Positions 1 through 64,000 of a DNA stretch of 64,000 nucleotides are shown in pieces. Under the pieces are notes generated by a model. The model did no database searches, was not told the DNA's origin, and saw only the letters and a program-made list of their open reading frames with translations. The stretch is from contig JAOADU010000060.1 in assembly GCA_026417155.1 (NCBI GenBank), positions 11,604 to 75,603 on the forward strand, read 5' to 3'. The first letter of the stretch is position 1. Each line of letters starts with the position of its first letter. Source of the DNA: Bacteroidales bacterium (GTDB taxonomy: Bacteria; Bacteroidota; Bacteroidia; Bacteroidales; GWA2-32-17). A program made the position numbers and the translations under genes.

Positions 1-504
1 AATTTGTTCGGCTTTTGCAATAAGTGCTTTATCGTAAGGTTCGCTCATGTCGGGGAAACGAGGTCCTAATTCTGGATAATTTTTCCCAATTAAAGGATTG
101 GGAATTAAATTTATATGATCGATAATGATCATTATGTCGCCTATTTCAAAGTTAGGATTAACACCACCACTAGCATTCGACACGATTAGATATTGTATGC
201 CTAATTGCTTCATTACACGCACAGGGAATGTTACTTCTTGCATCGTATAACCTTCGTAATAATGAAATCTTCCCTGCATAGCTATTACGTTCTTGCCCGA
301 TAATTTACCACAAATTAATCGCCCTTGGTGTCCTTCAACAGTAGATACAGGGAAATTCGGAATATTTTGATATTCTAAAATATGCTCTATTTGAATTTCG
401 CGAACTAAACCTCCTAACCCTGTACCTAAAATAATGCCTATTTCGGGCTTAAAATTTGTTTTTTCGATAATGAATGCTGCTGATTGGTTGATTTTTTCTA
501 ACAT
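1..504 (-). CDS. purine nucleoside phosphorylase (trimeric PNP/MTAP family); C-terminal part lies beyond window start
   Basis: Not in the ORF track because it runs off the edge. My reverse-strand translation from the ATG at 504-502 gives MLEKINQSAAFIIEKTNFKPEIGIILGTGLGG...GRFHYYEGYTMQEVTFPVRVMKQLGIQYLIV...GPRFPDMSEPYDKALIAKAEQI. The GTGLGG, HYYEG and RFPDMS blocks are typical of PNP. It overlaps the lpxK 3' end by 56 nt. Confidence 0.85.
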   Translation of the reverse strand, partial: MLEKINQSAAFIIEKTNFKPEIGIILGTGLGGLVREIQIEHILEYQNIPNFPVSTVEGHQGRLICGKLSGKNVIAMQGRFHYYEGYTMQEVTFPVRVMKQLGIQYLIVSNASGGVNPNFEIGDIMIIIDHINLIPNPLIGKNYPELGPRFPDMSEPYDKALIAKAEQI

Positions 505-1567
505 ATTCTATCAATTCTTGGTTAAACATATTTTTCTCATTGTACAATATTTCTATTTCAATGGGGATGTAAAACAATGGTAAATTTTGTAACTCTTCGG
601 TCATAGGCGATTCTCGTAGCCGAATAGCATCTTTTTCAGTTGTTATAATAACTTTATTGGGTTGATTTATTTCATTGAAACGTGAAATAATTTGCTCAAT
701 ATCTTTTGTTTTAAAATAATAATGATCGGGAAAAATAATAGTAAATATTTCAACTGAAAATCTTTTTATGTATTCGATAAGTGGTTTTGGATTGGCAATT
801 CCAGTTACTAATAAGACATAATATTTGCATTTAGTAAAGCTATATTTGGTCGCTCTGAATTTGCCTGGAAAAACTACTACGGGGCTTTTGTATTCAATGC
901 GGCTAAAAAATAGATATTGAAATGGAAACAGCTCTAGCTTTTTTTGAATGATACGTTTTTCTATGGGTTTAATGTCGGGTGGTGTATTTGTTACAATTAC
1001 AATATGAGCTTTAGATTTATGATGTACGCGTTCTCTAAGATTTCCGTATGGCAATAAGTAATCTTCGTAAATGGGATTATTATAATCGACTAACAATAAA
1101 TAAACTCCAGCTTTTACTGCTAAATGCTGATAGCCGTCGTCCATTATTATTACATCTATTTTGGGTTCAGTTTTTTTTAATAAAATATCAATAGCTTTGC
1201 GACGTTTTTCGCAAACAACCACAGTTATATCAGGAAACTTTTGCTTTATTTGTAAAGGTTCATCACCAACATCTAATGCCGATGAATCTGTAAAAACTTC
1301 TAAATATCCTTTTGTTCTGCGCTTGTAGCCTCTACTTAATACAGCAATGGTATAATGTTCTTTTAATACTTTTACAACATATTCTACATGAGGAGTTTTG
1401 CCAGTACCACCAACAGTGATGTTACCTACACATACAATAGGAATAGGATATTCTTTTGAGCGTAATAAAGAGATGTTATACAAAAAGTGTCTGAATCCGA
1501 TTACTAAGCCATATAACCAAGATAAGGGAATTAAGATAAAACCATATTTTTTTCTGTTAGAAATCAA
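449..1567 (-). CDS. lpxK: tetraacyldisaccharide 4'-kinase
   Basis: 372-aa ORF with the P-loop VGNITVGGTGKTP and an N-terminal hydrophobic helix, as in LpxK. The start at 1567 is TTG and there is no nearby ATG, so the 5' end is uncertain. Confidence 0.9.
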   Translation of the reverse strand: MISNRKKYGFILIPLSWLYGLVIGFRHFLYNISLLRSKEYPIPIVCVGNITVGGTGKTPHVEYVVKVLKEHYTIAVLSRGYKRRTKGYLEVFTDSSALDVGDEPLQIKQKFPDITVVVCEKRRKAIDILLKKTEPKIDVIIMDDGYQHLAVKAGVYLLLVDYNNPIYEDYLLPYGNLRERVHHKSKAHIVIVTNTPPDIKPIEKRIIQKKLELFPFQYLFFSRIEYKSPVVVFPGKFRATKYSFTKCKYYVLLVTGIANPKPLIEYIKRFSVEIFTIIFPDHYYFKTKDIEQIISRFNEINQPNKVIITTEKDAIRLRESPMTEELQNLPLFYIPIEIEILYNEKNMFNQELIEYVRKNQPISSIHYRKNKF

Positions 1568-1670
1568 AATTCAAGACTTTAAAAACGCTAATGTAAATAT
1601 TTCTGATAAATTCTGCAAATTTCATAGTTAAGCATGTATCAAATAATTTCATAATATTATTTCATTTTAA

Positions 1671-1678
1671 TAGATTTG
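1671..1678 (+). promoter_or_regulatory. Bacteroidota sigma-A type -7 box (TAGATTTG) for ychF
   Basis: Exact match to TAnnTTTG, followed by the A-rich leader CAACAAAAAAAATG. It lies 11 nt upstream of the ATG at 1690. Confidence 0.5.
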
Positions 1679-1689
1679 CAACAAAAAAA

Positions 1690-2775
1690 ATGGCGCTTCA
1701 ATGTGGAATCATAGGCATTCAAAGCAGTGGTAAAACAACTTTATTTAATTCATTATCAGGCATAAAAGCAGAAACTCAGGCGTTTGCCGATAAAATAAAC
1801 ATTGGAATTATAAAAGTTCCTGATCAACGGTTGTATGAGCTTGAAAAATATCAAAAAACCGAAAAAATTGTCCATGCAACAGTAAACTTAGTGGATATTC
1901 CGGGATTAGCAAAAGGATCATCAAATAATGAAAATGTAAGGAAATTTCTTAACGAGATACGCAATAGCGATGCTTTTATACATGTAGTTCGCTGCTTTGA
2001 GAACCCTTTAGTCCCTCATCCCGAAGGGAGTATAGATCCAGTGAGAGATGTAGAAAATATTGAACTGGAATTACAAGCACGCGACATAGAATCTATAGAA
2101 AAAAAAATACAACGATTAGAAAAAATTGCCAAATCTGGGAATAAAGAGGCCAAATTACAAATAGATAAGCTTTTAGAACTTAAAGAAAAACTCGAAAATT
2201 TTGAGTCAATTCGATCTATTGAACTTCACGAAATGGCAAAAGAAGCCATACAAGATTTATTTTTACTAACAGCCAAACCTGTTCTTTATGTAGCAAATGT
2301 TGATTCAAATTCTGTAATTAATGGCAATAAATATTCTCAATCATTAGAAACCTATTTGCGGCAAAAAGGCTACAACGTGCTTTTATTAAGTGCACAGTTT
2401 GAAGCAGAAGTAGCCGAACTGGAAGACGAGGCAGATAGAAAAATGTTTTTGGAAGATGCAGGATTAAGCGAACCTGCAGTAAACAGGTTGTTGCAAGCAG
2501 CTTACCATATGTTAAATTTACGAACTTTCTTCACAGTAGGACCCAAAGAAATTCGTGCATGGACAATTAAACAAGGCATGACAGCTCCGCAAGCTGCAGG
2601 TGTTATTCATAGCGACCTTGAACGAGGATTTATTCGAGCCGAGGTTATGAAATATCACGATTTTGTTACATTCGGAAGCGAAGCTGCATGCAAGGAAAAA
2701 GGAAAGTTTTACATAGAGGGGAAAAATTATATTGTACAAGATGGCGATATCTTGCACATCCGCTTTAACGTTTAA
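1690..2775 (+). CDS. ychF: redox-regulated ATPase YchF (OLA1 family)
   Basis: 361 aa. N-terminal P-loop GIQSSGKTTLFN and DIPGL G3 motif. C-terminal block RAWTIKQGMTAPQAAGVIHSDLERGFIRAEV...QDGDILHIRFNV is diagnostic of YchF. Confidence 0.92.
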   Translation: MALQCGIIGIQSSGKTTLFNSLSGIKAETQAFADKINIGIIKVPDQRLYELEKYQKTEKIVHATVNLVDIPGLAKGSSNNENVRKFLNEIRNSDAFIHVVRCFENPLVPHPEGSIDPVRDVENIELELQARDIESIEKKIQRLEKIAKSGNKEAKLQIDKLLELKEKLENFESIRSIELHEMAKEAIQDLFLLTAKPVLYVANVDSNSVINGNKYSQSLETYLRQKGYNVLLLSAQFEAEVAELEDEADRKMFLEDAGLSEPAVNRLLQAAYHMLNLRTFFTVGPKEIRAWTIKQGMTAPQAAGVIHSDLERGFIRAEVMKYHDFVTFGSEAACKEKGKFYIEGKNYIVQDGDILHIRFNV

Positions 2776-2792
2776 AACTATCTATAGGTTTG

Positions 2793-4808
2793 TTAAAATA
2801 AGTTTTCTATAATCTGATCGTCAACGAAATTAGGTAAAGTAACTGTCAATAATGGTTCCGATTCCATAGCACGTTTAATGGCAAATATAGCTCCTTCGTT
2901 ACGTGCCCAGCTTCGGCGCGCAATGCCATTATTTACATCCCAATGAAGCATCATCTTTAGTCGGCGGGCAGAATCGTCGCTTCCATCTAATACCATTCCA
3001 AATCCACCATTTATTACTTCACCCCAACCTACACCTCCTCCGTTGTGCAACGAAACCCATGTAGCACCACGGAAAGCATCGCCAATAACGTTATGAACTG
3101 CCATGTCGGCTGTAAAACGAGAACCATCGTATATGTTTGAAGTTTCTCGGAATGGTGAATCAGTGCCCGACACATCGTGATGATCTCTTCCTAGTACAAT
3201 AGGTGCCGAAATATATCCTTTTCGGATAGCATCATTAAAAGCTTTAGCAATTTCTATTCGTCCTTCGGCATCGGCGTATAAAATTCTTGCTTGACTTCCA
3301 ACAACAAGTTTGTTTTTTTTAGCTTCGCGAATCCATTTAAGATTGTCGAGCATTTGTTGTTTTATTTCGGTGGGTGCTTGTTTTGACAATTGTTCTATTA
3401 CATCGCCAGCTATTTCGTCGGTTTTATCTAAATCATCAGGATTTCCTGATGTGCATACCCAGCGGAAAGGACCAAAACCAAAATCGAAACACATAGGTCC
3501 CATAATATCTTGTACATACGAAGGGTATTTAAAAGAACCATCGGGTTTTAGAATATCTGCTCCTGCTCGACTTGCTTCAAGCAAAAATGCATTACCATAG
3601 TCGAAGAAATACATGCCACGTTCGCATAATGTATTGATAGCAGCAACATGACGTCGTAACGAGCTATAAACTAATTCTTTGAACTTCTCTGGATATTTAG
3701 CCATCAATTCATTGGCTTCTTCGAATGATATTCCTACTGGATAATAACCACCCGCAAACGGATTATGTAACGAAGTTTGATCGCTTCCTAATTCAACAAT
3801 TATGTTTTCTTTTACTAATCGTTCCCATAAATCTACAACATTTCCATGATACGCTAAAGAAACAGCTTCTTTATTTGATTTGGCTTTAATAATACGTGGT
3901 ATCAAGTCATCAAGGTTTTCATAAACTTCATCGACCCAACCTTGCGAATATCGAGTTTGTATTGCTTTAGGATTTACTTCGGCAATGACGCCAACGGCAC
4001 CAGCAATAACGGCTGCTTTGGGTTGAGCACCGCTCATACCACCCAAACCACTTGAGACAAAAAGCTTTCCCGATAAGTCTTCGCCATGTTTGCTGATAAT
4101 TCTTCCTGCATTAAGGATAGTAATAGTAGTACCGTGAACAATTCCTTGAGGACCAATGTACATATACGAACCTGCCGTCATTTGTCCATATTGTGTTACG
4201 CCAAGAGCATTAAAACGCTCATAATCTTCCTTGGATGAATAATTGGGTATCATCATTCCATTCGTAACCACAACACGAGGAGCGTCTTTGTGCGAAGGAA
4301 AGAGTCCCATCGGATGACCTGAATACATTACAAGGGTTTGATCGTCGGTCATTTCGCTTAAATATTTCATGGTGAGCAAGTATTGTGCCCAATTTTGAAA
4401 CACAGCACCATTGCCACCATAAGTAATTAGTTCATGAGGATGCTGAGCAACGGCAGGATCCAAGTTGTTTTGTATCATAAGCATAATGGCTGCTGCTTGC
4501 TTAGAACGATAAGGATATTCATCAATCGGTCGAGCATACATTTCGTAGTCGGGACGAAATCGGTACATGTAAATTCGACCGTAAGTATTCAATTCCTCCA
4601 AAAATTCAGGGGCTAATACTGCATGAAATTTTTTCGGAAAATACCGTAAAGCATTGCGTAAAGCTAGTTTTTTCTCTTCTTGTGATAATATATCTTTTCT
4701 TTTTGGGGCATGATTTACAGAAGGATCGTAAGGTTTGGGTTGAGGCAATTCATTGGGGATCCCTTGACGAATCAATCGTTTAAATTCTTCTTTCGATATC
4801 ATATGCAT
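2793..4808 (-). CDS. hutU: urocanate hydratase
   Basis: 671 aa, the long Bacteroidota-type urocanase. Conserved blocks include GLGGMSGAQPKA, YGNAFL and GRDHHDVSGTDSPFRETSN. Confidence 0.92.
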   Translation of the reverse strand: MHMISKEEFKRLIRQGIPNELPQPKPYDPSVNHAPKRKDILSQEEKKLALRNALRYFPKKFHAVLAPEFLEELNTYGRIYMYRFRPDYEMYARPIDEYPYRSKQAAAIMLMIQNNLDPAVAQHPHELITYGGNGAVFQNWAQYLLTMKYLSEMTDDQTLVMYSGHPMGLFPSHKDAPRVVVTNGMMIPNYSSKEDYERFNALGVTQYGQMTAGSYMYIGPQGIVHGTTITILNAGRIISKHGEDLSGKLFVSSGLGGMSGAQPKAAVIAGAVGVIAEVNPKAIQTRYSQGWVDEVYENLDDLIPRIIKAKSNKEAVSLAYHGNVVDLWERLVKENIIVELGSDQTSLHNPFAGGYYPVGISFEEANELMAKYPEKFKELVYSSLRRHVAAINTLCERGMYFFDYGNAFLLEASRAGADILKPDGSFKYPSYVQDIMGPMCFDFGFGPFRWVCTSGNPDDLDKTDEIAGDVIEQLSKQAPTEIKQQMLDNLKWIREAKKNKLVVGSQARILYADAEGRIEIAKAFNDAIRKGYISAPIVLGRDHHDVSGTDSPFRETSNIYDGSRFTADMAVHNVIGDAFRGATWVSLHNGGGVGWGEVINGGFGMVLDGSDDSARRLKMMLHWDVNNGIARRSWARNEGAIFAIKRAMESEPLLTVTLPNFVDDQIIENLF

Positions 4809-4835
4809 TTTTTGAGTGTAAAGATATATAAAATT

Positions 4836-4851
4836 TTGAACGAATGTTCAA
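4836..4851. promoter_or_regulatory. perfect palindrome TTGAAC-GAAT-GTTCAA in the hutU promoter region (candidate operator)
   Basis: Read directly from the sequence. It lies 28-43 nt upstream of the hutU ATG (4808, minus strand). The factor that would bind it is unknown. Confidence 0.3.
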
Positions 4852-5112
4852 TTTATTCAAAATTCGTGTTAAGTAATTTTATCAATCATGCTTTGTTATT
4901 AGCATAATTTTATGTGGATTATGTTTAATAATTACATAATAAAGATAGTTTAATAAAATAGGCTATGTTCTAAAAATATTACTTAATATTTGCGGACAAT
5001 CAACCTTTGCTAAAACATTTAGTATCTAAATTTGAGTTGTTGAGTAGTATAAAATTAAGAACCAAATTTTTTAAAAATTATTGAGTTCTGTAAATATATA
5101 TTAAAGTAAGAA

Positions 5113-5220
5113 GTAAGAATACGATGTATCTCCGACATCTTTGTCGGAGATGTAATTCTTCACTGGCAGGATGCCAGTGTTACAGTGTGTCTTCGGCATT
5201 CATGTAGGAGTATAAATTTC
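5113..5220 (+). repeat. GC-rich hairpin-dense intergenic element, copy A (possible sRNA or MITE-like repeat)
   Basis: 10-bp hairpin ATCTCCGACA-tctt-TGTCGGAGAT (5128-5151) and 8-bp hairpin CACTGGCA-gga-TGCCAGTG (5161-5179). It aligns by eye, colinearly, with the reverse complement of 11838-11938. The absolute transcription direction is unknown. Confidence 0.5.
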
Positions 5221-5381
5221 TTGTTAGCTTCTTCGTTACTGCTACGAATGCATGAATAGAATTTCATAAATTAGTCAAAAATAAATATCAAATTAAGCCA
5301 ATTTACTTTAATGTATGATATTCAATACAAATAAACAATAAAATAATACTTTAAATATTTACTTTAAGTAAATAATAAACA

Positions 5382-6614
5382 TTAGTTTTTAATGCAACGA
5401 ACGGAATAACCACAAGTTCTATTTTGAAGACCACGGTAAATTGTATTGTATACCGTATGCAAGTATCGATAATAAGCTCCTGTTATACCATTTGCAGTTG
5501 CTGTCCAAAAATTAGCTGAATTTGTAATCTCATTAAAGCCTCCAGCCCATCCCCTATAACCTCCAGGTAAAGCTTTAAAGCCACTAACATTATTACCATT
5601 CCAAGCAGGTGAATTCAAACTCGTAGCTTTCATCTTATAACCTGGCCCAGCTGTAGAAGTAGATCCTCGCCAGTCTGTAAGAGTTTGAAAATTATTAAGT
5701 GAAGTACTTCCAGTTGGACTTATAGTAGTCTCTACACACCATTCGTATCGACTAAATTCAAAATCCGTTGGGATGTGATAATCACTTGGACATATTCCCT
5801 GCGGTGAACCGCTACCACAAGGGTCACAATTATAGAATGGAACACTTGCACTATTATTGTAATTAAAAGGGAATTGCATAGCTTCTGCCCATTGGTACAA
5901 ACCTCCATAATTTGAACAATTGGAAGGTGTATTATTGTAACAATATTTTTCTATTTCACTATCATTGTTTTGATCACCATCATTTACCATTATTCCTACA
6001 TCCATATTTGAATTAATCCATTGCTGTGTTCCACAAGATATAGTACATCCAATGGTACTTACCGTAATGGTGTTACTGTTATTACTTGTACCACAAGCAT
6101 TATTGGCACGCACTCGATAATAGTATGTTTGACCACAAGTTAAACCTGTTATGTTGTAGTTTGTAACATTCCCTACATTTAGGTTATTAAACCCAGAAAC
6201 AAAATTTGTGAAAGTATTATCAGTTGCCACATCTAAAAAATAATTTGTAGCACCACTACTAACATTCCAATTGGCGATAAAGCTTGTATTGGTTATACTA
6301 CTGGCAGCATTCGCATTTGGAACAGAAGGCACTGAAGTACAACCACATGAAATTTGTACCCATTGACTGAAGGACGAATTATACCATTCAAAGCAATTAG
6401 TTGTTGTATTAAAAATTAGTAAAGAATTAGCAGGGTTACTAATTGAATTACGCTGTGTAGTAGTCATGCGAGGAATCAACAGCCCCTTACTTGTTGATTG
6501 AATATCTAGCATGGCAGAATTATCAGGATTTGCACCCGTAGTGTTTATTGATATCTGGCTAAACAATAGGCTACTTAATAATAAACATGCTAACAAGAAG
6601 ATAATTTGTTTCAT
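5382..6614 (-). CDS. secreted protein with fibronectin type III-like domain and C-terminal FISUMP (Fibrobacter succinogenes major paralogous) domain
   Basis: Signal peptide [20 protein letters not shown] begins at the ATG at 6614; the TTG at 6680 in the ORF track is rejected. The FN3-like segment reads ...[14 protein letters not shown]...[14 protein letters not shown]. The C-terminal pattern YGGLYQW...[13 protein letters not shown]...[11 protein letters not shown]...ANFWTA...GYSVRCIKN matches FISUMP. Confidence 0.75.
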
Positions 6615-6911
6615 ATAGTTTAGATTTTTATGATTAATTATTTTATTTACGTTAAAATAACGTATATCTTTTATCAACAAAAATACTTTAAAATAAAAAT
6701 TAAATTACTGATAAGCGTTTGGATATATTTGTTTTAGCTAAGTATAGTTATACATGAGTTTAGAAAAAATATATAAACGATGATAAAATTTATTCAATGT
6801 AACTTAAAATCAAATATAGATAAATGATTAGATACTACAAAAACATCATTAAAAAATATATTAACAAAAATGAAAATATTAGCAATAAATAATATTTACA
6901 TTATTTCAAAT

Positions 6912-6933
6912 TATTTCGTAATTTTGCGAAATA
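6912..6933 (+). promoter_or_regulatory. -7 box TAATTTTG (6919-6926) embedded in a perfect 7-8-7 inverted repeat TATTTCG/CGAAATA; candidate ArsR-type operator plus promoter
   Basis: Read directly from the sequence. The box lies 22 nt upstream of the ATG at 6949. The palindrome arms flank the -7 element exactly. Confidence 0.5.
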
Positions 6934-6948
6934 TCAAATCCGTGCTTT

Positions 6949-7188
6949 ATGAATATAAAAATTTTAGGAACAGGATGTCCTAAATGCAATCAATTAGAAC
7001 AGCTAGTAAAAGAAGCAGTTCAAGCATTATCAATAAATGCAGAAATTACAAAGGTTGAAGACATTGATAAAATTTTGAGTTATGGAATAATGCGTACGCC
7101 GGCCTTAGTGATTAATGAAAAAGTTGTGATGTATGGTAGAGTTCCATCTGTTCAGGAATTGAAAGAGCTGATTGAAAAAAATCAGTAA
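6949..7188 (+). CDS. small cytoplasmic thioredoxin-fold protein (MTH895/TM0996 redox-active disulfide protein 2 type)
   Basis: 79 aa. MNIKILGTGCPKCNQLEQLV... carries an N-terminal CPKC (CxxC) and the C-terminal motif MRTPALVINEKVV typical of this family. No signal peptide. Confidence 0.8.
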   Translation: MNIKILGTGCPKCNQLEQLVKEAVQALSINAEITKVEDIDKILSYGIMRTPALVINEKVVMYGRVPSVQELKELIEKNQ

Positions 7189-7190
7189 AT

Positions 7191-7490
7191 ATGAAAAAGA
7201 ATGTCGATTTTTCTGAAAAACACAAACAAATTGCGATCATAGCCAAAGCATTAAGCCATCCGGCTAGAGTTTATATTATAGAAAAGCTAATTTCGCTTAA
7301 TGATTGTTGTACTAGTGGCGAAATGATAGGCGACATTCCGATTGCACGATCAACACTTTCTCAACATTTAAAAGAACTAAAATATGCGGGCTTAATTCAA
7401 GGTGAGATAGAACCACCGAAAATAAAATATTGTATCAATAAAGAAAATTGGGATAAAGCAAAACAAATTTTTAATGAATTATTTAAGTAG
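7191..7490 (+). CDS. ArsR/SmtB family metalloregulator
   Basis: 99 aa. ALSHPARVYIIEKL...STLSQHLKELKYAGLI is a winged HTH. The vicinal cysteines NDCCTSGE occupy the position of the As(III)-binding CVC site of R773 ArsR. Confidence 0.85.
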   Translation: MKKNVDFSEKHKQIAIIAKALSHPARVYIIEKLISLNDCCTSGEMIGDIPIARSTLSQHLKELKYAGLIQGEIEPPKIKYCINKENWDKAKQIFNELFK

Positions 7491-7497
7491 GAAGTTT

Positions 7498-7944
7498 ATG
7501 AAAATATTTTTAATGCTGTTATTATTAACTTTAATCGTAAGTTGTCAGCATAACAACGAGTCAAACAACCGATTATCAGAGAAAGATAGTTTACTAACGC
7601 AAGCAAATCAACCGGTAATATTGGTTTATAATTTTTTTGGAACCCATCGATGTCCATCGTGCATTGCTATTGAAGAAGCCACAAAGAAAACACTCGAAAC
7701 ATATTTTCAGAATGAATTGAAACAAGGTAAAATAAAGCAGTATAGTGTTAATGTTGATGAAGAAAAGAATTCGCAAGTATGTGAAAAATATCAGGCATTT
7801 GGATCGGGAATAGTAATTGCTCGCATCGATAATTCAAAAGATACATCCATTAATTTAACAAGCGAAGGGTTTAAATATGCATTAAAAAAGCAAGAAAAGT
7901 TTATTGAAATTCTGAAATCGCATATATCAAATTTATTAAAATAG
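7498..7944 (+). CDS. exported lipoprotein, thioredoxin-like CxxC protein (resembles proteins annotated as ArsF family)
   Basis: I take the start at the ATG at 7498, giving MKIFLMLLLLTLIVSC with a lipobox. CxxC motif HRCPSC. Paralogous to the next gene; shared blocks are C..C..IE..TKK.LETYF and EKYQA.G. Confidence 0.6.
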   Translation: MKIFLMLLLLTLIVSCQHNNESNNRLSEKDSLLTQANQPVILVYNFFGTHRCPSCIAIEEATKKTLETYFQNELKQGKIKQYSVNVDEEKNSQVCEKYQAFGSGIVIARIDNSKDTSINLTSEGFKYALKKQEKFIEILKSHISNLLK

Positions 7945-7950
7945 CTGAAA

Positions 7951-8364
7951 ATGAAACATGCAGTTGTATTTTTTACTATAGTGGCTTCTATCAATCTTTA
8001 TTCACAACAAGTTGTAAAGCCAACAGAAAAAACTAAATTATTAGTTTATTATTTTCATATTACGAATCGTTGCAATACTTGCTATAAAATTGAAAATTCA
8101 ACAAAAAAAGTATTAGAAACTTATTTTTCGAAAGAACTAAATGAAAATGTAATCATTTTTCGCTCATTTAATTGCGAATTGCCCGAGAATAAAAATTTAG
8201 TCGAGAAATATCAAGCGTATGGAGCAACATTAGCACTTACTCCAATAGTTTCTGGTAAAGAAATTGGAATTGACGATATAACTAGTTTTGCATTTAATAA
8301 GATAAATAACGAAACCTTGTTTATGGAAGAGCTGAAAAGAAAAATAGAATTGTATTTAAAATAA
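7951..8364 (+). CDS. secreted thioredoxin-like CxxC protein, tandem paralog of 7498..7944
   Basis: 137 aa with a signal peptide. YYFHITNRCNTCYKIENSTKKVLETYF carries the CxxC motif. From memory, the YYFH..RC..C pattern matches Bacteroidia proteins labelled ArsF family. Confidence 0.6.
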   Translation: MKHAVVFFTIVASINLYSQQVVKPTEKTKLLVYYFHITNRCNTCYKIENSTKKVLETYFSKELNENVIIFRSFNCELPENKNLVEKYQAYGATLALTPIVSGKEIGIDDITSFAFNKINNETLFMEELKRKIELYLK

Positions 8365-8371
8365 ATATTTC

Positions 8372-9076
8372 ATGGACATTTTGACACAATGGCTCGAATC
8401 GACTAATATACCTATTATTTCTGCATTTATATTAGGAATTATGACGGCTATTAGTCCATGTCCTCTCACAACAAATATTACAGCTATAGGTTTTATAAGT
8501 AAAGATTTAGATAATAGGAGAAGAATATTTTACAATGGTCTTTGGTACACATTAGGCAGGGTACTTAGTTACATGTTATTAGCATTTGTTCTTTATTTAG
8601 GAGCAAGTACTTTTCATGTAGCTCGCTTTTTTCAATCGAATGGAGAAAGATATTTGGGCTTTTTACTTATATTGATAGGTTTTTTAATGCTTGATATAAT
8701 AAAAATTCAATGGCCTAAACTGTTTAATCTTACCGATAGAATTGAAAAAAACGCCAATCAAAACCAGTGGTGGAGTGCTTTATTGTTGGGGATGATTTTT
8801 GCTTTGGCTTTTTGTCCGTATAGTGGTGCATTATTTTTTGGCATGCTTATTCCGTTGACTATTAGCAACGCATCTGGTCTAATATTACCTGTTGTTTTTG
8901 CTATTGCTACAAGCTTGCCTGTTATTATCGTTGCTTTTTTACTTGCTTTTAGTATTTCGAGTATTGGTAATTTTTATAAAAAACTGAAAAATTTTGAATA
9001 TTGGTTTCGTCGGTTTGTTGCAATAGTTTTTATAGCTATAGGCATTTATTATGTGTATTTGTTTTATTTTAAATAA
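8372..9076 (+). CDS. CcdA/DsbD-like thiol-disulfide transmembrane protein (family often annotated as ArsG-type permease)
   Basis: 234 aa with about 6 TM helices. Two membrane-embedded Cys-Pro motifs, AISPCPL and AFCPYSG, sit where CcdA/DsbD have their redox cysteines. Confidence 0.65.
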   Translation: MDILTQWLESTNIPIISAFILGIMTAISPCPLTTNITAIGFISKDLDNRRRIFYNGLWYTLGRVLSYMLLAFVLYLGASTFHVARFFQSNGERYLGFLLILIGFLMLDIIKIQWPKLFNLTDRIEKNANQNQWWSALLLGMIFALAFCPYSGALFFGMLIPLTISNASGLILPVVFAIATSLPVIIVAFLLAFSISSIGNFYKKLKNFEYWFRRFVAIVFIAIGIYYVYLFYFK

Positions 9077-9081
9077 ATATT

Positions 9082-10419
9082 ATGGAAACAAAGAAAGAAT
9101 TGAAAATATTATTGTGGATAATAATTGTGTTTGCTATAGTATTTTTTCTACCAGTTGGAAATGAACGCTTTTTAAATGCAATAACCGCAAGTTTAGATTT
9201 ACTGAAATGGTATGCCCGCGAACATATCGTTTTGTGTCTGTTACCTGCATTTTTAATTGCTGGCGTTATTGCTGTTTTTATAAGTCAGGCTTCTGTTATT
9301 CGATATTTTGGCGCAAACGCTAAAAAATGGGTAGCATATTCGGTAGCATCTATATCTGGTGCTATATTAGCTGTATGTAGTTGTACTATTTTGCCATTAT
9401 TTACTAGTATTTATAAACGCGGTGCTGGAATAGGACCTGCTATTACATTTTTATACTCAGGACCTGCTATAAATATTTTGGCAATTATTTTAACGGCTAG
9501 AATATTAGGTGTTGAAATAGGTGTTGCACGAACTATAGGCGCAATAGTATTTAGTATTGCTATTGGCTTAATCATGGCTTTTATTTATCGGCACGAAGAA
9601 GAAAATAGAAAAGAAGAGCAAACGAACCTGATAACAGCAATGAATCAAAAGACTATTAGCGAAACCGCTGCATTATTATTTTCATTGGTTTTTGTTTTGA
9701 TTTTTGCGAATTTTGGAATGCCCTCTAATAAAGATATTTCCAATATTTGGTTTATATTATGGTTGTATAAATGGTATATTACAGGTTTTTTTGCATTATT
9801 GTTTGCATTTTTATTGATTAAAATATTAAAAATATCGTGGCGTAAGGTATTAATAATTACATTGTTAACAGCTATTTCTGCAATTGTCTCGCATATATAT
9901 ATACAACCTTCATTAGCTCCTTTGTTGCCTATGTTAGTAGGTATAGCTTTGTTGAGTTTAATAATTTTACAAGATAAGAGTAATTATGAAAATAAAGAAT
10001 GGATTTATTCATCGTGGGATTTCACCAAACAAATTTTACCTTTATTGGCGATAGGCATTCTTATTTCTGGATTTTTGTTGGGTTCTACCCACGACGATGT
10101 TAATATTTCAGGCGTTGTTCCAAAAGAATGGATTTTGACTTTGGTAGGCGATAATTCTTTTTTTTCAAATTTATTTGCTTCGGTATTTGGTGCATTTATG
10201 TATTTTGCAACATTGACGGAAGTTCCTATTTTACAAGGCTTGATGGCATCGGGCATGGGAAAAGGACCAGCACTTGCATTACTGCTTTCGGGACCTTCCT
10301 TATCGCTTCCGAATATTCTGGTAATTCGACAAGTTCTTGGTACTAAAAAAACATTGATATATGTGTGTTTAGTAATTGTATTGTCTTCCATTTCGGGAAT
10401 GATTTTTGGTTTGCTATAG
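9082..10419 (+). CDS. DUF318/ArsP-type permease
   Basis: 445 aa and polytopic. The vicinal-cysteine motif AVCSCTILPLF resembles the ArsP-family CSC site. Two homologous halves are separated by a charged loop (RHEEENRKEEQ). Confidence 0.7.
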   Translation: METKKELKILLWIIIVFAIVFFLPVGNERFLNAITASLDLLKWYAREHIVLCLLPAFLIAGVIAVFISQASVIRYFGANAKKWVAYSVASISGAILAVCSCTILPLFTSIYKRGAGIGPAITFLYSGPAINILAIILTARILGVEIGVARTIGAIVFSIAIGLIMAFIYRHEEENRKEEQTNLITAMNQKTISETAALLFSLVFVLIFANFGMPSNKDISNIWFILWLYKWYITGFFALLFAFLLIKILKISWRKVLIITLLTAISAIVSHIYIQPSLAPLLPMLVGIALLSLIILQDKSNYENKEWIYSSWDFTKQILPLLAIGILISGFLLGSTHDDVNISGVVPKEWILTLVGDNSFFSNLFASVFGAFMYFATLTEVPILQGLMASGMGKGPALALLLSGPSLSLPNILVIRQVLGTKKTLIYVCLVIVLSSISGMIFGLL

Positions 10420-11166
10420 TTAATGGTTTCTTCTAAATTCATAACAAATAATAGCCGCTGCCATAGCTACATTTATAGAATCGATAGGCTTTTCGGGGGT
10501 GAAATGAGGGATAAATATTTTTCGTTGAACATAGGTTTCAATTTCTGCTGCTATACCTTTGCCTTCGTTACCCAAAACAATGATTCCTTTTGGGGTTAAT
10601 TTCGCTTGATGAATGTTTTCGCCTTCGAGAAAGGTTCCGTATATTGTTGTTCGATGTTGTTGTGCTTTTAAAAATTCAATTAAGTCGATTTGTAGAAAAT
10701 TTAGCCTTGATACTGCTCCCATAGATGCCTGAATAACTTTAGGGTTGTAAATATCGGCACATCCTTTTCCAAGTATAACAGCGTCAATGCCAAACCATAG
10801 TGCAATTCTTAGTATAGTTCCAACATTACCTGCATCTTGTATTTCGTCGAGAGCAAGAATAAGAGAATCGTCTATGCTTTTAGTAAATGCGGTGTCTTTT
10901 TTTTGATAAAATACACCAACAACTTCTGGCGGAGTTTTTAGAAAAGAAATTTTATCAATAATGGCGTTATCGCAAATGATAGGGTTTATTACGTTTGAAT
11001 GTTCTTTAGCCCATGCTTCAGAGCAAATAATAGCATACGGATACCAGTTGTTTTTTAAAAATTCTAAAACAACTTTTGTTCCTTCGGCTATAAATAAACC
11101 TGTTTCGTTGCGATATTTTTTATGTTCGAGCGAACGAATAAGTTTTATTTGCGATTTGCTGAGCAT
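10420..11166 (-). CDS. TrmH/SpoU family RNA 2'-O-methyltransferase
   Basis: 248 aa. Contains the SpoU motifs DEIQDAGNVGTILR, VLGNEGKGI and INVAMAAAI. Its stop codon abuts the stop of the convergent permease gene with zero gap. Confidence 0.85.
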   Translation of the reverse strand: MLSKSQIKLIRSLEHKKYRNETGLFIAEGTKVVLEFLKNNWYPYAIICSEAWAKEHSNVINPIICDNAIIDKISFLKTPPEVVGVFYQKKDTAFTKSIDDSLILALDEIQDAGNVGTILRIALWFGIDAVILGKGCADIYNPKVIQASMGAVSRLNFLQIDLIEFLKAQQHRTTIYGTFLEGENIHQAKLTPKGIIVLGNEGKGIAAEIETYVQRKIFIPHFTPEKPIDSINVAMAAAIICYEFRRNH

Positions 11167-11170
11167 TCCA

Positions 11171-11719
11171 TTACCACTCTTCTTTCTTGGGTGTAGTAGG
11201 TTTAGTTAAATATTCTTCGAAATGTTTAATCATTGCTTTAATTTCTTTGTCAATTTGCTCGAGATAGTAGTAGTTTTTAGTTGTAAAAGAAGGCGATGTT
11301 TTATCTAACCATTTTTCGATGGGGGTGTACGAAGTTTCTTTTAGATTTATTTCGTTTACAACAATTCGGGCTTTGTTATCTTTGTATTGAGTTGTAACAG
11401 TATATTGTACAATGCCTCGCATAGTTTGTACGTTGTTTTTATCGGGCGGATTAAGAACTTTTATTTGATGCTTTCCGATAATCTGACCATTTGTGGGATC
11501 TTCTTGACGAATTACGCCGGTAGGGTTTTTGAAATAGCTAAAAAACCAGCTTTTCCCTTTTCTAAAAAGCGAATCTTTATGGGCATTAACAGAAATAACT
11601 TTTGTATAAGTTATAGTTTTAGTTGCTGAGTCAATAGGAAGCGATGGCTCTTTATATTCTTCTTTCTGACTCCACGAATAGCTATAAATAAAAATAAAGC
11701 TTAAAACAAACCATTTCAT
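11171..11719 (-). CDS. secreted DUF4468-like protein
   Basis: 182 aa with a signal peptide. The pattern ITYTKVISV...LFRKGKSWFFSYFKNP...IIGKHQIKV recalls DUF4468. No function is inferable. Confidence 0.45.
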   Translation of the reverse strand: MKWFVLSFIFIYSYSWSQKEEYKEPSLPIDSATKTITYTKVISVNAHKDSLFRKGKSWFFSYFKNPTGVIRQEDPTNGQIIGKHQIKVLNPPDKNNVQTMRGIVQYTVTTQYKDNKARIVVNEINLKETSYTPIEKWLDKTSPSFTTKNYYYLEQIDKEIKAMIKHFEEYLTKPTTPKKEEW

Positions 11720-11837
11720 ATACTTAAATTTTGTTCGAATTTAATAACTTTTTCATGATTAATAAAATCATACATGGATCGAGACTCTTGCAAGACTGTT
11801 AATTTTTAACTATGAAATGGTAAATAACTTAAAGAAG

Positions 11838-11938
11838 TGGGATTCTTACTAAGATTCCGGAGATACCTTGTACCACTGGCATCTTGCCAGTGAAAAGCTT
11901 ACACTTCGATAGTGATGCCGGATACACAGTGTATCGCG
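11838..11938 (-). repeat. GC-rich hairpin-dense intergenic element, copy B (inverted relative to copy A)
   Basis: Hairpin CACTGGCA-tct-TGCCAGTG (11874-11892) has the same 8-bp stem as copy A. A second hairpin, GATACAC-a-GTGTATC, lies at 11921-11935. The reverse complement aligns colinearly with 5124-5215. Confidence 0.5.
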
Positions 11939-12049
11939 AAAAAAAATGTTGTATTAAAAAGTTATTTATTTAAAAAAGCAAAAATTATTGAATAGATTAT
12001 GGTTAGTCTTCTCATCAAATTATTATTTTTTACTGAGAAATTAAAAAAA

Positions 12050-13687
12050 CTAATAAGATAAAATTTTTACCAATGGTATTCTTCTGCCAAAGCCAAATGC
12101 TTTGGGCGATATTCTTAAAACCGGTGGTGCCTGATATCGCTTAAAATCGTATTGATAGAGCAAAGCAAATACTTTGTAAACAGTTTCTTTGTCGAAACCA
12201 GCGTTTATAATATCTTCAACCGTTTGTTGTTGTTCAATTAATTGGAATAGAATACCATCTAATATCTCGTAAGGAGGCAAACTGTCGCTATCTTTCTGAT
12301 TAGGACGCAATTCTGCCGAAGGTGTTTTTTTGATAATATGTTGGGGAATTCTTTCGCGATCATGATTCAAATATCGAGCCAGTTCATATACTTGAGTTTT
12401 ATATACATCGCCAAGTACTGAAATGGCACCACACATATCGCCATAAAGCGTTCCGTAGCCTGTAGCCATTTCGCTTTTATTGGAGGTATTTAAAAGTACA
12501 TGCCCGTGTTTATTCGAATAAGCCATTAAATATATGGCACGAATGCGAGCTTGGATATTTTCTTCTGTGATATCGGGCTTTTTACCGGAAAATATAGGCA
12601 AAAGTATTTCTTCCGTTTTTGAAAACACTGGTTCTATCGAAATAATATCGTAAGTAATATGATTTCGTTGACATAGTTCTATAGCATCTGTTACAGAATG
12701 ATTGGAAGAATAACGAGAAGGCATTAGGAGTGCATGCACATTATGGGCACCAAGAGCATCAGCAGCAAGAATAGCTACTACTGCACTATCTATTCCCCCC
12801 GATAAACCAAGTATAGCTTTAGAAAATTTATTTTTTTGAAAAAAATCTTTTATTCCAAAAACTAAAGCATCGTAAATAAATCGAATAGGGTTGGGATTGA
12901 AATGATTGTAAAGAATTTGATTAGGATCAACAATGCGTAGGTCTTCGTTAAAAAAATGGCAAATATGGTAACCATTGTTGTCGATAAAGATCGAACCTCC
13001 ATCAAAAATCAAATCAGTATGTACACCAACCTGATTGACATATACGATGGGACAATTTAGTTTTAGTTGTGCACCATGCAAAATTTCGTAGCGATGTGTA
13101 ATTTGAGTATATGAAAATGGTGAAGCGGCAATATTTATTAAGTAATCGGGCTGTTGTGTTTTTAGTTTTTCTATTATATCGTATTGATACTGTGGTTTGC
13201 CAATGGCTGGTTCAGGATCAAGTGACTTAGTCCAAAGATCTTCGCAAATGGTTATAGCTATTTTTTTATTAAAAATTTCTATAACAAGCGGTTGGTAAGA
13301 AGGTTCAAAATATCGGGCTTCGTCAAAAACATCGTATGTAGGCAAAAGTGCTTTATTATATTTTGCGATGATATTTCCATTTGTAAGAACAAAAGCTGTG
13401 TTAAACAGAGCTTTACCTTCGCTCAAATTTCTATCTATGCCGCCAACAATTGCTACAATATCCTTACATTCATTCGCAATAAATTGAATAGCATCAATAG
13501 ATTGTTGTATAAATGCTTCATCGAACAAAAGATCATAAGGTGGGTATCCGCAAATGGAAAGTTCTGAAAATACTGCAATGTGAACTTGTTCTTTTTTGGC
13601 TTTTTGTATTGCAGAAACAATTTTTTGCTTATTCCCTTCTATATCGCCAACAATATAATTTAGTTGGCAAAGAGCAAACCGCAACAT
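12050..13687 (-). CDS. nadE: glutamine-dependent NAD+ synthetase
   Basis: 545 aa. The N-terminal CN-hydrolase domain has the ITICEDLW catalytic Cys block. The C-terminal NAD synthetase domain has the PP-loop GLSGGIDSAV. Confidence 0.92.
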   Translation of the reverse strand: MLRFALCQLNYIVGDIEGNKQKIVSAIQKAKKEQVHIAVFSELSICGYPPYDLLFDEAFIQQSIDAIQFIANECKDIVAIVGGIDRNLSEGKALFNTAFVLTNGNIIAKYNKALLPTYDVFDEARYFEPSYQPLVIEIFNKKIAITICEDLWTKSLDPEPAIGKPQYQYDIIEKLKTQQPDYLINIAASPFSYTQITHRYEILHGAQLKLNCPIVYVNQVGVHTDLIFDGGSIFIDNNGYHICHFFNEDLRIVDPNQILYNHFNPNPIRFIYDALVFGIKDFFQKNKFSKAILGLSGGIDSAVVAILAADALGAHNVHALLMPSRYSSNHSVTDAIELCQRNHITYDIISIEPVFSKTEEILLPIFSGKKPDITEENIQARIRAIYLMAYSNKHGHVLLNTSNKSEMATGYGTLYGDMCGAISVLGDVYKTQVYELARYLNHDRERIPQHIIKKTPSAELRPNQKDSDSLPPYEILDGILFQLIEQQQTVEDIINAGFDKETVYKVFALLYQYDFKRYQAPPVLRISPKAFGFGRRIPLVKILSY

Positions 13688-13692
13688 TTCGA

Positions 13693-14370
13693 CTAAAATA
13701 CAATACCTGCTCTAATTTCAATTACATTTAAGATGTTTTTATAGTCTTTGTTTTTGTAATTTTTAATTTTTTCAATATCACTTAACCCATTTCTGAAAAC
13801 ACCTTCAAAAAGCAGTTTAGTATTTCCTTTAAGCGAATAAGTAATACCTGCACCTACATGATAAGCAAAAGCTACAGCACGAACTTCGTTTTTTACGTCG
13901 TCGTTAGAGTCAACAGTAATATCGGCACGAGCTTTATAGCGTAACAGAGGGCTAAATCCAAACTTAAGAAAATAAGAAATATAACCAATCTCTTTGGTTT
14001 TTCCTTTAATAGACAAAGGCAGTTCAATGTATTGAAGCTTATATTTAATAATAGAATTGGCTGGCATTTTATAAGTAGAATCAACAGCTTCTATTTTAGG
14101 TAACGAATCTAAATATTTTAAACTTCCCCCTGCATTGAAAAATCCTAAGCCTAAGTTTAATGAAAAGGCATTGGTTAAAGCAATATCGCTTGTTATACCA
14201 AATCCAAAACTTAATCTGCTTTTCTCTGATTTAATTTGTTTGTTATCGGGTTTAAACCAACTAATTTCAGGAGAAAAATAAATACCACCGCTAAATTTTT
14301 CTTGTTTTTCTTGACCAAAAGAAAAACCAACTATAAAAAGAGATGTGATTAAAATACTTAGCTTTTTCAT
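13693..14370 (-). CDS. small outer-membrane beta-barrel protein (PorT-like OMP_b-brl_2 type)
   Basis: Start taken at MKKLSILITSLFIVGFSFGQ (14370). Alternating beta-strand pattern with a terminal aromatic (...IRAGIVF). The gap to the nadE start is 5 nt. Confidence 0.6.
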   Translation of the reverse strand: MKKLSILITSLFIVGFSFGQEKQEKFSGGIYFSPEISWFKPDNKQIKSEKSRLSFGFGITSDIALTNAFSLNLGLGFFNAGGSLKYLDSLPKIEAVDSTYKMPANSIIKYKLQYIELPLSIKGKTKEIGYISYFLKFGFSPLLRYKARADITVDSNDDVKNEVRAVAFAYHVGAGITYSLKGNTKLLFEGVFRNGLSDIEKIKNYKNKDYKNILNVIEIRAGIVF

Positions 14371-14381
14371 AATACTTAGAT

Positions 14382-14389
14382 TAATTTTG
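14382..14389 (+). promoter_or_regulatory. -7 box TAATTTTG for 14413 gene
   Basis: Exact TAnnTTTG match, 23 nt upstream of the ATG, in a 42-nt divergent spacer. Confidence 0.45.
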
Positions 14390-14412
14390 TACAAAAATAC
14401 GATTTTTTTGAC

Positions 14413-15309
14413 ATGAAAAATATTACTGCTATTATTCTGTGGAGTTTTTTAATTTTTTTAATTTTTTCTTGCCGTTCGAATATTAATAATAATGAACAAA
14501 AAATTTATGTAATGCATGCAGGCAGCTTGTCGTTGCCTTTAAAAATAATCAAAGATAGTTTTGAGCAGAGATACTCCGATGTTAATGTTTTTTTGCAAGC
14601 ATGCGGAAGCAAGCAATGTGTGCGAAATATTATCGATCTGCACAAACAATGGGATATATTCTTTTCGGCCGATATGATGTTGATAGACAGTTTTCTTTAT
14701 CCTCAATTAACTACAAAGAAGTTTTCGTTTGTTTCTAATGAAATGGTTGTTGCATATACACAAAAGTCAAAATACTCAGATTCTATCAATTTAAACAATT
14801 GGACGAGAATACTTGCTCAACCCGATGTTGTTTTGGCTTTTTCTGATCCATTGTCCGATCCTTGCGGTGTGAGAGTTATATCGGTATTAACTTTAACTGA
14901 GAAATATTTTTCAAAAGATGGTTTATTGTCGGCAATTCGTTTCAAACCTCAAAATGTGTATATTCGTCCCAAAGAGATTGATATTATTTCTTTGCTCGAA
15001 TTAGGAACAGTTGATTATACAATTATTTACAAATCTTTAGCAACGCAATTTAATTTAAAATTTATAGAATTACCCGATTCGATAAATTTATCCAATACTC
15101 AATTACAGCCTTGGTATTCGATGCACACTATTAGGTACAAATTGCCCAATCAACAAATTAAAACTGAACCAATACATGCGATTGAATATGGTTACTGTAT
15201 AAATCATAAATCGGAATCATCTTCGGCAGTAAAATTATTTTTAGATTTTTTGAAAACCAAAACAGTAAAACAAATTATGCAACAAACAGGTCATACCATT
15301 TTATATTAA
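14413..15309 (+). CDS. WtpA/ModA-like molybdate/tungstate-type periplasmic binding lipoprotein (no adjacent permease or ATPase)
   Basis: 298 aa with lipobox LIFSC. The blocks YVMHAGSL..P...I...FE, ACGS, FFSADMMLI, NEMVVAYT, NW..IL.QPDVVLAFSDPLSDPCGVR parallel archaeal WtpA and other ModA-class proteins. Confidence 0.65.
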   Translation: MKNITAIILWSFLIFLIFSCRSNINNNEQKIYVMHAGSLSLPLKIIKDSFEQRYSDVNVFLQACGSKQCVRNIIDLHKQWDIFFSADMMLIDSFLYPQLTTKKFSFVSNEMVVAYTQKSKYSDSINLNNWTRILAQPDVVLAFSDPLSDPCGVRVISVLTLTEKYFSKDGLLSAIRFKPQNVYIRPKEIDIISLLELGTVDYTIIYKSLATQFNLKFIELPDSINLSNTQLQPWYSMHTIRYKLPNQQIKTEPIHAIEYGYCINHKSESSSAVKLFLDFLKTKTVKQIMQQTGHTILY

Positions 15310-15321
15310 CATTCAATTCCA

Positions 15322-15329
15322 TACCTTTG
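15322..15329 (+). promoter_or_regulatory. -7 box TACCTTTG for the PLP-enzyme/tyrS unit
   Basis: Exact TAnnTTTG followed by CAAAAAAAAATT-ATG. The TTG 'start' at 15327 in the ORF track is part of this box. Confidence 0.5.
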
Positions 15330-15341
15330 CAAAAAAAAATT

Positions 15342-16523
15342 ATGGAAAACGAATATTTAGGTTTCGATACTTTGTTAATTCATGGTGGTGATATTTACGA
15401 CGAATGGGGAAGTGCTGTAACACCAATATATCAAACTTCTACTTTTAAATTTAAAAATGCACAGCATGGTGCCGATTGCTTTGCAGGAAAGGAGAAGGGA
15501 TACATTTATACTCGCATCGGCAATCCAACTATTGAAGCTTTAGAGCGGAAACTCGCAATACTTGAAAAAGGAGCTGGCGGAATTGCTCTTTCTTCGGGGA
15601 TGGCCGCTGTAACTACCGTATATATGACCTACCTAGATAAAGGAAGTCATATTCTAAGTACTAGTGCTGTTTATGGACCTTCACGCGGTGTTCTTGAAAG
15701 TCATTTTGCTAAATTTGGCGTAGAAGCTACATTTATAGATACATCAATAATAGATAATATCGAAAGCAATATACGGCCCAATACTCGTATTTTATATTTA
15801 GAAACTCCAGCTAATCCTACTGTACAAATTACCGATATTGCAAAAGCATCGGAAATTGCTCATAAACATGGAATACTTGTTGTGGTTGATAACACGTTTT
15901 GTAGCCCATATCTTCAAAATCCGTTAGAATTGGGTGCTGACATTGTTTTGCATTCGCTTACAAAATATATTAACGGTCATGCCGATGTAGTAGGCGGTGC
16001 CTTAATTGCAAAAACGGAGGAAAATGTACAAAAGCTTCGCAAAACCATGATATACATGGGTGGAAACATGGATCCACATCAAGCTTATTTAGTAATTAGA
16101 GGAATAAAAACTCTGTCTCTTCGAATGGAAAAAGCACAAGAAAACGCCATTATCATTGCACAATATTTAGAAAATCATCCCAAAGTAGAGCGTGTTATGT
16201 ATCCGGGTTTATCTTCACATCCACAATATGAACTAGCTAAAAAACAAATGCGCGGACCTGGTTCTATGATAAGCTTCGAGTTAAAAGGAGGGTATGAGGC
16301 AGGTGTAACGCTAATGAATAATGTAAAAGTAGCTTTATTAGCTGTTTCATTAGGTGGAGTAGAAACATTAATACAGCACCCTGCTTCCATGACCCATGCT
16401 TCAATGTCGCCCGAAGGCAGAAAAGCAGCCTACATTACCGATGGATTGATTCGTTATTCTGTTGGAATTGAAAATGTTGATGATTTAATTGCCGATTTAG
16501 AACAAGCATTAGCAAAAATTTAG
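15342..16523 (+). CDS. methionine gamma-lyase / Cys-Met-metabolism PLP-dependent enzyme
   Basis: Start taken at ATG 15342 ([16 protein letters not shown]). Also has [11 protein letters not shown], the PLP-lysine block SLTKYINGH and the HPASMTH motif. It most resembles MGL of anaerobic Bacteroidota, but cystathionine gamma-synthase or lyase is not excluded. Confidence 0.8.
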
Positions 16524-16528
16524 CAACT

Positions 16529-17815
16529 ATGGGAAATGCTTTTATAGAAGAGCTTCGCTGGAGAGGAATGATTCATGATATGACTCCAGGCTTAGAAGAA
16601 CAATTATCGAACGAAATGACAACGGCGTATGTTGGCATCGATCCTACAGCCGATTCGCTTCATATTGGACATTTAGTATCTATTATGATGCTTAAGCACT
16701 TACAGAAACATGGTCACAAACCTATTGCACTTATCGGAGGTGCAACGGGTATGATTGGCGATCCCAGCGGAAAATCGGAAGAAAGAAAATTATTAGATGA
16801 ACATATACTTCGACATAACGAAACAGCTTTGTATGAGCAACTTAAAAGATTTTTAGATTTTGATACATCAAAACCCAATGGTGCCGAGATAGTTAACAAT
16901 TACGACTGGACAAAAGATTTTAGCTTAATTCAATTTTTGCGAGAGGTTGGTAAGCACATTACTGTTAATTACATGCTTGCTAAAGATTCGGTAAAAAAAC
17001 GCATGGAAACAGGCATTTCTTTTACCGAGTTTACATACCAATTACTGCAAGGGTACGATTTTCTTTATTTATACGAACATAAAAATTGTAAATTACAAAT
17101 GGGTGGGAGCGATCAGTGGGGTAACATCACAACAGGAACAGAACTTATTCGTCGAAAACTTGGTGCCGAAGCTTTTGCATTGACTTGTCCGCTCATTACA
17201 AAAGCCGATGGTGGAAAATTTGGAAAAACCGAAAAAGGTAATGTTTGGCTCGATAAACGTTATACAACTCCATACCAATTTTATCAGTTTTGGATAAATA
17301 CCACTGATGAAGATGCAGAGCGATATATTAAAATTTTTACGATGTTGAGTAAAGAAGAAATTGAAACACTCATAGAGCAACATCGTAAAGAACCTCATTT
17401 ACGAATGCTTCAGCAAACATTAGCTCGTGAAGTGACTATAATGGTGCATGGCGAACAGGAGTATCAGTCGGCAGTAGAAGCTTCGCAAATATTATTTGGG
17501 AAAGGCACAAAAGAACTATTAGAAAGATTAGATGAACAAACTTTTCTTTCTGTGTTTGATGGAGTGCCTCAGTATCACTTGACGAAAGAATCTTTACAAT
17601 CGGGTATTTCTATTGTTGATTTTTTGGCAGTTACAACAGACATTATGCCAAGTAAAAGTGAAGCCCGTAAAATGATTGCATCCGGAGCTATTAGTATAAA
17701 TAAAGAAAAAGTTCAATCGGCTGATATTATTATTGATACTACGTTTTGCTTGAATAGCAAATATATTTTAATTCAAAAAGGGAAAAAGAACTATTATTTA
17801 ATTGTGTTAACTTAA
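16529..17815 (+). CDS. tyrS: tyrosine--tRNA ligase
   Basis: 428 aa. HIGH motif (SLHIGHL), KMSKS-type KFGKT, and a C-terminal S4 domain. Confidence 0.95.
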
Positions 17816-18391
17816 ATTATCAGGTTTCCAAGGTTTGTTATATTCGTTCATGCAACGATCAATTCCAGTTAAAATGAATGCTTCTATTGCTTGAATGCAT
17901 CGTTGTGTGTAATAGGGCAATATTTTTAGTTCATCATCTGTGAAAGGGCTCAATACATAATCAGCTTGTTTGCCGTGTGGATAATTGTTACCAATGCCAA
18001 ATCGTAAGCGAGCATATTCGTTGGTTTGTAATACTTCGTCAATATGAGCAAGACCATTGTGCCCTCCGTTTGAGCCTTTAGGTCTGATGCGAATAGTTCC
18101 AAACGGTAAAGCAATGTCGTCTACTACAACAAGCATATTTTCGAGTAAAATATTTTCTTTTTGTAACCAGTATCGAACGGCATTCCCGCTTAGGTTCATG
18201 TATGTTGTAGGTTTAATGAGGAAGATACGATGGCTTTTTATCGAAATTTCTGCAATTTCGGCATATCTGTTAACATTAAATAAAACATTAGAGGCTTTTG
18301 CCCAAGCCTCTAATACGATAAAACCAATATTGTGCCTTGTTTGTTGGTATTTTATCCCAGGATTTCCTAATCCAGCGATTAAATATTTCAA
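17807..18391 (-). CDS. pth: peptidyl-tRNA hydrolase
   Basis: 194 aa. [12 protein letters not shown]...TRHNIGF...GGHNGL blocks. Its 3' end overlaps the tyrS 3' end by 9 nt (convergent). Confidence 0.93.
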
Positions 18392-18403
18392 AGTTGGTTA
18401 TGT

Positions 18404-19003
18404 TTATTTATTTTCGGTAGTTGTGCCAGATTGTTCTGCCCCTTCAGAACTTTCAACAGCTCCACGGGTTACTTTTACTGTAACAACAATTTTTTCTGGA
18501 TTTTCAACAACTTTTAAATTCGGAAGTTGTACATCGCCAGCATGAATAGATTTACCTAAGCCTAATGATTCGACATTGAGTTCTATAACTTCAATCATAT
18601 CTTTTAATAAGCCTTTAACTTTTAGGTATCGCATTTCTTGTAAAAGCTTACCACCATCTTTTACACCTTTGGCTAATCCAACAACCTTAACAGGAAGTTT
18701 TACTTCAATAGGCTTATCTTCCACAATTTCGTAAAAGTCAATATGGCTTATTCTGTCAGTAACAGGATTAAATTGTACTTCTTTTACGATGGCCTTTATT
18801 TTCTTATCATTTAGGTTTATTATGGCATAATGCGTGTAAGGAGTGAACACAATTTTGTTAAGATATTTTTCTTCAATGGCAATGTGAATGTTATTTCCCT
18901 GACCATAAACTTCACAAGGAATAAGTTCTTTTTTACGTAAAGCTTTAGAAGCTTTTTTCCCTAATTTTTCTCTGATTACTGCATTAAATTCAATAGCTTT
19001 CAT
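18404..19003 (-). CDS. rplY: 50S ribosomal protein L25/general stress protein Ctc
   Basis: 199 aa. Long-form L25 with an acidic tail; GKKASKALRKKELIPCEVYG...IDFYEI blocks. Confidence 0.9.
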   Translation of the reverse strand: MKAIEFNAVIREKLGKKASKALRKKELIPCEVYGQGNNIHIAIEEKYLNKIVFTPYTHYAIINLNDKKIKAIVKEVQFNPVTDRISHIDFYEIVEDKPIEVKLPVKVVGLAKGVKDGGKLLQEMRYLKVKGLLKDMIEVIELNVESLGLGKSIHAGDVQLPNLKVVENPEKIVVTVKVTRGAVESSEGAEQSGTTTENK

Positions 19004-19124
19004 ATAAACAATTTTTAGTGTTACTCAAAATTAAGTTTTCCACTTAATTTCCCATTACACTAACTACGGGTAAAGGTAATTAAAATGGATGGCAAAGGTA
19101 AATCAATTATTTTTATTTGCCAAA

Positions 19125-19625
19125 TTAAAATGGCCAAAATTGATTGTCGAACCAAACAGCTTCCTTTAGTTCTTTATCCATTTCGTGTAAAACTTGATGA
19201 TGTGTTTTTTCCCAATTCGAAAGCCATGTAAATAGTTTTTTCTCTTCTTCAGTAGGAGCTTTATCGGCAAATTCGGCATATACTTTAATGGCATTATTTT
19301 CCATATCTATTGCAGCAGAAATAGCAGCAGCTTCATAACTCGAAGCACTGATTTGTTTTTTTAACTCTTCGGTAAGAACAAGTGGGGTAAAAACATCTTT
19401 TTGTGCAGGAAGTTCGAGCGATTTAACTTTATTTTCTTTTAAGATTGACTTAAATGTTTCACTCAAAAATTTTTCGTGCAAAATCTCTTCTTTCGCCATG
19501 GTCTCGAATATATCTTTAACAATTTGGCTTTGAGTTGTTTTTGCAACTTGGCTATAAAAAGCATGACCTTTACGTTCCATTAAAATAGCCATCTTCAAAA
19601 TTTCTAACGATTTGTTGGTATCCAT
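19125..19625 (-). CDS. ferritin-like (rubrerythrin-family) di-iron four-helix-bundle protein
   Basis: Start taken at MDTNK (19625), which avoids overlapping rsmI. Two E...ExxH-type segments are present (MERKGHAFY...KEEILHEKF and MENNAIKVY...NWEKTHHQVL). No rubredoxin domain. Confidence 0.65.
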   Translation of the reverse strand: MDTNKSLEILKMAILMERKGHAFYSQVAKTTQSQIVKDIFETMAKEEILHEKFLSETFKSILKENKVKSLELPAQKDVFTPLVLTEELKKQISASSYEAAAISAAIDMENNAIKVYAEFADKAPTEEEKKLFTWLSNWEKTHHQVLHEMDKELKEAVWFDNQFWPF

Positions 19626-19668
19626 ATTGAATTTGTTTAAGTTTACACTGCCAAAATAATGAATATTC

Positions 19669-20373
19669 ATGAATCAATCAAAGACAAATTTAGGCCACCT
19701 TATAATTATTCCAACACCTATTGGAAATTTGCAAGATATTACATTGCGTGCTTTAGATTACTTAAAAAGAGTAGACCTAATTTATGCTGAAGATACACGA
19801 CAAACAATCAAGTTACTGAAATATTATAATATTCAAAGGCCTTTAAAATCCTATCATCAGTACAATGAACATTTAATAAAACAGCAAATTATAGAAAGAT
19901 TAAAAAACGGAGAACTAATTGGGTTAGTAAGCGATGCTGGCACACCAGCAATAAGCGATCCAGGTTATTTAATAGTTCGCGAATGTATTCGAAATAATAT
20001 TGAAATCGAATGTTTGCCAGGGCCTACTGCGCTTATTCCTGCCATAGTATTAAGTGGCTTTCCTTGTGATAAATTTATTTTCGAAGGGTTTTTGCCACAT
20101 AAAAAAGGGAGAAAAAGTCGTATCGAAACTATAGCAAAATATGATACAACCGTAATCTTGTATGAGTCGCCGCATAGGATATTAAGAACATTAAAAGAAT
20201 TTTATGAAATTATGGGCAATACAAAAGCTGTGTGTGTGTGTAGAGAAATATCAAAAATACATGAAACTATAATTAGAGGATCATTTGAAGAAGTGATCAA
20301 CGTATTAGAAAGAACACAAATTAAAGGAGAAATTGTTTTAATAATTGGTTCAAAAGAAACATTTCTTTTGTAA
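19669..20373 (+). CDS. rsmI: 16S rRNA (cytidine1402-2'-O)-methyltransferase
   Basis: 234 aa. LIIIPTPIGNLQDITLRAL..L...DLIYAEDTR and SDAGTPAISDPG blocks are typical of RsmI. Confidence 0.92.
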   Translation: MNQSKTNLGHLIIIPTPIGNLQDITLRALDYLKRVDLIYAEDTRQTIKLLKYYNIQRPLKSYHQYNEHLIKQQIIERLKNGELIGLVSDAGTPAISDPGYLIVRECIRNNIEIECLPGPTALIPAIVLSGFPCDKFIFEGFLPHKKGRKSRIETIAKYDTTVILYESPHRILRTLKEFYEIMGNTKAVCVCREISKIHETIIRGSFEEVINVLERTQIKGEIVLIIGSKETFLL

Positions 20374-20378
20374 TTTTG
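20371..20378 (+). promoter_or_regulatory. -7 box TAATTTTG overlapping the rsmI stop codon, for 20397 gene
   Basis: Exact TAnnTTTG followed by an A-rich leader. It lies 18 nt upstream of the ATG at 20397. Confidence 0.45.
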
Positions 20379-20396
20379 CAAAAAAATGAATAAAGT

Positions 20397-21263
20397 ATGA
20401 TAAAAGTTTTAAAGATTTTATTGGTTTTAGTTATTTTTTCATCATGTTCAACGAAAGTACAAGAAACAGATGAATATAAGCGATTGCTTGCCGAAAGAGA
20501 TAGTTTAGCTGGTTTAGTTTCAACCGATGTTTCGCAAATAAATCAGTTTATTTCCGATTTTAACGATATTCAAGAAAATTTAAACAGAATAAAGGAAGCG
20601 GAAAAAATTGTTACCGTTTCTACTTCAAATGCCGAACAGGCAATGTCGGCAAAAGACCGTATAAATCAAGATATGCAACTGATATACGATCTACTTCAAC
20701 AAAATAAAAAGACTATAGAAGATTTAAAACGAAAGCTAAAAAAATCAAACACAAGGCTTACTGAACTCGAAAAAATGCTTTCTTATCTAGAACAGCAAAT
20801 TGCAACAAAAGATGCCGAAATAGCCGAGTTAAAACAACGATTGGAACAAATGAATATAAAAGTCGAAATTCTTACAGCTAATATTGACAGTTTGAATAAA
20901 GAAAATGCTTCAAAACAAGAAATCATTGCTCAAAAAACAGAAGAATTAAATACTGCTTTTTATGTAATAGGAACAAAAAAAGAATTGCTCGAAAATCAAA
21001 TAATTACTAAAGAAGGTGGGTTTGTGGGTATAGGTAAAATAGAAAAGCTACGAGACGATTTTAATAAAGATTATTTTACTAAAATAGATCTAACACAAAT
21101 AGGCGAAATTCCTATAAATGCTTCTAAAGTTAAAATACTTACAACCCATCCTGCAAATTCATACAAGTTAGAACAAACAGGAAAAATAGTTGAAAAAATT
21201 GTAATTTTGGACAAGAAACAATTTTGGTCTGTTTCAAAATATTTAGTGATACTTGTGGAATAA
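20397..21263 (+). CDS. coiled-coil lipoprotein of unknown function
   Basis: 288 aa with lipobox VIFSSC. A long heptad-rich central region (LKRKLKKSNTRLTELEKMLSYLEQQIATKDAEIAELKQRLEQ). The conserved-looking C-terminus reads AFYVIGTKKEL...FWSVSKYLVILVE. From memory it may resemble Bacteroides Cbp1-type adhesins; this is unverified. Confidence 0.5.
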   Translation: MIKVLKILLVLVIFSSCSTKVQETDEYKRLLAERDSLAGLVSTDVSQINQFISDFNDIQENLNRIKEAEKIVTVSTSNAEQAMSAKDRINQDMQLIYDLLQQNKKTIEDLKRKLKKSNTRLTELEKMLSYLEQQIATKDAEIAELKQRLEQMNIKVEILTANIDSLNKENASKQEIIAQKTEELNTAFYVIGTKKELLENQIITKEGGFVGIGKIEKLRDDFNKDYFTKIDLTQIGEIPINASKVKILTTHPANSYKLEQTGKIVEKIVILDKKQFWSVSKYLVILVE

Positions 21264-21879
21264 AGCATTTATACTATTACATTTATTTTTGTTTTTTCAT
21301 ACTTTTTCATTTTCCCAAAATTTAGTTAAGCAATTTTTCCAGCTTCCTTGTGCAGAAAAACTATGGGTAATGTGTCACCCATTTAAAGCTTCAAAAGTTT
21401 ATAATCTATCGTTACATTCAATAGAAGTGATGAATTCATTATTGACCGATACTACTTTAGATGGAGATAAAAACGGCGGTCAACTAGATGCATTCAGGCA
21501 TGCTTATTGGATGGCAATTATTACAAAAAAATATGGACCACGCTTTGCTTTAAGGTTAGGTAAGGTACACGAAAAAGGAAACTATCAGATGTTTAAAAAA
21601 AGTAAAAATGAAGATGGCACAATCCCCGATTACGAAAGCTCAGCAATGGATTTTTTAAATAATGATGTAGGAATAGAAGTAGGATTAAAATATAAGGAAT
21701 TAAGTAACGAAGAAATTAAAGAAAAAATTATAGAATTAATTAAAGAAGGAAAATTATTTATTATTAAAAAAGATAAACAAGGAAATTACCTGACGTGTGA
21801 TGATAATATTTTACATATATCGCAAAAATTGTGGGTTAGTGGCAAATGTATAGTATCTTCCAATACACTACGAAAATAA
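21253..21879 (+). CDS. secreted hypothetical protein with DAFRHAYWMA motif
   Basis: 208 aa. GTG start overlaps the upstream gene by 11 nt. Signal peptide WNKAFILLHLFLFFHTFSFSQ. There is no internal ATG before residue 39. Family uncertain (possibly DUF6973-like). Confidence 0.5.
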   Translation: MWNKAFILLHLFLFFHTFSFSQNLVKQFFQLPCAEKLWVMCHPFKASKVYNLSLHSIEVMNSLLTDTTLDGDKNGGQLDAFRHAYWMAIITKKYGPRFALRLGKVHEKGNYQMFKKSKNEDGTIPDYESSAMDFLNNDVGIEVGLKYKELSNEEIKEKIIELIKEGKLFIIKKDKQGNYLTCDDNILHISQKLWVSGKCIVSSNTLRK

Positions 21880-21880
21880 A

Positions 21881-21907
21881 AAAGCTGCCATTTTTAAGGC
21901 AGCTTTC
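21881..21907. terminator. bidirectional intrinsic terminator between convergent genes
   Basis: Hairpin AAAGCTGCC-atttttaa-GGCAGCTTT, flanked by an A-run upstream and T-rich sequence downstream. Confidence 0.65.
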
Positions 21908-21928
21908 TTACTTTATGCAATCAAATTA

Positions 21929-22804
21929 TTAATATTCCCATAAGTCATGTTCAAATTTGAAGATAAAATCTTTTATTCTATCCGATTCGAGCATTGCGTC
22001 TAAACCTTTTTTATAACTCCATACAAAACGGTTATTATAAACGTTGGTTTCTTGGTATATGAAGCTACTGAAGCGACGTTTAAAAAAGATATCATCAAAA
22101 GTTCTTCGTTCAGAATCGTTGTATGGATTAAATACTTCATGATTAGCGAGCAATGGCCGCACTGCGGGAAAATAAACCCACATAACTTGTTTCATGCTTA
22201 GTTCTTTTTCTTCACTATCATCTTTCTGGTCTTCGCCAATGGCAGCTTCTTTTGCATACATTCGAATAGGGCATAGACCTATTATTCTCACTTCAAGCAT
22301 TGCTCTTTGTTTATCGAAATACCAATATTCTTTCATTAAATATCGAGTAACTTCAGAAGTTTTTCTTTCCTTTGGTACAATTTTTAATTCTAAAGCACCT
22401 GTTTCGGGATTTTCGACTTGAACAGAGTCAACGCCACCACCCAGAGCTGTATTAAGCTGTGCAACGGTTATAGGAGTTGTAAACTCATCATCTATGTCAC
22501 TGTATGCAACTAAACCTTCGTTTTCAACTCCGTAAATTAAAAGATCAATGAGGCTGTACCGGTCGTCCATTTTACGAGTGGGGAAATATAGCGGATGATT
22601 AATTTTTTCGCGCAAGTCGAGCATACGCCATAATTTTTTGCCCCACATCATATCTGCCTCCCTTAAATGATGGTAGGGAACTGGTTTACGTGCTGGTACA
22701 TGTTCTTTTACATATACACCATCAATTACATCAGATACTTTTTGCTGTGCAAACAATGGTGTGCATAAGATTCCAATTATAATTGCAAACAGTAATTTTT
22801 TCAT
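21929..22804 (-). CDS. gldN: T9SS/gliding protein GldN (PorN)
   Basis: 291 aa with a signal peptide. It is the last gene of the porP-gldKLMN array. The block EYWYFDKQRAMLEVRIIGLCP is typical of GldN. Confidence 0.85.
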   Translation of the reverse strand: MKKLLFAIIIGILCTPLFAQQKVSDVIDGVYVKEHVPARKPVPYHHLREADMMWGKKLWRMLDLREKINHPLYFPTRKMDDRYSLIDLLIYGVENEGLVAYSDIDDEFTTPITVAQLNTALGGGVDSVQVENPETGALELKIVPKERKTSEVTRYLMKEYWYFDKQRAMLEVRIIGLCPIRMYAKEAAIGEDQKDDSEEKELSMKQVMWVYFPAVRPLLANHEVFNPYNDSERRTFDDIFFKRRFSSFIYQETNVYNNRFVWSYKKGLDAMLESDRIKDFIFKFEHDLWEY

Positions 22805-22885
22805 AGTTGAAAATTTTTAAAAAGTGTGTTCCTCGTTAATAAAACGAGAAAAACATACTTTATATTATTTGAAAAATTATACATA

Positions 22886-24559
22886 TTATTCGAGTTTGAA
22901 TGCTATAGAACCTAAATTTCTAACTGTACCATCTGGACCTGCAGCCTTAACACCTTCAATATAAACTTTTTTGCCTCGTTGTACTTGATTAATTAATGCA
23001 ATTTGCTCTGGAGTAAAGCGATTTCCTTTTGCAGGTATATCTTTTACGAAGCCATTAATAGTTGCAGAAACTGTAAATTCTGTAACATTAAATTTTAAAT
23101 CAAAATCAAATCCTTCAAGCGTTGCCTGAACTCCTGCTTGAGCAAGTAGTACACCTTTTGCTATGCTTCCACCTTTTTTTCCAGCAATAGTTGGTATTGG
23201 ATCGGGAATACGTTTTACGCGAAATTCTTTGCTACCCATGCTACGAGTTTGTCCCTTGTCGTCTTTAACAGAGACAGAGATATTGGTTTTACCAGGAGTT
23301 GTAACTTTAGCAACCCAAGCGCCTTTTCCACTCCTGTAAATACTACCGCCAGATAAACTTGCTGAAATTTGATCATCACGAAAACCGGGTACTGAGATTT
23401 CTATAGGATTTTCTACTCCTATGTACAATACATTCATTTTTGTTGGTGAAACTACAGCCATAGGAGGAGCAACTGTATATTCAATGGTATATTTGCCACC
23501 AGATTTTACAGGAACATCTTTGTATTGGCCGGTAGAAGGGTTGTATACCTGAATTATTGCGGAATATTGTCTAGTACCAACACCTGCACCTTCTACTACA
23601 TATTTAGCAACTCCACGTTCCATTTTTAAAGTTTTAATGTTTCCTAAAAGCTTGTTATTAATAGAATCGTAACCGTCACCAATTAATACTTTAGACATAG
23701 TATCTGTAGAACTAAATGCTGCAATAAAGAGTTCTGCTTCATATTTATCGCCAGAAATTAAGTAATTACTACGAGGAATAACCCGAGGAGCAACAGTATC
23801 AAATTTAAAGTCGGTAGCTCCAATAACACTCAGTAAAGTTTGTATAACTGTTGCTTCAGCATTTTTAACTTGATTTTGCAGCTGTGTCAATACAGTTACA
23901 GTTGCAATAGCTGGAATTTCGGCAAATTTTTCTGTTTCCCAATATTTTTCGTCTGGATAGTCGGGACGTGGATTAGGATTATTATCGGTATTAATGCCAA
24001 GATTTCCTAAATTTTTTATTAGTTTCTCTTTTTCAGGAAGTTGTATTTTAGGATCGTTAAATAATTCAAGCATCTTTTTTTTGTATTCAATAAGTTTTTC
24101 TTTAATTTTTCTTGCTTCACCTTGCGATCCATCAACACTCTCGCCTAGCATGTAATTATGTGGAACATCACGTTGATCTTTTGCTTCAAAAAGCAACAAA
24201 TCTTCTGCAGCTTTTTCGGCTTCTTCTTTAGTTTTGCCGTCGCATTTCATGATAAGCTCAACTTTTTTCTCTTGAAGGAATTTAAACATTTCTTCAGAGT
24301 ATTGTTTAGCTTTCATGGCTGCATCGTAGTATGGAGCTACTTTTAATGGGTCGTTTTGTTTGGCAATGGCAAATGCATCGTAAGTAAAGCCATTTCTTAA
24401 AGTAAAATTGGCATTTGTTTTTTGAAGCCCATCATTTACGATAGCAAAAGCATTTAAAATATCTTTCGAAACGTTTAATGCGAGCAGACAAGTCAGGAAC
24501 AAATACATCATCCCTATCATCTTCTGACGCGGGGTTTCCGGACAATTGGTTGCACCCAT
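22886..24559 (-). CDS. gldM: T9SS/gliding protein GldM (PorM)
   Basis: 557 aa. The hallmark N-terminus TPRQKMIGMMYLFLTCLLALNVSKDIL is followed by a long periplasmic region. Confidence 0.92.
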   Translation of the reverse strand: MGATNCPETPRQKMIGMMYLFLTCLLALNVSKDILNAFAIVNDGLQKTNANFTLRNGFTYDAFAIAKQNDPLKVAPYYDAAMKAKQYSEEMFKFLQEKKVELIMKCDGKTKEEAEKAAEDLLLFEAKDQRDVPHNYMLGESVDGSQGEARKIKEKLIEYKKKMLELFNDPKIQLPEKEKLIKNLGNLGINTDNNPNPRPDYPDEKYWETEKFAEIPAIATVTVLTQLQNQVKNAEATVIQTLLSVIGATDFKFDTVAPRVIPRSNYLISGDKYEAELFIAAFSSTDTMSKVLIGDGYDSINNKLLGNIKTLKMERGVAKYVVEGAGVGTRQYSAIIQVYNPSTGQYKDVPVKSGGKYTIEYTVAPPMAVVSPTKMNVLYIGVENPIEISVPGFRDDQISASLSGGSIYRSGKGAWVAKVTTPGKTNISVSVKDDKGQTRSMGSKEFRVKRIPDPIPTIAGKKGGSIAKGVLLAQAGVQATLEGFDFDLKFNVTEFTVSATINGFVKDIPAKGNRFTPEQIALINQVQRGKKVYIEGVKAAGPDGTVRNLGSIAFKLE

Positions 24560-24595
24560 ATTCTTTTCCTTTTAATTAATTGATATACCTAGTTC

Positions 24596-25585
24596 CTATT
24601 TGTTGAAATTCATGGCAGCAAGCATGTTGCCATAAATTGTATTCATGGCAGCAAGATTTTGACCAAGCTTTGAAATTTCTTCTCTATATCTCTTCACATC
24701 ATCAACGGAATCTTTCATATTTTGCATAATTTCGTCCATGCCAGCAAAAAGTTTTTTGCTATTTTCGAGATATTCATTCGATCCTTGAAGTTGTAGTTCA
24801 TAAATGGCATTTAAAGCAGTAAGATTTTTTGCCATAATTTGCAATTGTTCAGTATAATTTTTGGCATTTGTTCTCGATGTTTCTGCTTCGTTATTTACTA
24901 ATTGAGCAAGGTTTTGGTAAGCTTGAGACAAACTAGTTCCAGATGTATTTACTTGTTCAACAAATTGAGTAAGCGAATGTTCTATAATTTGTGCTTTTGT
25001 CTCATAGGTAGAAGCAAGTTTATTAACAGATGAAGTTAATTTTTCTGCAGTTTCTGCGCTTGCAGAATTGATTATTTGTGCAGATTTTCCATATATATCA
25101 GCAAATTCATTAACTTTTGCAGATGCTTTTTCAAAGCTAGCGATATAGTTATTTGTTGCGACTGTTGCCTCACTAACATCAGCAAGCTTTTCAGTCGTTT
25201 GATTTAATGCTCGTAATCCATTTCCAAGTTTCTCAAATAAATCGGGTGTAATTTGAGCACTGTTGAGTAATTCGTCAAATTTTTCAAGTGCTGATTTTTT
25301 TGAGCTGGTTGCTTTTTTAACTTCTTCGTCTTCAATTTCGTCGTGCATCCCAGCCAATTCGGGATATACTAAGCTCCAGTCCCATTCTTGGTGTAATGGT
25401 TCAAATGCTGAAGTAAAAAAGATAAATGCTTCGGTTGAAAGTCCTACAACAAGCATAATTCCTGCACCTGGCCAGTGCATAATTTTAAACATAGCTCCAA
25501 CAAGTACTACGGATGCCCCAATTCCGTATACTTTCGACATGAAGTTTTTCCATCCTTTTGATTGAACAATTTCACTAATTCCCAT
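24596..25585 (-). CDS. gldL: T9SS/gliding motor protein GldL (PorL)
   Basis: 329 aa. Two N-terminal TM helices contain YGIGASVVLVGAMFKIMHWPGAG and STEAFIFFTSAFEP. The cytoplasmic tail is coiled-coil-like. Confidence 0.92.
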   Translation of the reverse strand: MGISEIVQSKGWKNFMSKVYGIGASVVLVGAMFKIMHWPGAGIMLVVGLSTEAFIFFTSAFEPLHQEWDWSLVYPELAGMHDEIEDEEVKKATSSKKSALEKFDELLNSAQITPDLFEKLGNGLRALNQTTEKLADVSEATVATNNYIASFEKASAKVNEFADIYGKSAQIINSASAETAEKLTSSVNKLASTYETKAQIIEHSLTQFVEQVNTSGTSLSQAYQNLAQLVNNEAETSRTNAKNYTEQLQIMAKNLTALNAIYELQLQGSNEYLENSKKLFAGMDEIMQNMKDSVDDVKRYREEISKLGQNLAAMNTIYGNMLAAMNFNK

Positions 25586-25627
25586 ATTTAAAAAATTTTA
25601 GTTGTTAATGATTTATTTTTTTAATTA

Positions 25628-27070
25628 TTAATATACTTGCGAACCTTCACTACCATCGCGGAAATCACGACCTAAATATGAGCGTACACAACGGAATCCA
25701 ATGTAGGATTTAGCAGAGTCTTGATATTCGTAAGAACGTGTTCCGCATTGCATGTACCACGAAATATCTTTCCATGAACCGCCACGAATTACTTTACGTT
25801 TTCTTACAGGAGGATCATTCGGCAGTGCTTCATAGCTATAATCGGGATTCAAATCATCCGTATAACTATATGCGGCTTCTTCAAAAGCATTGCTTGTCCA
25901 TTCGCTTACATTACCGCCCATATCGTATAGTCCATATTCATTTGGATCGAAGTGAGCAACTACTAGCATGTAAATACCTCCATCTGGAGTATATGCGCCT
26001 CTCATGGGCTTGAAGTTCGCTACATAACATCCTTTATAGTTTTGTGTGTAATAGCCACCCCACGGATACATATTCCCTTTAAGACCACCGCGTGCGGCAT
26101 ATTCCCATTCAGATTCGGTAGGAAGGCGATATTCTTGTACGAATGGCTCACCCATCGATTCTAAATAGTAACTATTTAGCAATTCCGATCTCCAAACACA
26201 AAAAGCTCGAGCTTGACGCCATGACACACCAACAACAGGATAATTATCGTAAGCTGGATGCCAAAAATATGCTCTTGCCATAGGTTCGTTGTATGAGTAT
26301 GTAAAGTCGCTCATCCAACATAAAGTATCGGGATAAACATTTACAATATCTTTAATAATGTATGATGAACGATCTTTTACAGGAATGCGTTGACCTTTAG
26401 TTGGGCTTTTGTAATTATAATCGGTAACTTCGCCGTCATATTTGTTTTCGTCAAAATTCCATGCTCTACGTATGTCATTTTCAAAGTCGTATTTTTTACC
26501 TGCTTGCTTTAAATCAATTCTATAATATTCAAAATTTAGTTTTCGTACATCAATTTCTTTACGACGATAAAAACGTTCGTGTTCGGGTAGAAACATTTCG
26601 TTAAGTATTTCGCGTTGTTCTTGTTCGTTCCAGCGTATTTTTTCTTCCCAATTTATGAATGGAGGGTTAACATCTTCGCCATATTCGTTTTGTGTAATAA
26701 GATATTGTTCTATTTGGGCGCCTAATAATTTGTATGCAATGGAGTCTCGTACCCAAAATACAAATTGCCGGTATTCATTATTGGTTATTTCGGTTTCATC
26801 CATCCAAAAAGGAGCAACTGTTACAGTTTTCGTTTCGGCAGTCATGGCATAAGGAACGTCTTGGTCATCTGGTCCCATGTTGTATGAGCCAGCAGGTATA
26901 AATACCATACCATATGGTTGTGGTTCATACCATGCTTCTCTGTTTAATACTCCAACTAACTCCCCATTTCCTTTTTGTGCACAGCTTGTAAAAAGCTGTA
27001 TAATTAGCAGTAAAACAAAAATACCGCTAAGATTTTTCATATTTTGTTGATTTAATTTTTTTCGTTTCAT
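25628..27070 (-). CDS. gldK: T9SS/gliding lipoprotein GldK (PorK), FGE-sulfatase/SUMF1 fold
   Basis: 480 aa with lipobox LFTSC. Contains EITNNEYRQF, PVVGVSWRQARAFCVW, LPTESEWEYAARGG and RGGSW...GFRCV blocks. Confidence 0.92.
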   Translation of the reverse strand: MKRKKLNQQNMKNLSGIFVLLLIIQLFTSCAQKGNGELVGVLNREAWYEPQPYGMVFIPAGSYNMGPDDQDVPYAMTAETKTVTVAPFWMDETEITNNEYRQFVFWVRDSIAYKLLGAQIEQYLITQNEYGEDVNPPFINWEEKIRWNEQEQREILNEMFLPEHERFYRRKEIDVRKLNFEYYRIDLKQAGKKYDFENDIRRAWNFDENKYDGEVTDYNYKSPTKGQRIPVKDRSSYIIKDIVNVYPDTLCWMSDFTYSYNEPMARAYFWHPAYDNYPVVGVSWRQARAFCVWRSELLNSYYLESMGEPFVQEYRLPTESEWEYAARGGLKGNMYPWGGYYTQNYKGCYVANFKPMRGAYTPDGGIYMLVVAHFDPNEYGLYDMGGNVSEWTSNAFEEAAYSYTDDLNPDYSYEALPNDPPVRKRKVIRGGSWKDISWYMQCGTRSYEYQDSAKSYIGFRCVRSYLGRDFRDGSEGSQVY

Positions 27071-27085
27071 AGTTTCAAAATTTTA

Positions 27086-28033
27086 TTACAAAAATCTTAC
27101 ACTGCCGTATTTGCCACGGCCAGTAGATTTTGTAATGGTGAAACAATATTTTGCAAAGAACTCTACAGAGCCCTTTTCATAAGTTCTTAACTTAGAGACT
27201 GTAAAGTCGTAAGCCAATCCAAAAGTAATGTTAGATTGAGTAGTGAATCCAAGCATAAATACAAACGCATCGCCGAAACGATACGATAAACCACCTCTAA
27301 ATTGACGACGATACTCGATGAGCATATTTAAGTCGTATTGTGCTGTAGAACCATCGAGTTTAATGAATGCCGATGGCCATACACCCCAATTTTTATCGGG
27401 CATTTCTATAAAAGATCCTACGGTTAAATAATAATGACGACGCACATAGGGAAGTTTGCCTGAGTCGAATTTTATTTGAGGTTGAGTTAAATGCGTTGTG
27501 CTTAAGCCACCATAAATTTTATCATCTTTAGAACGGTAAAAGATTCCTAGGTTGGCGTCAAAAACGATATTCGATTCGGAGTGTGGAATTGCAGGATCGG
27601 CATAAGGATTTTGTTGTATGCCTTGCAATTTGTCGGGGGTAATCCATGCACCATCGAGCGATTTGTTTAATAATCCTAATCCAAGTCCGATTCCTAAATC
27701 GCCTTCAGCTACTTGCAAATGATAGGCATAGTTTAAATTTACGTAAGTATTTTTTTCAAATCCAACATTGTCGCTAATTGCATTTAATCCGGCACCGCTG
27801 TTGAATTCGGGCAAATACATGTCGGCAGAAAAAATCATCGTTTTTGGAGCGCCTTCGAATCCCATCCATTGATTGCGATACAATACAGAAGCACAAATAG
27901 CACCATTGCTTCCAGCAAACCCAGGATTAATGGGTAGAATATTATATTTATTCATGCTTACCTGAGGGTCCTGCTGAGAATAAACATTTGATAGTGCTAC
28001 AATTACAAATACCAACAAAAATAAATACTTCAT
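27086..28033 (-). CDS. porP: PorP/SprF family T9SS outer-membrane protein
   Basis: Start taken at MKYLFLLVFVIVALSNVYSQ (28033). The N-terminal signature is NILPINPGFAG. It is a beta-barrel ending in ...YGSVRFL and sits directly upstream of gldK, as in the P. gingivalis porPKLMN operon. Confidence 0.85.
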   Translation of the reverse strand: MKYLFLLVFVIVALSNVYSQQDPQVSMNKYNILPINPGFAGSNGAICASVLYRNQWMGFEGAPKTMIFSADMYLPEFNSGAGLNAISDNVGFEKNTYVNLNYAYHLQVAEGDLGIGLGLGLLNKSLDGAWITPDKLQGIQQNPYADPAIPHSESNIVFDANLGIFYRSKDDKIYGGLSTTHLTQPQIKFDSGKLPYVRRHYYLTVGSFIEMPDKNWGVWPSAFIKLDGSTAQYDLNMLIEYRRQFRGGLSYRFGDAFVFMLGFTTQSNITFGLAYDFTVSKLRTYEKGSVEFFAKYCFTITKSTGRGKYGSVRFL

Positions 28034-28315
28034 AATATCCTGATTGCAGTTTATTTTATGATACGATCTTCTCATTTTACAAGTGGCTAAGTAAGTAAAA
28101 ATTTTTTATATGATAAAATTTTTTCAACATTTTTTTGTTGATATCCTATAATAATTTCCGTTTTTAACGCTAAAAGTACAAAAAAAGTTTCAATTAGATA
28201 CCTTTCTAAAAAATTTTTTTTGAAACTTTCATTATAGAATTTCATGTTAATAACTTTTTTGAGGATTAACAATTTTTAAGTTAAACGGTAATACATATTA
28301 AAAAATTGTGTAAAG

Positions 28316-29413
28316 TTAAAATACTTTTTTTAAATATTTATACCATTTATCGGGGATATGACCGTTTGTAGCATCAATGTAGTCTTGTTCGTCGCAAGCA
28401 ACAAGCCACTTTTTCTTAAAATTCGTTTTAGGGATAGGAATTTCGAACCACCATCGCTCAGAGAAAGGGCTTTTGTAAAAATTAATAAAAGTTTGTTTGC
28501 TAATTTCTACGTGATACTGAATTAATTTTTTGGGTGATAGAATAGGATAGTCATTTATGCGTGAGCTATAGCCCTCGATAAAGTGCCAGAGTATCTGAGC
28601 AAATGTCATATTTGAAATGTTTGTGTGAGGGGAAATATAAAGACAAAAACAAGAAATTTTATCGCTGATTCCAGCATATTTACTAATTTGGCAAATTTCG
28701 TTGTGTGATAATCCGCTTGGACTGATTATATTATATTCTTGAATGTATTCATTAGATAATACCGTTGAATTTAATATACATACATCGCTATCTCTAATGA
28801 ATGGTTCAGTTTTTTTTATGTTTGCATGAATTTCGCCAAGGCGAACAATGTCGTAAAATTTGTTTAAAAAAAACTGAATATGTTCTTTTTCTGTATAAAA
28901 ATTTTGTAAAGCTAATTGCACATAATTAAATAAGGTATGATTTTTTCGTGATAAAATTTGAGGTAGAAAATGCTGTTGTTTTTTTGAGGGGAAAAAAGTA
29001 TAATCGGCATTACATATTGTAATTGCTTTATTTATTTGTTCGTATGCTAAATATATTGAATAAGGTATATATGAATTATCGGTAATTATAATAGGTATAA
29101 TGTTGTTTTGGAAAAGAAATTCGCAGATATCACGCGTTGCAAATAATATATCGGAAAACGTACTACCTTTTTTTATTTCGCCGAGGTCAATTATTTTGAA
29201 TGATTTATTGAAATGTGCATGTAATTGATAAAGTATATTTTTTATAGATAATATTTTATTTTCGGTTTGTGTGTTAATGGTAATGATGGCAAGGTTATAT
29301 TTTTTAGGATTGAAAGTTAAATTGGGATGCAAAAAGTCAATATATCCACTTACGAATTTTTTACTTTTAATTTGTTCATACGAAAAGTAATTAAAGTAAT
29401 CAAAAATGTTCAT
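28316..29413 (-). CDS. arginase/formiminoglutamase-fold protein with degenerate metal-binding motifs (probable pseudoenzyme)
   Basis: 365 aa and colinear with the ureohydrolase family: DLGEI; IIPIIITDNSYIPYS versus GGDHS; ITICNADYTF versus DAHxD; VCILNSTVLS...SPSGLSHNEI versus SxDxDxxDP...PGGL. Its start overlaps the topA stop by 4 nt (29410-29413). Confidence 0.6.
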   Translation of the reverse strand: MNIFDYFNYFSYEQIKSKKFVSGYIDFLHPNLTFNPKKYNLAIITINTQTENKILSIKNILYQLHAHFNKSFKIIDLGEIKKGSTFSDILFATRDICEFLFQNNIIPIIITDNSYIPYSIYLAYEQINKAITICNADYTFFPSKKQQHFLPQILSRKNHTLFNYVQLALQNFYTEKEHIQFFLNKFYDIVRLGEIHANIKKTEPFIRDSDVCILNSTVLSNEYIQEYNIISPSGLSHNEICQISKYAGISDKISCFCLYISPHTNISNMTFAQILWHFIEGYSSRINDYPILSPKKLIQYHVEISKQTFINFYKSPFSERWWFEIPIPKTNFKKKWLVACDEQDYIDATNGHIPDKWYKYLKKVF

Positions 29414-31716
29414 TTTACTTTCTTTTGAGATGACTCTTGAATAATATTCATAAATTCTTCGTATGGTGCTTTTTCCCAGTCAAAATTTTTTGGCATTTTG
29501 TAGTTATGGTCTTTGTATTTAATATATATGCCATATCTTCCTTTGAGTACGAAAAGTTCTTTGTCTTGTTCAAATTCTCTTAATGGTCCTTGAGGTTGGT
29601 TTTCTTTTTCTTCAATAATTTCAACGGCTCTTTCTAATGTTATGGTGTAAGGGTCGTCAATATTTTTCTTTAAAGAATAAAATTTTTTATTCCACAACAC
29701 ATAAGGTCCAAATTTTCCCAAATTAACAATGACATCCAATTGTTTGTATGTGCCTAAGTTTCTTGGCATTTTAAATAGTTCTAAGGCTTCTTCTAATGTA
29801 ATTGTTTCGATGAGTTGATCTTTTTTTAAGCTTGCAAATTTTGGCTTCTCTGCTGAACTGCTTTCGCCTAATTGGACGATAGGACCATATTTTCCGTATT
29901 TTGCATAAACTTTTTGACCCGATACAGGATCGATGCCTAAAAATTTTTCTTGACCTATTTTGTCTTTATTGCTTTCCAATTGAATTATTTTAGGATGAAA
30001 TTTTGAATAAAAGTCTTGTAATAACTGTGTCCAAATCGATTTGCCTTCGGCAATTTCATCAAGCTTTTTTTCAATATTTGCAGTAAAATTATAATCTAAA
30101 ATTTCAGGAAAAACTTGCATTAAATAATCGTTTACAATAATACCTGTATCGGTAGGGATGAGTTTATTTTTTTCGTATCCATATTTTTCTGTTTCTTTTT
30201 TTTCTTGAACAGTTCCTTTTTCGAGAACAATTTTAATAATTTCCCTTGTTGCAGGAGGTTTAGTTGATTTTATAATATAACCTCGTTGCTGAATTGTTGA
30301 AATAATAGGTGCATATGTTGACGGTCTGCCAATTCCTAATTCTTCTAATTTTTTTACCAAACTTGCTTCTGTATATCGAACAGGGCTATGATTATATTTT
30401 TGAATAGCCATGATAGATGAATAATTGAGTGATTGCTTGCGTTGTAAGGCTGGAATAATAGATTCTTCTTCTTGTTCGTGTTCATCTTCGGTCGATTCAT
30501 GGTATAATTTCATAAAACCATCGAAAATAATAACTTTTCCTATTGCAATGAAGTCGAAAGGTATAGCATTAGCACTTATAGTGATAGTAGTTTTTTCTAT
30601 TTGGGCTTCTTTCATTTGAGAGGCAATGGCTCTTTGCCAAATTAGCTCGTATAATTTTTTTTCTTGTGCAGTACCTTCAATGGTGTGATTACTAAAATAT
30701 GTAGGTCTTATTGCTTCATGAGCTTCTTGTGCCCCTTTGGTTTTGGTTTCATACTGTCGGCTTTTATGATATTCTTTTCCAAAAAGCTGCTCGATTTCTT
30801 TTTTTGCAGAATTAATGGCTAAAGAAGACAAATGCACAGAATCGGTTCGCATATATGTAATATATCCCGATTCATAAAGTTTTTGTGCGATACTCATGGT
30901 CTGTGCTACAGAAAATCCAAGTTTTCGGGAAGCTTCTTGTTGTAATGTACTGGTTGTAAATGGAGGCGGTGGTGTTATAAACGATGGTTTTGTTTGTATG
31001 TCTGAGACAAAAAAAGAGGCATTAATGCATTGCTTTAGAAACGCTTCGGCTTCTTCCTTTGTTGGGAATGATTTGTTTAATTCGGCTTTTATTTCATGTT
31101 TATTTTTACTGTTATTATTTATTGAAAACCATCCATAAACTTTAAATGAGAATTCGGGGACAAAATTCAATATTTCTCGTTCACGTTCAACAATTATGCG
31201 AACAGCTACTGATTGTACACGTCCTGCTGATAAATTTTTTCGTATTTTTTTCCATAGCAACGGAGAAAGTTCATATCCTACAATTCTGTCAAGGATTCTT
31301 CGGGCTTGTTGAGCATTTACTAAGTTTAAGTCAAGGTCGCGTGGGTTTTGGATAGCATGTTGAATAGCTTCTTTTGTGATTTCATGGAATACTATTCGTT
31401 TTCGTTTTTCTTTAGGAATTTCTAATACTTCGGCCAAATGCCAAGATATGGCTTCTCCTTCGCGGTCCTCGTCAGATGCCAACCAAATAAGAGCAGATTC
31501 TTTGGCTAATTTTTTTAATTCGTTTAAAATTTTTTTCTTTTCGGCAGGAACTTCGTAAATAGGGCTAAAATTATTTTCAATATCAATGCTGAAATTTTTT
31601 TTGTTTAAATCGCGAATGTGTCCGTAGCTCGATTTTACAATGAAATTTTTTCCTAAAAATTTCTCGATGGTTTTGGCTTTTGCAGGAGATTCAACAATCA
31701 CTAAATTTTGTTCCAT
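29410..31716 (-). CDS. topA: DNA topoisomerase I
   Basis: 768 aa. It has a TOPRIM N-terminus (LVIVESPAKAKTIEKFLG...SYGHIRDL) and the active-site region YITYMRTDS. Confidence 0.95.
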   Translation of the reverse strand: MEQNLVIVESPAKAKTIEKFLGKNFIVKSSYGHIRDLNKKNFSIDIENNFSPIYEVPAEKKKILNELKKLAKESALIWLASDEDREGEAISWHLAEVLEIPKEKRKRIVFHEITKEAIQHAIQNPRDLDLNLVNAQQARRILDRIVGYELSPLLWKKIRKNLSAGRVQSVAVRIIVEREREILNFVPEFSFKVYGWFSINNNSKNKHEIKAELNKSFPTKEEAEAFLKQCINASFFVSDIQTKPSFITPPPPFTTSTLQQEASRKLGFSVAQTMSIAQKLYESGYITYMRTDSVHLSSLAINSAKKEIEQLFGKEYHKSRQYETKTKGAQEAHEAIRPTYFSNHTIEGTAQEKKLYELIWQRAIASQMKEAQIEKTTITISANAIPFDFIAIGKVIIFDGFMKLYHESTEDEHEQEEESIIPALQRKQSLNYSSIMAIQKYNHSPVRYTEASLVKKLEELGIGRPSTYAPIISTIQQRGYIIKSTKPPATREIIKIVLEKGTVQEKKETEKYGYEKNKLIPTDTGIIVNDYLMQVFPEILDYNFTANIEKKLDEIAEGKSIWTQLLQDFYSKFHPKIIQLESNKDKIGQEKFLGIDPVSGQKVYAKYGKYGPIVQLGESSSAEKPKFASLKKDQLIETITLEEALELFKMPRNLGTYKQLDVIVNLGKFGPYVLWNKKFYSLKKNIDDPYTITLERAVEIIEEKENQPQGPLREFEQDKELFVLKGRYGIYIKYKDHNYKMPKNFDWEKAPYEEFMNIIQESSQKKVK

Positions 31717-31774
31717 TTATTTTTTTAATTTTGGGCTGCAATTTAATGATTTTTATTTTAATATATTCAAGAAC

Positions 31775-34114
31775 ATGAATAGCAATGATAATCAGCAACA
31801 GAAAATAAAAAAGTGGGTTAAAATCTTATGGATTCTTTTTACCATTCCAATAATATTTGTAATTCTTTTCTTTTATCTGATTTCTAAAGGATATTTGGGT
31901 TACATGCCAAGTTTTGATGAAATGGAGAATCCTAAAAATCAATTGGCAACCGAAATAATTTCGAGCGATGGTGTAGTACTCGGAACATATTTTAAAGAAA
32001 ATAGAACTCCTGTAAAATATGAAGAAATTTCGCCCAATGTTATTAATGCATTAATCGCAACGGAAGATATTCGTTTTTATAATCATTCGGGAGTTGATTT
32101 AAGGGCTTTGATTCGAGTAATTGTTGGAACAGGAAAAAGAGGAGGAGGAAGTACTATAACTCAGCAACTTGCTAAAATGTTGTTTCCACGCGAAGATTTT
32201 TCTAATCCTGTTTCAAAAGTTATTAGAAAACTTCGTGAGTGGGTAATGGCAATTAAATTAGAACGCCGTTATACTAAAGAAGAAATTCTCACTATGTATT
32301 TAAATAAATTTGACTTTTTATATTTGGCTGTTGGAATTAAATCTGCTGCAAAGGTTTATTTTAGTACAACTCCCGATTCATTAAGAATTGAACAAGCTGC
32401 AATGTTGATAGGAATGTGCAAAAATCCTTCGTTATACAATCCATTACGACGCCCTGAACAAACACTCGAAAGAAGAAATGTTGTATTAGGGCAAATGTTT
32501 AAATATGGCTTTATTACCGAACAACAATATGACTCATTAAAAAAATTGCCCCTAAATATTAAATTTCAGCGTGTAGATCACAAGGAAGGAATTGCTACTT
32601 ATTTTCGCGAATATCTTCGCATGATTATAACTGCCAATAAACCAAATAAAAAAGATTACATAGATTTACAGCGATACTATGAAGACTCGCTCGATTGGGA
32701 AACTAATCCACTTTATGGCTGGTGTAATAAAAATCTAAAACCCGACGGAACCCCTTACGATATATATAAAGACGGATTAAAAATATATTGCACAATTGAT
32801 TCTAGAATGCAACGATATGCAGAAGAAGCCGTTTATCAGCATATGGCTCTATTTTTACAACCTGCATTTTTCAAAGAACAAAAAGGAAGAAAAAAAGCTC
32901 CTTTTGCCTGGAACGTTTCGGATGAAGAAATTCAGCAAATCATGAAAATATCTATAAAACGAACTGAACGATATAGGGTTTTGAAGAATAATGGATTATC
33001 TGAAGATGAAATCATGAAAATTTTTCATCAACCAGTACCTATGACAGTTTTTACATGGAAAGGCGAAAAAGACACAATAATGTCGCCATACGATTCAATA
33101 CGATATTATAAATTCTTTTTGCGTACGAGTTTATTCTCAATGGAACCTCAAACAGGTTATGTAAGGGCTTATGTGGGAGGTATAAATTATAAGTATTTTG
33201 CTTTCGATCAAGCAACTATTGGCAAGCGTCAGGTTGGTTCAACATTTAAGCCTTTTTTATATACTTTAGCCATGCAAGAAGGATATTCGCCTTGTTACGA
33301 AGTACCAAATATTCCTGTTTCATTCGAACTTCCTGATGGCAACGTGTGGACACCTAAAAACAGCGGACCAACAAAACGCGATGGCCAAATGGTAACATTA
33401 CGCTGGGCATTAGCTAATTCAGTAAATTATATTTCGGCATGGCTAATGAAACGATACAACCCTCATGCTGTAATAGAAATTGCAAGAAAAATGGGTATTC
33501 GTAGTAAAATAGACCCTGTTCCAGCTATATGTTTGGGTGTGCCAGAAATATCATTAGCCGAAATGACAGCAGCTTTTTCTGTATATGCCAATAAAGGCAT
33601 ATATGTGCAACCTATCTATGTAACTCGAATTACCGATGCTAACGGAAATGTATTAGCAACTTTTAAGCCTCAGCGAAATGAAGCTATTAGTGAACAAACA
33701 GCTTATAAGATGATAGAAATGTTGCGAGCTGTAGTTCAACAAGGAACAAGCTGGCGACTTAAAGGACGGTATAACATAAATGCCGATGTTGCTGCTAAAA
33801 CTGGAACAACACAAAATCAATCCGATGGATGGTATATAGGCATTACACCCAAATTAGCTACGGGTGTTTGGACGGGGGGAGAGGAAAGAAGTATCCATTT
33901 TAATAGTTTGGAATTGGGTCAAGGTGCAAGTATGTCGTTGCCAACCTGGGCATATTATATGGCAAAAATATATGCCCATCCCGAATTGGGTTATTCGGAT
34001 AAGGATATTTTCGAAAAACCTGCTAATTTTGACGAAGATATGGGTTGTAAACAAATGAAACCATACGAAGAAATTGGCAGTGATTATGAAATAATAGAAT
34101 CAATACCAGAATAA
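31775..34114 (+). CDS. bifunctional class A penicillin-binding protein (PBP1A type)
   Basis: Start taken at MNSNDNQQQKIKKW (31775), followed by a TM helix. The ORF-track start at 31640 would overlap topA. Glycosyltransferase motifs are EDIRFYNHSGVD and GGSTITQQLAK. Transpeptidase motifs are STFKP, SVN and KTGTT. Confidence 0.92.
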   Translation: MNSNDNQQQKIKKWVKILWILFTIPIIFVILFFYLISKGYLGYMPSFDEMENPKNQLATEIISSDGVVLGTYFKENRTPVKYEEISPNVINALIATEDIRFYNHSGVDLRALIRVIVGTGKRGGGSTITQQLAKMLFPREDFSNPVSKVIRKLREWVMAIKLERRYTKEEILTMYLNKFDFLYLAVGIKSAAKVYFSTTPDSLRIEQAAMLIGMCKNPSLYNPLRRPEQTLERRNVVLGQMFKYGFITEQQYDSLKKLPLNIKFQRVDHKEGIATYFREYLRMIITANKPNKKDYIDLQRYYEDSLDWETNPLYGWCNKNLKPDGTPYDIYKDGLKIYCTIDSRMQRYAEEAVYQHMALFLQPAFFKEQKGRKKAPFAWNVSDEEIQQIMKISIKRTERYRVLKNNGLSEDEIMKIFHQPVPMTVFTWKGEKDTIMSPYDSIRYYKFFLRTSLFSMEPQTGYVRAYVGGINYKYFAFDQATIGKRQVGSTFKPFLYTLAMQEGYSPCYEVPNIPVSFELPDGNVWTPKNSGPTKRDGQMVTLRWALANSVNYISAWLMKRYNPHAVIEIARKMGIRSKIDPVPAICLGVPEISLAEMTAAFSVYANKGIYVQPIYVTRITDANGNVLATFKPQRNEAISEQTAYKMIEMLRAVVQQGTSWRLKGRYNINADVAAKTGTTQNQSDGWYIGITPKLATGVWTGGEERSIHFNSLELGQGASMSLPTWAYYMAKIYAHPELGYSDKDIFEKPANFDEDMGCKQMKPYEEIGSDYEIIESIPE

Positions 34115-34115
34115 T

Positions 34116-35205
34116 ATGATTACAATCGATCATGTAAAAGAATTGATTGAAAGGCGAGATGCCTTAAGGAGGTATCTTTGACATCAATCACAAAAGAGTT
34201 GTATTAGAAGAAGAAGAATTAAAAACCCGCGATCCTGATTTTTGGAACGATCCCAAAAAAGCAGAAGCTATTTTAAAAAATATTTCAATCCTTAAAAACT
34301 GGATAGAATCTTTCGACAAAATTAATACGTTGGTTGAAGATTTGTCTATCATATATGAATTTTATAAGCAACAAGAAATTAGCGAAAAAGAAATTGAAGA
34401 ACATTATCATCAAACATTAAAAGCAATAGAGACACTGGAGTTTAAAAATATGCTTCAGGAAGAAGAAGACAAATTACCAGCGTTGATGAAAATTAATAGC
34501 GGAGCAGGTGGAACAGAAAGTCTCGATTGGGTAAGTATGTTATTGCGAATGTATCAACGATGGGGAGAATCGCATAATTTTAAAGTTAGAATTATAGATT
34601 TACAACCAGGCGAAGAAGCAGGAGTTAAATCGGTAATGCTCGAATTTCAGGGTGAATATGCTTATGGTTATCTGAAAAGCGAAACAGGAGTGCATCGTTT
34701 GGTTAGAATTTCGCCATTTAATGCACAAGGCAAAAGGCAAACTACATTTGCATCTGTTTTTGTATCGCCAATGATTGACGAAAATATTGAAATAAACATT
34801 AATCCTGCTGAATTGGAGTGGGACACTTTCCGTTCAAGTGGTCCTGGTGGACAAAACGTTAATAAAGTTGAAACAGGTGTCAGATTGCGTCATATACCAA
34901 CAGGTATAGTGATAGAAAATCAGGAGAGCCGTTCGCAATTGACCAATAAGGAAAATGCGTTACGTTTATTAAAATCACAATTGTATGAGTTAGAATTACA
35001 AAAACGTAGAGAGAAGCAAGCCGAATTAGAAGGTCAAAAGTTAAAAATAGAATGGGGTTCGCAAATTCGTTCCTATGTTCTTCATCCTTATAAACTTGTA
35101 AAAGATTTACGGACAAATTATGAAACATCGGATGCTCAAGGTGTACTTGATGGAGACATCGATGCATTTATAAAAGCTTATTTAATGCAATTTTCAAAAA
35201 AATGA
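34116..35205 (+). CDS. prfB: peptide chain release factor 2, with programmed +1 frameshift (join 34116..34178, 34180..35205)
   Basis: Frame-0 reads MITIDHVKELIERRDALRRYL then TGA (34179-34181). The +1 frame continues DINHKRVVLEEEELKTRDPDFWNDPKKAEAIL... in frame with ORF 34330..35205. The SPF motif (RISPFNAQ) and GGQ motif (SGPGGQNVNK) are present. Confidence 0.95.
34167..34182 (+). promoter_or_regulatory. RF2 autoregulatory frameshift site AGGAGG-TAT-CTT-TGA-C
   Basis: Internal SD-like AGGAGG (34167-34172) lies 3 nt upstream of the slippery CTT TGA C. This matches the canonical bacterial prfB recoding signal. Confidence 0.9.
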
Positions 35206-35801
35206 AAAACATTTTTTTAATAACATGTATTTGTTTTATAAGTCAGGCTTTAGGACAGAATTTTAAAGTGGGTGGTAGTCTTGGTTTTGTTGCTTCGCAG
35301 GTAGATGGCGATCGCCTCGATGGATACGATAAGCCTGGTTTTAAAGCGGGGATTTTTGTTACAAATACCATAATAAAAAATTGGTCTTTTTCCATGGGAA
35401 TTGATTATATTCAAAAAGGCAGTAGAAAATTATCAAATCCAGATATTCCTGACGATAGATTTTATATACTTCGATTGAATTATATGGAAGTACCTTTTTT
35501 ATTTCAGTATTTGTATAAGTCGAAGTACATTGCTGAGGTAGGATTGGTTTTTGGTTATTTGTATAGAGCACGAGAAGATGTTGATGGCTATGGTTTTGCA
35601 GACCCCGATCCTCCATTTAAATCATACGATATTCCAGTTCGATGGGGAATTGGTTATCAAGTAAGCAAGCATTTTTCTTTTAAACTTCATCAATCTTATT
35701 CAATTCTTCCCATTCGGAATCATCCTGCTAATCAAACGTGGTATTTTAATAGAGGACAGTATAACAATTATATTATTTTATCTATTTATTACACTTTATG
35801 A
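35202..35801 (+). CDS. small outer-membrane beta-barrel protein (PorT-like OMP_b-brl_2 type)
   Basis: 199 aa with a signal peptide. Alternating beta-strand pattern ending in ...LSIYYTL. It shares ATGA start/stop overlaps with both prfB (35202-35205) and ubiX (35798-35801). Confidence 0.6.
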   Translation: MKNIFLITCICFISQALGQNFKVGGSLGFVASQVDGDRLDGYDKPGFKAGIFVTNTIIKNWSFSMGIDYIQKGSRKLSNPDIPDDRFYILRLNYMEVPFLFQYLYKSKYIAEVGLVFGYLYRAREDVDGYGFADPDPPFKSYDIPVRWGIGYQVSKHFSFKLHQSYSILPIRNHPANQTWYFNRGQYNNYIILSIYYTL

Positions 35802-36355
35802 AGAAAAAAATCATTATAGGTATTACAGGCGCTAGTGGAGCTATATATGCTCAACAATTAATAGAAGATGTATTAAGATTTTCAGATTTTATAGTTACGT
35901 TAATATATTCCGAAAATGGGAAGAAAGTTTGGAATTATGAACTAGAAGCCCCATTAATTGTTACTAACGATCGAATTACTGTTTATTCGAACGACGATAT
36001 GTTTGCACCGCCTGCAAGCGGCAGTTCCAATTATGATGCAATGATTATAATTCCTTGTTCTATGGGTACTTTGTCGCAAATTAGTAATGGCAGCAGCTTT
36101 AATTTAATTGGAAGAAGTGCTGATGTAATGCTTAAAGAGAAACGAAAACTAATATTAGTTCCAAGAGAAGCTCCGTATAATTTAATTCATGTTCAAAATA
36201 TGGAAAAAATATTATTAATGGGTGGAATTATTCTTCCGGCTTCACCATCTTTTTACAATAAGCCTAATAATATTACAGATGTTGTAAAGTCTGTTACCGA
36301 TAGAATATTAAAAATGTTAGATGTAAATATTCAAATAAAAGAATGGGGTAGTTAA
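35798..36355 (+). CDS. ubiX: UbiX family flavin prenyltransferase
   Basis: 185 aa. KKIIIGITGASGAIYAQQLIE, IIPCSMGTLSQI and LILVPREAP blocks. Confidence 0.9.
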   Translation: MKKKIIIGITGASGAIYAQQLIEDVLRFSDFIVTLIYSENGKKVWNYELEAPLIVTNDRITVYSNDDMFAPPASGSSNYDAMIIIPCSMGTLSQISNGSSFNLIGRSADVMLKEKRKLILVPREAPYNLIHVQNMEKILLMGGIILPASPSFYNKPNNITDVVKSVTDRILKMLDVNIQIKEWGS

Positions 36356-36404
36356 TGCAACAAAAACGGTATATTTAAAGTCTAATTAAAGAAAATATTA
36401 AATT

Positions 36405-39400
36405 ATGAAATTTCTTACAATAATATTCTGCTTTGTTTTTATTGGTGAGTTATTTTCAATCAAAGCAAATACAAGTGTGTTTATTAAAAACCAAGGTCAA
36501 ATTGCCAGTATTGAAACCAATCAACCACTTAAGGAAGTGTTATATTATATTTCTACTCCTAATGCAAAGCTATATTTAACGACTAAAGGGTTGATATATT
36601 TTTTTCAGAAAAATCAGATAAATATTGATGAAACAGAGATCCCAATTGCTAAACAAACCGAATGGCAACGAGTGGATGTTGAGTTTAAAAATGCTAATTT
36701 TTCAAATGTTATTGAAAACGAACCTGTGGCATGGCATTATAATTTCTTTTATGCTCATTGCCCCCAAGGAATAATGAATGTGCCAGCATTTAGAGAGTTA
36801 TATGTAAAAAATATTTATAAAGGAATAGACTTAAAATTTTACATTCAAGATGACAAGTTGAAGTATGATTTTATTGTTTATCCATATGCTGATTACAAAC
36901 AAATACAAATGGAATATAAATACGTAGATTATCCATACATAGACCCATCGGGAGATGCTATAATTAATACACTATATGGAAAAATAATTGAATCTAAGCC
37001 TGTTTGTATACAAGGAAATAAAATCATTGAAAATACCTCATGGATTAGTAATGGCAACATTTTACAATTTAATGTTCCTTATTACGACAAAAGTCAATTT
37101 TTAGTTATAGATCCATTCCTTATTTGGAGTACTTACTTTGGTGGCAACTCAGATGAAGCTTCCGAAAGTATTGCAATAAATCAGAATATGATTATTATTG
37201 CTGGAAATACAAGCTCATCAAACCTGCCTACATACAATCCTGGTTCTGGAGCATATTTTAGTGGTAGTAATACTGGCTTAACGGATATTTTCATAGCTGC
37301 TTTTAATTTAGATCATAGTATTCGCTGGGTAACTTATTACGGAGGCACAAAAGATGATGTAAAAGGTAAACCCATTATTGCAAACGATACTTATATATAT
37401 GTTTCGGGTCAATCAAATTCAACAGATATCCCTACGCTAAATCCCGGTGGAGGAGCATTTTATCAGGCTACTTTAAACAACACAGGAACTTATGACGGTT
37501 TTTTAATAAAATTTTCAATATTTGGACAGTTGCTTTGGGCGACTTATCTTGGTGGAAGCGATCAGGATGAATTAAGTTTTTTAGCGAATAACAATAATAG
37601 TCTATATGCTTATGTTTTAACATATTCGTCCGATATGCCATTGGTAAATCCGGGAGGAGGCGCTTGGCAACAAGGAGCAACAAACAATAACGAACATATT
37701 TATTTAGCTCGATTCGATTTGAACTCAAATGCCATGTTATGGGGAACTTATTTTGGACAATCAACAACTGGAATGGGATATAGTTGGAATACGATCACTT
37801 GCAATAATACACATCTTTATGGTGCATTCAATACAAAAGATATCAATTCACCTACTTTATCTTTGTCGGGAGCGTATAATGATAATACTTATAATGGCGG
37901 AACATCTGATTTGTTAATTTGCAGGTTTACAGCAAACGGGGTTTTAGAATGGGCTACATATTTTGGAGGAAATGGATACGAAGAACAAAGAGGTATATCA
38001 ATATCAAACAACAGACTTTGGGTATCTGGTACTACAGCCTCCAACGCCAATTTCCCATTAGTAGATCCTGGAAATGGAGCATATTTTCAAAACACTTACG
38101 GAGGTGGTGCTGCTGATGGATTTATTGCTTCTTTTTCTTTGAATGGACAGTTGTTATGGAGTACATATTATGGAGGGAATCAGCACGATTATATTCGTGA
38201 TATTAAAGGCGATAATTATGGAATATTTATAGCAGGAAGAATTACAGGCGGGAATTTTCCATTATACAATCCCGGGACACCTACATTTTACGAAAGTTCT
38301 TCAAGATCCACATTTATTGCCAAATTTAAGCAAAATGGTATTCGTCAATGGTCAACCTATTTTTCAGGCTCGGCAGGAGATATTAGAAAACTTGCTGTAA
38401 CTAATGATGCTGTATATTTAACCGGATTTGTTAATAATTCGTTATTAACTCAAGATCCTGGAAATGGAGCTTACTTCGATAACACTTTCAATGGAGGGAC
38501 GTGGGATGCGTTTATTGCAAAGTTTGATAAATGTGTTATTCCTACTGTACAAGTAACAGCGAGTCAAAATGCTATTTGTAAGTACGATTCTACATGGTTG
38601 TATGCAACGGGAGGTATCAATTATTTGTGGAGCACCTTACAGACAACCGATTCTATTCATGTAGCACCATTGAGCACTACATCGTATAGTGTTACAGTTA
38701 CTGATGATATGACTTGTACGAATACGGGGAACATAAATATTACTGTGTATCCATTGCCCGATGTAAATATTTTAGGAGCTCATCCTATTTGTTTTAACGA
38801 TAGTATTACAATTTCAGCAGTAGGTGCTCAAACATATCAATGGCTACCAGGAATGCAAACAACAAGCAGCATAACAGTTACTCCAGCAAATACAACTACA
38901 TATTATGTTATTGGTACCGACCAAAATTCTTGTAGTAACATAGATTCAGTGCAGATAATAGTACATCCACTGCCATTGGTTACTATTTCTGGTGAGCATC
39001 CGATTTGTTTAAACGATAGTATCTGGCTCTATGGAAATGGAGCAACATCTTACGTGTGGTCAACAATGGCTGCCACTGATAGTATTCAAGTTAGTCCATT
39101 ACAAACAACTATTTTTTATGTAACTGGAACAGACAATAATGGATGTAAAAACAAAGATTCGGCAGAAGTCGTAGTATATCCACTGCCCAATGTTCAAATT
39201 ACAGGGAATCACCCCATTTGTTTTGGCGATAGCCTAACTCTTTATGCAAATGGGGCACATACATATTTTTGGACACCTGGCAATTATAATACAGATAGTA
39301 TTATAGTTAGTCCTTCGCAAACAACGACATTCTATGTTTTAGGTACTGATACAAATATGTGTAAAAATATAGATTCTACTACGGTTACTGTATTCGATTT

Positions 39401-41192
39401 GCCTAATGTGCAAATTCAAGGCGATCATCCTATATGCTTTGGCGATAGCATTACATTGGCAGCAACTGGTGCAGTTTCTTATGTGTGGTATCCTGGTGCA
39501 TTAACGGGCAATCAACAAATATTTTCACCATTACAAACAACTACTTACGTTGTGGTAGGAACAGATCACAATCAGTGTGTCAATAGCGATACTGTTAGTA
39601 TTACGGTATATCAGCTTCCCAATGTGCAAATTCAAGGCGATCATCCCATATGTTTTGGTGATAGTATAACATTGACAGCAACCGGTGCAGTTTCTTATGT
39701 GTGGTACCCAGGGACATTAACAGGTAATCAACAAACATTCCAACCTAACTCGACACAGCAATATATTGTAATTGGTACAGACATCAATCAATGCAAAAAT
39801 AGTGATTCGGTTACTATTGTCGTTTATCCATTGCCTAATGTTCAAATTACAGGAAATCATCCTATATGTTTTGGTGATTCAATAACACTTCAAGCAATAA
39901 ATGCTCAAACGTATGTTTGGAACACAGGAGTCAATCAGTCATCTATTACCGTAGCACCATTACAAAGCACAACATATATGGTAACCGGAACAGATACAAA
40001 TGGATGTATGAATGCTGATACGGCTTTTGTTATAGTAAATCCTTTGCCCTTAGTGAGGATAAATGGTGTACATCCTATTTGTTTATACGATAGTATAAGT
40101 CTTTCTGCTGCAGGAGCAGTGCTTTATACATGGCAACCCTGGGGTTATCAAAGTTCTGCTATACAAGTTTCGCCGCAACAAACAACACAAATAATTTTAA
40201 CCGGTACCGATGCTAATGGATGTGTAAATAGCGATACAGCAACTTTGGTAGTTTATGCTTTGCCAATAGTATCGGTTAGTGGAGCAAATCCTATATGTTT
40301 TGGTGATAGTGTAACTGTAACTGCTAATGGAGCTCAAAATTATATCTGGATGCCAGGAAATTTAACCGGAAACAATCAAGTCCTTTCGCCACAACAAACA
40401 ACTACATACATTGTTACAGGAATCGATACGAATCAATGCAAAAATACGACACAATTCGATATAATTGTTTATGAATTGCCCGTCGCTAATATAAATGGGA
40501 TATCGCGAATTTGTCAAATGGAAGAAGTAACGTTAACTGCAACAGGTGGAACTTCGTATTTGTGGAATACACAACAAACAGACAGCTCAATAAATGTCGC
40601 TCCCATGACAACAACAACTTATAGCGTTATTGCGTTTAAAAATATTTGCTCCGATACGGCATATTTTACAATAATTGTTGATGAAAAACCTACTTTAACT
40701 ATTACTAACGATACAACGATTATTATTGGGATGAATGTTCCTTTAAATGTAAGCGGGGCTCAAACTTATTCATGGACGCCAATTCAGTATCTTTCTTGTG
40801 TTACATGTGCCAACCCAATAGCAAAACCTTCGGACAACATAGAATATTGTGTAGTTGGAACTACAGCACAAGGCTGTTCCGACACCGTTTGTGTTCAGAT
40901 TACTGTAGATAAAGAATGCGGAGAAGTGTTTATACCATCGGGCTTCAGTCCTAACAACGATGGTAATAACGATGTACTTTTTGTTCGTGGCAAATGTATC
41001 AAAAAAATGCAATTCTATGTATATAATCGATGGGGTGAAAAAGTTTTTGAGTCAAACGACCCAGATATTGGATGGGATGGCACATTTAGAGGCAAGGCAA
41101 TGGATAGTGGGGTATTTGTTTATCAGTTAAGAGCTGAATATTATAATGGAGTTGTAGTAAACAAACAAGGTAATGTTACATTAATTCGTTAG
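36405..41192 (+). CDS. giant T9SS-secreted surface protein: SBBP-type beta-propeller, ~11 Ig-like repeats and a type B C-terminal sorting domain
   Basis: 1595 aa with a signal peptide. There are about 7 blades marked by W[SAVG]TY[FYL]GG. The repeats of about 73 aa follow the pattern YPLPNVQI.G.HPICFGDSITL...GA..Y.W.PG......SP.QTT.Y.V.GTD.N.C.N.D. The C-terminus (40917-41189) reads FIPSGFSPNNDGNNDVLFVRG...YNRWGEKVFE...GWDGTFRGK..DSGVFVY, the gliding-motility-associated C-terminal domain. Confidence 0.85.
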   Translation: MKFLTIIFCFVFIGELFSIKANTSVFIKNQGQIASIETNQPLKEVLYYISTPNAKLYLTTKGLIYFFQKNQINIDETEIPIAKQTEWQRVDVEFKNANFSNVIENEPVAWHYNFFYAHCPQGIMNVPAFRELYVKNIYKGIDLKFYIQDDKLKYDFIVYPYADYKQIQMEYKYVDYPYIDPSGDAIINTLYGKIIESKPVCIQGNKIIENTSWISNGNILQFNVPYYDKSQFLVIDPFLIWSTYFGGNSDEASESIAINQNMIIIAGNTSSSNLPTYNPGSGAYFSGSNTGLTDIFIAAFNLDHSIRWVTYYGGTKDDVKGKPIIANDTYIYVSGQSNSTDIPTLNPGGGAFYQATLNNTGTYDGFLIKFSIFGQLLWATYLGGSDQDELSFLANNNNSLYAYVLTYSSDMPLVNPGGGAWQQGATNNNEHIYLARFDLNSNAMLWGTYFGQSTTGMGYSWNTITCNNTHLYGAFNTKDINSPTLSLSGAYNDNTYNGGTSDLLICRFTANGVLEWATYFGGNGYEEQRGISISNNRLWVSGTTASNANFPLVDPGNGAYFQNTYGGGAADGFIASFSLNGQLLWSTYYGGNQHDYIRDIKGDNYGIFIAGRITGGNFPLYNPGTPTFYESSSRSTFIAKFKQNGIRQWSTYFSGSAGDIRKLAVTNDAVYLTGFVNNSLLTQDPGNGAYFDNTFNGGTWDAFIAKFDKCVIPTVQVTASQNAICKYDSTWLYATGGINYLWSTLQTTDSIHVAPLSTTSYSVTVTDDMTCTNTGNINITVYPLPDVNILGAHPICFNDSITISAVGAQTYQWLPGMQTTSSITVTPANTTTYYVIGTDQNSCSNIDSVQIIVHPLPLVTISGEHPICLNDSIWLYGNGATSYVWSTMAATDSIQVSPLQTTIFYVTGTDNNGCKNKDSAEVVVYPLPNVQITGNHPICFGDSLTLYANGAHTYFWTPGNYNTDSIIVSPSQTTTFYVLGTDTNMCKNIDSTTVTVFDLPNVQIQGDHPICFGDSITLAATGAVSYVWYPGALTGNQQIFSPLQTTTYVVVGTDHNQCVNSDTVSITVYQLPNVQIQGDHPICFGDSITLTATGAVSYVWYPGTLTGNQQTFQPNSTQQYIVIGTDINQCKNSDSVTIVVYPLPNVQITGNHPICFGDSITLQAINAQTYVWNTGVNQSSITVAPLQSTTYMVTGTDTNGCMNADTAFVIVNPLPLVRINGVHPICLYDSISLSAAGAVLYTWQPWGYQSSAIQVSPQQTTQIILTGTDANGCVNSDTATLVVYALPIVSVSGANPICFGDSVTVTANGAQNYIWMPGNLTGNNQVLSPQQTTTYIVTGIDTNQCKNTTQFDIIVYELPVANINGISRICQMEEVTLTATGGTSYLWNTQQTDSSINVAPMTTTTYSVIAFKNICSDTAYFTIIVDEKPTLTITNDTTIIIGMNVPLNVSGAQTYSWTPIQYLSCVTCANPIAKPSDNIEYCVVGTTAQGCSDTVCVQITVDKECGEVFIPSGFSPNNDGNNDVLFVRGKCIKKMQFYVYNRWGEKVFESNDPDIGWDGTFRGKAMDSGVFVYQLRAEYYNGVVVNKQGNVTLIR
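38532..40916 (+). repeat. coding tandem array of ~11 Ig-like repeat units (period ~216-219 bp)
   Basis: Units start near 38532, 38751, 38967, 39180, 39399, 39615, 39831, 40043, 40260, 40476 and 40686. Units 5 and 6 share long near-identical stretches in their first ~120 nt. Confidence 0.85.
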
Positions 41193-41195
41193 ATT

Positions 41196-42209
41196 ATGAA
41201 AACAGTCGTTTTATTTGTTATATCAATGATAGTTTCTGTATATTTATGGTCGCAAGATGTAGTATTTTCTCAAATTCATGAAGCACCAATTTTACTAAAT
41301 CCTGCCAATGCAGGAGCTCAACACGACATAAGAGCCAATCTAAATTTTCGTCAGCAATGGCGGAGTGTTACCGAACCATTTGTTACAATGGCAGCTTCGG
41401 CAGATATGAAACTATTTAGCCAAAAACGATCTTCATCGGCAGGAGTAGGTGTTTTTGTTTTAAACGATAGAGCGGGCGGAGCCCATCTTAACACATTTCA
41501 ATCGGGAATTATTGCAGCAGGTAAAGTACCGGTAGCAAGCAATCAAAATATTTCCGGCGGAATAGGACTATCTTTTTTACAACGACACGTTGATTTTGCT
41601 TCGTTATCTTGGGACAAACAATACGACGGATTAATGTATAATCCTGATTTACCAACTGGCGAAACATTGTTTCGTGAAAGAACTTCTACGGTAGATGTTT
41701 CAACGGGTGTTCAATGGAGTTATGGGAAAGGAGCTACCACGTTATCATCGAACGATAATTTTGGAGCTCAGGTAGGTGTTGCCGTGTTGCATTTAAACAA
41801 ACCGAATATAGGTTTCAATGAAGATCCTTCATATTGGCGATATGTAATTCATGGAACATTTTCGTATGGTGTAAAAAACTCGAATATGCAAATTTCGCCT
41901 TCTTTCATGACTACATTACAAGGACCTTCAAAAATGTTTTTCTTAGGGACAATAGTCAAATACAAACTACAAGAATCGTCAAAATATACCGACTATATTT
42001 TAGCACGAATGATAAACGTGGGAACTTTTTATCGTTGGGGTGATGCAATTGTAATGAGCGCTCAACTCGAGTGGGGGCAATATGCTTTCGGTATTAGTTA
42101 TGATATCAATGTGTCATCATTAACGAAAGTGAGTTACGGACGAGGTGGATTTGAAATTTCGGCTCGATACTTTCCTTTGCGTTCAAGCGCTTCGAGTAGA
42201 TTGTTGTGA
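41196..42209 (+). CDS. PorP/SprF family T9SS membrane protein (cognate partner of the upstream type-B-CTD cargo)
   Basis: 337 aa with a signal peptide. N-terminal signature FSQIHEAPILLNPANAG. It is a beta-barrel and starts 3 nt after the adhesin stop, the same arrangement as sprB-sprF. Confidence 0.85.
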   Translation: MKTVVLFVISMIVSVYLWSQDVVFSQIHEAPILLNPANAGAQHDIRANLNFRQQWRSVTEPFVTMAASADMKLFSQKRSSSAGVGVFVLNDRAGGAHLNTFQSGIIAAGKVPVASNQNISGGIGLSFLQRHVDFASLSWDKQYDGLMYNPDLPTGETLFRERTSTVDVSTGVQWSYGKGATTLSSNDNFGAQVGVAVLHLNKPNIGFNEDPSYWRYVIHGTFSYGVKNSNMQISPSFMTTLQGPSKMFFLGTIVKYKLQESSKYTDYILARMINVGTFYRWGDAIVMSAQLEWGQYAFGISYDINVSSLTKVSYGRGGFEISARYFPLRSSASSRLL

Positions 42210-43457
42210 TTATTGTTTCAATAATCTTGCAAAATCGTTTCCTGTAGGATTCTGATAAATGCGAAGATAAAATAATGGAACAACAGCCATTAGATGGTCA
42301 AAAATGTCGGCTTGCACTTTTTCGAAAGATTCCCATTCTGTAATACTTGAAAAAGCATAAACTTCTAGAGGTATCCCGTTTTCTGAAGGAGGTAATTGAC
42401 GAACCATGAGGTTCATGTCTTTTCTAATAAAATCTTTGCTTTTTATATATTCTTGTGCATACATTCTAAAAGTACCAATATTGGTTAACCATCGTCCGTT
42501 GATAGGTTTTTGTGGGTCAAAGGGTAAATTTTTATTATATTCTTCAATTTCGGACAGTTTGTTGATTAAATAATCACGAATTAATGCTATGTTCTTCAAT
42601 TCATTAATTTCTTCAATAGTTAAAAAACGAACTGTGTTGATGTCGAAAAATAATGAACGTTTAATACGGCGTGCTTTGGCTTCTTCCATGCCACGATAAT
42701 TGATAAACGACTCCGATACCATCGCATATGATGGAATCATGGCAATGGTTTTATCCCAATTTTGAACTTTAACAGTATGTAAAGTTATTTCTGTTACAAG
42801 ACCATCGGCATTTTTAGAGGGCATAACAACCCAATCGCCAATTTTAACCATTTCATTAGCCGACAGTTGAATACCAGCAACCAACCCTAATAAAGTGTCT
42901 TTAAAAACAAGCATCAAAACAGCAGCTAAAGCTCCGATTCCTGTTAAAAAATAACTAGGGTCTTTTTGAAGAATAATAGATAAAATTAAAATAAAACCAA
43001 TGGAATAATTAAAAATATTTATAACTTGAAGAAACCCTCTTATAGGTCTATCTTTAGAGTTAGGATTGAGCATATATATTTCGTTAAGAGCTTTTAGAAA
43101 GGCTGAAATAATGAGCATTGCCATGACTATCATGTATATGTAAACCATTGAGCGAACAATAGCAATCCATTCAGGATAACCCTTTAGCACTAAAGGACAA
43201 GAGTAATAAATAATTAATGCTGGTACAATATGAGAGAACCGATGGAATACCTTATTTTTCAATAAAATATCATCCCAAGTAAACGATGTTTTACGAACAA
43301 TTCGACTAACAATAGCTGCAATGAACTTTTTTGTTAACCAGTTTGCCAGATAAGAAACAATGAAAACAATTACAATGACGATCAATAACTTTAATATTTC
43401 AGCCCAAGTGGCCGAAACTCCCATTTCAATTAACCAACTCTTTATCGCATTAATCAT
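42210..43457 (-). CDS. mechanosensitive ion channel (MscS family)
   Basis: 415 aa. N-terminal TM helices are followed by the MscS beta-domain block IGDWVVMPSKNADGLVTEITLHTVKVQNWDKTIAMIPSYAMVSESFINY. Confidence 0.88.
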   Translation of the reverse strand: MINAIKSWLIEMGVSATWAEILKLLIVIVIVFIVSYLANWLTKKFIAAIVSRIVRKTSFTWDDILLKNKVFHRFSHIVPALIIYYSCPLVLKGYPEWIAIVRSMVYIYMIVMAMLIISAFLKALNEIYMLNPNSKDRPIRGFLQVINIFNYSIGFILILSIILQKDPSYFLTGIGALAAVLMLVFKDTLLGLVAGIQLSANEMVKIGDWVVMPSKNADGLVTEITLHTVKVQNWDKTIAMIPSYAMVSESFINYRGMEEAKARRIKRSLFFDINTVRFLTIEEINELKNIALIRDYLINKLSEIEEYNKNLPFDPQKPINGRWLTNIGTFRMYAQEYIKSKDFIRKDMNLMVRQLPPSENGIPLEVYAFSSITEWESFEKVQADIFDHLMAVVPLFYLRIYQNPTGNDFARLLKQ

Positions 43458-43462
43458 AGGCC

Positions 43463-43663
43463 TTAGTTATTTATTTCACACGAACATCCTCTACAACCTT
43501 CTTCATCGTGGCTAGCACATTTGATCCCTTCTTTTTTTAACGCTTCGTTTTGTTCTATATGAATGTTTGGAAATTTGCCGTTGCGTTTTATTAAAAGACT
43601 AATAGATAAACCAATGACAGCAATGCCTACAATAATCAAAGCTAAAATAACTAATTTTAACAT
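43463..43663 (-). CDS. small single-pass membrane protein with C-terminal Cys cluster
   Basis: Start taken at MLKLVILALIIVGIAVIG (43663), 10 nt downstream of a -7 box. The tail ...KCASHDEEGCRGCSCEINN contains 5 Cys. It ends 5 nt upstream of the MscS gene. Confidence 0.55.
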   Translation of the reverse strand: MLKLVILALIIVGIAVIGLSISLLIKRNGKFPNIHIEQNEALKKEGIKCASHDEEGCRGCSCEINN

Positions 43664-43673
43664 ATTTTTTTTG

Positions 43674-43681
43674 CAAAGGTA
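43674..43681 (-). promoter_or_regulatory. -7 box TACCTTTG (minus strand) for the small Cys-rich protein/MscS unit
   Basis: The reverse complement reads TACCTTTGCAAAAAAAATATG. It supports the 43663 start over 43684. Confidence 0.45.
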
Positions 43682-43726
43682 CAAAATATATACAATAAAA
43701 TACGAATTATTTAGAATTATTCTTAT

Positions 43727-43734
43727 TAAATTTG
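43727..43734 (+). promoter_or_regulatory. -7 box TAAATTTG for the fused E1 gene
   Basis: Exact TAnnTTTG followed by CAAAAACAACAGTTT-ATG. The TTG 'start' at 43732 in the ORF track lies inside the box. Confidence 0.45.
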
Positions 43735-43749
43735 CAAAAACAACAGTTT

Positions 43750-46161
43750 ATGGATGATAGAAAAATAAGCTATGACGATTTTAAGCAGGAGGTAATAAAC
43801 GATTATTATATATGTCATGTAAGTCGTCAATTAAGCATATTAGGACGAAAAGAAGTATTATCTGGGAAGGCAAAATTTGGCATATTTGGCGATGGTAAAG
43901 AGTTGGTTCAAGTTGTAATGGCAAAATATTTTAGAAATGGTGATTGGCGATCGGGCTATTATCGCGATCAAACTTGGATGATGGCAGCTGGATTGCTAAC
44001 ACCCGAACAGTTTTTTGCACAGTTGTATGGCGATACTGATTTGAATAATAATCCACACAATGCTGGAAGGGTTTTTAATAATCATTTTAGTACACCTAAT
44101 ACAAACCCAGATGGTACATGGAAAAATTTAATGAATCAAAAAAACAGTTCTGCAGATATATCACCTACAGCTGGTCAAATGCCTCGCTTGGTTGGACTTG
44201 CTTATGCATCTAAATTGTATCGTTTGTTGCCCGAATTGAAAGATTATAAACATTTTTCAAATAATGGTAACGAAGTTGCATGGGGTTCAATAGGAGATGC
44301 AAGTACTTCTGAAGGTCATTTTTGGGAAGCCATTAATGCAGCTGCAGTTTTACAAATTCCTATGGCCGTCTTTGTGTACGATGATGGCTATGGAATCTCT
44401 GTCCCAAAGAAATATCAAACAGCCAAACAAAGCATTTCGGAAATACTTAAAGGTTTTGAAGATGATTACGGGAAGGGGATATTGGTATATCGAGTAAAAA
44501 ATTGGGATTATTCCGAACTAAACAAAAAAATAAAAGAAGGGATTGAACGTTGCAGAAAAGATCATATTCCAGTTGTATTTCATATAGAAGAAGTTACACA
44601 ACCCTTAGGACATAGCACAAGTGGTTCGCACGAACGATATAAAAGCCCAGAAAGACTCAAATGGGAACAGGAATTTGATCCTATATTAAAGTTTAAACAG
44701 TGGATTTTGGATAAGCGTATTGCATCAAGTACCGAATTGGAAGAAATTGAAACTAAAGCAATTGATAGAGCAAAACAAGCTAAACAAAAAGCGTGGGAAA
44801 ATTTTACAGAACCCATTCGCAAAGAACGCGATGCCTTAATTAATATTGTAGAAAAACGGACTTGTCAGTGCAAACGCGAACATGTTGATAAAGTTGGTTT
44901 AATTGCAAATGAATTGAAACAAATAATACATCCTATAAGAAAAGATATATTTAGTTCGGCAAAAAAGATTTTACGTCATGTTTGTTTGGATTGTACTATA
45001 AGACAACAATTGCAACAAGAGCTTCACGATTGGCTCGAACGGAATTATCAAGATGCTTACAAACGATATAGTTCTAATTTATATATCGAATCGCCTAAAT
45101 CAGTTTTAAATGTAAAACCAGTGCAACCCGAATTTTTTGATCCTCCCATAGAAGTCCCCGGCAGGGAAATTATTCGCGATAATTGGGACAAACAACTTGA
45201 AAAACATAATAATTTAGTAATTTTTGGCGAAGATGTTGGATACATTGGTGGTGTAAACCAGACGTATGAAGGATTACAGAAAAAATATGGCGAATGGCGC
45301 GTTACTGATACAGGAATACGAGAAACAACTATTTTGGGGCAAGGAATTGGCTTAGCATTGCGAGGAATTAGACCTGTGGTAGAAATACAATATTTCGATT
45401 ACTTGTTGTACGCTTTACAAACGTTGAGCGATGATTTAGCAACATTATTATATCGAACAAATGGTCAGCAAAAAGCACCTGTAATTATTACAACTCGAGG
45501 ACATAGGCTTGAAGGAATATGGCATTCGGGTTCGCCATTAAGTATGGTTATTAATTCAATTCGCGGTGTATATGTGGCAGTGCCTCGGAATATGACCCAG
45601 GCAGCAGGATTTTATAATACTTTGCTCGAATCGGACGATTCAGCTCTTGTGATTGAACCATTAAATGGCTATAGATTGAGAGAAAACAAGCCCAAAAATA
45701 TTGGTGAATATAAAATTCCATTTGGCGTTCCAGAAATAATATCGGAAGGAACAGATGTAACGTTGCTTACCTATGGTTCAAATGTAAGGATTGCACTAGA
45801 TGCTATTCAACAATTAAAAGAATTCAATATTTCTGTTGAACTTATTGACGTGCAAACATTATTGCCTTTTGATATTCATCATATTATTCTTGAATCTTTA
45901 AAAAAGACCAACAAAATAGTCTTTTTCGATGAGGATGTTCCTGGCGGTGCAACCGCATTTATGATGCAAAAGGTTTTAGAAGAACAAGGAGGATATCGCT
46001 ATTTAGATGCAGAACCAGTTACTATCACCGCAAAAGAGCACCGCCCTGCTTATTCTACCGATGGTGATTATTTTTCTAATCCGAATGCAGAAAATGTTTT
46101 TGAAACCATTTATTCTTTAATGCATAGATATAATCCTAAAAAATATCCTCAAATATTTTAA
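43750..46161 (+). CDS. fused alpha/beta E1 component of a 2-oxoacid (branched-chain type) dehydrogenase, TPP-dependent
   Basis: About 803 aa from ATG 43750. The N-terminal half is E1-alpha-like (GDASTSEG, TPP-binding region). The C-terminal half is E1-beta/transketolase-like (FGEDVG..GGV...T.GL..KYG..RV.DTGI.E). No E2 or E3 gene is adjacent. Confidence 0.8.
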   Translation: MDDRKISYDDFKQEVINDYYICHVSRQLSILGRKEVLSGKAKFGIFGDGKELVQVVMAKYFRNGDWRSGYYRDQTWMMAAGLLTPEQFFAQLYGDTDLNNNPHNAGRVFNNHFSTPNTNPDGTWKNLMNQKNSSADISPTAGQMPRLVGLAYASKLYRLLPELKDYKHFSNNGNEVAWGSIGDASTSEGHFWEAINAAAVLQIPMAVFVYDDGYGISVPKKYQTAKQSISEILKGFEDDYGKGILVYRVKNWDYSELNKKIKEGIERCRKDHIPVVFHIEEVTQPLGHSTSGSHERYKSPERLKWEQEFDPILKFKQWILDKRIASSTELEEIETKAIDRAKQAKQKAWENFTEPIRKERDALINIVEKRTCQCKREHVDKVGLIANELKQIIHPIRKDIFSSAKKILRHVCLDCTIRQQLQQELHDWLERNYQDAYKRYSSNLYIESPKSVLNVKPVQPEFFDPPIEVPGREIIRDNWDKQLEKHNNLVIFGEDVGYIGGVNQTYEGLQKKYGEWRVTDTGIRETTILGQGIGLALRGIRPVVEIQYFDYLLYALQTLSDDLATLLYRTNGQQKAPVIITTRGHRLEGIWHSGSPLSMVINSIRGVYVAVPRNMTQAAGFYNTLLESDDSALVIEPLNGYRLRENKPKNIGEYKIPFGVPEIISEGTDVTLLTYGSNVRIALDAIQQLKEFNISVELIDVQTLLPFDIHHIILESLKKTNKIVFFDEDVPGGATAFMMQKVLEEQGGYRYLDAEPVTITAKEHRPAYSTDGDYFSNPNAENVFETIYSLMHRYNPKKYPQIF

Positions 46162-46163
46162 AA

Positions 46164-47060
46164 ATGTTTTCTCTTAAAGATGCAAAAATTCAGTTAATAG
46201 TTTTATTTATATTAGCTTTTATTTGGGGTTCATCCTTTATTCTTATTAAAAAAAGCTTAATTATTTTTTCGGATACAGAAGTTGCTGCTTTACGTATTTT
46301 TATTTCTGCATTAGTATTAATACCTTTCGGTTTAAATAGGATTAAGACGCTTTCATCACGCGATTTTTGGAATGTTGTGTTGTCGGGAATAATAGGAACA
46401 GGAATCCCGGCATTTTTGTTTGCAATAGCTCAACGTCATATAACAAGCTCCGAAGCGTCAATATACAATTCATTAACTCCATTATTTACCTTATTGTTTG
46501 CCTTTTTTATGTTTAATACAAAGGTACATGTGATTAATTTTATGGGAATTATATTAGGACTTGCTGGGGCAATTTTTTTAATTACCCAACGCACTCCTTC
46601 ACAAGCAGGATTTTCATCTTCACCAGAGTATGGAATATTACTGGTTGTGGCAACCATAATGTATGGATATAATACAAATCATGTAAAGCATAAACTTGCT
46701 CAAATAGACGGGATTACAATAGTCTCTGTATCGTTTCTTATTATGTTAGTACCTTCTTCGCTTTTTATTTTTACACCAACTTTTTTTCAAAAAGTGTCGA
46801 ACGAATACTTTATGACGGCATTATTGTACATGAGTATTTTAGCTATATTAGGGACATCTTTAGCACTAATAATTTGGAATAAATTGATAAAAAACATTTC
46901 GGCTATATATGCGAGTACTGTTACATATATTATTCCTGTATTTGCTTTAATGTGGGGACTTTATGATAGTGAAAAATTGCATTGGAATCATGGTATAGCA
47001 ATTATTTGTATTTTTACAGGAATTTATTTAGTAAACTATAAATCAAAAAATGGAATTTAA
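46164..47060 (+). CDS. DMT superfamily (EamA) transporter
   Basis: 298 aa, with about 10 TM helices forming two EamA-like halves. Confidence 0.75.
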   Translation: MFSLKDAKIQLIVLFILAFIWGSSFILIKKSLIIFSDTEVAALRIFISALVLIPFGLNRIKTLSSRDFWNVVLSGIIGTGIPAFLFAIAQRHITSSEASIYNSLTPLFTLLFAFFMFNTKVHVINFMGIILGLAGAIFLITQRTPSQAGFSSSPEYGILLVVATIMYGYNTNHVKHKLAQIDGITIVSVSFLIMLVPSSLFIFTPTFFQKVSNEYFMTALLYMSILAILGTSLALIIWNKLIKNISAIYASTVTYIIPVFALMWGLYDSEKLHWNHGIAIICIFTGIYLVNYKSKNGI

Positions 47061-48654
47061 TCGTTGGCAACGCTTATTTTTATCATTTTCTAGTGGAATA
47101 TTATTATTTGGAGGGTGGGCAGGTGGAATTTGGCAATGGCTTGTAATATTTGCTTTTGTGCCACTTTTATTGGTTGAACATTATTTATACTTGAATAAAC
47201 ATCATTATAAAAGTTATCATTTCTTTTTATATGCTTATTTATCATTTATAGTGTGGAATGCGTTTTCTACATGGTGGATAATGAAGGCAACCCTTGTAGG
47301 GGCAATACTTGCTATTGTGTTGAATGCTTTTTTTGCAGCAATAGTAGCTTGGTTATTTCATTTAGTTAAAAGGAACACTTCCATTCGCATAGGTTACATG
47401 TTTTTTATTGCTTCGTGGTTAGCATTTGAATATTTACATTTCAATTGGGAACTTTCGTGGACATGGATGACTTTAGGGAATGCTTTTTCAGAACAGGTTT
47501 GGTTTGTTCAATGGTATGAATATACTGGTGTTTTGGGTGGTAGTTTGTTTATTTTACTTGTAAATGTATGTTTCATATTAATTTTTATTCAGTGGATAAT
47601 TGATGCGTATGTAAAAAGAAAATTGATTGTTGCCTTGCTGTTTTTATTAATAATACCGAGTGTAGTTTCGTTGTGGAAATATCATCATAACAACGATCAA
47701 GGCATACCTGTTCGTGTGTTAATTATTCAGCCCAATATCGATCCTTACAACGATAAATTTTCGGGAATGAGTGTAGAGGAACAAATACAAAGAATTATAG
47801 AGTTAACTCAGAATAATATTCAAGACAACAACGATTATGTGATAGGGCCAGAAACTGCTTTGCCACAAGGTATTTGGGAAGAAGATTTGGACGTTCATCC
47901 GCAAATAATTATTTTTAAAAAATTAGCAGCAAAATATAAAAATAGTTTCATTTTAGGTGCATCTACATATCGTATGTTTGATGCCCCTGTTAGTCCTGTT
48001 GCACGAAAGTTTGATGATGGGAACGGATATTATGAAGCGTATAATACTGCTCTACAAATTGATTCTAATAAGATTCAAGTATTTCATAAATCAAAATTAG
48101 TATTAGGTGTTGAGAAAATGCCATTCCCAAAAACACTTTCATTTTTAGAAGATTTAGCATTAGATTTGGGAGGAACATCAGGAAGTTTAGGAACACAAAC
48201 AGAACCAACAATTTTTGAGGGTAAAAGTAAAGTTGCTCCGGCAATTTGTTATGAATCGGTTTATGGTGAATATTTGTCCAAATTTATCATCGCTGGTGCA
48301 CAATGGATAGCAGTTATTACAAACGATGGTTGGTGGGATGATACACCTGGTTATCGTCAACATTTATCCTATAGCAGGTTGCGTGCCATTGAATTTCGTA
48401 AAAGCATTGCACGAAGCGCAAATACAGGTATTTCGGCTATCATTAATCAACGTGGCGATATTATTACGTCAACATCATGGTGGAAACCCGAAGCTATAAA
48501 AGGAACTATTTATGCGAATAATATTAAAACATTTTATAGTATTTGGGGAGATTATATTGGTCGCATCGCTCAATATTTAACGATATTGTTATTATTAGTT
48601 TTTGTATCAAAACTTTGGATGAAAAAGCTAACCAAGTTCGCTAATGCGTTCTAA
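47050..48654 (+). CDS. lnt: apolipoprotein N-acyltransferase
   Basis: 534 aa. A multi-TM N-terminus is followed by a CN-hydrolase domain with the catalytic Cys block APAICYESVYGE. Confidence 0.9.
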   Translation: MEFNRWQRLFLSFSSGILLFGGWAGGIWQWLVIFAFVPLLLVEHYLYLNKHHYKSYHFFLYAYLSFIVWNAFSTWWIMKATLVGAILAIVLNAFFAAIVAWLFHLVKRNTSIRIGYMFFIASWLAFEYLHFNWELSWTWMTLGNAFSEQVWFVQWYEYTGVLGGSLFILLVNVCFILIFIQWIIDAYVKRKLIVALLFLLIIPSVVSLWKYHHNNDQGIPVRVLIIQPNIDPYNDKFSGMSVEEQIQRIIELTQNNIQDNNDYVIGPETALPQGIWEEDLDVHPQIIIFKKLAAKYKNSFILGASTYRMFDAPVSPVARKFDDGNGYYEAYNTALQIDSNKIQVFHKSKLVLGVEKMPFPKTLSFLEDLALDLGGTSGSLGTQTEPTIFEGKSKVAPAICYESVYGEYLSKFIIAGAQWIAVITNDGWWDDTPGYRQHLSYSRLRAIEFRKSIARSANTGISAIINQRGDIITSTSWWKPEAIKGTIYANNIKTFYSIWGDYIGRIAQYLTILLLLVFVSKLWMKKLTKFANAF

Positions 48655-49329
48655 TTTTGCTAAGTTTAATATTTTGATTTTTCTACCTTCGATAGCAACA
48701 ACTTGTTCTTGTTCGAATTGTCGAAGCGTTCTAATTGCGTTCGAGTTGGTCATGTTGCTAAGACTTGCAATATCTTCTCTCGATAAATAAGCACTAATAG
48801 TCATCCCATCTTCTTCAAATCCATATGTGTCTAAGAGAACTAGCAAAGATTCGGCAAGACGTCCACGAACATGCTTTTGAGTAAGTGTGACGCAGCGACT
48901 ATTCGAAAACCCTAGCTCGGTAGCAAGAGATTTAATAATTTGTAGCGATAGATTAGAATTTTTTCGTAAAACTTCGAAGAAAGCATCCTTTTCTATTATA
49001 CAAATAACAGAATTTTCCAAAGCCATAGCCGATGCTAAATAATTTTCTTCGGCAAATAAAGCCCGATATCCAATAAATCCAACAGGTTTAGCTAAACGAA
49101 CAATTTGCTCTCTGCCCCCAAAACCTTCTTTGTATATTTTTACTTTTCCTTCCGACAAGCAAATTAAGCCCGTAGGTCGCTCGCCTTCTTTATAAATAAT
49201 TTCGTTACGTTTTACTTGTATGCATGCATTGTGATGGCTTAAAAATTCTAGTTCTTCGTTAGATAATACAGAGAACAAAGGCTTTATTTTATCAAAACAA
49301 TAGCACATTTTTTGTTTATAGTCTCTCAT
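48628..49329 (-). CDS. Crp/Fnr family transcriptional regulator
   Basis: 233 aa. It has a cNMP-binding-like beta-roll (GLICLSEGKVKIYKEGFGGREQIVRL) and a C-terminal HTH (REDIASLSNMTNSNAIRTLRQF). The N-terminus reads MRDYKQKMCYCFDKIKP. Its 3' end overlaps the lnt 3' end by 27 nt. Confidence 0.85.
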   Translation of the reverse strand: MRDYKQKMCYCFDKIKPLFSVLSNEELEFLSHHNACIQVKRNEIIYKEGERPTGLICLSEGKVKIYKEGFGGREQIVRLAKPVGFIGYRALFAEENYLASAMALENSVICIIEKDAFFEVLRKNSNLSLQIIKSLATELGFSNSRCVTLTQKHVRGRLAESLLVLLDTYGFEEDGMTISAYLSREDIASLSNMTNSNAIRTLRQFEQEQVVAIEGRKIKILNLAKLERISELG

Positions 49330-49332
49330 AAA

Positions 49333-49375
49333 TGCTATACCTTGTTAAAAAACAATGTTGTATAGCACAAAATTA
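49333..49375 (-). promoter_or_regulatory. -7 box TAATTTTG (49368-49375, minus strand) followed by a nested palindrome (49333-49367) just upstream of the crp/fnr-like start codon
   Basis: Outer 8-bp arms are TGCTATAC and GTATAGCA. The inner palindrome TTGTT-AAAA-AACAA (49342-49355) has the 5-4-5 geometry of Crp/Fnr-family boxes. The palindrome ends 4 nt before the ATG. Confidence 0.45.
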
Positions 49376-49442
49376 CACATTTATTTAATTCGGTGTAACT
49401 TTATATTTACTAAAATTTTGAAAAAATGAATAAAATTTTAAA

Positions 49443-50030
49443 CTAGTTTAATGAAGGGTTAGCAGGTACATTTAACCAAAAATGATATTTTTTATCGAGT
49501 AATATAACACTTCGTTTCCAAAGCCACTTGGGATCTTCTTCAAAAACCTGTTCACTGTCGGTTTTAGATACAACCCAAAAATGTTTTGAAAGTTCTTCAT
49601 TTAATTGATTTTTTCCCCAGCCAGAGTAGCCTATAAAAAAACGGATGTCTTTTTCTTTGATAATATCATTTTTCATTAGTTTGAGAAGTTCGTCAATATC
49701 GCCACCCCAAAAAATTTCGTCGTGAATTTGTTTTGAATTGAGTAATGCTTGTTTGCTTCTATAAATAAAGTGTAATGTATTGGTTGCGACAGGTCCACCT
49801 AAAAAAACTGGAGTGTAAAAATTTTTAAATTTAGGTAACAACTGTTGAATGGTAAAACCGGAATTTTTATTTAAAATGTATCCAAGACTTCCTTCGTCAT
49901 TGTGTTCTGTTAATAAAACGACGGAACGAGCAAAAATGCCATCAAGTAAAAGTGGTTCGGCGATTAATAATCGTCCCGCAGATGGATCTATTTTTTGTGT
50001 TATTTTGAATATGTTTGGAAGTATGGTCAT
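49443..50030 (-). CDS. YqgE/AlgH family protein (UPF0301)
   Basis: 195 aa. GRLLIAEPLLLD..FARSVVLL.EHN.EGSLGYILNK and GYSGWGKNQLNEEL blocks. Confidence 0.88.
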   Translation of the reverse strand: MTILPNIFKITQKIDPSAGRLLIAEPLLLDGIFARSVVLLTEHNDEGSLGYILNKNSGFTIQQLLPKFKNFYTPVFLGGPVATNTLHFIYRSKQALLNSKQIHDEIFWGGDIDELLKLMKNDIIKEKDIRFFIGYSGWGKNQLNEELSKHFWVVSKTDSEQVFEEDPKWLWKRSVILLDKKYHFWLNVPANPSLN

Positions 50031-50070
50031 GTTTTAAAATTTTTAATTATCAGTTATTCACAATATTTTG

Positions 50071-50078
50071 TAACTTTG
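50071..50078 (+). promoter_or_regulatory. -7 box TAACTTTG for wza-like gene
   Basis: Exact TAnnTTTG, 25 nt upstream of the ATG at 50104. Confidence 0.45.
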
Positions 50079-50103
50079 AACATTCATTTCTAAATATTTA
50101 TGT

Positions 50104-50886
50104 ATGCAAATTTTTTGCCAAGCTATAAAGTACAGCATTTTTGTCATATTTCTGACAGGGTTGCTTTCTTGTACAACTTATCGCAAAATGACGTACTTAC
50201 AACATATTTCAGCAGAGGATTCGCTGATTAGCAATGTTTATGGACAAGAAACATATAAATTGCAAAGTGGCGATATTATTTATATTCGAATTTCTAGTTT
50301 AAATAAGGAAATCAATGATTTGTTTAATTCGAACGAAAATATTGCTGTATCGGCTATTAATGAAGCAGCAATGTATTTTAAAAGTTATACAATAGACGAC
50401 AAAGGATACATTGAAATGCCTGTTATTGGGAAGGTTCATGTTGCCAATAAAACTCTTGCAGAAGTTCAAGAAGCAATTCAACAGTTAACTTTGGTATATT
50501 TTAAAGAAGTGTATGTAACAGTTAAATATGCTGGTTTTAAAGTTACCATTTTAGGTGAAGTTAGAAAACCAGGAGTTTTTTACTTTTATAACAGCAAAGC
50601 AACTATTTTGGAAGCCTTGGGACAAGCAGGTGATTTAAATGAGTTTGGGAATCGAGAAAATCTGTTAATTGTTCGTTCAACGAATAATGGACTTAAAACA
50701 ATTCGAGTCAATCTTCTTGATAAAAATTTATTAAAGTCTCCCGACTTATATATACAACCAAACGACGTAATTTATGTTGAACCATTAAAATCGAAATCGT
50801 GGAAACTCAACTCATATAATGTTTCAATTATTTTGTCGTCTATAAGCACGTTAGTTTTAGTTATCAGTTTTGTACTAAAATTGTAA
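50104..50886 (+). CDS. polysaccharide export outer-membrane lipoprotein (Wza-like; Poly_export + SLBB)
   Basis: 260 aa with lipobox GLLSC. YKLQSGDIIYIRI, GYIEMPVIGKVHVANKTLAEVQEAI and TILEALGQAGD blocks. Confidence 0.85.
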   Translation: MQIFCQAIKYSIFVIFLTGLLSCTTYRKMTYLQHISAEDSLISNVYGQETYKLQSGDIIYIRISSLNKEINDLFNSNENIAVSAINEAAMYFKSYTIDDKGYIEMPVIGKVHVANKTLAEVQEAIQQLTLVYFKEVYVTVKYAGFKVTILGEVRKPGVFYFYNSKATILEALGQAGDLNEFGNRENLLIVRSTNNGLKTIRVNLLDKNLLKSPDLYIQPNDVIYVEPLKSKSWKLNSYNVSIILSSISTLVLVISFVLKL

Positions 50887-50889
50887 TTT

Positions 50890-53364
50890 ATGGATTCGCC
50901 AGTTTTTCAAAATAATTCGCAACAAAATACGGAAAATATTGACATACAAAAATTTTTATTTAAAGTTTTTGCCAATTGGTATTGGTTTGCTTTAACTGTA
51001 TTTATTGCCATTAGTGTTGCTTATTTTGTCAACAGATATTCCGATCCTGTATATAAGCTTAGTGCATTGGTGCTTATTCAAGATAAAGAAAATACCCTTT
51101 CGGGAGGGATTGAGAGCATCTTGGAAGAACAGGGTATATTGCGAAGAACAAGAAAAAAAGTTGTGGAAAACGAAATGGCCGTTATCAAAAGCTTTAAATT
51201 AGTAAAAGAAACTATAAATCAGCTCGATGAATTTGATATATCTTATTTTTCAGTGGGTCGTATAAGAACAATAGAACGATACAAAGCATCGCCCTTTAAA
51301 GTTGTTGTTGATACTTCTGAGAATAATCTTTATGGAACGCCTGTATATGTGAAGCTTATAGATAATGATGTGTATAGTTTGCAGGTAGATAAAGATAAAG
51401 TGGTAAATAAAAAGATGCGTTTTGGCGAAAAATATCAAAGCAAAAATTTTTCTTTTACTATTTACTTAAATGAAAACCAAGATATTACTAAGATGAAGTT
51501 GACAGACAAACAATATTTTTTTGTCATTAATAATTTATCGGATGTTGTTAAGCAGTATCGAAATAAAATAAACATTGTAACTACCGATAAAAAATCAACA
51601 GTAATTGAAATTTCAACTGCAGGCTTGGTTCCTCAGAAAGAAATAGATTTCCTGAATAAATTAATCGAAGTGTATATACAAAATGGCTTATACGAAAAAA
51701 ACCTTATAGCTCAAAATACAATCAATTTTATTGATGAACAATTAGCAGAGATAACCGATTCGTTGGCGTTAAATGAAAACAATTTAAAAAATTTTCGCCA
51801 AGCATACAATTTAATTGATATTTCGAAAGAAGGGTCGGCTTTGTATGATAGACTTATTACGGCACAAAAACAAAAAAGTGAACTGCTCATTAAGAAGAGT
51901 TATTTAGAATATTTAAAAAAATATTTAACGCAAAACAATGATCTAAGTCAAATTGTAATACCATCTTCATTAGGAATTAATGATCCAGCCCTATTGGAGC
52001 TAATTAGACAACTAATTGCATTATATCAGGAAAAAAATAACTTTTTAATAACGGCAACAGAAAAGAACCCTGCTTACGAAGCCGTTGTTAATAAAATTGC
52101 ACAAACCCGTAAGTTATTGATAGAAAACAATGAAATGCTTTTACGTTCGACTGAAATAAATCTTGCCGAAATTGATAAAAATATTCAGTCAATAGAACTA
52201 GGATTTAAGCAACTGCCTGCTACGGAAAAAGAATATATCAATATACAACGAAGGTATAAACTAAACGATCAAATATATACATATTTATTAACAAAAAGAG
52301 CTGAAGCAGGTATCGCAAAAGCTTCAAATATTCCTGACAATAAAATATTAGATTATGCTTCGTTAGATACAAAAGTTCAAATAGCACCAAAGTATTCGTT
52401 AAATTATTTAATAGCAATAGTTTTAGGTTTATTATTACCCTTAGTAGTGATTATATTAATAGACTTTTTTAATACTACGATCAACGATATTTCCGATATT
52501 GAACACAAGGTTAAGGTACCAATAATTGGTGTAATAGGTCATAATCATAAAAATATAGATTTTGTAGTTTACCAATCGCCAAAATCTACTATTGCCGAAT
52601 CATTTCGTACTATTCGAACAAACATTCAATACTTGCATCCCGATAAAGAGATGCCTTCACATGTTATTGCAATAACTTCTACCATTAGCGAAGAAGGTAA
52701 AACATTTTGTGCCATTAATATTGCATCGTCATATGCATTGTTAGGGAAAAAAACACTGCTAATGGGTTTAGACTTAAGAAGACCAAGAATTCATGAAACG
52801 ATTAATGTCCCCAATAATATTGGCATAAGTACTTATTTGCTCGGAAACACAAGCTTAAATGATATTATTATCGCTACAAACCAGGAACATTTGTATTTTA
52901 TTCCTACCGGACCTGTACCTCCCAACCCTGCCGAACTACTCGAAAGCAAAAAAATGTTTCAATTAATAGAAACATTACGCAATATGTTTGAGATTATTGT
53001 AATAGACACACCCCCCGTAGCTTTAGTAACCGATGCATTACTAATTTCACGGTTCAGTGACACCAACATATTTGTTATTAGACAAAATTATAGTAAAAAA
53101 AATGTAATAAGTTTCCTTAATACAATAAAGAGCAGCTATACGCATACATTATTGACACTTTTAATTAATGATGTTAAAATTAATTCATATTACGGAAGAA
53201 GCTATAATTATTATGGATCGTATGGCTATGGATATACGTACGGATATAATTACAATAAGAAAACTGGTTATTATGACGACGAAGACGAATATATACCAAA
53301 ATTTACACTTAAACGATTAATTCAGATTTTATTTCCATTTAAAATTACAACAAGAAAAAATTAG
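50890..53364 (+). CDS. polysaccharide co-polymerase/tyrosine autokinase (Wzc-like)
   Basis: 824 aa. A Wzz-type N-terminus with 2 TM helices and a coiled periplasmic domain. The C-terminal kinase has Walker A SEEGKTF, the VIDTPPV block and the Tyr-rich tail YYGRSYNYYGSYGYGYTYGYNY. Confidence 0.88.
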   Translation: MDSPVFQNNSQQNTENIDIQKFLFKVFANWYWFALTVFIAISVAYFVNRYSDPVYKLSALVLIQDKENTLSGGIESILEEQGILRRTRKKVVENEMAVIKSFKLVKETINQLDEFDISYFSVGRIRTIERYKASPFKVVVDTSENNLYGTPVYVKLIDNDVYSLQVDKDKVVNKKMRFGEKYQSKNFSFTIYLNENQDITKMKLTDKQYFFVINNLSDVVKQYRNKINIVTTDKKSTVIEISTAGLVPQKEIDFLNKLIEVYIQNGLYEKNLIAQNTINFIDEQLAEITDSLALNENNLKNFRQAYNLIDISKEGSALYDRLITAQKQKSELLIKKSYLEYLKKYLTQNNDLSQIVIPSSLGINDPALLELIRQLIALYQEKNNFLITATEKNPAYEAVVNKIAQTRKLLIENNEMLLRSTEINLAEIDKNIQSIELGFKQLPATEKEYINIQRRYKLNDQIYTYLLTKRAEAGIAKASNIPDNKILDYASLDTKVQIAPKYSLNYLIAIVLGLLLPLVVIILIDFFNTTINDISDIEHKVKVPIIGVIGHNHKNIDFVVYQSPKSTIAESFRTIRTNIQYLHPDKEMPSHVIAITSTISEEGKTFCAINIASSYALLGKKTLLMGLDLRRPRIHETINVPNNIGISTYLLGNTSLNDIIIATNQEHLYFIPTGPVPPNPAELLESKKMFQLIETLRNMFEIIVIDTPPVALVTDALLISRFSDTNIFVIRQNYSKKNVISFLNTIKSSYTHTLLTLLINDVKINSYYGRSYNYYGSYGYGYTYGYNYNKKTGYYDDEDEYIPKFTLKRLIQILFPFKITTRKN

Positions 53365-53367
53365 CTG

Positions 53368-53375
53368 TATATTTG
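53368..53375 (+). promoter_or_regulatory. -7 box TATATTTG for response regulator gene
   Basis: Exact TAnnTTTG, 18 nt upstream of ATG 53394. The TTG 'start' at 53373 in the ORF track is part of the box. Confidence 0.45.
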
Positions 53376-53393
53376 TATAGTTTTATTAAAATT

Positions 53394-54050
53394 ATGGATA
53401 CAATTCGCGTTTTCTTAGTAGATGATCACGAAATTTTTTTAAAAGGCCTAAAAACATTAATAGAAGAAATTCCATATGTGCAACTTGTGGGTGTTGCTAT
53501 GAACGGTAAAGAATTTCTCGAAAAGTTAGAAACAACATTGCCCGATGTAGTATTTATGGATATAAAAATGCCATACGTTAATGGAATAGAAGCCACAAAA
53601 AAAGCAATCGAGATAAAACCAAATATAAAAATTATTGCGTTGAGCATGTATGGCGATGAGGAACATTTGCAAGTAATGTTAGATGCAGGAGCAAAAGGAT
53701 TCTTATTAAAAAATTCTTCAAAGGAAGATATTGAACGGGCGATAAAAACAGTTACTCAAGGTAAAAATTATTTTTCTGATGATTTAATATCATTGCTAAC
53801 AAGTCTTTACTTTACACAAAAGCAAATTAAAGAAGCCGAAAAAGAAATACCGAAATTTTCCAAAAAAGAACTTGAAATTCTTGAATTAATTTGCAAAGGT
53901 TATACAAGTGTAGAGATAGGACAAATGTTAAATATGAGCAACCGAACAGTTGATGGACATAGGGCAGCAATGATGGAAAAAATTGGAGCCAAAAATACGG
54001 TACAACTAGTAACATTTGCAATAAAACACAAGTTAGTTTTTATTTATTAG
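53394..54050 (+). CDS. NarL/FixJ (LuxR-type HTH) response regulator, no adjacent sensor kinase
   Basis: Starts MDTIRVFLVDDHEIF. Receiver domain with phospho-acceptor context VVFMDIKMP. C-terminal LuxR HTH reads ELEILELICKGYTSVEIGQMLNMSNRTVDGHR. Confidence 0.88.
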   Translation: MDTIRVFLVDDHEIFLKGLKTLIEEIPYVQLVGVAMNGKEFLEKLETTLPDVVFMDIKMPYVNGIEATKKAIEIKPNIKIIALSMYGDEEHLQVMLDAGAKGFLLKNSSKEDIERAIKTVTQGKNYFSDDLISLLTSLYFTQKQIKEAEKEIPKFSKKELEILELICKGYTSVEIGQMLNMSNRTVDGHRAAMMEKIGAKNTVQLVTFAIKHKLVFIY

Positions 54051-54168
54051 CTACTAATTATTATTATTTTATTTTCACCTTTGTAAATTTAATCATCAAA
54101 ATTAGAGGAAATTATTTATTATTTTGGCAACTTAATTAGTAAATTAACGTCTTTGAAAAAAATGGTGT

Positions 54169-54600
54169 ATGAAGTCGTATTGTTTAATTTTTATCTTATT
54201 AATTTCGTATAATAAATTCATTGGTCAATCTTTCGATTACAAACTTATTTACAATGATCAAGGAATACAAATATTTGCAAAGGAAATCGAATGTCATGAC
54301 AATCAAAATGGTATTCATCAAGCATTTTATGCATTGCAGTTTGTAAACACAACTTCCGAAAATATAACAATTTCATGGAATATTGATTATTGGATGAATG
54401 GAGCATGTGTAACATGCAGTAAACCCAAAAACGCTGAAAATACCTATACCTTGCAGCTTAGCCCAGGCCAGTCATATGAAGGTAATTGCGAAAGAAATTC
54501 TATTCGTGGAACAAAAATTTATATCAGAGAATTATATAATTCAAAAAGTGCTGCATTGTCTAAATTTGAATTAGTTAATGTAACAGTTAATTTTAATTAG
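54169..54600 (+). CDS. small secreted hypothetical protein
   Basis: 143 aa with a signal peptide, 4 Cys and no recognisable motif. It ends 2 nt before the giant adhesin gene. Confidence 0.45.
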   Translation: MKSYCLIFILLISYNKFIGQSFDYKLIYNDQGIQIFAKEIECHDNQNGIHQAFYALQFVNTTSENITISWNIDYWMNGACVTCSKPKNAENTYTLQLSPGQSYEGNCERNSIRGTKIYIRELYNSKSAALSKFELVNVTVNFN

Positions 54601-54602
54601 TT

Positions 54603-57600
54603 ATGAAAAAGAGAAGTTTATTAATAATTATAGGATTAAGCATAAGTCTATTAAGCAACAAATATATACAGGCTCAATGTAATCTTAGTATAGATACGGC
54701 ATTATATGACGGAAATATTTTTATTACACCTGACACCATAAAGATTTGTTTGGGCGATCAGGTTACATTCAACTTTTCAAATGCAGGTTGCCCAACGTAC
54801 ATGATGAATAATAATTTTAACAATGGGACAATAGGTACAGGATGGTCGTCAAATGCAAGTCCAATGTTTAATAATCCTTGTGGTCCTGGTCCAGATGGTA
54901 CAACATATTTATGGATAGGACCTGCTACGAGCTTCCCTCGTAGACTTACAACAGTTGGTTTTCAGGTAACTACTCAATGCCAAATTTGTTTCGACATGAA
55001 ATATGCTACTCAAAGTCAATCTTCGCCATGCGAAGGACCCGATGAACCAACCGAAGGCGTACATTTACAATATTCTACAGTAGGACCTAACGGACCATGG
55101 ATTGATATAAATTACTGGAATCCTAACGGAGGATACGATCCTTATCTAACTACATGGCACAATTACTGCGAAAATGTGCCTGTAAACGGCACAGTTTGGT
55201 TTAGTTGGTATCAGGATGTAACATCAGGTAACGATTATGATCATTGGGGATTAGATAATGTCGAAATCTTTTGTCCGCCACCTAATCAAACTTTATATAG
55301 TTACTACAATGGTGTACAAATTACAAATAATCAATATACAGCTACAATTACACCCCAAAGCAGTGGTTATTTTTCTGCCATAGTTTCAACAGGAACCAAC
55401 TCAGCCAAAGATAGTGTATACGTAAGTGTATATCCACAACCCAATATGACCATTTCGGGCTTAAATAATACATATTGCGTAACCGATGCGGCGACAACAC
55501 TTACAGGTAGCCCTACACCCGGTGTATTTTCGGGACCAGGAATAACGGGCAATACATTCAACCCACAAACAGCGGGAGTAGGAACTCATACTATTACATA
55601 TCATCATTATTATGTTACTACAAACACTTCAACAGGGCTGCTTACGTTGTTTTATGATGATTTTGGTACTGATAAAGGATGGACAGGTTACGGAACACAA
55701 TGGTCGAGAGGACCTGCAGTTGCCAGTACTGGTTGTAGCGGAAGTCAAGATCCTTCGCAAGATAATACACCCACTGCCGATAATTATATTATTGGGAATT
55801 GGATAGGTGGTTGTTATCAAAATAACATGAATCAAACATATTGGCTTACAAGTCCTGTTATCAACTGTTCGGGAATGAATCAATGCAGTATAGAATTTTA
55901 TAGTCATAGTGGTGTAGAGAGTCCTACCTATGATAAGTTGTTTATTGAGGCTTATAATGGTACAAGTTGGCAACAAGTATGGGTTAATACGTCAAGTGTA
56001 AATGAAACTTCATGGACATTAAAAACTTTTTCTGTACCGCAAGCAACCAATAATGCAAATTTTAGAGTTAGATTCGGTATTGGCCCTACGGATGGATCTG
56101 TAACATATAAAGGCTGGAACATAGACGATTTTAAAGTTAAGTGCAATGGAACCATTACTGTTACAGATACATTGTGTGATTTTACAACAACTCAACAAGT
56201 TACTGTTTCACCACAGCCCACTTCAACATTTACATACAATGATTCTATTTGTCCTAATAGTACTACTACCATTCAATATACGGGAAATGCTCCTGCAAAT
56301 GCAACATATAATTGGAATTTTGGAGGAGGGACTATTGTTAGTGGTTCTGGGGCAGGACCGTATGTTGTACAATATGCAAATGCAGGTTCATACAACATAA
56401 GCCTTACTGTAACACAAAATGGTTGTCAATCTGTTACAACAACACATACACTAACAGTATTACCTTTCGGACATCCATATTGCTGTATTTTACCAACAAC
56501 CAATGCAGGTTCCGATGGTAGTATATGTGGATTAACTTATAGCATGAATGCCGTACCATCGGTAGGAACAGGAACCTGGACACAACTGACAGGACCGGGG
56601 ACTTCTACTTTTCAAAATGCAAATTCGCCAACTACGTCAGTTTCAGTTACAACCCCCGGAGTTTATACCTATCAGTGGCATGAAGTTAATGGTATAGGTT
56701 GCGAAAACAGAGATACTGTTCAAGTTACATTCATTCAACAACCTAATGCCGAAGCGGGTCAGAATATTTCTGTGTGTGCATTACAAACAACCTTAAATGC
56801 TGTACCTTCGGTAGGAACTGGCACATGGACGCAAATTTCCGGTCCAGGTACATTATCATTTTCTAATATGAATAATCCACAGGCAACGATAACGACAACT
56901 ACACAAGGTTCATATGTTTTACAATGGACGGAAAATAACAATGGTTGTACCTCGTCCGATCAAGTAACAGTAGTTTTAACCTCTCAGCCTGTAGCTAATG
57001 CTGGCGTCGATAATGCAATCTGTTCATTGAATTATACAATGACAGCTGTACCTAGTGTTGGTACTGGAACATGGTTGATGATTAACGGACCAGGGGTCGC
57101 TCAATTTACAAATGCACAGTCACCAACAACAAATGTTCAGGTAAATACACATGGTACTTATACTTTTGTTTGGACAGAAAACAATGGCAATGGTTGTATA
57201 AGTAGCGATACGGTAGTTATTACATTTAATTATATTCCAACGTCGACATTCACAATCAGTCCTATTTCGTGTTACGGCGATACTGCTATTGTAACATATA
57301 CAGGAAATGGTCTTTCAACAGCCACATATTCATGGAATTTCGGGAATGCAAATGTTATTTCCGGTACTGGTGCCGGTCCTTTTGCTATTAACTTTAATCA
57401 AAGTGGTAATTTTTCCATCAGTTTGCAAGTGAGTCAAAATGGTTGTCAATCACCAACAACAACTCAATCTGTAACCAATCCTCAACCAATTCAATTGACT
57501 TTATCGAAGCAAGATGTTAGTTGTTTTGGATTAAACGATGGGGTAGTAAGTAGCACTGTGCAAGGTGGAACACCGCCATATACATACTTGTGGAATAATG

Positions 57601-58952
57601 GAGCCATTTACGCTAATCAGGTGCAGGCTACAGCAGGTTGGTATGTTTTAACTGTTACCGATGTAAATGGTTGTACGGCTGTTAATGAAGTTACAGTTTT
57701 TGAGCCAGCTAAATTACAAATAGATATGCTAGATTCAATAGCTATTTGTAAAGATTCTACAATAACTATTTTAGCATCGGTAACTGGCGGAACTTTTCCG
57801 TATACATATCAATGGAATAATGGTTATACCTTACCTAATATTACAGTTACTCCTACTCAAACAACCATATATACACTGTTTGTAACGGATAGCAAAAATT
57901 GTGTTACAAGTAAGAGTATAAAAGTATATGTATTCCCTCCAGTTATATTAACAGCTACTGCTAATGTTGATAGTATTTGTATGGGCGAGAAAGTTACCAT
58001 TACAACAAATGTAACGGGAGGTAAGCTTCCCTATACATATTATGTTAATAACATTCAAACATCAATACCTATACATATTTATCCCAATTCATCTCAATCA
58101 TATCAAGTGCGAGTGGTTGATGCCTGTGGATATTCTTCAATGGTAGATATTCCTATATTTGTATATCCTTCACCATCAATTAATCCAAGTAGCGATAAAA
58201 TTGCAGGATGTGCTCCTTTAACTGTTCAGTTTAATGAAAGCAGTCCCGACGAAGGTCAAACATACATTTGGAATTTTGGCGATAACAGTTCTGCATTTTC
58301 AAAAAATCCTCGCCATACTTTTCAAAATCCAGGAACCTATACTATTACAATAACTACGATCAATCAATATGGATGTCAGGCAGTGAATGTTATTTCGAAT
58401 TGGATAACGGTATATCCTCTTCCTGAAGCAAAATTTATTGCAGATCCTCCTATAGCAACAGTTGTTAAGCCAGAAATACATTTCATCAATTTATCTTCAC
58501 TGGCTGATAGCGTGATGTGGTTTTTTGGGGATGGTGATTCGTCGAATATCTATAGTCCATATCATCGCTACCAAGCTTTTCATCCATCAAAATACAGTGT
58601 AACATTGGTTGTTTACACGAATAAAGGTTGTGCCGACACTACTTATGGTAATGTAGAAATTAAAGATGTTTATACATTCTACGCTCCTACAGCCTTCAGC
58701 CCCGATGGTGATGGCATTAATGAAGTGTTCCGAATCAAAGGACATGGTATTATGGAAGAAACATTTAATTTAAAGATTTACGATCGTTGGGGCGAAATTG
58801 TATTTGAAACCGATGATATTAATTTGGGATGGGATGGAAGAATAAAAAACGGGCAATTAGCACCCGCAGGAACATACACATGGATTGTAAGGTTTAAAGA
58901 TTTGCAAAAAATAGCTCACGAAGAATACGGAAAAGTAACCATTATTCGTTAA
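54603..58952 (+). CDS. giant T9SS-secreted surface protein (PKD-like and SprB-type repeats, type B C-terminal sorting domain)
   Basis: 1449 aa with a signal peptide. Three ~82-aa repeats read AVPSVGTGTWTQ..GPG...F.N...P.T.V. SprB-repeat-like units read DVSCFGLNDGVV...GGTPPYTYLWNNG and GGTFPYTYQWNNG. PKD-like units read WNFGDNSS...HTFQNPGTYTITI. The C-terminus (58668-58949) reads FYAPTAFSPDGDGINEVFRIKG...YDRWGEIVFE...GWDGR...PAGTYTW. Confidence 0.85.
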   Translation: MKKRSLLIIIGLSISLLSNKYIQAQCNLSIDTALYDGNIFITPDTIKICLGDQVTFNFSNAGCPTYMMNNNFNNGTIGTGWSSNASPMFNNPCGPGPDGTTYLWIGPATSFPRRLTTVGFQVTTQCQICFDMKYATQSQSSPCEGPDEPTEGVHLQYSTVGPNGPWIDINYWNPNGGYDPYLTTWHNYCENVPVNGTVWFSWYQDVTSGNDYDHWGLDNVEIFCPPPNQTLYSYYNGVQITNNQYTATITPQSSGYFSAIVSTGTNSAKDSVYVSVYPQPNMTISGLNNTYCVTDAATTLTGSPTPGVFSGPGITGNTFNPQTAGVGTHTITYHHYYVTTNTSTGLLTLFYDDFGTDKGWTGYGTQWSRGPAVASTGCSGSQDPSQDNTPTADNYIIGNWIGGCYQNNMNQTYWLTSPVINCSGMNQCSIEFYSHSGVESPTYDKLFIEAYNGTSWQQVWVNTSSVNETSWTLKTFSVPQATNNANFRVRFGIGPTDGSVTYKGWNIDDFKVKCNGTITVTDTLCDFTTTQQVTVSPQPTSTFTYNDSICPNSTTTIQYTGNAPANATYNWNFGGGTIVSGSGAGPYVVQYANAGSYNISLTVTQNGCQSVTTTHTLTVLPFGHPYCCILPTTNAGSDGSICGLTYSMNAVPSVGTGTWTQLTGPGTSTFQNANSPTTSVSVTTPGVYTYQWHEVNGIGCENRDTVQVTFIQQPNAEAGQNISVCALQTTLNAVPSVGTGTWTQISGPGTLSFSNMNNPQATITTTTQGSYVLQWTENNNGCTSSDQVTVVLTSQPVANAGVDNAICSLNYTMTAVPSVGTGTWLMINGPGVAQFTNAQSPTTNVQVNTHGTYTFVWTENNGNGCISSDTVVITFNYIPTSTFTISPISCYGDTAIVTYTGNGLSTATYSWNFGNANVISGTGAGPFAINFNQSGNFSISLQVSQNGCQSPTTTQSVTNPQPIQLTLSKQDVSCFGLNDGVVSSTVQGGTPPYTYLWNNGAIYANQVQATAGWYVLTVTDVNGCTAVNEVTVFEPAKLQIDMLDSIAICKDSTITILASVTGGTFPYTYQWNNGYTLPNITVTPTQTTIYTLFVTDSKNCVTSKSIKVYVFPPVILTATANVDSICMGEKVTITTNVTGGKLPYTYYVNNIQTSIPIHIYPNSSQSYQVRVVDACGYSSMVDIPIFVYPSPSINPSSDKIAGCAPLTVQFNESSPDEGQTYIWNFGDNSSAFSKNPRHTFQNPGTYTITITTINQYGCQAVNVISNWITVYPLPEAKFIADPPIATVVKPEIHFINLSSLADSVMWFFGDGDSSNIYSPYHRYQAFHPSKYSVTLVVYTNKGCADTTYGNVEIKDVYTFYAPTAFSPDGDGINEVFRIKGHGIMEETFNLKIYDRWGEIVFETDDINLGWDGRIKNGQLAPAGTYTWIVRFKDLQKIAHEEYGKVTIIR
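56492..57238 (+). repeat. three coding tandem repeats (~246-249 bp period) inside the second adhesin gene
   Basis: Landmarks GCCGTACCATCGGTAGGAACAGG (56550), GCTGTACCTTCGGTAGGAACTGG (56799) and GCTGTACCTAGTGTTGGTACTGG (57045). Boundaries are approximate. Confidence 0.75.
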
Positions 58953-58977
58953 TTTGAAAGATTTAATTATTTTTTTG

Positions 58978-59010
58978 AAAAGAGGCAAGTAATAATTGCC
59001 TCTTTTTTTT
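58978..59010 (+). terminator. rho-independent terminator after the second adhesin gene
   Basis: Hairpin AAAGAGGCAA-gtaataa-TTGCCTCTTT is followed by a T-run (to 59010). The TTG 'start' at 58996 in the ORF track lies inside this hairpin. Confidence 0.8.
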
Positions 59011-59031
59011 CATCTTTGCAAAAAAAAGCAT

Positions 59032-60723
59032 ATGAAAAATATTCGTTTATCCGTATTGATATTAATATCAGGATTATTTATTCAGTGTTCAACAGAAACA
59101 AAAAAAGAAACTAATATGAATGCAGAAGCAGATAGTGTAATACAGGCATTTGAAAACAAAATAAAACCATTATACAAAGAAATGGCTTTAGCATATTGGA
59201 ATGCTTCAATTACAGGCAAAGACGAAGACTATCAAAAATCGCTTGAAGCTGAGTTAAAGTATAATCAAGTTTTAGCAGATAAAGAGTTGTTTTCAAAGGT
59301 TCAGCAAATAAGAACATCTGGAAAACTTAATGATACGCTACGGATTAGACAAATTGAAGCTATTTATTCCTATATGTTGCCCAAGCAGGTTGATAGCAAT
59401 TTATCCAAACAAATTACTGAATTGCAAAATCAGATTGAAAAGAAGTTTTCAACTTTTCGTGCTTCTTTCGATGGTAAAAAATATACTGATAATGAAATTG
59501 AAGAAATTTTACGAACAAGTACCGATAATAAAAAACTTGAAAAAGCATGGGTTGCTGTTAAGGAAATAGGACCTGTTGTAGCTGAAGATATAAAAAAACT
59601 TGCAAAACTAAGAAATCAAGTAGCTCAATCGCAGGGTTATAAGAATTACCACGAAATGAAATTATTACTTGATGAACAAGACCCAAAGGTAATTGAACAA
59701 TTATTTGATGAATTGGATCAATTGACCAGAGACGCATTTGCTACATTAAAAAGCGAAATGGATGAAAAATTAGCTCAACGCTACAAAATAAAAAAAGAAG
59801 ATTTAATGCCATGGCATTATCAAAACCGTTTTTTTCAGGAAGCACCTGCTATTTACAATATAGACCTTGATTCGTATTATAAGAACCAGAATTTAGAAAA
59901 ACTTACGATAGACTTTTTTGCCAGCATAGGTATGGATGTAACCGATATTATTCAACGAAGTGATTTATATGAAAAAGAAGGTAAAAATCAACATGCATAT
60001 TGCACCGATATAGATAATGAGGGAGATATACGAATACTTTGCAATATACGCCCCAACAACCAATGGATGGGAACAATGCTACACGAATTTGGTCATGGTG
60101 TTTATGATAAATATATAGATATGAGCGTGCCATACATTCTACGCGAACCAGCCCATACTTTTACCACCGAGGCTATTGCTATGATTTTTGGACGTTTATC
60201 TACTAATGGTGAATGGATGAAAGCAATGGGAATTATTAACGAAGAAGAAGCTAAAAAGGTTAATGAAGAAGGCTTTAAAATGTTGCGCCTTGAACAACTT
60301 GTATTCAGTCGTTGGTCTCAAGTAATGTACCGATTTGAGAAAGCTTTATATGAAAACCCCGATCAGGATTTGAATAAATTATGGTGGGATTTGGTTGAAA
60401 AGTATCAGATGATGAAACGACCAAAAGACAGAAATATGCCCGATTGGGCTACCAAAATTCATATTGCAACTTCACCATGTTATTATCACAATTATTTACT
60501 AGGCGAATTATTAGCATCACAATTTAACGCATACATAGTTACACATATTTTAAAATCAAATAATTTTAAAACACCCAATTACGTAGGTAATAAGGAAATA
60601 GGAAAATTCTTTATAGAAAAAGTATTTAAACCAGGCAGAACTTATTATTGGAACGATATGATACAAAAGGCAACTGGTGAAAAATTAACAGCAAAATTTT
60701 ATGCTGAGCAATTTGTTAAATAA
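59032..60723 (+). CDS. clan MA zinc metallopeptidase lipoprotein (HEFGH; M2/M3-like)
   Basis: Start taken at MKNIRLSVLILISGLFIQC (lipobox). Zinc motif MLHEFGHGVYD with downstream TTEAIAM. The N-terminal pattern LAYWNASITGKDEDY recalls ACE-like (M2) enzymes. The exact family is unresolved. Confidence 0.65.
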   Translation: MKNIRLSVLILISGLFIQCSTETKKETNMNAEADSVIQAFENKIKPLYKEMALAYWNASITGKDEDYQKSLEAELKYNQVLADKELFSKVQQIRTSGKLNDTLRIRQIEAIYSYMLPKQVDSNLSKQITELQNQIEKKFSTFRASFDGKKYTDNEIEEILRTSTDNKKLEKAWVAVKEIGPVVAEDIKKLAKLRNQVAQSQGYKNYHEMKLLLDEQDPKVIEQLFDELDQLTRDAFATLKSEMDEKLAQRYKIKKEDLMPWHYQNRFFQEAPAIYNIDLDSYYKNQNLEKLTIDFFASIGMDVTDIIQRSDLYEKEGKNQHAYCTDIDNEGDIRILCNIRPNNQWMGTMLHEFGHGVYDKYIDMSVPYILREPAHTFTTEAIAMIFGRLSTNGEWMKAMGIINEEEAKKVNEEGFKMLRLEQLVFSRWSQVMYRFEKALYENPDQDLNKLWWDLVEKYQMMKRPKDRNMPDWATKIHIATSPCYYHNYLLGELLASQFNAYIVTHILKSNNFKTPNYVGNKEIGKFFIEKVFKPGRTYYWNDMIQKATGEKLTAKFYAEQFVK

Positions 60724-61507
60724 TTATTCGCTACTGTATATTCATTGGAATCCCAATCCTGAAATATTTAATATTGGTGGATTGAGTATTCGTTGGTATG
60801 GTTTATTATTTGCGTTAGGCTTTTTATTTGGTTACTTAATAATGCAACGAATATTCAGCAAGGAAGGTATTGATCAAAAAGTTCTCGATAGGCTTAGTAT
60901 TTACATGCTTTTGGGAACAATAATTGGAGCACGTTTGGGGCATTGTTTTTTTTACGAGCCCATGTATTATTTATCAAATCCTTTAGAGATATTGAACATA
61001 CGTCAGGGAGGTTTAGCCAGTCATGGTGCAGCTATTGGAATTATTATTGCTTTGTGGCTCTTTTCACGCAAAGAAAAACGCCCTATTTCATGGATATTAG
61101 ATAGAATTGTTATTGTTGTTGCACTTGCAGGATCGCTTATACGTATTGGTAATTTGATGAACTCTGAAATATATGGTGCTCCAACAAACGTATCGTGGGC
61201 TTTTATTTTTGATCAGGTTGACCAAGTGCCCCGACATCCTTCACAAATTTATGAATCAGTTGTTTATTTTCTACTATTTATAATTTTATGGTGGTTGTAC
61301 AAACGGAAAAATGCAACGAATAAACCGTTTTTATTATTTGGTATTTTTTTATTGGTTTGTTTTGGGTATAGGTTTTTTATAGAATTCATTAAAGATGTTC
61401 AAGTTCCTTTTGAACAGCAATTACCATTAAATATGGGGCAGTGGCTGAGTATTCCTTTTATTGTAATAGGAATATTTTTGATTATTAAATCTCCGAAAAA
61501 AGCATAA
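60701..61507 (+). CDS. lgt: prolipoprotein diacylglyceryl transferase
   Basis: 268 aa. SIRWYGLLFALGFLFGY, GARLGHCFFYEP, GGLASHGAAIG and HPSQIYES blocks. It overlaps the upstream gene by 23 nt. Confidence 0.92.
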   Translation: MLSNLLNNYSLLYIHWNPNPEIFNIGGLSIRWYGLLFALGFLFGYLIMQRIFSKEGIDQKVLDRLSIYMLLGTIIGARLGHCFFYEPMYYLSNPLEILNIRQGGLASHGAAIGIIIALWLFSRKEKRPISWILDRIVIVVALAGSLIRIGNLMNSEIYGAPTNVSWAFIFDQVDQVPRHPSQIYESVVYFLLFIILWWLYKRKNATNKPFLLFGIFLLVCFGYRFFIEFIKDVQVPFEQQLPLNMGQWLSIPFIVIGIFLIIKSPKKA

Positions 61508-61531
61508 AAAAACGGGAGAAAATCTCCCGTT
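61505..61531. terminator. intrinsic terminator hairpin between convergent lgt and glgP-like genes
   Basis: Hairpin AACGGGAG-aaaat-CTCCCGTT (61511-61531) is preceded by an A-run on the plus strand. That A-run is a T-run after the hairpin on the minus strand, so it is best oriented for the minus-strand phosphorylase gene. Confidence 0.6.
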
Positions 61532-61665
61532 CATTAACCCAAATACAACAAACTATGAAAACAATTGTTACAACAAAGTTAGCAATAAGTTTATATAAAT
61601 GTAAATATTTTTTACAAACAATAGCTAACACTAAGTTAACAACGTTCAATAAATGATAAACATAT

Positions 61666-64000
61666 TTAAATCCATTTAACTAGTGGAAAATCCATACGGT
61701 GGGGTAATAAATGATGTGTAGGATAAATGCGAAATGCATAGTCGAAAACTCCTGCTTTTATAGTAGGAATGCGACAACTATATGTTACAATCCCTTTTTC
61801 TTCATTAATTGGCTGAAGTTTTTCGATATAGATAATATCTTTTATTTCGTCAAATTCTTTTTGACCAAATAAAACTTCTATTCCAATTTCGTTGGGCTTT
61901 ATTTCATGTAGATTTAAGGTAATTTCTGCAACGAAATCGTCACCTAATTTTAATGGTTTTTGGGTTGAATCGGGAATTTTTACTTCCACAACTTCGATGC
62001 TATCCCACGAACGTAAAATACGAAGTTTCCATGCAGCAATGTGTTTTGCTTTTTCAAATTGATTTTGGTATAATATTTCTCTACGTTCAAACATTTTTTG
62101 ATAAAATTTCGAATAATATTCATCGAGCATTCGTTTCATGGTAAAATGAGGCACTATTGACGCAATAGTTTTCTTGATGTGTTGTATCCATTTGATGGGA
62201 ATGTTTTGCTCGTTGAGTTGATAATATGTAGGTGCAATTTCGTTTTCGAATAAAAAATAAAGAGTTTCGGCATCTAAATTGTCTTGGTATGTTTGATTTG
62301 TATATGTTGCTTCTTCTTTTAATGCCCAACCAGCGCCTTTTACATATCCTTCTGCCCACCATCCGTCGAGTACACTAACATTAACAACGCCGTTCATTAT
62401 GGCCTTTTCGCCACTTGTTCCCGATGCTTCGAGGGGGCGGGTTGGAGTATTTAGCCAAATATCTACTCCCTGAACGAGTTTTGTTGCTAATTCCATGTCG
62501 TAATTTTCTAAAAACAAAATTTTTCCAACAAATTCGGGACGGTGAGAAACTTCATAAATCATTTTAATTAAATCTTGACCGGCTTTATCGGCAGGATGAG
62601 CTTTGCCGGCAAAAATAAAAATCATAGGATATTGAGGATGATTCACTAAACGACTTAATCTATTCAAATCTGAGAAAAGTAAATAGGCTCGTTTGTAAGT
62701 GGCAAAGCGACGAGCAAACCCAATAGTAAGTACATTGTCGTTCATTTTTTCCATGAGTTCGAGGACGAATTTGGGATTTTCTTGTCTTATCTCTATGTTT
62801 TCCATTAATCGTTTGCGAATGAAAACAAATAAATCTTCTTTAAGTTTTTTTCTGATATTCCATATTTCTTCGTTAGGAACAGTTTCAATATTTTTCCATA
62901 GTTCTGCATTAGATTGTTCTGAAATAAATGTTTCGGGCAAATATTTACGATACAGTTCGAGCCATGGTTTGGCAACCCATGTAGGGAAGTGTACGCCATT
63001 GGTAACATAATTAATGTGTAATTCTTCAGGGAAATAATTATTCCAAATGGGCTGAAACATTTTTCGCGAAACTTTTCCATGAATTCGGCTGACACCATTT
63101 ACTTCTTGCGATAACTTACAAGCAAGTACACTCATAGAAAATTTTTCGTTGGTGTCGGTTTCGTTAATTCTGCCCAATCCAATAAAGGCATCCCAACTTA
63201 TATTAAACTTGTCGGCATAATAAGAAAGATATGTGCGAATTAAATCTTCCGAAAAAGTATCGTGTCCGGCAGGAACTGGTGTGTGGGTTGTAAATAATGT
63301 TGTAGCTCTAACAACTTCTAATGCTTCGTTAAAACTAAGATGTCTTACTTCTATTAAACGGCGCAGTCGTTCTAAACCAATAAAAGCAGCATGTCCCTCA
63401 TTGCAATGATACAGTTTTGGCGTTAAACCAAGCAATTCTAACATTTTTATGCCACCAATTCCTAATAATATTTCTTGTTTTAAGCGATTTTCATTATCGC
63501 CTCCATAAAGTTGATATGTTATACTTTTATCGTCAGGATGGTTTTCATCAATGTCTGTATCTAATAAATACAGCGATACTCTGCCAACTTTTACTTCCCA
63601 AATTTTAGCAAAAACAGTCCTGCCCGGGAATGGTAGAGATATCATAAGCCATTCGCCTTTTTCGTTTCTTACGGGGAGCACGGGCATATGGGTAAATTTT
63701 TGTGGTAAATACATCGCAATTTGTTCGCCATTGACACTAAGCGATTGTGTAAAATAACCATAACGATACAGCAATCCTACTCCTACTATTGCTTTACAAG
63801 AGTCGCTGGCTTGTTTTAAATAATCGCCGGCAAGCACACCTAAACCACCAGAGTATATTTTAAGAGTATCGTTGATGCCATATTCCATGCTAAAGTATGC
63901 TATTAGTTCGTTGTAATCGGGTTTTTGAGACAGATATTGTTTGAATTTTTGATATACTTCTTCATATCGGCTAAGAAATTCGTTGTTTTTGCATAATTGT
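61666..64000 (-). CDS. glgP: alpha-glucan family phosphorylase (GlgP-like); N-terminus lies beyond window end
   Basis: The reading frame stays open upstream of the ORF-track Met. My translation of 63889-64000 gives ...NEFLSRYEEVYQKFKQYLSQKPDYNELIAYFSMEYGI.... Other blocks are YSGGLGVLAGDYLKQASD, LYHCNEGHAAF and the PLP-lysine region EASGTSGEKA. Confidence 0.9.
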   Translation of the reverse strand, partial: QLCKNNEFLSRYEEVYQKFKQYLSQKPDYNELIAYFSMEYGINDTLKIYSGGLGVLAGDYLKQASDSCKAIVGVGLLYRYGYFTQSLSVNGEQIAMYLPQKFTHMPVLPVRNEKGEWLMISLPFPGRTVFAKIWEVKVGRVSLYLLDTDIDENHPDDKSITYQLYGGDNENRLKQEILLGIGGIKMLELLGLTPKLYHCNEGHAAFIGLERLRRLIEVRHLSFNEALEVVRATTLFTTHTPVPAGHDTFSEDLIRTYLSYYADKFNISWDAFIGLGRINETDTNEKFSMSVLACKLSQEVNGVSRIHGKVSRKMFQPIWNNYFPEELHINYVTNGVHFPTWVAKPWLELYRKYLPETFISEQSNAELWKNIETVPNEEIWNIRKKLKEDLFVFIRKRLMENIEIRQENPKFVLELMEKMNDNVLTIGFARRFATYKRAYLLFSDLNRLSRLVNHPQYPMIFIFAGKAHPADKAGQDLIKMIYEVSHRPEFVGKILFLENYDMELATKLVQGVDIWLNTPTRPLEASGTSGEKAIMNGVVNVSVLDGWWAEGYVKGAGWALKEEATYTNQTYQDNLDAETLYFLFENEIAPTYYQLNEQNIPIKWIQHIKKTIASIVPHFTMKRMLDEYYSKFYQKMFERREILYQNQFEKAKHIAAWKLRILRSWDSIEVVEVKIPDSTQKPLKLGDDFVAEITLNLHEIKPNEIGIEVLFGQKEFDEIKDIIYIEKLQPINEEKGIVTYSCRIPTIKAGVFDYAFRIYPTHHLLPHRMDFPLVKWI

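Follow-up and report, generated by a model that had tools for sequence, protein, structure and literature searches.

Results

A GC-rich, hairpin-bearing block is present twice in the window

The window, by which we mean the whole 64,000-nucleotide stretch of Bacteroidales DNA analysed here, carries housekeeping genes, and two of its intergenic spacers each contain a copy of the same short block. Copy A lies in a spacer of 573 nt that separates the stop codon of a Fib_succ_major/fn3 protein gene from the start of hutU, whose urocanase product has next best relatives that are 93-85% identical. Copy B lies in a spacer of 330 nt between the stop codon of nadE and the start of a DUF4468 gene. The genes and copies are as follows.

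2793-4808, minus strand: hutU (urocanase / urocanate hydratase)
5119-5199, plus strand: copy A, a homologous block of about 82 nt built as a mosaic of palindromic units (local alignment, blastn, covariance model 118 bits)
5382-6680, minus strand: Fib_succ_major/fn3 protein gene
11171-11719, minus strand: DUF4468 gene
11854-11935, minus strand: copy B, inverted relative to copy A (local alignment, blastn, covariance model 122 bits)
12050-13687, minus strand: nadE

Both copies are situated between co-directional minus-strand genes, 182 nt (copy A) and 114 nt (copy B) past the stop codon of the upstream gene, and as the plus strand of A corresponds to the minus strand of B, they are oppositely oriented relative to these flanking genes. 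A first-pass annotation had described the first of them as a compact GC-rich block in an AT-rich spacer, and this was borne out, since the GC content of the copy A spacer is 13-28% and rises to 43-48% in the block at about 5130-5220.

The annotation had also proposed a second copy on the opposite strand, and this copy proved real. Using blastn, we found that A and B share 76% identity over 82 nt with an E value of 1.4e-8, and in a local alignment 5119-5199 paired with 11935-11854 and the similarity ended there. The core TTCACTGGCA-N-GATGCCAGTG has exactly 2 occurrences in the window against 0.01 expected. On these alignments, copies A and B are homologous over about 82 nt. Outside the 82 nt, the flanks of the two copies aligned no better than shuffled sequence (p=0.38 for the 3' parts, p=0.11 for the 5' flanks), and because of this the weaker similarity that had been suggested to continue to about 5275 is unsupported. 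It had further been noted that the stem is conserved and the loop differs, which is true of the two copies as they stand. Taken as a sign of selection or covariation, however, the observation does not hold, because two sequences that are 76% identical can be expected to contain a stretch with 24 matches in 27 columns (permutation p=0.43); core conservation as a mark of selection was rejected on this ground.

Palindromes inside the block

The block is laid out as a P1-type palindrome, about 9 nt, a P2-type palindrome and half a P1 arm, and its units are listed below.

5128-5151, no strand: P1, perfect 10-bp palindrome ATCTCCGACA-TCTT-TGTCGGAGAT, a hairpin in copy A only
5161-5179, no strand: P2 of copy A, perfect 8-bp palindrome CACTGGCA-GGA-TGCCAGTG, with TT on its 5' and TTACA on its 3' side
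5184-5199, plus strand: M2, incomplete third copy of the left arm of P1 (GTGTGTCTTCGGCAT), read from the sequence
11874-11892, no strand: P2 of copy B, CACTGGCA-AGA-TGCCAGTG, then GTACA
11918-11938, no strand: copy-B-specific hairpin CGCGATACA-CTG-TGTATCCGG, at an offset differing from that of copy A P1

Both hairpins that had been reported for copy A, one of 10 bp and one of 8 bp, are perfect and lie exactly where they had been placed. P2 is 19 nt long and has its 8-bp perfect stem in both copies, and P1 is 24 nt long with a 10-bp perfect stem in copy A; in copy B only about 4 of its 10 pairs survive, and it is not kept as a hairpin. Among 2000 shuffles of the block, a stem of at least 8 bp occurred in 0.45% and one of at least 10 bp in 0.05%, while two stems of at least 8 bp never occurred together, and GC-rich perfect hairpins are confined to about ten sites in the 64 kb. 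By contrast, the reported 'cUUCGg-like' motif did not survive inspection, as no stem supports it and copy B has TCTCCGGAAT in its place, so that it is not conserved. M2 was recognized from the way in which 5' and 3' motifs cross-match between copies A and B; RNAalifold placed a helix at columns 21-24/82-85, and in such a model M2 could pair with the P1 right arm to form an alternative helix around P2. Read on the opposite strand, the P2 stem is preceded by GTAA in copy A and by GTAC in copy B, each agreeing with GTAG at 3 of 4 positions; the strict REP/BIME tag, GTAG or CGTC, is absent at the stem in both copies, and there is no CGTC. CRP-like and sigma-54-like readings of the palindrome were rejected by eye, the order and spacing of the half-sites being wrong.

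Copy B lies in DNA that is extra relative to syntenic relatives

The gene order OMP-nadE-DUF4468-SpoU, together with further genes, is syntenic with that of the relatives L041 and L042. In the window the nadE-DUF4468 spacer measures 330 nt versus 49-54 nt in the syntenic relatives (L041-L044), in which an empty site for copy B is clear, and the best single-deletion alignment removes about 286 nt (12037 to 11752) and leaves the promoter-proximal ATTCGAACAAAA retained beside the start codon. From the spacer lengths and the deletion alignment, copy B appears to have arrived with about 280 nt of extra DNA; as judged by this comparison, it sits in about 280 nt absent from the syntenic relatives. 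Copy A is located at a synteny break: each relative examined has other genes upstream of hutU, and the block was not found in the relatives' hutU-upstream spacers. We rejected a composite transposon with A and B at its ends because nadE-DUF4468-SpoU keeps its ancestral order and orientation across copy B. Around the two copies we delineated the following features.

5096-5316, no strand: weak inverted repeat bracketing copy A, arms ATATATTAAAGTAA / TTACTTTAATGTAT with 13/14 positions complementary and 193 nt in between
11743-11966, no strand: weak inverted repeat bracketing copy B, arms AATAACTTTTTAAT / ATGAAAAAGTTATT with 13/14 positions complementary and 196 nt in between
11752-12037, minus strand: about 280 nt of extra spacer DNA containing copy B, end points approximate

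The scores of the inverted repeats against shuffles are marginal (p=0.08 for A, p=0.04 for B), and the repeat around copy A, taken by itself, does not convince. Terminal inverted repeats common to the copies, by which a MITE is recognized, were not found, as the arm sequences differ between A and B, and neither was likeness of the copies over their whole length, since the homology is limited to 82 nt. No match to a known IS or MITE and no clean TIR/TSD was found. A direct repeat of TAAAT lies beside the inverted-repeat arms of B by eye, and the best deletion alignment gives other end points. Since the flanking repeats are marginal and differ and the flanks are non-homologous, a clean MITE structure is not supported.

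Signals for transcription, translation and known RNA families

A single promoter-like feature is directed at the block.

5006-5034, plus strand: perfect match to the Bacteroidetes-type promoter, TTTG-N17-TAAATTTG, directed at copy A in the block sense

No plus-strand gene follows this match before 6949. The window contains 6 perfect promoter matches; among the other 5, two lie in spacers and are aimed at the next gene (6841, Fib_succ gene; 19124, L25) and three lie inside genes. The spacer of copy B holds no promoter match of 9/10 or better. The folding z-scores for the two strands were -4.4/-5.1 for copy A and -2.9/-3.2 for copy B, with no consistent strand preference. A comparison of the whole window with Rfam, which covered both copies as had been recommended, gave no match at the gathering threshold and around the copies only chance-level hits (E>0.4). 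The earlier statements that the block is not a simple terminator and is not tRNA-like also stood, as there is no intrinsic terminator (GC-rich stem plus T run) in either spacer on either strand, and a tRNA/tmRNA scan was negative. Open reading frames of 27-32 amino acids cross the block, but a small protein gene was rejected: the starts are not conserved between the copies, the substitutions per codon position (6/10/10, hand count) show no third-position bias, and no protein homologue was present in a database of 5.8 billion clusters.

Copy number and distribution

Searches of the window with nhmmer (--max) and with a covariance model with filters off returned the two copies only, plus their own reverse strands. 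No further copies were found in 174 kb of the nearest relatives, and GC-rich perfect hairpins number one in about 200 kb of the relatives' DNA. The copy number and ends that had been left to be established thus stand at two copies in the window, with ends for copy A at 5119-5199, and none in the 174 kb of relatives. Two outcomes had been named beforehand as speaking against the proposed element. One combines the lack of a transcript with that of further copies or conservation in relatives, and its part on copies and conservation agrees with what we saw in the window and the 174 kb; the other, a clear IS/MITE or Rfam match, was not seen. Among 185,579 species genomes, the core pattern yielded no homologue whose flanks resemble those of the block. 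For JGI metagenomes, a first scan gave 0 loci and a second gave 50 loci, all without flank homology. Phage and plasmid records gave no blastn match to the block, and literature searches for the exact sequences returned nothing relevant. The loci that the species-genome scan did return are unrelated ones, mostly in Planctomycetota.

Palindrome families resembling P1 and P2 in other hosts

We encountered two palindrome families in distant hosts. In Planctomycetota, a multi-copy palindrome of the form CACTGGCA-RGA-TGCCAGTG-[G/C]CAC(C) occurs at L003, L009, L083, L091 and other loci, with seven copies in 1.5 kb of L009; it is often arranged in inverted pairs and is found also inside ORFs, and its layout agrees with published REP descriptions (PMC3733652). 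Its 8-bp arms are identical to those of P2, as imposed by the search pattern, and it has the same two loop variants as P2 (AGA and GGA) and a similar N-Y-A-C 3' tail. At L091 a second hairpin, CCGGCA-TCC-TGCCGG, lies 10 nt away and resembles copy A P1. However, the hosts are GC-rich members of another phylum, the flanks have no homology to the block, and the tail is GCAC/CCAC rather than the GTAC/TTAC found at P2 here.

Scanning for the 9-bp arms of P1 with a 4-nt centre, we found matches in at least 50 IMG/VR viral contigs versus 2 and 1 for two composition-matched control hairpins, which is an enrichment of at least 25-fold. The viral matches listed reduce to 25 independent contexts with a 28-nt consensus ATGTCTCCGACAT-NN-ATGTCGGAGACAT, in which the positions outside the searched bases are 72-96% conserved. 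This palindrome usually follows the stop codon of varied genes, such as those for a major head protein or a baseplate protein, at a distance of 1-40 nt, and it also occurs after orf35 of Haemophilus phage HP1. No neighbouring protein is common to its contexts, it belongs to no Rfam family, and a search of the accessible literature brought up no description of it; neither plasmids nor E. coli genomes have the P1-type palindrome. Copy A P1 and the viral palindrome agree in their 9-bp arms and in the inner bases ACAT/TGT, and both stand downstream of ORFs. The core agreement of 18/18 follows from the construction of the search, and P1 agrees at 3 of the 8 further conserved positions, which include the outer ATG/CAT and the inner T/A of the viral family. 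In contrast to the viral palindrome, P1 has a 4-nt mismatched centre, and beyond the palindrome the block has no similarity to the viral loci. The links of P1 and P2 to these outside families are suggestive on sequence grounds, and coincidence or convergence may account for them.

Discussion

The block is real, but ordinary in kind. The explanation we favour, tentatively and with a confidence that stays somewhat short of even, is that it is a lineage-specific dispersed repeat of palindromic units, a REP/BIME- or MITE-like mosaic, and not a dedicated RNA gene. Consistent with this, there are two homologous copies in opposite orientations, both between co-directional genes, and copy B lies in DNA that is extra relative to syntenic relatives; the 174 kb of relatives without a copy are nearly devoid of GC-rich perfect hairpins. 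The lack of an Rfam match and the similar folding z-scores on both strands point the same way, as do the loss of the P1 structure in B and a conserved core that does not exceed chance. P2 also matches the Planctomycetota multi-copy palindrome in its arms, RGA loop and N-Y-A-C tail, and the P1 arms match the 28-nt palindrome of the viral contigs. However, the 'repeat family' rests on n=2, with GTAA and GTAC in place of the strict GTAG/CGTC tag and with no RAYT, transposase or integrase among window ORFs of at least 120 amino acids; the flanking inverted repeats are marginal and unlike each other beside non-homologous flanks, the agreement at 3 of 8 further viral positions leaves room for coincidence or convergence in the outside links, and the perfect promoter aimed at copy A fits an RNA gene better. 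If the block is such a repeat, it would have spread by DNA insertion or duplication, through a transposase or recombination, and copy B with its broken P1 would be a decaying copy. Its present role, if any, would be independent of orientation. Since perfect palindromes fold alike on either strand, stable stem-loops are expected when transcription of the upstream genes (Fib_succ_major, nadE) reads through, and, as for REP elements, these would hinder 3'-5' exonucleases or cause transcription to pause or to terminate in part; alternatively, the block may act as a structure at the DNA level.

The first-pass annotation had left a small RNA, a MITE-like remnant and a protein-binding site as options, and the evidence leans to a dispersed palindromic repeat or insertion remnant, although not to a MITE in the strict sense. 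That the block is a small RNA or a related pair of RNA elements in the block sense, either an sRNA or a cis-RNA, we consider unlikely. Copy A would then be an independent sRNA made from the 5006-5034 promoter, with its start site at about 5040, and copy B would be part of the nadE-DUF4468-SpoU transcript, either as a structured leader or as an intercistronic element; the P2 hairpin would be recognized by a protein or an RNA, and the P1 left arm and M2 could be alternating partners of the P1 right arm. The perfect TTTG-N17-TAnnTTTG match 85 nt upstream of copy A, one of only 6 in 64 kb and with no plus-strand gene to serve, is the kind of signal such a gene would have; copy B is sense-oriented in an operon-like spacer, the GC-rich block folds far better than shuffles, and one double substitution preserves a pair in the 4-bp helix. 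Yet the B spacer has no promoter match of at least 9/10 and neither copy is followed by a terminator, the block is conserved neither in the relatives (174 kb) nor in the genome and metagenome collections, the P1 structure is not conserved, the folding energy has no consistent strand preference, the most conserved part is a perfect stem and not a single-stranded seed, and Rfam has no match. A DNA site is a reading that we regard as very improbable: the 19-bp palindrome CACTGGCA-N3-TGCCAGTG would be the operator of a dimeric transcription factor acting on the downstream minus-strand genes (hutU; DUF4468-SpoU). The perfect dyad has a variable centre and identical arms in both copies, both are upstream of minus-strand genes, and a palindrome would function in either orientation. 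However, 362 and 155 nt separate it from the start codons of these genes, which puts it well beyond the promoter-proximal sequence common to hutU and its relatives, and the homology of about 30 nt on each side of the dyad argues for duplication of a block and not for convergent sites; the relatives have no such site at either gene, and the window has no third site with up to 3 mismatches.

Two further alternatives concern the manner in which the DNA arrived. Each copy could be the core of an element of about 222 nt with 14-bp inverted repeats, either a MITE or an invertible segment of the Bacteroidales type, and in the latter version flipping would explain the opposite orientations. In A and B alike, the flanking repeats pair at 13 of 14 positions, the distance between their arms hardly differs (193 and 196 nt) and they close the predicted folds; the relatives have the empty site for copy B, TAAAT is directly repeated beside the B arms (by eye), and a TAnnTTTG box lies at 5283-5276 on the minus strand within the A span. 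We nevertheless judge this element distinctly improbable, given repeat scores of p=0.08 and 0.04, arm sequences unlike between A and B, an interior not homologous beyond the 82-nt block, a best deletion of about 286 nt and not 224, no nearby recombinase or transposase, and the abundance of such repeats in AT-rich spacers, with 33 pairs in the A spacer alone. The copies might also be functionless relics of horizontally acquired DNA, for example from a phage, left in two spacers with the donor's terminator-like stems as hairpins. This, too, we think quite unlikely, in spite of the enrichment of the P1-type palindrome in viral contigs and its absence from plasmids and E. coli genomes, the extra DNA around copy B and the synteny break at copy A: nothing outside the palindrome resembles the viral loci, the window has no phage gene or integrase, no phage or plasmid matched by blastn, and two perfect hairpins survive in copy A despite the 24% divergence of the copies.

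REP/BIME elements (Di Nocera et al. 2013, PMC3733652) are among the known systems nearest to the block. Like these, the block has short perfect or near-perfect palindromes (19-24 nt), P1 and P2 being short palindromic stem-loop units of the type (20-40 bp) by which REP/BIME elements are recognized, and both copies are extragenic, downstream of ORFs and between unidirectional genes; it is likewise an orientation-independent mosaic of different palindromic units, and the 4-nt motif beside its stem (GTAA/GTAC) is one base off GTAG. It differs in that it is seen in two copies only in 64 kb, against tens to hundreds per genome for REP/BIME, without the strict GTAG/CGTC tag, with no RAYT gene in the window (a Pfam scan of ORFs of at least 120 amino acids detected no transposase, integrase or Y1/RAYT protein) and with no clear inverted doublet of the same sequence. 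Its host is also an AT-rich member of Bacteroidales, where reported REPs are of the CGTC type only.

MITEs, for example Correia, RUP and Nezha, are a further point of reference. The block resembles them as a small non-coding insertion with long-hairpin folding that is missing at the relatives' orthologous site, but its TIRs are marginal and not common to the copies, only the central 82 nt are homologous, its TSD is uncertain, and no partner transposase was found in the window. The REPIN and RAYT concepts are said to go back to Bertels and Rainey in 2011 and Nunvar in 2010, and the invertible promoters (invertons) of Bacteroidales were reportedly described by Jiang et al. in 2019. Spans of about 220 nt with bounding inverted repeats upstream of genes, in opposite orientations, recall invertons, but here the inverted repeats are weak and unlike each other, conservation falls on a hairpin block in the centre and not on repeats plus a promoter, and no recombinase is present nearby or elsewhere in the window.

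The finding is modest. It adds a hairpin-rich repeat, specific to one lineage, from an uncultured Bacteroidales genome, and this repeat is no conserved RNA family. For annotation, it suggests that a GC-rich hairpin block in an AT-rich spacer should be labelled as an sRNA only when comparative evidence backs it. The main interest lies in the unexplained palindrome families encountered alongside the block. A bolder proposal, which we offer as speculation and hold to be improbable, is that the block consists of portable hairpin modules moving between very distant hosts, a 28-nt palindrome shared with many unrelated phages and a 19-nt palindrome shared with a multi-copy Planctomycetota family, both being undescribed tiny mobile palindromes. 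Such palindromes would be 'terminator cassettes' or targets of HUH or bridge-RNA-type recombinases, and would seed structured elements in bacterial spacers. If the outside links are true, the viral 28-nt and the Planctomycetota palindromes would be very small modules that spread across phyla and are recruited as RNA 3'-end or DNA structural elements.

An IMG/VR scan of P2 gave 18 loci, unrelated to the block. Several of these are in contigs of about 136 kb with 72-78% GC, where the palindromes flank AT-rich dyads, and these sites look like herpesvirus origins.

Promoter-like sequences around copies A and B

We found a perfect match to the Bacteroidetes-type promoter, TTTG-N17-TAAATTTG, at 5006-5034 on the + strand, directed into copy A of the diverged hairpin-rich block (5119-5199) and pointing away from both adjacent genes, with no gene on the + strand up to 6949. 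Upstream of the DUF4468 gene, which follows the spacer holding copy B (11854-11935, - strand), two syntenic relatives have a T-rich box, GCTTTTTG (L041:6368-6385 and L042:9499-9516). The window carries GAAAAAG in place of this box at 11745-11760 while keeping the adjoining ATTCGAACAAAA, and this replacement suggests that an insertion may have displaced the ancestral promoter of the DUF4468 gene. A sequence similar to the relatives' box, GCTTTTTT, lies at 11979-11972, towards the other end of the extra DNA around copy B.

Corresponding loci in relatives

In a relative whose hutU is 90% identical (loci L021 and L022), a tRNA gene is located upstream of hutU, unlike in the window, where no tRNA was found upstream of this gene. 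Comparison of L021:3740-9840 with L022:1420-1520 revealed an island of about 6 kb, present in one assembly, where it adjoins the tRNA 3' end as an insertion and the 3' half of the tRNA is duplicated; the island encodes a tyrosine integrase, HTH_17, DUF3987 and a primase-like protein. In the closest long relative contig, a 656-nt spacer contains, at L013:12800-13100, GC-rich repeats (...GCTTCGCTCACTGCGTTCGCTCGCCATGACGG..., present twice) and a perfect hairpin, GCCCCGAAGTAATTCGGGGC, which resemble CGTC-tagged REP-like repeats and have no sequence relationship to the copy A/B block.

Palindromes in viral and Planctomycetota sequences

Among the IMG/VR loci matching the arms of the 10-bp palindrome of copy A (L097-L146), we observed a perfect 28-nt palindrome, ATGTCTCCGACAT-NN-ATGTCGGAGACAT, in at least 50 viral contigs with GC contents of 29-65%, representing 25 unrelated contexts, as compared with 1-2 matches for composition-matched control hairpins. 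It mostly lies 1-40 nt past a stop codon, for example that of major head or baseplate genes, and it also occurs in a cultured phage:

L147:1201-1228, 28-nt palindrome, equal to Haemophilus phage HP1 32215-32242

The palindrome was nearly absent from the cultured-phage, plasmid and E. coli collections; it corresponded to no Rfam family, the contexts had no neighbouring gene in common, and no paper containing the same sequence was found in the searchable literature.

The scan with the 8-bp palindrome shared by both copies yielded a multi-copy palindrome in Planctomycetota genomes, CACTGGCA-(A/G)GA-TGCCAGTG-(G/C)CAC(C):

L009:1422-2857, Planctomycetota palindrome (also in L002-L006, L070, L083 and L091)

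Copies are often arranged as inverted pairs and are also contained in long ORFs. In L009 a second palindrome, CATGCTCACGC-AA-GCGTGAGCATG, stands beside the one with the (A/G)GA loop, and both have the GCACCC tail in common. The Planctomycetota palindrome has the appearance of a REP family whose tag is not GTAG. Separately, GAACACTGGCAGAATGCCAGTGTTCGCAC units flank AT-rich dyads in seven IMG/VR contigs (L025, L027, L033, L036, L037, L039 and L040) of about 135-138 kb and 72-78% GC, and these sites resemble the replication origins of alphaherpesviruses, not phage sequence.

Other features of the window

Two further strong hairpins, both near gene ends, are probably terminators:

18287-18314, perfect 11-bp hairpin ATTAGAGGCTT-TTGCCC-AAGCCTCTAAT, in the 3'-terminal part of the Pth ORF and a short distance downstream of the L25 gene
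61511-61531, perfect 9-bp hairpin AACGGGAGA-AAA-TCTCCCGTT, immediately past the LGT stop codon

An array of seven tandem repeats, each 213-216 nt (72 aa) long and with 60-75% identity, occupies 38906-40350 within an ORF of 1595 aa, and a PorP/SprF gene comes after this ORF. The ORF probably encodes a repetitive surface protein that leaves the cell through the type IX secretion system. In prfB, the gene for release factor 2 (34116-35205, + strand), we observed the classic programmed +1 frameshift, with the +1 frame remaining open from 34180 onward and leading into the PCRF/RF-1 ORF:

34176-34182, + strand, prfB slip site, where a 21-codon ORF ends in CTT TGA C
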